Shown here in pieces: positions 1-64,000 of a stretch of 64,000 nt of DNA. Within the stretch, counting starts at the first letter, position 1. Every line of letters begins with the position of its first letter. The translations under genes were made by a program, and so were the position numbers. The DNA is from Oculina patagonica. Lineage: Eukaryota. The notes under the pieces were generated by a model. That model was not told where the DNA came from and did not search any database. It was given only the letters and a program-made list of their open reading frames with translations. The stretch covers positions 28,334,001-28,398,000 of the forward strand of contig NC_135766.1 of NCBI RefSeq assembly GCF_052425735.1, in the 5' to 3' direction.

Positions 1-24600: not shown

Positions 24601-26032
24601 AAAAATAAAAATCGAATTTATAGTTGTATATTTCTTCGTGTGTAACCCTAAACGAGACCATTATGACTAAAAATATTGGCGTTTTGCCAGAACACCCTAA
24701 GCGAGACCAAAAATCTGAAATTTAAACCCCTAAGCGAGACGACGAGCATCCCCGTCACTTTCATATGCGAGTCCCCCCCCCCCCCCCGGGAGCTACATCT
24801 ACAGTCTAAATTGTCGTACAGCAAGTACATGCGACAAGGCAGTTTAAGAAGATCGTAAAAGACATTTCAAATGAAAAGGAGCTTCCAAAGATCTTGAAAA
24901 GACCTATTAGTTAGTTAGTAGCACTGACTCATACGAACATTAACCTGTTTCACAAAAGGATCTGTTGCGTAAGGCTGCTGCTGGAATGTCCCATTTGGCA
25001 GGGTTTGTTGATCATTGAGGCCAAGCTGCTGATATCTTGACCAAAGCCGTTCCACTTCGGCTACTGGAACTAAAAAAAAAACACAAAAACAAAAATAAAC
25101 AACAATGATATAACCACCAGTTTCAGTTTAACAAATATTTGTCAAACTCTTGTACAAATTTTTTGCAGATTTTCCCAGCACACATTTTGATATCTGTATT
25201 GATGGAAATGCGGCCTATGGCAGTTCAATTTTGACTAAAACTTCAATCAGTGTCTCTTAGGCAACGTATTTAGGTTAAATCACTTGACATAGGTGACAAA
25301 TTTTGCCAGTTGGTTCCTATTGAAACCTGAGAGAAAGTTTGGGAGAATTCAAAAATTTATATGACAATAAGCAGTTCAACACCCAAAATGTAAACAAATT
25401 TGAAAACTTATTTTTGGGATCCGAAATGTTTGTAAACAACCAATTGTACACTGTACCCTCAGGTACAAACAACAAACAAGTGTACACTGTAACCCTTGTG
25501 ATCAACTGCTCGATTTTAGAATAAGACAAAAGATAAGTTTACAATAGTATTTTAACCACTTGTGCACAACCAGAAACCCCATTCTTGTGATAGTAATCTG
25601 TACCTTTCCCAATTTCACTTCCTAAGCAAGACGTCATTGGCAGATTTTTTGATTCAGTATTATCAAACGTTTCTTCGCCAATCGAACTCAGAGTTGGCGG
25701 CGGAGGTATAGAATTTGTTGGCGTGACAGGATCTTTCTTTGAGAAAAGAGAAAATCGCCGAAAAAAGCTCATTTTCACAGAGAAGTTGGCGCGCGCGGTG
25801 GGGGTAAGCTTACTGTATCTGCTATAGCTGTTTGTTTATTATAAATTATGATTACAGTCATATTGTACATACCAGCATATTCCTCAAGGGCCGTTGGATT
25901 AGTTCTTTCAAACAAAGGCTTCAACACTTCTTCCAAAGAGTTCAAAGGTTGTTCTTGATCTGTGCTTCCCTCCTCTCCGACATCTCTCGCCTGTTCGGGT
26001 TGCTGTTTGTTTTTCTTCCAAAACTTGAGCAT
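18674..26032 (-). CDS. Calcineurin B/CHP-like EF-hand protein with C-terminal death domain (~307 aa, 7 exons)
   Basis: Exons 25873-26032, 24945-25069, 23714-23819, 22521-22609, 21707-21764, 19650-19770 and 18674-18938 join in frame at GT-AG sites. CHP/CnB-like segments: EVERLWSRYQQL, DPFVKQIWRTF..DENGNVTFHSF, PLDKRLAGIFKLL, LDDKDQGYIDVDQW. Death domain: IAGKIGERDWTPLARELGFTKHEI..QVYQVLVLWRQK..ATADAL. Confidence 0.85.
19870..20626. mobile_element. Non-autonomous element with terminal long branched hairpin (Crypton-like, tentative)
   Basis: attctgattgg motif near one end and a ~100-bp hairpin (20520-20619) at the other; same architecture at 61333-62530. Confidence 0.55.
20688..21036. mobile_element. 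MITE with TTAA TSD and AG termini (Kolobok-like)
   Basis: TIRs agatgaattccagtccgtactgcgca / tgcgcaatacggactggaaatcagct; TTAA on both sides. Confidence 0.75.
21964..22375. mobile_element. MITE, CCCAGGGG family, 8-bp TSD
   Basis: Near-identical to 6182-6599; TSD aacaatac. Confidence 0.88.
22621..22796. repeat. 176-bp near-perfect palindrome containing a hammerhead-like core (Penelope-type inverted end)
   Basis: Arms are reverse complements apart from about two differences; CTGATGA-a-GGTGA-acagatg-TCACC-GAAA at 22720-22748. Confidence 0.75.
24430..24790. mobile_element. MITE, CCCGG-poly(G) family, 8-bp TSD
   Basis: TIRs cccggaggggg..gactc / gagtcccc..ccggg; TSD agctacat. Confidence 0.82.
25604..25772 (-). 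CDS. Putative alternative first coding exon of the EF-hand/death-domain gene
   Basis: ATG-initiated MSFFRRFSLFSKKDPVTPTNSIPPPP...GSEIGK ends in a phase-1 AAG|GTACAG donor, matching the phase of exon 24945-25069. Confidence 0.5.
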
Positions 26033-26196
26033 TTAGGACAAGTATCTCAATACAGCGAAAAGTTCTCTTTGGTACTGAATTAATAGTAGGCCTGTTCAAT
26101 TATCCATTGCTCATTTTCTTGCAAATTTTTTATACTCTTGGGAAAAGTTTTGTGTAAATCGCAACTCGCCGCCATTTTTTTGTTTTGCATTTCCTG

Positions 26197-26212
26197 CAAT
26201 GCATTGTGGGAG
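26197..26212. promoter_or_regulatory. ZNF143/Staf-like site in a bidirectional promoter
   Basis: caatgcattgtgggag (reverse complement CTCCCACAATGCATTG) lies between divergent genes; a YY1-like GCCATTTT is adjacent at ~26171. Confidence 0.5.
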
Positions 26213-26628
26213 GTTCTAAGCACCGCTGATCAGAGGGTGCGACTACTGCGATCTGTTTTGGATATTTTGCTACATCAAACAGGCTGTTAGAGTTGTGAGC
26301 CCGGTAAAGACCAGGTAAAGACTCTGTAAAAGGCAAGATTATTGTAATTTTAACTAAATATGTGGTTGAATGTAGTTTTAATCACTCAGAAATATTAATT
26401 TGTTGCTTTGTTCTGTTAAAATGTTACAAAGGGCCCTGCCAGATATTTGGCTATATCATCAACCCAAACATTTTGCAACAACTAAGCCCAGTTTGTTGTT
26501 ATAATTCTCATATCGTTAATTTAAAATAATAATGACACTCGTGCTGCATTATCTTGTTTATTTCAATAGAAATTAGGATAAGGATCACCAAGGGTCACAG
26601 GACGCCCAGGTCCAGTACCTTCAACGCA

Positions 26629-28113
26629 ATGTTCTGGTCTCAGCTGATGCAATTGTGCCAAAAAGCTCCTGTTTGGTTCATTGGTGTCCTTGGAGCTATT
26701 ATTATTTACACAATCCAACAGCTTATCATGGGATATGAGTTTCCGACAATCTGGATCTCTGTAGTGTTAACAGTGGTTTTTATTGCCACCATTGTCAAGA
26801 TGCTGATCTCAGTGCTCAGGACTCGTGTCATTTTCATTGACATGCCTGACCCCGACAACTATGCTGCTGTCTTGCTGCGTGCACATCAATCAAAAGAGAT
26901 TAACAACTGGCTGGCAGTGGTGGGTAGATGGGTGTTACAGAGATTGGGTCACCCTCTGTGTCCACTCTACATTGTCTGCGGCGGACGGCGTGTTAACCTA
27001 GGCTTAGCCCACAAGAACACAACCGAAAGATTTTTTGATCAATCAACAAAGACATGGTTGGAGTGGGACTTTCATCGACATATTGGTCCGCTCCCTGCAG
27101 ATGAAGCTATCATGAAGGATCCAAAGACAGTTGAAGACTCTGCCTTAGTTCTAAAGAAAAACATGTTTGATCTGGACTGCATCTTACAGACGGCTGGGTA
27201 TTCAGATTATGTCCTAGTGAAAGGACATATCGCCAAGCAGATACCATTGTCTTATTCACATCATGCAGATGAATGGCGTTTCTACAATAATGTCGAGAAG
27301 CACTGGGTCACGACAAATGAGTATGACCAACTGTCTGATGAACGCTGTAATGAATTTTACAAATTTCAGGACTTTGACCAGCGAAGGAAACTGGCACGTC
27401 ATTCTATGAACCAATTAACTGGTGTCTCTAATTTTGAGTCAAGTTCCACTGGCTCACACTGGTTAAGCTTAGACCAACTTCACAAACTGCTGCTGAAGTA
27501 TATGACCATTGACATCACAATGGCTGGTCCAGCAACTGACATGGCATACTTAGTAGATAAGTCATTAAATTGGACTCGGAATGTGAGAAAAATAAATGCA
27601 ATGTGGGCAGTCTGTGAACTGGGTCCAAACACCGGCAAGATGAACGTATGTGGGTTGAACTTTAATGAGGCAGCAGATGTTCAGGCTGCACAATACCTAT
27701 CTTCTAAACACTTCCCCAATGCCGCGTTTTCTTTCTTACCCACTGAGACATGCAAACTGACGCCGCAATTTAAAGTGACATGCAAGATGGCCGAGCGCAT
27801 TGATGTGTTGCGATGTCTTGTGGATAAAATAGCTCTTTGGACTCATGTTAAAGGTGGACAAACTGAACCGCTGTTTGACTATTTCATCTGTGAATCCTTA
27901 GATATTACAACAACATTGCAGAAGATGGGTCTTGTCAAAGTCTTTGTGATCCCGAACGCTGATAAGGGTTACATGATTTTGTCGCCCAGTACAAATGAAA
28001 CATTGTTCACTGCCTGGGTGAACCCAAGTGAAATGTTCAGGGTTTTCAGCTGGGGGCAAAATAACATTTCTTTCAATGGATCTCACTGGTCCAGTGCCAA
28101 AGTTGTTGGTTAA
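26629..28113 (+). CDS. Intronless membrane-anchored protein with divergent IU-nucleoside-hydrolase-like fold (~494 aa)
   Basis: Long open ORF whose first ATG (26629) follows a splice acceptor at ~26568. Two N-terminal hydrophobic helices, then IDMPDPDN (cf. DxDxxxDD), AGPATDMA (cf. GPLTNLA), NFNEAADVQAA (cf. EFN..DPEAA) and PLFDY (cf. LHDP). AATAAA at ~28152. Confidence 0.72.
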   Translation: MFWSQLMQLCQKAPVWFIGVLGAIIIYTIQQLIMGYEFPTIWISVVLTVVFIATIVKMLISVLRTRVIFIDMPDPDNYAAVLLRAHQSKEINNWLAVVGRWVLQRLGHPLCPLYIVCGGRRVNLGLAHKNTTERFFDQSTKTWLEWDFHRHIGPLPADEAIMKDPKTVEDSALVLKKNMFDLDCILQTAGYSDYVLVKGHIAKQIPLSYSHHADEWRFYNNVEKHWVTTNEYDQLSDERCNEFYKFQDFDQRRKLARHSMNQLTGVSNFESSSTGSHWLSLDQLHKLLLKYMTIDITMAGPATDMAYLVDKSLNWTRNVRKINAMWAVCELGPNTGKMNVCGLNFNEAADVQAAQYLSSKHFPNAAFSFLPTETCKLTPQFKVTCKMAERIDVLRCLVDKIALWTHVKGGQTEPLFDYFICESLDITTTLQKMGLVKVFVIPNADKGYMILSPSTNETLFTAWVNPSEMFRVFSWGQNNISFNGSHWSSAKVVG

Positions 28114-28209
28114 GATGCTGGTGGCTTCCTCATTAGATCTCATTATTTTGAAATAAATAAAGTTGATCTTACATCTGTTATTGTGTTTTCTGGATACCCA
28201 AAGTGAGTA

Positions 28210-28416
28210 CCTTATTGTTACTTATTTTTGTGGGAACATAATTTCGCAAAATGGCACGGGACTTAATTTTCGCGATTTTGCCAAAAATATGTAATCAACA
28301 TAAAAAAATACCCGTACAATAGAAAACGCTTAAAATGAATTTTCACGGGTCTTTAATTTTCGCGATTTTTTGAAAGTCGCGAAAATTAAGTCCCATGAAA
28401 ATAAGTCACAATAAGG
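28210..28416. mobile_element. TA-flanked MITE (CCTTATT family)
   Basis: TIRs ccttattgttacttatt / aataagtcacaataagg; related to 46576-47091. Confidence 0.7.
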
Positions 28417-30179
28417 TAAGTGTGTGAGTGTGGGTGGGTGGGAGGGAGGAAGGAAGCTAAGAGGGATTGGGCTTGAGAGGGAGGGAGTGAGCTCGGGGGA
28501 GGGGGGGGGACTCGAAAAAGTTTTGTACGGGGAGGCCCCGCCCGGAGATCTAACCCCTTACCCTCTTATATACCATTTTGATAGAAAAGGTACCCCTTTT
28601 GTATACCTTTTATTGCTAAAAGGCACCCCTTTCAAATACCTAGACGACTTCACGTTTACCTAAAACGGGAGGTTTTCTTGTCATTTTTATGTAGCGCTTA
28701 ATAAATTAAGACGATACAGCCAAAAGTTGCGTCTGCTCAAAATATTTAATGCAAAGGCCTTTTAAAATATCAGTATGGCAGATTTCCCTACCCTTTTATA
28801 TACCTAAACTTGTGAAATCCCTTCCCTTTTAAATACCTGAGCCTGAAAAAGGTACCCCTTTCGGGCGGAGCCTCCCCGTATAGGCCAATATAGGGAGTGA
28901 GTACTGGAGGAACTCCCACAATTAAAAAGATGACAGGGGTGCTCGTTGGAAATTATCAAGAACCCCCGAGAAAAGGTACCACAGTCTCACTCTAGGGTGT
29001 GGCTCAATTTCATTGTCACCCCTATTAAAGGAGACCAAAAATCTGTTAAGACAGAGTAACAAATTGTTCCCGTCTTTTTTTGCTCAATACCCTAAAAGAT
29101 GCTGCAATAACTCAAACGGTGGTCTTTTTAAATTTTTACAACCTAAGCAGTACCAATCTACAAAGTCCAGGCCCACCTAGCAGGGATCTAGGAGCGAGAA
29201 TAGTCCTGGTTGTCAATGTCTCGTACTAAAATCAATAGAGAAATAATAATTTATTGATGTGCTCACCACTGAAAAATTCCTATATTTTGTCCAACTGTTC
29301 ATTATTTGTAGGCATGTACATGACATGACCGGCTGCTAAAAGCATCACTGGGGAGGTATCCGGGACAAAATGTGTTCCCATACACAAGGTAGCAAATTCT
29401 TTACAGACTATGCCGCTGGTCATTAGATGCTACTGCGATCTTCAAGGAAAAAAAAAACAACGGGAAAAACGAACGAAAATCGGATGTTTGTCAGACCAGG
29501 GATTTCTCCATGTTCAGAGGTAATTGTTGTCACATTCATGGAATATTTCGCTGCAGTTCTAATGTTAATTTTTTTTGCCTTAAAACCTAAAAATTGTGAA
29601 GTTTGTATTTTTGGTTCTGTGACTGAACTTGATCGGTGGTTCAAGAACAAAGTACTTGATCAGTCAGAAGTCTCACATAAAATAAAAGCTTACATGTAGG
29701 AATGTAGCCCTTTCGCTCTTTTGAAGTATGCCCATTATAAGCTTGTTGATCTTTGAAGCATATCGATCTAAAGGAAAAGTTTATGACTCACTAATCTGTT
29801 CACTGACTCTGTTGTACAGAAGCATCAGTCATCATTTATTCCAGTAAAAAAGCCCCCCCCCCCCCCTTCCCTCTACAATCAGGTCCCTCAACCCAGGTGG
29901 ACATAGGATGCAAATATTCAGAAATTGCATACACTGTTGGAGCTTAAAAGTGTAGCAGAAATCAAGGGTTAAATGTTTTGTCAAGGGGGGCCAATTGATG
30001 TAACAGTACTGTAGTGACTTGAAATTTTCTGTGTCTAATGACGGAAGGTGCCTGCTGTTTTTAGGCTGCCTAACAAGAATATTACCAGCTACTGTGAAGC
30101 TAAGAGAAACTAAACTGTTATCAACTGTTTCTCAGGTAACAAATACAGTATATTATTATCATATTATTGGTCTATAAAT

Positions 30180-30264
30180 TAGCATGGGAACCCAGAGGCA
30201 TTTCAGGTGCTATTTTCCAGCGGAGACAAGTGACTGCCGAAAATGCGTCTGGGTTCACAAGCTA
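30180..30264. mobile_element. 85-bp palindromic MITE, TAG termini, 9-bp TSD
   Basis: tagc..gaacccaga..gcattt / aaatgcgtctgggttc..gcta; TSD tctataaat. Confidence 0.8.
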
Positions 30265-30507
30265 TCTATAAATAGCCTTATTTTTTTCACGGATTTATAG
30301 TGTTGGTTGTTTTGATTCATTGTAAAACACAGTTTGCTGTGCCTTTAACTCAGTTTAGAGTTTGCATGTCATAAGAATAAGGCACAGTTGTCTATTAACG
30401 GGTGAAACCCTAATTATCTTGACTCCCAAGGGTGAAGATTCAGTCATGATTTAATGAAAATCAACATTAAAGTCTTCTTTTTCAATCCTCTGTTCTTATA
30501 TCAGGGA

Positions 30508-32145
30508 ATGATGTCAGTTGAAAAAGCCATCACTCAAAAGCTCACAAAGGAATTTAAGGTAACCATTTTTTGTTGCCTTATTTTTAGAACTCTTTAAGTG
30601 GTTTATGTTGTAAAATTAAACAAGAAACTTAAATTGTTTTGTTTGTTCAGCCTGTGTTTTTAGATGTCATCAATGAAAGCTACATGCATAATGTTCCAAA
30701 AGGTATGAACTTTGCACCATTTATAGGAAAAATATCCCAAAAAACTGCTATCTTTAGTCGGAGTTTATGGGTACACTGTATTACCGGGTACCCTTGACTT
30801 GACCCCGACTATTGATAGTGAATTGCAATGCGTGCAGTGCCACAGAATGCAATATTCCACAAAGTTGTTGAACTTTCTGTAAAATGATTCAATATATATA
30901 TAGACCTCTTTAGCTTCATTTGTTTGTTGTCCCATTTCAGACCATGTGATGTTATCCGTGAGAATTATTTTTTTCAAACAAATTCACGTGGAGATAAATT
31001 AAATAATTTCCAGATAGACAAAAGAACAACTCTGAAAAGTATCAAATAATCTGAAATAGGCAATTTACATGCACAGTGCTAAAAAAGGACAATAAAAATT
31101 TACTGGTAATATAATTGTTGATCTCCAAATAGAATTGGAGACCTTTGGAAATTAATTGATTCATATTTATGTAGTTTTCTTCCAATTTTTGTAGGTTCAG
31201 AAACTCATTTCAAGGTGGTAGTTGTGTCGTCAAACTTTAATGATAAACCTTTGATTCAGGTGTGGAGTGTTTTTTTATAATTTATTTTTTCTGTGAATGT
31301 ATTTGTACAATAAGTTATTACATCTTGATAATTTGAATGTTAGCCTGCAAGCAGGTCATCATCATGTTAAAGCCACACATGTATGGTGATGTTTCAGAGG
31401 GCCTGCTTTTCTTTTGGTCAAAAGTCTGCAAATCACAGACTTCTGAATGTTGTGTGCAGACTAGAGATTGAGTGGTTGACAATTAATAACGAGCACTCTT
31501 ATCGTGCTAAAAAATCCAAACTTGGCCAGGGCTCGCATTCTTGGTGCTGAAGAGTTTTTAAATATTTGTGAAATTCAATGTTATAGATATACAAAATGAG
31601 AGAATGGAATTTATTCGACAATTTCTTTCTGCAATTTTAATTTTTTTTGTCATCAACTGAAAAAGTAAAATATAATTTCATTTTTTTGTAAATTATTTAA
31701 CAGAGACACAGAATGGTCAATGAAATCTTGAAGGAAGAATTAGCTACTGGTGTACATGCCCTATCAATACAGGTAATATTTCTTAATTCAATCATGACTA
31801 TAAAGTTCTGAAAGAATAGACCCCCACAAGTAGCGACCCTTGACAATGACAGCGAAAAAACGCATAGTTACATGTATCTATCTTAGGTGACCCTTATCTC
31901 AAGGGAAACATAGTAGTTGTTTTGTTTAGTATATATATTTGAAAAATTCATTAATTATTCATGAGGGTGCAAACCAATCCCAGCACACTATTCAGATCAC
32001 ATGTACACAACTGTAAACCCCAATACAAATCAAACAATAGAATTAACTTTTGATACAGACTCCTGCTCAGCTAATTCGTATTCATTAACTTTTGATAAAG
32101 ATCTCTACTGATTCGCATAACAATACTTTGCATTCAATTTATAAC

Positions 32146-32183
<38 letters not shown>

Positions 32184-32586
32184 ATATTACTCTACTGACA
32201 TTAAATATAAATTCCTTTTCAGTTTATGATTTTCAATGGTACTGAAAACATCTTAGTTTTAATATGAATCTGATCAACCCATATATGGAACAGGTTTTAG
32301 CTATCCGAAAGTCACGACCCAACCTTATTCCCAGCGTCTCTCTCCTTTTCCTCCCATGTCAACAAAGGAAAAAAAGGAGAGAGGCCCTGGGAAAGAGGTT
32401 GGTCGTGACCCACCAAAAGTGACGATAAAAAAGTTTTCTAAAAAAAAGGGAGGAATGAGGGTTGCTATTTTCGGATATTTGACATATTTTTTGTCCCATT
32501 TTCAGGCCAAGACACCAGAACAGTGGGACAGCAGCACAAAGACAATTCCCAAGTCACCGCCTTGTATGGGTGGAAGTGCCAGATAA
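30508..32586 (+). CDS. BOLA1: BolA-like protein 1
   Basis: Exons 30505-30558, 30651-30702, 31195-31259, 31704-31772 and 32506-32586 give [87 protein letters not shown]. A possible upstream exon ends at 30136. Confidence 0.93.
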
Positions 32587-33458
32587 CAACAGTTGGCTAC
32601 AGTTCCTTGTGGGGAATGTTCCGCGATTATATATCATTCAACTTGATTCTATACCAAAAGCACCAGATTTCTCGATACACTATGAATGGAAAGTGCCCTG
32701 AATGTTTTCAAATTTTTATTAGCATTCTCCTGAAGTCGCTTACCAGTCCTGTGAGAGAGTTAGCGACCAGGACATACGAGCCAGCGACATGGTACAAAAC
32801 CACGTCAAATTTTCGAGCCCCCCGGGGGAGGGGGAGGTTGACAGGTATCTATCGAACACAATTTTAAAAAAAATCTTTATTAAAGAAACGTGTTTGTTAC
32901 ATAACCGATTTTTCTGTCGTGTTTCTACTAAGATACCGTAACTAAGTTTGCCTAAAACTTACTATATCCGAAATACACCCAGCTGAAAACCCACATACCT
33001 TTCATTTTTTTTTCTTGAACATGTTAAAAAAGGAATCAATTTTTATCCGAGGGCTAACTTATACAAATTTAGAGCGGTTTTCACTTGACTGTCGAAAGTA
33101 ATTCGCTTTCGCATTACTACGCTTAGTGATTGGGTTAAAACTCTCGCGCCGCTTTCTCAGTCAATCAGAAGTAAACCAAAACCAATCATGACTCGCTCGC
33201 GCACGTTTTCCCGCGCTTCGAGCCGTCTACATGTATTTGCTTCGAGTTTTGATTGGTTTACTGGTTTGTCTGTGTTCTTTGTGATTGGCTAGAGTGATTT
33301 CTTTAGTTTTGGTTTTAGTAGAGGGTGTCTACCCTTCGCTAGACTCCTTGACACTTAAATAAAGTCATTCATTTTACGACACTCAACTGAAAACTGCTCT
33401 ATGGTCGACTAATCGTAATCTCGATTTTCTACTCTTGTCGGGTTACCATTTCTTGCAT

Positions 33459-34493
33459 TTACCTGACTTTACTGCAAAACACTTTCCTTACAAACGATCT
33501 GAAATCGCTCATCTGTACAAGATAAATGATGAAGTTTAGGGCACTGTTTGAAAAGAACATTACAATCGTAAGACATCTTGTTCTATAATCTGATTCAAAA
33601 TCAAGAGAAGGTTTAACCAACATTACATAGGTTGCATAATAGAGTGACGAAGAATAAGGAATAATGAAAGCAAACGTAATTGCAATTAGGAGATATGTTC
33701 CACGGAGTTTTGCTGCCCTCAATTTCGCCTTGATGGCGTTGTTCATCTGAATATTCAATACTCTTTTCCTGTTTCTAGTCCATACGGTTTTTATCAGCGA
33801 AATGTTAATAAAACTCAAGATAAGGCTAGGTAAAATGTGTTGTAGTAGTACATAACTTATAAATATCAGTCGGAACGGTAAATTACTGTTGTCAATTTTA
33901 CAGACAATAGTGTAATGTGTTTCGTCGAGATCGAATCTAATCCCGTTGAACGCCCCCGCGGGTACACATACGAGGAGAAACCCTACAATCCAAGTACCAA
34001 ACACGAGCCTGCGAACAGTAGAGACGCTAAACGTGCGGGGTATAGCCCGAGTTGAAAAATATCTCTCTGTACTTATCGCTATTAAATTATTCATTGTAAT
34101 TGAGGGAAATAACATGTTAAGATATCGAACTGTCTTGCACGCCCAACCATACTGAAAAAGGTCAAACATCAATTGGACATAAACTAAAGGGAGAGAAATT
34201 ATGTTGGAAAGTATATCCGAAAGGGCTAAACTCTTAACATAAAAGTGAAAATTTCTTATAAAAGGACTTGACTGCAAATATGACAGTGTTTTACTTTTTG
34301 ATGAAATAAAATAATAAATGAGGCTATTGCCCACAAAACCAACAGTTCCAACAATGGCCAATAATAAGAAGACCACTAGTTTAGTAGTAGAACTTGCTGG
34401 TATGAACACATAATCTCGACTTGCGTCTGTGTTGTTAAGCATAGCAGACTGGTTGTTGGTAAAGAGATTGGGCGACAGCGGCGAACCGCCCAT
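33459..34493 (-). CDS. Orphan rhodopsin-like (class A) GPCR, single coding exon
   Basis: Seven hydrophobic segments with GN in TM1, LALSD, C..ERY, W in TM4 and NFIIY (NPxxY variant). ATG at 34493 lies just downstream of an acceptor at 34503. Confidence 0.9.
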   Translation of the reverse strand: MGGSPLSPNLFTNNQSAMLNNTDASRDYVFIPASSTTKLVVFLLLAIVGTVGFVGNSLIYYFISSKSKTLSYLQSSPFIRNFHFYVKSLALSDILSNIISLPLVYVQLMFDLFQYGWACKTVRYLNMLFPSITMNNLIAISTERYFSTRAIPRTFSVSTVRRLVFGTWIVGFLLVCVPAGAFNGIRFDLDETHYTIVCKIDNSNLPFRLIFISYVLLQHILPSLILSFINISLIKTVWTRNRKRVLNIQMNNAIKAKLRAAKLRGTYLLIAITFAFIIPYSSSLYYATYVMLVKPSLDFESDYRTRCLTIVMFFSNSALNFIIYLVQMSDFRSFVRKVFCSKVR

Positions 34494-48200: not shown

Positions 48201-51200
48201 ATCAACACTGATGTGCCTCGTTCCGAAAGGTTTTTTTATTCCGGTTACAAGTCCCCCCCTCCCTTGGATATAAGCCCCTCTGTTTATAAGCTCACCCAAA
48301 ACCCCTTACAAAGTTGTATAAGGTCCACTGTCCCTTAAAAATTAAAAGGAACATCCTTTTAATAAAAAGAAAAGAATGAAGGTGGGGGGGTGGGGGCTCA
48401 ATAGGTTCTGCAATGTAATGAAACTTTGCACTGCATACTCACTTGCATGCTAATCTGTAGCCACTAATGATGGACGTAGGGTGAATCTTCTGCCTCACAA
48501 GTTCGTTAGCACCTCTCAGAAACTCTGCAGCAAGAATGACGACTGATGTTGTTCCGTCTCCAACTTCCTGGTCCTGAAGATCAGCCAGCTCACAAAGAAC
48601 CTTTGCAGCAGGATGCTCCACTTCCAGTAGTTTTAATATTGTTGCTCCATCATTTGTCACAGTAACATCCTAAAACAATGTTGTTATACTTTATCAGTTG
48701 TGACCCTCCATATGAAAAGGGGGCTTAACGTAATTTCTCTCAAACGCGTTTAAACGCAGCGTTTGAAACGCATTTGAAACGGGTTTCAAACAGTTTCAAA
48801 CAGATTTCAAACGCGTTTCAAACACCTTCTGAATTTAGAGCGTTTCAAATGCAGAAAACGCATTTTATAGGGTTTGAAATGCCAAATTATTTGAGCATAA
48901 TTATTACTGAACGTATGAGGTAGACAGCATTGTTTATGACAGTTTCCCAGTAGTAATTTTTGGAACGGTTTCACAGAACATCCCGGTAACAAATCAAAAC
49001 AAAATATGACGTCTACCCGTGTTGGAAGCTCGGTGAAAAGTTTGTTTTTGACTGGACTGGAAGCCTTTCTGCGGCCCTTTTGCTTTCAAATGGCAGACAT
49101 TCTGCAGAATTTAGCGAAAGCTGTAGATTAGCTCCAATTTAACTGCACAAAATAATTTTCCGCGGCAGCCATTTGGCAGTTATTTAGCAGCGCTCATTTT
49201 ACTGAGCGCTGCTAAATAACATAACATAGTAGCGTTCATTTTACTGAACACTAGCGCAGAAGTTTTGATAAGCTGTCTTAATTTTCGAACTGTTAACTGC
49301 AGAATCGCTGTGTGATAAAGCCAGCTGGTTGGTATTACTTCTCACTAACAGGAGTATAAAATTAAATCATTTGCCGCTCGAGTACTCAGCGGTGACTTTA
49401 TTTTCATTTGAAGGAATGCGACTCACCGAAAACGTGCATCTGGCATCCCAAAGTAAATTTTTCATCGATCAATCGATACAATTTCTAATATTTATATTGC
49501 AGTGTGTTTACAGGGAACATAAATTTGCAGTTTTCTTTTCTCCTGTGTGCGTTGTCATTCTCCATTCATGAAACCTCGGAAACTTCAAATGATCGCTGTT
49601 GAACGTACAAAGCGGCCCGCTTGTGGTTTGAAGCATCAGGTTACACAAGTTCGCACGTGATTAACACGCAACAGTTTCAAATGTAACTAAACTGTTCATA
49701 CATAAGTTTTTCGTTTTACAATCTATAGTTTAGTGAAATATATCGCTTATTTGCCGAAATTATCTCGATAAAAAGTGATATATTTCAAGTCTTCAGAAAA
49801 CAACCTGATTTGTGAGACGTGACAATGCACACGATCTGTATAAAACCTGATACTTTGTTTACTTTATTTGGCGGTCAAGATTTGAAAGTTAAAATGATCG
49901 GTTAACCGAACGGAAAACGTGTTGTTCAGTTTGGTTTTTCAAGTTACAAGGAAATTAACAAGCGACAAGATGGTCCAAACGCAAGAAACACGCTTCAGGA
50001 TATGTGGTGATATAGTTTGCGTGCAGCGAATGTGTTTGTTTACCGTACGCGTTACATATTTTCAACATGCCTCAGACACAAAGTGATGTGGATTAAACAT
50101 ACAATGTAAGTATATTTTATAGACTGTACAACTGTACACAATGCAATATTCACAGACAAGCTCTTGCAATTAACACAAGTGTGCATCACGCTGATTTATT
50201 GATGAGGAGAAAATGTTACTCAAATCGAAAAGTTTTCCTGCTGCAACATCATCATTCTCTGATTTCCTCAGGTACTGTAGACACTGTATAATTTGATGAA
50301 ATCGTTGTCACATTTTGAATAAATTATGCTTGAACAGTAATGATAATCTAAGCATGGCGTTTCAAACACATGCAAACGCGTTTCACCATGTTTCAAACGC
50401 CTACTGTTTGAAACGCGTTTCAAACACTTTGAAACGAATTTCAAATGCATTTGAAACGGGTTTCAAACGCGTTTCAAACAAAAACGCTCTTGAAACGCTG
50501 TTACGATAAGCCCCCTTTTCATATGGAGGGTCACAGTTTAGGGGTTCCTTTAACTTTCTGGGGTGGGGCTGCAGCCTAATGGTTAGTGTGCTGGACTCCG
50601 GATTGAGCTGTCTGGGTTTGAGCCCTGGCCAGGGCACTGCATTGTGTTCAAAAGAAAGACACTTAATTCCCATAGTGCCCCTCTCTACCCAAGTGTATTA
50701 ATGGGCACAGGCAATTTTTTTGCTGTAACCCTGCAGTGGACTAGCATCCCATACAAAGGGGAGTAGAAATACTCCTAGCCACTTAAAGGAGAAGTTCATT
50801 GTCATTGTCATTGTCAATTGTCGGCGGGAAAATCGTTTTGTGTGATGGACAGCTGTGTTAACTACTGCAAAATAAAACGTATTTAAAACGCTTTCTCAAT
50901 TCAACATTTTCTCAGGTAATCCAAAGGAAAATGCTGTTGACAAAACAAGCTCCTCAATTTCTCCTGGTGATCAGATCGCAAGTGGGACTGAGAAGAGTAG
51001 CGCTTCAACTACCCTTGCTTCAACTCAAGGCCCCAATATAACTGCAGCTCAACCAGAAACGAATTTAAGATCACCAGCCTTAAAGTCTGTCAAATGTACG
51101 CCTGAAGACGCGACCGCAATGAAGAAAGAAATTGAGAGCCTCTTTGCTTTTCCTGAGGGAGCTGTAGTGCACAACTTTTACAAGTGCACTTCCGATAACT

Positions 51201-54200
51201 GCCAACACCTGACATCCCAGGAGCAGGCCCGTCTAAAGCCTAGTCGCGATAGATTTGTCCACAGCTGGTTGTTTGACAAGATGCTCAACTTTTGCCATAA
51301 AACGGAAATTGCTTGGCTGGTTTATGAGGAAGGAAAGGGCATGTTTTGCTATCTGTGCAAGAAACACAACACAGAAAATCAATAAAACAAGTCCAAGGTT
51401 TATAATGCAACCCCGTGCATACGCTTTAAGAAGTCAGCTGTTCAAGAACATTTAGCAACTCAGCAACACAAGGATGCTGTTGGAGCTGAAATGTTAGCAA
51501 GGGTGTCAGTGTTTCATAAAGAGATACAGGAAAGGAAAATAGTGAAAGATGATGTCATGTTTAAGGCTTTCTATGCGGCATACTGGCTTGTCAAAGAGGA
51601 AATTTCCAACCAAAAGTTTTCATCTCTTCTAGATCTGCTTAAATTGCTTGGGCTCGATCACATGAAGCATTTCCAGTATTCTTCACAGGGTTCTTTAAGA
51701 GAAATCTTTTTGGCACTGGGCTCTGCATTGCTCGAAAAGTTGTTGGAAAAGGTGAAGAAAGCAGGCTGCTATGGCTTGCTTACTGATGAAGTCAGTGATG
51801 TTACAGTCATGGAAATGCTTATCACCTTCATCCAGTACTTCAACAAAGAAACAGAGCAAGCTGAGACAAGCTTCTTGTTTATCGAAGACGTTCTAAAGAA
51901 CTCCAATTCAGCCAATGCAGAAACCATCTTTACAGTCCTCACAAGCCAGCTAGCTGAGTTTGGTCCAGAGATACAGAAGTGCAGTTCATTGGTTTCAGAT
52001 GGTGCAAGTGTTATGACCGGTGCATGTGGTGGAGTGGCAACCCGTCTGAAGCAACTTAATCCTCAAATGATTTCTCTGCACTGCTTGTGCCATAAGCTTG
52101 CATTAGCCTGCACCGACACTAGCAGCCAAATAGAATACATACGAAATGTTGAGCTCTGGCTAAGGCAGCTTTGGAAACTGTTTGAAAATTCACCGAAGCG
52201 TACAGCAACGTACTTGAAAGTACAAATAAATTTGAAATCCTTAGTCCTCTCTGATAAGAGTAAGAAGGTTGTAACAAAGAAGATAAAGAAGGCCTGCCAG
52301 ACCAGATGGCTGTCTTTTGATGCAGCTACAAGTGCCATTTATGAAGATTACAATGCATTATTGCAGACTTTAAGGCAGCTGAAAGAGACTGATGCAGTCG
52401 CTTCTGGCCTCCTCAGCAAGATAGATTCCTCCAAGTTTATTGGAACAATTTACATTCTTAAAGAAATTCTTCCTGTCCTTTCCAACTTGAGCAAGAACTT
52501 TCAACGTGGGCAAGTCAACTTCTCACACATCCAGCCGTCCATTAGTTACACCTTGCAGAAGCTGACTGAAATTGCAGATTCCCAGTCCCCAATAACAGCC
52601 CTGAAGCGAGACATAGAAGGACGCCTGGCTATATCTGGGGTAAACTTGAGTACTGCCACAGAAAATCAGCTTACCAATCTTCTTTCAAAATATGTTACAG
52701 CCCTGAAGGAGAACATTCACCACCGGTTTGATGATGATCTCCCTGTTGTCAGTGCCTTGTCCATTTTCAACCCATTGACCTTGCCCAAGCCAGGGTCTGG
52801 TGCATTTAAGGAGCACGGAGCAAATAAGGCACAGACATTGGCAAAGCACTTCTTCAGTGAACCAGCCAAACAAGAGCAGCTACTAGCTGAATGGGAGAAA
52901 TTTAAATTTGATATGGATGCTTGGAAGCAAGAGATCCCAGAAGAGGTGAAGGAGAGCCACCTTGAAACAGCAACAGAGTGGTGCCTTAAACGACTGATCT
53001 CTCTCAAGACATCTTACAGCATTGTGTTTCCTGCTCTGACAAACATTGCTGAAGTCTGTTTGTCAATGCCCGTTTCTAACGCATGGCCGGAAAGAGGTGG
53101 CAGCGCCCTGAAACGTATCAAGACTCGGCTGAGAAACCGACTAAATGTTACCATGCTCCAGTCACTTCTAATGGTCTCTATTAATGGTCCCAAGGTCGGA
53201 ACCACAGAATGTGAATCCCTAGTCACAGCCGCAGTGGAGAAGTGGCAAGCCCAGAAAAAGAGGCGAAAAATGCCTAAGGCAGTGTCGTCAACCTCAGTTG
53301 CAGCCTCTTCCTCCACACAAGTGGCTGTGATTGAGACAGCTGATGCCTGTGTGCAAACACACCCGCCCCAGGCTCACCCCGCTGGTGATAATAGAGATGG
53401 AGAATTAGAGGTGCAGATTGCTAGTGCCGCCCTGAACCTGACCGATGATGCTTTGTGCCAAGAAGAAGCAGACTCTGATTATGATAGTGATTGTGACGTC
53501 GACGATGTTGATGATGCCTTACTTTTCTAAATTACATGACTTGGTTTTGATTTTGTTCTATAGAATAGTCTATCAAATTGAAGCATAAAGAACTGAAACA
53601 ATCAAATTGTTTGTAACACTAGCACAGACAAAGGACTTTTATCTTTTTACTGTACCTTCCCAAAGCAAATTGTTTGTGAATCAAATTGCAATTAACTTTT
53701 AAAACGTGACTAGGCAGCGTGATGTAAAATAAGACTGAGCTAAATTTGTCAAAGAACAACAAGTTGAACTTTTTAAGTGGATTTTTCACTGAATTTTACC
53801 ATAATGAACATCTGAAAATTCCCCTTGAAAACATGCTCAGATTGCAGGAAATGGCCTCTAAGCAACTGTATATTTCAAAAATTTCTGGGGGAGCATGCCC
53901 CAAGACCCCCCTAGAAGGGGGCGCTTTGCGCCCCAAAACGCACACTTCGCGTGCTAGATGATCTACTAGCCGGCTATTCTATTGACATCAGCCGGCTACT
54001 ATAAATTCTAATGACAACCCTGCGTTTAATCGAGAAAATACGACGAAGTCAACAAACACAACAGAGAGTTTCTCTGGTTGATTAAAAATCCTCACTGAAA
54101 TAAAGTAAAAAAGTGAAATAGCATAATCGTAACATTGGTTGGTATTGCGTCTGGCTTTTTCTTTCTTTCTTTCTTTTTTTTTTTTTGGGGGGGGGGGGGT

Positions 54201-55719
54201 ATTTTCACTTAGTAGACTGTATCTGTAATCTTCTTCGAAGCAGTCTTTCGTATAGTTTTCAGAACACACAAATATTTATATCCGCTTTGGCAGGAATTTT
54301 TTGTTTCTGTCCATTCTTATAATCCATTCGTGAGCATTTTTTCTTTTAGATATTGAAAGACGGTGAAAGGTTTTTTGTATCTCTTGGAGCTCTGTTTGAG
54401 AAACATGGAGCTGCACAAACAGACATTTTGACAAACAAAACAAAACAAAGAGTATTGAGTATTCAAACTTCAGGCTGAGCTCTTTGACGTCACGCATTCA
54501 TTACTAGCTCCAAGATGGCGGCGTTCAGTTGTCGAATTTTGGGCTACTTAGAGAAAGATTTAGTAGGGTTTTAGCTCTCGTTGGAAGCTGAAATTTTGGT
54601 GAATAACATATTTTTGTATAAACTTTTTATTGGCGTAAAGAAAATTAATGGCCATTCTGGAGTGAACTTCTCCTTTAAGTATCAGCTTGTTGATATCCAC
54701 AGTTGAATGACTCAATAAAACCATAGAAACAACATGATGTCAATGTTTAACTTGTAGAAATTGAAAGAAATAGTTTCAGATAAAAATTGATAACAATCGA
54801 TATGAATCGAACTCCCAACTTTTTTCCTTTGTCCAGTGATATCGATTGCTATTGATTGTAAGCAATTATCGGTTTATCGATTGACGAGGCCCTGCCAGGG
54901 GGGGTTCCCGTGTCGCTTGTCTAAAATTGAAAAATGTGCCATGTCGCTGTTTTATCGCTCTTTGTGTCGCTGTCTGTAATTAAATTGAAGGAAAATTGCT
55001 TGTCCTTGTCGGAATTTAAGTTTTTCCAAAAGGGTTGTCGTTTGTCACGATTTTATTAGTATGTTGTCGCTACTTTTTGGGCCACGTCGCTTGTCGGAAT
55101 TTACCCTGGCAGGGCCTCATTGACTAAGCCTGGTAAGATTTTTAACTTTTTACTCTATTTTTAGCCACTACAGTACAGTACAACTAAATGTACATGTACT
55201 AGTACAAATTCATGAACTTTAAAATTAACCTTTTTTGTGTTCGCATCATATAATTTATTAAATGAATGTGTGAAATCTAAAATTAATTTTGAATTTTTCT
55301 GCAAGGTTCTTTTATAGTGAATGCATCAGCATGCGTACCGGCGAATTTAATATTCAGCACACTCGAACTACACTCAGTCTAGAACTTCAAATGAGTATTT
55401 TCTACATTTAAAACTCGATGATTCTTTAGAAACTTTGAAACTTTCTCCTTAAAAAATGTAGTGACAACAAATCTTACGTACCCCGATGTCATCAACCAAC
55501 ATTTTGTCCAGCCCAACAGGACCCAAAGAACTTTTGACAATGTTTGCGATCGCTGTCACCGCGGTAACTGTGAAGAAAAGCACACAAATAATTTAATCAG
55601 GGTTGAGATTTATTCAATATCTTTCTTTCTGCCTTACCATTTTGCGTTCGTATGTTTTCTCCTGTAGTCCTTTCGCCACCAACGTGAAGCAACTCGGCAG
55701 AACTCGGTGCGGACGACAT
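39259..55719 (-). CDS. TCP1: T-complex protein 1 subunit alpha (CCT1), ~558 aa, 10 exons
   Basis: Exons 55638-55719, 55482-55567, 48443-48669, 47683-47975, 44709-44835, 43836-44011, 42899-43022, 41066-41258, 40109-40272 and 39259-39463 join in frame. Motifs: [46 protein letters not shown]. Confidence 0.97.
39661..40070. repeat. ~105-bp minisatellite, ~4 degenerate copies (TCP1 intron 9)
   Basis: Repeated gaaaccctagtgtgtgaccattcaaatgaaagctattgagcagtac..aaggtggttctaacttttaagtctgtggat. Confidence 0.85.
40337..41041. mobile_element. Tc1/mariner(pogo)-type MITE, TA TSD
   Basis: TIRs cagtagaaccccg / cggggttctactg flanked by TA; internal ttcgagtta repeats. Confidence 0.85.
41819..42569. mobile_element. 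Non-autonomous DNA element with GGGGGTGGAAGAGGAAT TIRs (MuDR-like, tentative)
   Basis: TIRs present; imperfect 9-bp flanks caaattatc/aaaattatt; subterminal gaataat repeats. Confidence 0.7.
43510..43792 (-). mobile_element. tRNA-derived SINE
   Basis: Same family as 18197-18470; TSD aataagaaa. Confidence 0.8.
45060..46383. mobile_element. 1.3-kb non-autonomous DNA element, GGGCAATTCC TIRs, AATT flanks
   Basis: gggcaattcc / ggaattgccc termini; internal acgtccatga repeats. Confidence 0.65.
46576..47091. mobile_element. TA-flanked MITE with 34-bp TIR
   Basis: ccttattacatgaaattttcgcgacacgttaatttc and its reverse complement. Confidence 0.85.
47350..47588. mobile_element. PIF/Harbinger-like MITE
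   Basis: ggccgggttgttcgaa / ttgaacaaccaggcc termini; CTG 3-bp TSD. Confidence 0.7.
48700..50534. mobile_element. 1.8-kb non-autonomous DNA transposon with ~30-bp TIRs and AAACGCGTTT subterminal arrays
   Basis: TIR gtgaccctccatatgaaaagggggctta; agtt duplicated at the flanks; no long ORF. Confidence 0.85.
50787..54674. mobile_element. Kolobok-like element (TTAA TSD, AGGAGAAGTTCA TIRs) with THAP remnant, enclosing a hAT element
   Basis: ttaa-aggagaagttca ... tgaacttctcct-ttaa. A degenerate THAP on the minus strand at ~54200-54400 reads FHRL..EWI..R..K.LP / [10 protein letters not shown]. Confidence 0.72.
50916..53530 (+). pseudogene. hAT-family transposase (ZNF862-like) with one in-frame stop
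   Basis: ORFs 51119-51385 and 51491-53530 are in the same frame, split by TAA at 51383. Zn finger [15 protein letters not shown]; catalytic motifs LTDE, SDGASVM, HCLCH, TRW, WPERG; right TIR ..atgacaaccctg ends at 54022. Confidence 0.88.
54887..55118. mobile_element. MITE with GAGGCCCTGCCAGGG TIRs
   Basis: TIRs present; attgac duplicated at the flanks; internal tgtcg repeats. Confidence 0.75.
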
Positions 55720-55926
55720 TTTGAAACTTCGAGCATGTGTTGCACGACCGCAAGTTATCATGGATAGGTAGGAGTGCCGACTAGTTACCAGGGCACTTCG
55801 AAAAAGGCGAGTCCAAAACAAAAGATGGCTGACTACTGCAAAACAACTTCTTTGATTTCAACATCGATCGTAAGGTTTACTCCACCTAGCTGCATCAAAT
55901 CGCCTTTGGATTAGATATACGCAAGC

Positions 55927-56259
55927 ATGAGGTACTCTCAGCTCGTTTGCGTGATTTTGGGGATCATTTTCGTCGCCGAAAATGGACGAAGATCGATCGT
56001 TTTCGGAATGCCTGTGGATGGTCTTGACGGAAGTAAGCTATGCAGATCGAACATCAAGTCGAATGCAGCCGGAAAAGAACGATCTCAAATTGCTTTTGAG
56101 GTTCTGTATTGGGATACAACTTCTGTTCCTGCTAACAGCGTGAAGTGCAATCTGGAGTTTTGGAATGAAGCCGTGAGTCTTAACATGCCTCAAGGAAATA
56201 AAAGATCATTCAGCCACTTGGGAGTTAGATTGACCAAAGAGAATCCCAAATTATTCAAG
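55927..56259 (+). CDS. First coding exon of an unknown secreted/membrane protein, divergent from TCP1
   Basis: Good-context ATG, signal-peptide-like N-terminus (MRYSQLVCVILGIIFVA), 111 codons, then an AAG|GTAAAA donor. The rest is lost in the gap or beyond the window. Confidence 0.6.
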
Positions 56260-56560
56260 GTAAAAAGCAAGAAATAATATTTATAAATCAGATTCATAAT
56301 GCATTGCCTTTTAAACTTAACCTCAAAATAGCTTTCAGCGATACAGATCGATTTAATTCGTCTTAATATGAAAATGTTTATTTATAACCTTAATTTAATA
56401 CGGTAGTCACTGATTCGTGCCAATGAATTTGAGGAATTCGTATTTATTAGAGTAGCTTGCATTTATAATGAAGATCTCAAAGTGCGATTGTCCGATTGTT
56501 CATAATTAACTTGCTAGGAATGCCTATCGCTACTTAAAATTAGTATTGTTTGTTTTTGGT

Positions 56561-57060
56561 NNNNNNNNNNNNNNNNNNNNNNNNNNNNNNNNNNNNNNNN
56601 NNNNNNNNNNNNNNNNNNNNNNNNNNNNNNNNNNNNNNNNNNNNNNNNNNNNNNNNNNNNNNNNNNNNNNNNNNNNNNNNNNNNNNNNNNNNNNNNNNNN
56701 NNNNNNNNNNNNNNNNNNNNNNNNNNNNNNNNNNNNNNNNNNNNNNNNNNNNNNNNNNNNNNNNNNNNNNNNNNNNNNNNNNNNNNNNNNNNNNNNNNNN
56801 NNNNNNNNNNNNNNNNNNNNNNNNNNNNNNNNNNNNNNNNNNNNNNNNNNNNNNNNNNNNNNNNNNNNNNNNNNNNNNNNNNNNNNNNNNNNNNNNNNNN
56901 NNNNNNNNNNNNNNNNNNNNNNNNNNNNNNNNNNNNNNNNNNNNNNNNNNNNNNNNNNNNNNNNNNNNNNNNNNNNNNNNNNNNNNNNNNNNNNNNNNNN
57001 NNNNNNNNNNNNNNNNNNNNNNNNNNNNNNNNNNNNNNNNNNNNNNNNNNNNNNNNNNNN
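56561..57060. other. Assembly gap (500 N)
   Basis: Run of N. Confidence 1.
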
Positions 57061-57661
57061 CCAAATTAAGTCACAGGGAGCCCTCGCATCAGCTATAAGG
57101 ATAAATAAAAATAAATTTTACCTTACCTATCGTCGCGTTTTTTGCTTAGCGGCCATTTTGAATTTTTAATACTCGGTCAAGCAGGTGGGAGGTCTGCAAT
57201 CGAGAAAGGTGTGGGGTCTGGGACGGTCGAAAACAGTTCGGAAATATTAATTCTCGGGACCACGTCCGATCACTTTGGGAGTGCTATATAGTGATAAGCA
57301 TAAACTAAGGATCTTCTCTCGGTTCCAGTCTTCTCGCTCCGGCTGGCCGCCTATAAATGATTCGGCTCCAGACCACCAACTTGCAGACCGCGTAAAAAGA
57401 ACAAAGTGGCGACAAAAGCAGGTAAACTGTTATTTTTAATTATTTTCTTATCAGGTGTGAGGGCCCCTGTGTTTTGTCGGATGTAAGATCGGAGACATGC
57501 GCAGTCGATGCGGTTTTTTTTATATCCGGGGTAATCTGTATGCCATCCGGGGTAACCACTCTTTGTGTTTGTGATGACATAACGTAAAATGCACGTTTAA
57601 ATAAAAATGTGAGATATCGATCGATTTCGAGCAGGATTGGAAATCAAGGACACGATAAACT

Positions 57662-57850
57662 GTGGAAAGTATTCATCAAGGTCATGAACAGTTTAGGGAT
57701 GAATCTCGAGGAAGACAACAGGTTTTTATGTGTTTGGCTGCTTTATTATGTGAGCATTTTTTGCCGATTCACGAATGGAGGTGCCAAGATATCGATCAAG
57801 TCCTACTTAATGGAAATCATTTTTTCTCAGTGCATTCATCAGCAGTGAAG
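57662..57850 (+). pseudogene. Remnant of herpes-tegument-type (peptidase C76, BPLF1/UL36-like) deubiquitinase domain, probably Helitron-borne
   Basis: SIHQGHEQFRDESRGRQQVFMCLAALL...EWRCQDIDQVLLNGN matches the family pattern HQG..F...G.QC...L.....W...D.D..L..G; the catalytic Cys position is Gln. Confidence 0.6.
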
Positions 57851-60139
57851 TGCCAGGCAAACATGTTTCCATTCGGAGTTAACTGCCGACTGCTGCTTGC
57901 TGGTCTGGGGAGAAAAGAGTGGAAGGTGTGAAGCCAACCTGCTTTGTGTCTAAAGCGACTTCAGTACCATAGGCAAATCATTCAAGTTTTGTGGCTTCGG
58001 GCTCATGGACGCTGTCAAGATGGTGAGCCTAGCAAGGGACTGGAAACCAGTACCTCCGCGGCTAAGATGTGAAATAAAAGGCGGCGATGAGAACAACTAA
58101 GCGTTATTATAGAAGAGGCAATCTTTAGTGAGTATATCTATATGTAGGGACATGGATTTTAAAGGAACTGTGTCACGGATTTTAGCCACATTTAGGCATG
58201 GGAAATGAGCATCTAATTTGGCGAAATATAAAATAACCTTTTAAAACAGTGAAGGAACATTTTAATAACACGGCAAATACAAAAGAAGGTACGGATGGCC
58301 AAAAGGGACGAAGATTGAAATGGATTGGAATATGGGTTTTTGTCTATTAACTTTATTGGTCTCAAAATTTAAAATACAATATAATAAATTATAAAAATTA
58401 ATGGTGGAGTAAAAAAGGACCAAATAGGAATTGCGCGAACGGGAGAAGTTACCCATGCGAGGCGCAACCCTAAAAACTAGTAAAAAATTGTGATAAAAGT
58501 CAAAAATTTAATAAAAATTACAATAAAACTCATTAATCAATTATGGTTAAAAACAAGATGCAGATAATATTAGTCAGATAAAATTAAGAGCGATGGCAAG
58601 GGCAGTTACGGGAGAGGAACCAGGTGCAGGGCATGTCAATATCATAGGTAGTGTCCGGTAAAGTAAAATAAGTGGCGCGCAGAAATTTTTTAAATAAACT
58701 AAGACTGGAAAATTTGTTTTAAGGGGCGAGATTACTGATGGTGTTCCACGGTTTTACAATTCTTTTCAAATGTTGCTGGGATGAACAGTTTTCAGAGTTA
58801 ATCTCGCTATGGTGTTAAATCATATGTTATTTAGAAATAGAAAATCGTCGTTTTAGAAAAGGGCGGGCAATTATTATGTGACGTTGTGGGACCCGGACCT
58901 CTACGGGTTACACAGCGTGAAAATATCTTCATGCCCTCCTCGCTAATTTCTATTTTGTCTACCCGACGCCATTTCATGTGTGGTTTCAGCTGTTACGCGT
59001 AACAAGGAAAGCAAAAATTGCACTTTGGAGGATTTTTCTGCGCTTCAGTACAGCACTCGGAACCAGAGAGACAACGGCAGGAAAGAGAAATTACTGGAGG
59101 AAATTCCGCAGCGATTTGACCAATTTCACGGAAGATATTTCGCTTCGGGTTAGATGCAGTCGTTAATGGTTTCCAAAATTTTCGCAAAGCAATAACCCGT
59201 CGAAATTACTTCAAATTGGCCTGAGAAGCTGGCAAACAAGAACGGGCAAGACATAGCAGCAGTGTAAGTCAATTTTATTCATAAGACGTTCGAGTTTATA
59301 TATCTCAAAACAAAATTGTTTCATTCCCATACAAACCCTTATAAATTGAGTCTTAGAGTACTGTGGCTCTTATCGTTAGCTTGAGTTCTATTTGGAAAGA
59401 ACTCGGTTGCGTTGCATAAGTAATATTAATCGCGATCGCCTTTTATTTCGTGAATTGTAAATTTCCACAAATTTGCGTCTGTTAGGTAAAGTATTAGGAA
59501 GATAAATGTAATGGTAAACATTTCACGGCGCCATATTTGGTAAAACGAATCGTCTATTACTGAGAGAAAGGGTTTTCATCAAACGTCTTTTAGTTTGACA
59601 TTAATTTTTAAAGAATGCTTACTCATTTGCTTGTTGTAACAATGGTCGAGTTTTGTGTTCTTGAAACTTGAATGTCAACAAAAGGTTTCTGAGTTTAAAC
59701 AATTATCTTCCGTAAGGTAACAATTGACAAACCTGCTTCATTATCCCTTCTTCGTAATTTTAGTCTTTGTCGACATTTATATTAAAATCGTAAAAATGTG
59801 AACGCTATTTTCATACTCAACATCGCTTTGAACTTGATGAGTTCCAAATTGTATGGATGATTGTTGATATTTACGCGCTCTCTGGCTGTTGCACTTTTGT
59901 TGAAGCGGCCAGCTATTCCTTATACTGCTAATGGTCTTTCACAAAGATCATTCCCGTAAGCGGTCAGTCCCACATACGCACACTTTTTAGCTTTTTTGTG
60001 GGTGTCCACTTTCGTGGAGCTTTGATAGTATTTCAGTAAAAAACAGTGTCTCTAGACAGTGCCTAGTGACGAAACTTCAGTACGTGTGGTTTCCATCATG
60101 CATGACCAATACTCAGTCACCGAGAAATACTTTCTTTTA

Positions 60140-60946
60140 GGTCGCGCGGGACCCTTCCTCATTAATAAATTCATTAGCCAAATTTCTTGACGGAGTGCTA
60201 TCTTGGTAAAGCTTTAATTCACTACATTTTGAACATCGATTCCTCTTAATTTTAACAAGGATATTCGGGGATGATGGAATTACATCATGATTTTCCTTTT
60301 ACTGAGAGATGACCGTTGTCTGTGATGTTACAAGCCCTTAAAAGTTTAACTGCAGATAATGCGATTTTGTGTCCAAGTTTTCAGCTAGAACAGCGCACCA
60401 AATTAAATGATTATATAGCTTAGTGATAAATCATAACCTCTTTTGTGCTATGACTAGAACGAAATTTTCGATTTCAAAAACTGCTACAAGTTAATGGCTT
60501 CTAAGAGAGCAAAAATGTGAAATCTAGACTTTGAAACATGCTATCTTCATTTGAGAAGGAATTTTAAAAGTTCGCTCTAGTACATGTCATAGCACAATAG
60601 AGTACACCACGTTTATGTTCCTCGCGAATCAACTCTTGAAATTCTATATCGGCGGAGAAAACTTGGACACAAAACTGCAGGTTTTGAGGCTTCCGAAGAC
60701 CTTCCGAGTCAGTGTTTACAACAACGTGTGATATATTCAAAGCTGTGAATCTAATTATGATAATTCCCTATGTTCCAGCGCACGTGCACAAAGCTGAGAA
60801 AAATTACTAGTAATTACTTGTAGAAAAGAGTTTAAAAACAAACATTCTCATGAATATTTCGTTTGTTGTCGGCTTCAGTCGTCCGGCAGTTCGTGCATAC
60901 TCTTTAAATAAATACATACTAATGATTGCAAGGGTCCTGCGCGACC
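60140..60946. mobile_element. MITE with GGTCGCGC..GACCCTT TIRs, TTAA-like flanks
   Basis: ggtcgcgcgggaccctt / aagggtcctgcgcgacc; it interrupts the tandem unit. Confidence 0.7.

Positions 60947-64000: not shown

Follow-up and report, generated by a model that had tools for sequence, protein, structure and literature searches.

How a stony coral came to carry an intronless gene for a highly divergent nucleoside hydrolase (NH)-like protein, and what such a protein might do, are the questions raised by the locus analysed here. The window, that is the whole 64-kb stretch of coral DNA used for the analysis, contains a complete single-exon coding sequence at positions 26629..28113 of the plus strand, which in the ORF list encodes 494 amino acids followed by a TAA stop. 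The uninterrupted frame extends over 26554-28113(+), with the first ATG at 26629 and the stop at 28111-28113. Only two ORFs of at least 350 amino acids were found in the six frames of the window, so that a frame of 494 codons is far beyond chance. The uninterrupted coding sequence of 1.5 kb reported in a preliminary description of this DNA is thus confirmed as an intact ORF. The NH-like gene is single-copy in the 529-Mb coral genome and is located on a 32-Mb chromosome-scale contig.

Analysis of RNA data revealed contigs over the NH-like gene from about 26568 to 28207, where they end past two overlapping AATAAA polyadenylation signals read from the sequence (28152..28161, plus strand; 39-48 nucleotides past the stop). 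The runs were taken as RNA because their contigs break at the splice donor of the neighbouring gene: in each of the four runs they end precisely at 25873, the end of the first exon of a divergently transcribed neighbour (25873..26122, minus strand; ATG at 26032), which closes with a GTATGT donor. This upstream neighbour was labelled as an EF-hand/death-domain gene by the first-stage annotation of the window. Upstream of the NH-like start codon, the sequence tatcttgtttatttcaatag (26550..26569, plus strand) holds a polypyrimidine-AG at 26557-26569 and is a candidate 3' splice acceptor of a 5'-UTR intron. Contigs of two RNA runs start at 26568 and 26574, and low-depth contigs from two runs span 26325-26597, through the candidate acceptor. 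The term intronless therefore covers the coding sequence, and an intron in the 5'-UTR could exist. The surrounding genes had been described as mostly rich in introns; this is true of the upstream neighbour, which is multi-exon, but an intronless GPCR ORF is present 5 kb downstream of the NH-like gene.

Pfam profile PF01156 matched the protein with 16.7 bits (E 0.006) over amino acids 282-383 only, below the gathering cut-off of 34.2 bits, and a genome-wide PF01156 scan did not report the locus. Neither the protein alone nor the coral profile retrieved anything meaningful in sequence searches of PDB, and searches of NCBIfam, PADLOC and PHROGs were blank. Alignment of the subfamily to which the protein belongs (described below) with E. 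coli RihA by hhalign gave a probability of 90.8-92.3% over the motifs GPATD, NFNxxxD and PLFD, and two subfamily members just reach the PF01156 cut-off, with 34.2 and 34.8 bits. A first AlphaFold (AF2) model, for which only coral sequences were used, had a pLDDT of 60 and gave consistent but weak NH matches; it was superseded by a model from 53 sequences with a pLDDT of 86.4 and a pTM of 0.88. All of the top 50 PDB entries retrieved with this model by VIA-align are of NH fold (48 nucleoside hydrolases and the effectors 4kl0 and 4p5f), the best being YeiK (3mkn_D) with a Z of 21.4 over 262 aligned residues and an rmsd of 3.2 A, and the best Foldseek E-value was 8.2e-10. The preliminary description had proposed an NH fold and had named the prediction of another fold as grounds to abandon the proposal; in the modelled structure the NH fold is confirmed over the catalytic domain.

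The four motifs on which that proposal was built occur in the protein in the order given: IDMPDPDN (amino acids 70-77), GPATDMA (300-306), NFNEAADVQAA (344-354) and PLFD (414-417). The aspartate motif had been called non-canonical, and rightly so, yet it proved to be the hallmark of a whole subfamily rather than of one gene. The coral sequence F69-I-D71-M-P-D74-P-D76-N77 does not carry the DxDxxxDD fingerprint; compared with it, the first aspartate is replaced by phenylalanine and Asp15 by asparagine, the loop is one residue longer and there is an extra invariant Asp74. The family-defining D-x-x-D-x-D-N motif (D71-M-P-D74-P-D76-N77; 26839..26859, plus strand) lies at the end of strand 1. This motif was found in 36 of the 36 full-length-type members checked, and D71, D74, D76 and N77 are invariant in the subfamily alignment. 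In canonical NHs, Asp10 is the catalytic base, Asp14 a ribose ligand and Asp15 a Ca2+ ligand. The N-terminal profile-profile alignment (hhalign) with canonical NHs is non-significant, and the motifs are equated instead through the register of structural alignments, in which model residue 64 falls on residue 4 of YeiK, 65 on residue 4 of 5tsq and 64 on residue 3 of TvNH. By this register of the model, D71 would correspond to the catalytic Asp10/11, D76 to Asp14 and N77 to Asp15.

After strand 2 the protein has G119-R120 (26983..26988, plus strand), with G119 invariant and R120 at least 90% conserved in the subfamily alignment. Topology, together with a non-significant hhalign match, suggests that this pair is equivalent to the canonical G-N39, a ribose contact. 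It is followed by an expanded region (amino acids ~121-290; 26989..27498, plus strand; pLDDT 79-97) that contains the invariant residues G199, S208, H212 and R252 and is without a counterpart in canonical NHs in the hhalign comparison. The distance from strand 2 to GPATD is ~180 residues, against ~90 in canonical enzymes. The large insertion previously noted after the aspartate motif is therefore real, but it is family-wide and not peculiar to this gene.

The remaining elements were aligned by hhalign. G300-P-A-T303-D (27526..27540, plus strand), which also lies in the partial Pfam match, corresponds to the canonical GPLTN containing Thr126, a backbone Ca2+ ligand, and P414-L-F416-D417 (27868..27879, plus strand) to the canonical P-L-H241-D242, the global alignment placing QPLFD onto aPlhD. 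Both of these Ca2+ ligands are accounted for, T303 aligning with GPQTN and D417 with PLHD; in the subfamily and wider alignments alike, D417 does not vary and T303 is at least 90% conserved. The position of the general acid His241, the mark of group I of the inosine-uridine NHs (IU-NHs), is taken by Phe416, which is invariant in the subfamily alignment and at least 90% conserved in the wider one. N344-F-N346-E-A-A-D350 (27658..27678, plus strand) is the counterpart of the ribose-binding loop E166-F-N168-x-x-x-D, with F345 and N346 invariant and D350 at least 90% conserved; the Glu166 position is occupied by Asn344 in the coral protein and by asparagine, cysteine or glutamine elsewhere in the subfamily. 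A further conserved family motif, P371-T-E-T-C-K376 (27739..27756, plus strand), has T372 invariant and K376 at least 90% conserved.

Comparison with canonical NHs (PF01156; YeiK/RihB, RihA, Crithidia/Leishmania IU-NH and Trypanosoma IAG-NH) revealed the same fold and the same order of active-site elements (Z 20-21; ~265 residues aligned; rmsd 3.2-3.9 A) at an identity of 10-15%. The equivalents of canonical Asp10, Asp14, Thr126, Asn168 and Asp242 are kept. Unlike canonical NHs, the coral protein possesses an expansion of ~90 residues with invariant Ser208, His212 and Arg252, and an N-terminal membrane anchor. The XopQ/HopQ1 effectors (4p5f and 4kl0) share the NH fold with an atypical ligand preference, and 4p5f is solved with ADP-ribose. 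They match the model at a Z of 18.4-18.9, against 19-21 for canonical enzymes; these proteins are secreted bacterial effectors without the subfamily motifs, and PDB sequence searches found no sequence match that would indicate specific kinship beyond the shared fold. The closest cellular folds, above canonical NHs, are the AlphaFold DB proteins A0A6A5TGX7, A0A6A6INN1, A0A6A5R0P0 and A0A4Q4T416 (E 3e-15 to 9e-12; TM 0.5-0.6; 14-16% identity), and Ascomycota proteins of 431 amino acids that form a cluster in ESM-Atlas gave a TM of 0.60/0.68 over 358 residues. These uncharacterised proteins are probably from ascomycetes, and the coral sequence profile did not reach them at E <1e-3.

Two hydrophobic helices precede the catalytic domain and both are helical in the AF2 model. 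Helix 1 (amino acids 13-33; 26665..26727, plus strand) is a weak transmembrane segment or signal-anchor with a Kyte-Doolittle peak of 1.63, clearing the threshold only marginally, and is found in most coral orthologues. Helix 2 (amino acids 38-62; 26740..26814, plus strand) clears it easily with a peak of 2.66, is a strong transmembrane anchor and is followed by R64 and R66. From the positive-inside rule, the C-terminal catalytic domain of ~430 residues would be cytosolic. The two transmembrane helices had been regarded as atypical for the family. Most viral members of the subfamily are without an anchor, but N-terminal membrane anchors recur in several non-coral members.

Sequence comparison places the protein in a coherent, unnamed NH subfamily from giant viruses, a few protists and corals. 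Its hallmarks are D-x-x-D-x-D-N, GGIAxxAGLSxxxH, GGPxT, NLLGxNFNxAxD, PTETCK and QPLFD, along with G-R after strand 2 and W...K, and the window protein carries the full set. The subfamily is monophyletic with respect to canonical NHs with a support of 100/100. An exhaustive HMMER scan of 1.84 billion cluster representatives yielded 42 matches, of which the coral ones form one cluster plus fragments and the others are viral, metagenomic or protist sequences with at most 27% identity. No orthologue from any other animal was present among these representatives, and neither were the intron-bearing animal orthologues that, according to the preliminary description, would have spoken against its view. 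A word search with the family profile found coral sequences only, and one with the Yasminevirus protein found four unnamed relatives. A pattern-based scan of IMG/VR detected no subfamily member, a blank that says little given the method; its sole match, on a high-GC phage contig, was rejected as a chance match. A literature search found nothing on a DxxDxDN subfamily or on NH transfer to corals.

The viral member from Yasminevirus sp. GU-2018 (VBB18754.1/A0A5K0UB75) carries every hallmark motif together with the expanded region, and is the best viral structural match in BFVD (E 1e-17; TM 0.56/0.66); identity between the coral protein and viral members is 21-27%. VBB18754.1 is annotated as 'putative Dynactin subunit 4'. 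The annotation is erroneous and goes back to a chimeric Pocillopora gene model in which the NH-like gene is fused to the neighbouring dynactin p62 gene. Other members occur on dense, giant-virus-like metagenomic contigs that carry Rpb2, ribonucleotide reductase, AsnS, XRN and YqaJ, on a contig with CysRS and RNA ligase, and on further contigs with IF4E, histone or ankyrin genes. Protist members in EukProt are few. One of them is fused to EF-hands.

Intronless orthologues with 61-88% identity were found in other stony corals, among them intact single ORFs at a Pocillopora-like locus (L001) and at a second coral locus (L002). Among the three coral loci, dN/dS is 0.10-0.16 at a dS of 1.1-2.0. The NH-like gene is a genuine, expressed coral gene maintained by selection; flanking coral genes, conserved upstream synteny, the poly(A) signal, RNA contigs and purifying selection all support its integration in the host. 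Conservation of neighbours among coral loci is partial, since dynactin p62 follows the gene on its downstream side at L001 only and not in the window, and the head-to-head EF-hand neighbour, whose exons are colinear at L001, was not found within 8 kb at L002. A range restricted to Scleractinia is suggested by database silence, and a single coral match carries a species name (Pocillopora damicornis).

Our analysis favours lateral acquisition from a virus or protist pool by an early scleractinian, in which the gene has remained single-copy and intronless ever since, at a probability of roughly 0.6. The argument for transfer comes from the distribution and not from nesting in a tree. The best non-coral matches are Yasminevirus and giant-virus-like contigs, a pattern that the preliminary description had tied to horizontal acquisition, and the distribution in cluster representatives is patchy, with absence from other cnidarians read from database silence. 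That part of the earlier suggestion holds, but the phylogeny names neither donor nor direction. The subfamily tree is a four-way polytomy with a coral stem of 1.57 substitutions per site, and a grouping of corals with the Yasminevirus clade is neither rejected nor demonstrated (p-AU 0.20). When a canonical outgroup is included, the coral clade becomes the sister group of the remaining members, with a support of 67/49 and a long-branch warning. This basal position, outside any viral clade, is what would be expected if an old eukaryotic gene had been captured by giant viruses, kept by corals and lost from the other sampled animals. Such vertical descent also agrees with the probable ascomycete proteins that are close in fold and with the existence of protist members, including the one with an EF-hand fusion, a combination typical of cellular proteins; these protist members and ascomycete-like folds imply that the family may have a longer history and a broader spread among eukaryotes than the sampling shows. 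We nevertheless regard vertical descent as unlikely, though deserving of some weight. It would demand that the gene was lost many times independently, in Metazoa at large and among the remaining Cnidaria; the 1.84 billion representatives gave no match from another animal; and the basal placement is weak and open to long-branch attraction. The coding sequence is moreover intronless at three of three coral loci, whereas the canonical coral NH genes and the neighbour have introns.

An intronless coding sequence of the same fold might also be produced by retroposition or fast evolution of a duplicate of the coral's own canonical NH gene, and retroposition had been raised as a source at the outset. 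This origin receives no support and is extremely improbable. The coral has three canonical NH genes, in tandem on another contig, each with a DCDAGIDD motif and two coding blocks; their products share ~12% identity with the NH-like protein (hhalign), group with E. coli RihA/B/C across the 100/100 branch and are separated from it by the longest branch of the tree. The derived motifs and the family-wide insertion are common instead to the viral and protist proteins, and no parent copy is present in the genome. With that split and no parent copy, a retroposed duplicate is effectively refuted. The fact that the closest non-coral relatives are viral could likewise point to contaminating DNA or to an endogenous giant virus inserted recently, which we consider scarcely credible. 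The gene lies inside the 32-Mb contig between coral genes, with upstream synteny kept in another coral; the 64-kb window holds no other viral-type ORFs; the gene has a poly(A) signal of eukaryotic type and is covered by RNA contigs; and identity to any viral protein is only ~21-27%. Orthologues at a dS above 1 are under purifying selection, and synteny and selection data together refute this explanation.

As to function, one or two N-terminal helices would anchor the protein in a membrane, the NH-fold domain forming its C-terminal part. In the proposed mechanism, Ca2+ and ribose would be bound by D71, D76, N77, T303, N346 and D417 in the roles of Asp10, Asp14, Asp15, Thr126, Asn168 and Asp242, and the protein probably still accommodates a ribosyl group and hydrolyses an N-ribosidic bond. 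The pocket would be rebuilt on its leaving-group and 5' side, with Phe416 for His241, Glu166 replaced by Asn344 and Arg120 at the Asn39 position; His212 and Arg252 (both invariant) and Lys376 (at least 90% conserved) are proposed as new conserved residues of the pocket. Such rebuilding suggests a substrate other than a plain nucleoside, and a 5'-phosphorylated or anionic riboside, such as a nucleotide, NMN/NAD or an ADP-ribose-like compound, is possible.

These same replacements (Asn for Asp15, Phe for the general acid His241 and Asn for Glu166), the PF01156 score below the cut-off and the match to XopQ-type effectors of the same fold would also suit a non-catalytic protein, one that is tethered to the membrane and senses or binds a ribosyl ligand. 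Such a role, rather than that of a hydrolase, has been proposed for XopQ/HopQ1, which bind ADP-ribose. We consider a binder of this kind doubtful for the coral protein. In corals, viruses and protists, the Asp that serves as catalytic base, the second Asp of the ribose site, the Asp metal ligand and the ribose Asn are invariant, and the Thr ligand is at least 90% conserved, which is the pattern expected for an active site under selection and argues against the loss of catalysis. A general-acid His is likewise missing from IAG-type NHs, in which aromatic residues take over its role. Going beyond the catalytic reading, the gene might be one for a giant-virus membrane-tethered hydrolase of a phosphorylated or signalling riboside (of NAD, ADP-ribose or cADPR type), domesticated by an early reef-building coral, sharing a bidirectional promoter with the EF-hand/death-domain gene in at least part of Scleractinia and forming a Ca2+-linked immune or cell-death module without counterpart in other animals, with the EF-hand fusion of the protist relative as a hint of such a Ca2+ link; this is a speculative and rather improbable proposal.

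Overall, this study describes a branch of a well-studied enzyme fold that had gone unrecognised; the branch has its own active-site signature, occurs in giant viruses, protists and stony corals, and has a single named member, mis-annotated as a dynactin subunit. Cases of virus- or protist-to-animal transfer are rare and often contested, and the coral gene constitutes a testable candidate, kept under selection since deep in coral evolution. With a conserved metal and ribose site and a more basic remainder of the predicted pocket, the protein is a tractable target in the search for a new riboside-cleaving activity, which may be relevant to signalling by nucleotides or NAD derivatives, both in the cells of corals and during infection by giant viruses.

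Six-frame analysis of the 64-kb window revealed only two ORFs longer than 350 aa, the nucleoside hydrolase (NH)-like gene and one other. The open frame of the NH-like gene spans 26554-28113(+), with the first ATG at 26629, 494 codons and a TAA stop at 28111-28113, and two overlapping AATAAA signals are present in the sequence at 28152-28161(+). The uninterrupted ORF of the preliminary description (26629-28113, plus strand) is present and all its motifs were found in the order stated there. The start codon at 26629 is supported by the orthologue alignment, where M1 and S4 hardly vary. The window also contains an intronless 347-aa ORF for a rhodopsin-family 7TM receptor at 33459-34502(-) (PF00001, E 3e-14), and a 679-aa ORF at 51491-53530(+) with a hAT-family dimerisation domain, which probably encodes a hAT transposase or derives from one by domestication.

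The NH-like gene occurs as one copy in the 529-Mb assembly, inside a 32-Mb contig. A word-indexed protein search identified 17 relatives with 62-100% identity, the sole named one being Pocillopora damicornis pdam_00002599, which marks the window as stony-coral DNA. On megabase-scale contigs of other corals, a Pocillopora-like locus (L001) and a second locus (L002), the orthologue is likewise a single uninterrupted ORF. Pairwise dN/dS of 0.10-0.16 with dS of 1.1-2.0 indicates ancient coral orthologues that are subject to strong purifying selection. The divergent multi-exon gene upstream has colinear exons in the window and at L001; no such neighbour was found within 8 kb at L002, and dynactin p62 lies downstream of the gene in L001 only.

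Expression was assessed with contigs of four public runs from three closely related organisms, labelled only "RNA?". These contigs tile 26568-28207 across the NH-like gene. Over the divergent neighbour, contig pieces end exactly at 25873 in all four runs, next to a GTATGT donor on the minus strand, and in one run two neighbouring contigs have overhangs of ~29-30 nt that fit removal of a very short, 51-nt GT-AG intron (25822-25872). On the basis of these contig stops and overhangs the runs were taken as RNA and the NH-like gene as transcribed. A polypyrimidine-AG at 26569 is a candidate end of a 5'-UTR intron; some contigs start there and low-depth contigs read through. The interval 25822-26122(-) takes in the first exon of the neighbour (25873-26122), with its ATG at 26032, and the 51-nt intron suggested by the RNA contigs, whose donor follows 25873. 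At most ~500 bp separate the 5' end of the neighbour from the start codon of the NH-like gene, which makes a bidirectional promoter likely. RNA contigs of two runs with the same species label lack 3 nt of the window sequence, in frame, at 27907-27909, in a variable stretch at ~aa 427. Just past the transcript end, at 28208-29000, summed RNA-contig depth climbs from ~15 to 250-9000, and joints and loose ends are numerous; the stretch resembles highly repeated short elements, with cgcgaaaattaagtcc-type inverted repeats and 'ccctttt(a)tatacct' units, which are probably MITE- or SINE-like.

The Pfam IU_nuc_hydro match to the protein scored 16.7 bits (aa 282-383), below the 34.2-bit threshold. A first structure model from coral sequences only was poor; the model from a 53-sequence family alignment reached pLDDT 86.4 and pTM 0.88. 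Foldseek comparison of this model with the PDB placed nucleoside hydrolases at 49 of the top 50 positions (best E-value 8.2e-10), the exception at rank 40 being the NH-fold effector XOO4466 (4kl0). VIA-align gave Z of 19-21.4 over 260-275 aligned residues (rmsd 3.2-4.0 A, model residues 64-468), and profile-profile alignment with E. coli RihA (probability 91-92%) paired GPATD with GPQTN, NFNEAAD with EFNIYVD and QPLFD with aPLHD. These three comparisons bear out the NH fold proposed from the sequence, which is established.

Searched exhaustively by HMMER with the coral profile, 1.84 billion cluster representatives yielded only 42 proteins at E <=1e-3. The non-coral proteins among them are 380-630 aa long and share 20-27% identity, yet can be aligned with the coral protein along the full length. 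Residues found to be invariant or near-invariant, numbered as in the window protein, are D71, D74, D76, N77, G119, R120, G199, S208, H212, R252, P301, T303, M325, G336, N339, F345, N346, D350, T372, K376, W404, P414, F416 and D417. The non-canonical Asp motif, large insertion and N-terminal transmembrane anchor described previously are all present but not unique: D-x-x-D-x-D-N occurs in 36 of 36 members checked, the insertion is family-wide, and hydrophobic anchors are shared by every coral member and at least seven from outside corals. They belong to a whole unnamed subfamily, which in the maximum-likelihood tree stands apart, with support of 100/100, from canonical NHs, both E. coli RihA/B/C and those of the coral itself.

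Outside corals, one subfamily member is VBB18754.1 of Yasminevirus sp. GU-2018, the best structural match among viral proteins (E 1e-17), which is named "putative Dynactin subunit 4". It has no dynactin domain. The public Pocillopora model pdam_00002599 is a chimera of the NH-like gene and the dynactin subunit 4 (p62) gene next to it, a pair also present at L001:11451-17422, and the viral name was evidently transferred from this model. Another member lies on a 134-kb contig among genes for RNA polymerase Rpb2, asparagine synthase, YqaJ, a kinase, XRN, ribonucleotide reductase small subunit and helicases; another shares a contig with cysteinyl-tRNA synthetase, PI3-kinase and RNA ligase/kinase; and further members occur in dense arrays lacking introns, next to IF4E, histone, ankyrin or collagen-like genes. 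All of these neighbourhoods are those of giant viruses (Nucleocytoviricota). The protist proteomes of EukProt contributed a few members, of which one (P0049, 630 aa) carries EF-hand motifs at ~aa 96-155, N-terminal to the NH-like domain, a fusion worth noting since the divergent coral neighbour is described as an EF-hand/death-domain protein. By fold, the cellular proteins that come closest in AlphaFold DB and ESM Atlas are uncharacterised and apparently from ascomycetes; they rank over canonical NHs. A0A6A5R0P0 (AlphaFold DB, 576 aa), among the closest of them, is annotated with a pyoverdine/dityrosine biosynthesis (DIT1/PvcA-type) domain, a hint that these probably fungal relatives may belong to secondary-metabolite pathways.

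The three canonical NH genes of the coral lie clustered in tandem on a different contig (G000:C3:19939011-19977608), each with two coding blocks and the DCDAGIDD and GPLTN motifs. Their products have Cys-Asp, not His-Asp, before the last Ca2+ ligand, as in a group-III-like NH. In the tree they group with bacterial Rih enzymes, apart from the NH-like gene, which excludes an origin of that gene from a resident NH by duplication or by retroposition, the latter having been offered previously as an option. Contamination or recent viral insertion is excluded by synteny, by selection and by the lack of other viral ORFs near the gene.

Among the 1.84 billion representatives, the subfamily was found in corals, giant viruses and protists and in no other animal. 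This distribution, together with the intronless CDS, favours lateral acquisition, which would have preceded the earliest divergence of the corals sampled. The tree topology lends the lateral origin suggested earlier no such support and leaves the donor unnamed: its four major clades are left as a polytomy, the stem leading to corals is long (1.57 substitutions per site), a distant outgroup places the coral clade basally with weak support of 67/49 and a long-branch warning, and a topology uniting corals and the Yasminevirus clade is only 2.2 log-likelihood units worse (p-AU 0.20). For these reasons vertical descent with massive loss stays a live rival. Overall, the preliminary interpretation was largely right.

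Structural alignments start at model residue 64 or 65, facing residue 3-5 of several NHs. In this register D71 would be the catalytic-base and Ca2+-ligand Asp10/11, and D76-N77, at the start of helix 1, would correspond to Asp14-Asp15, with one extra loop residue and the additional invariant D74. T303, N346 and D417 match Thr126, Asn168 and Asp242 in the profile-profile alignment. That corals, viruses and protists all conserve these metal and ribose cradle residues speaks for the chemistry at the anomeric carbon having been kept. Unlike canonical NHs, the protein has Phe416 in place of the general-acid His241 and Asn344 in place of Glu166, a conserved Arg120 after strand 2 where the ribose-contacting Asn39 sits (a match by topology only), and invariant Ser208, His212 and Arg252 added by the subfamily expansion. 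Arg64 and Arg66 follow the second hydrophobic helix, suggesting that the catalytic domain may face the cytosol. From the residue changes we infer that the substrate would differ from that of canonical NHs and may be anionic.
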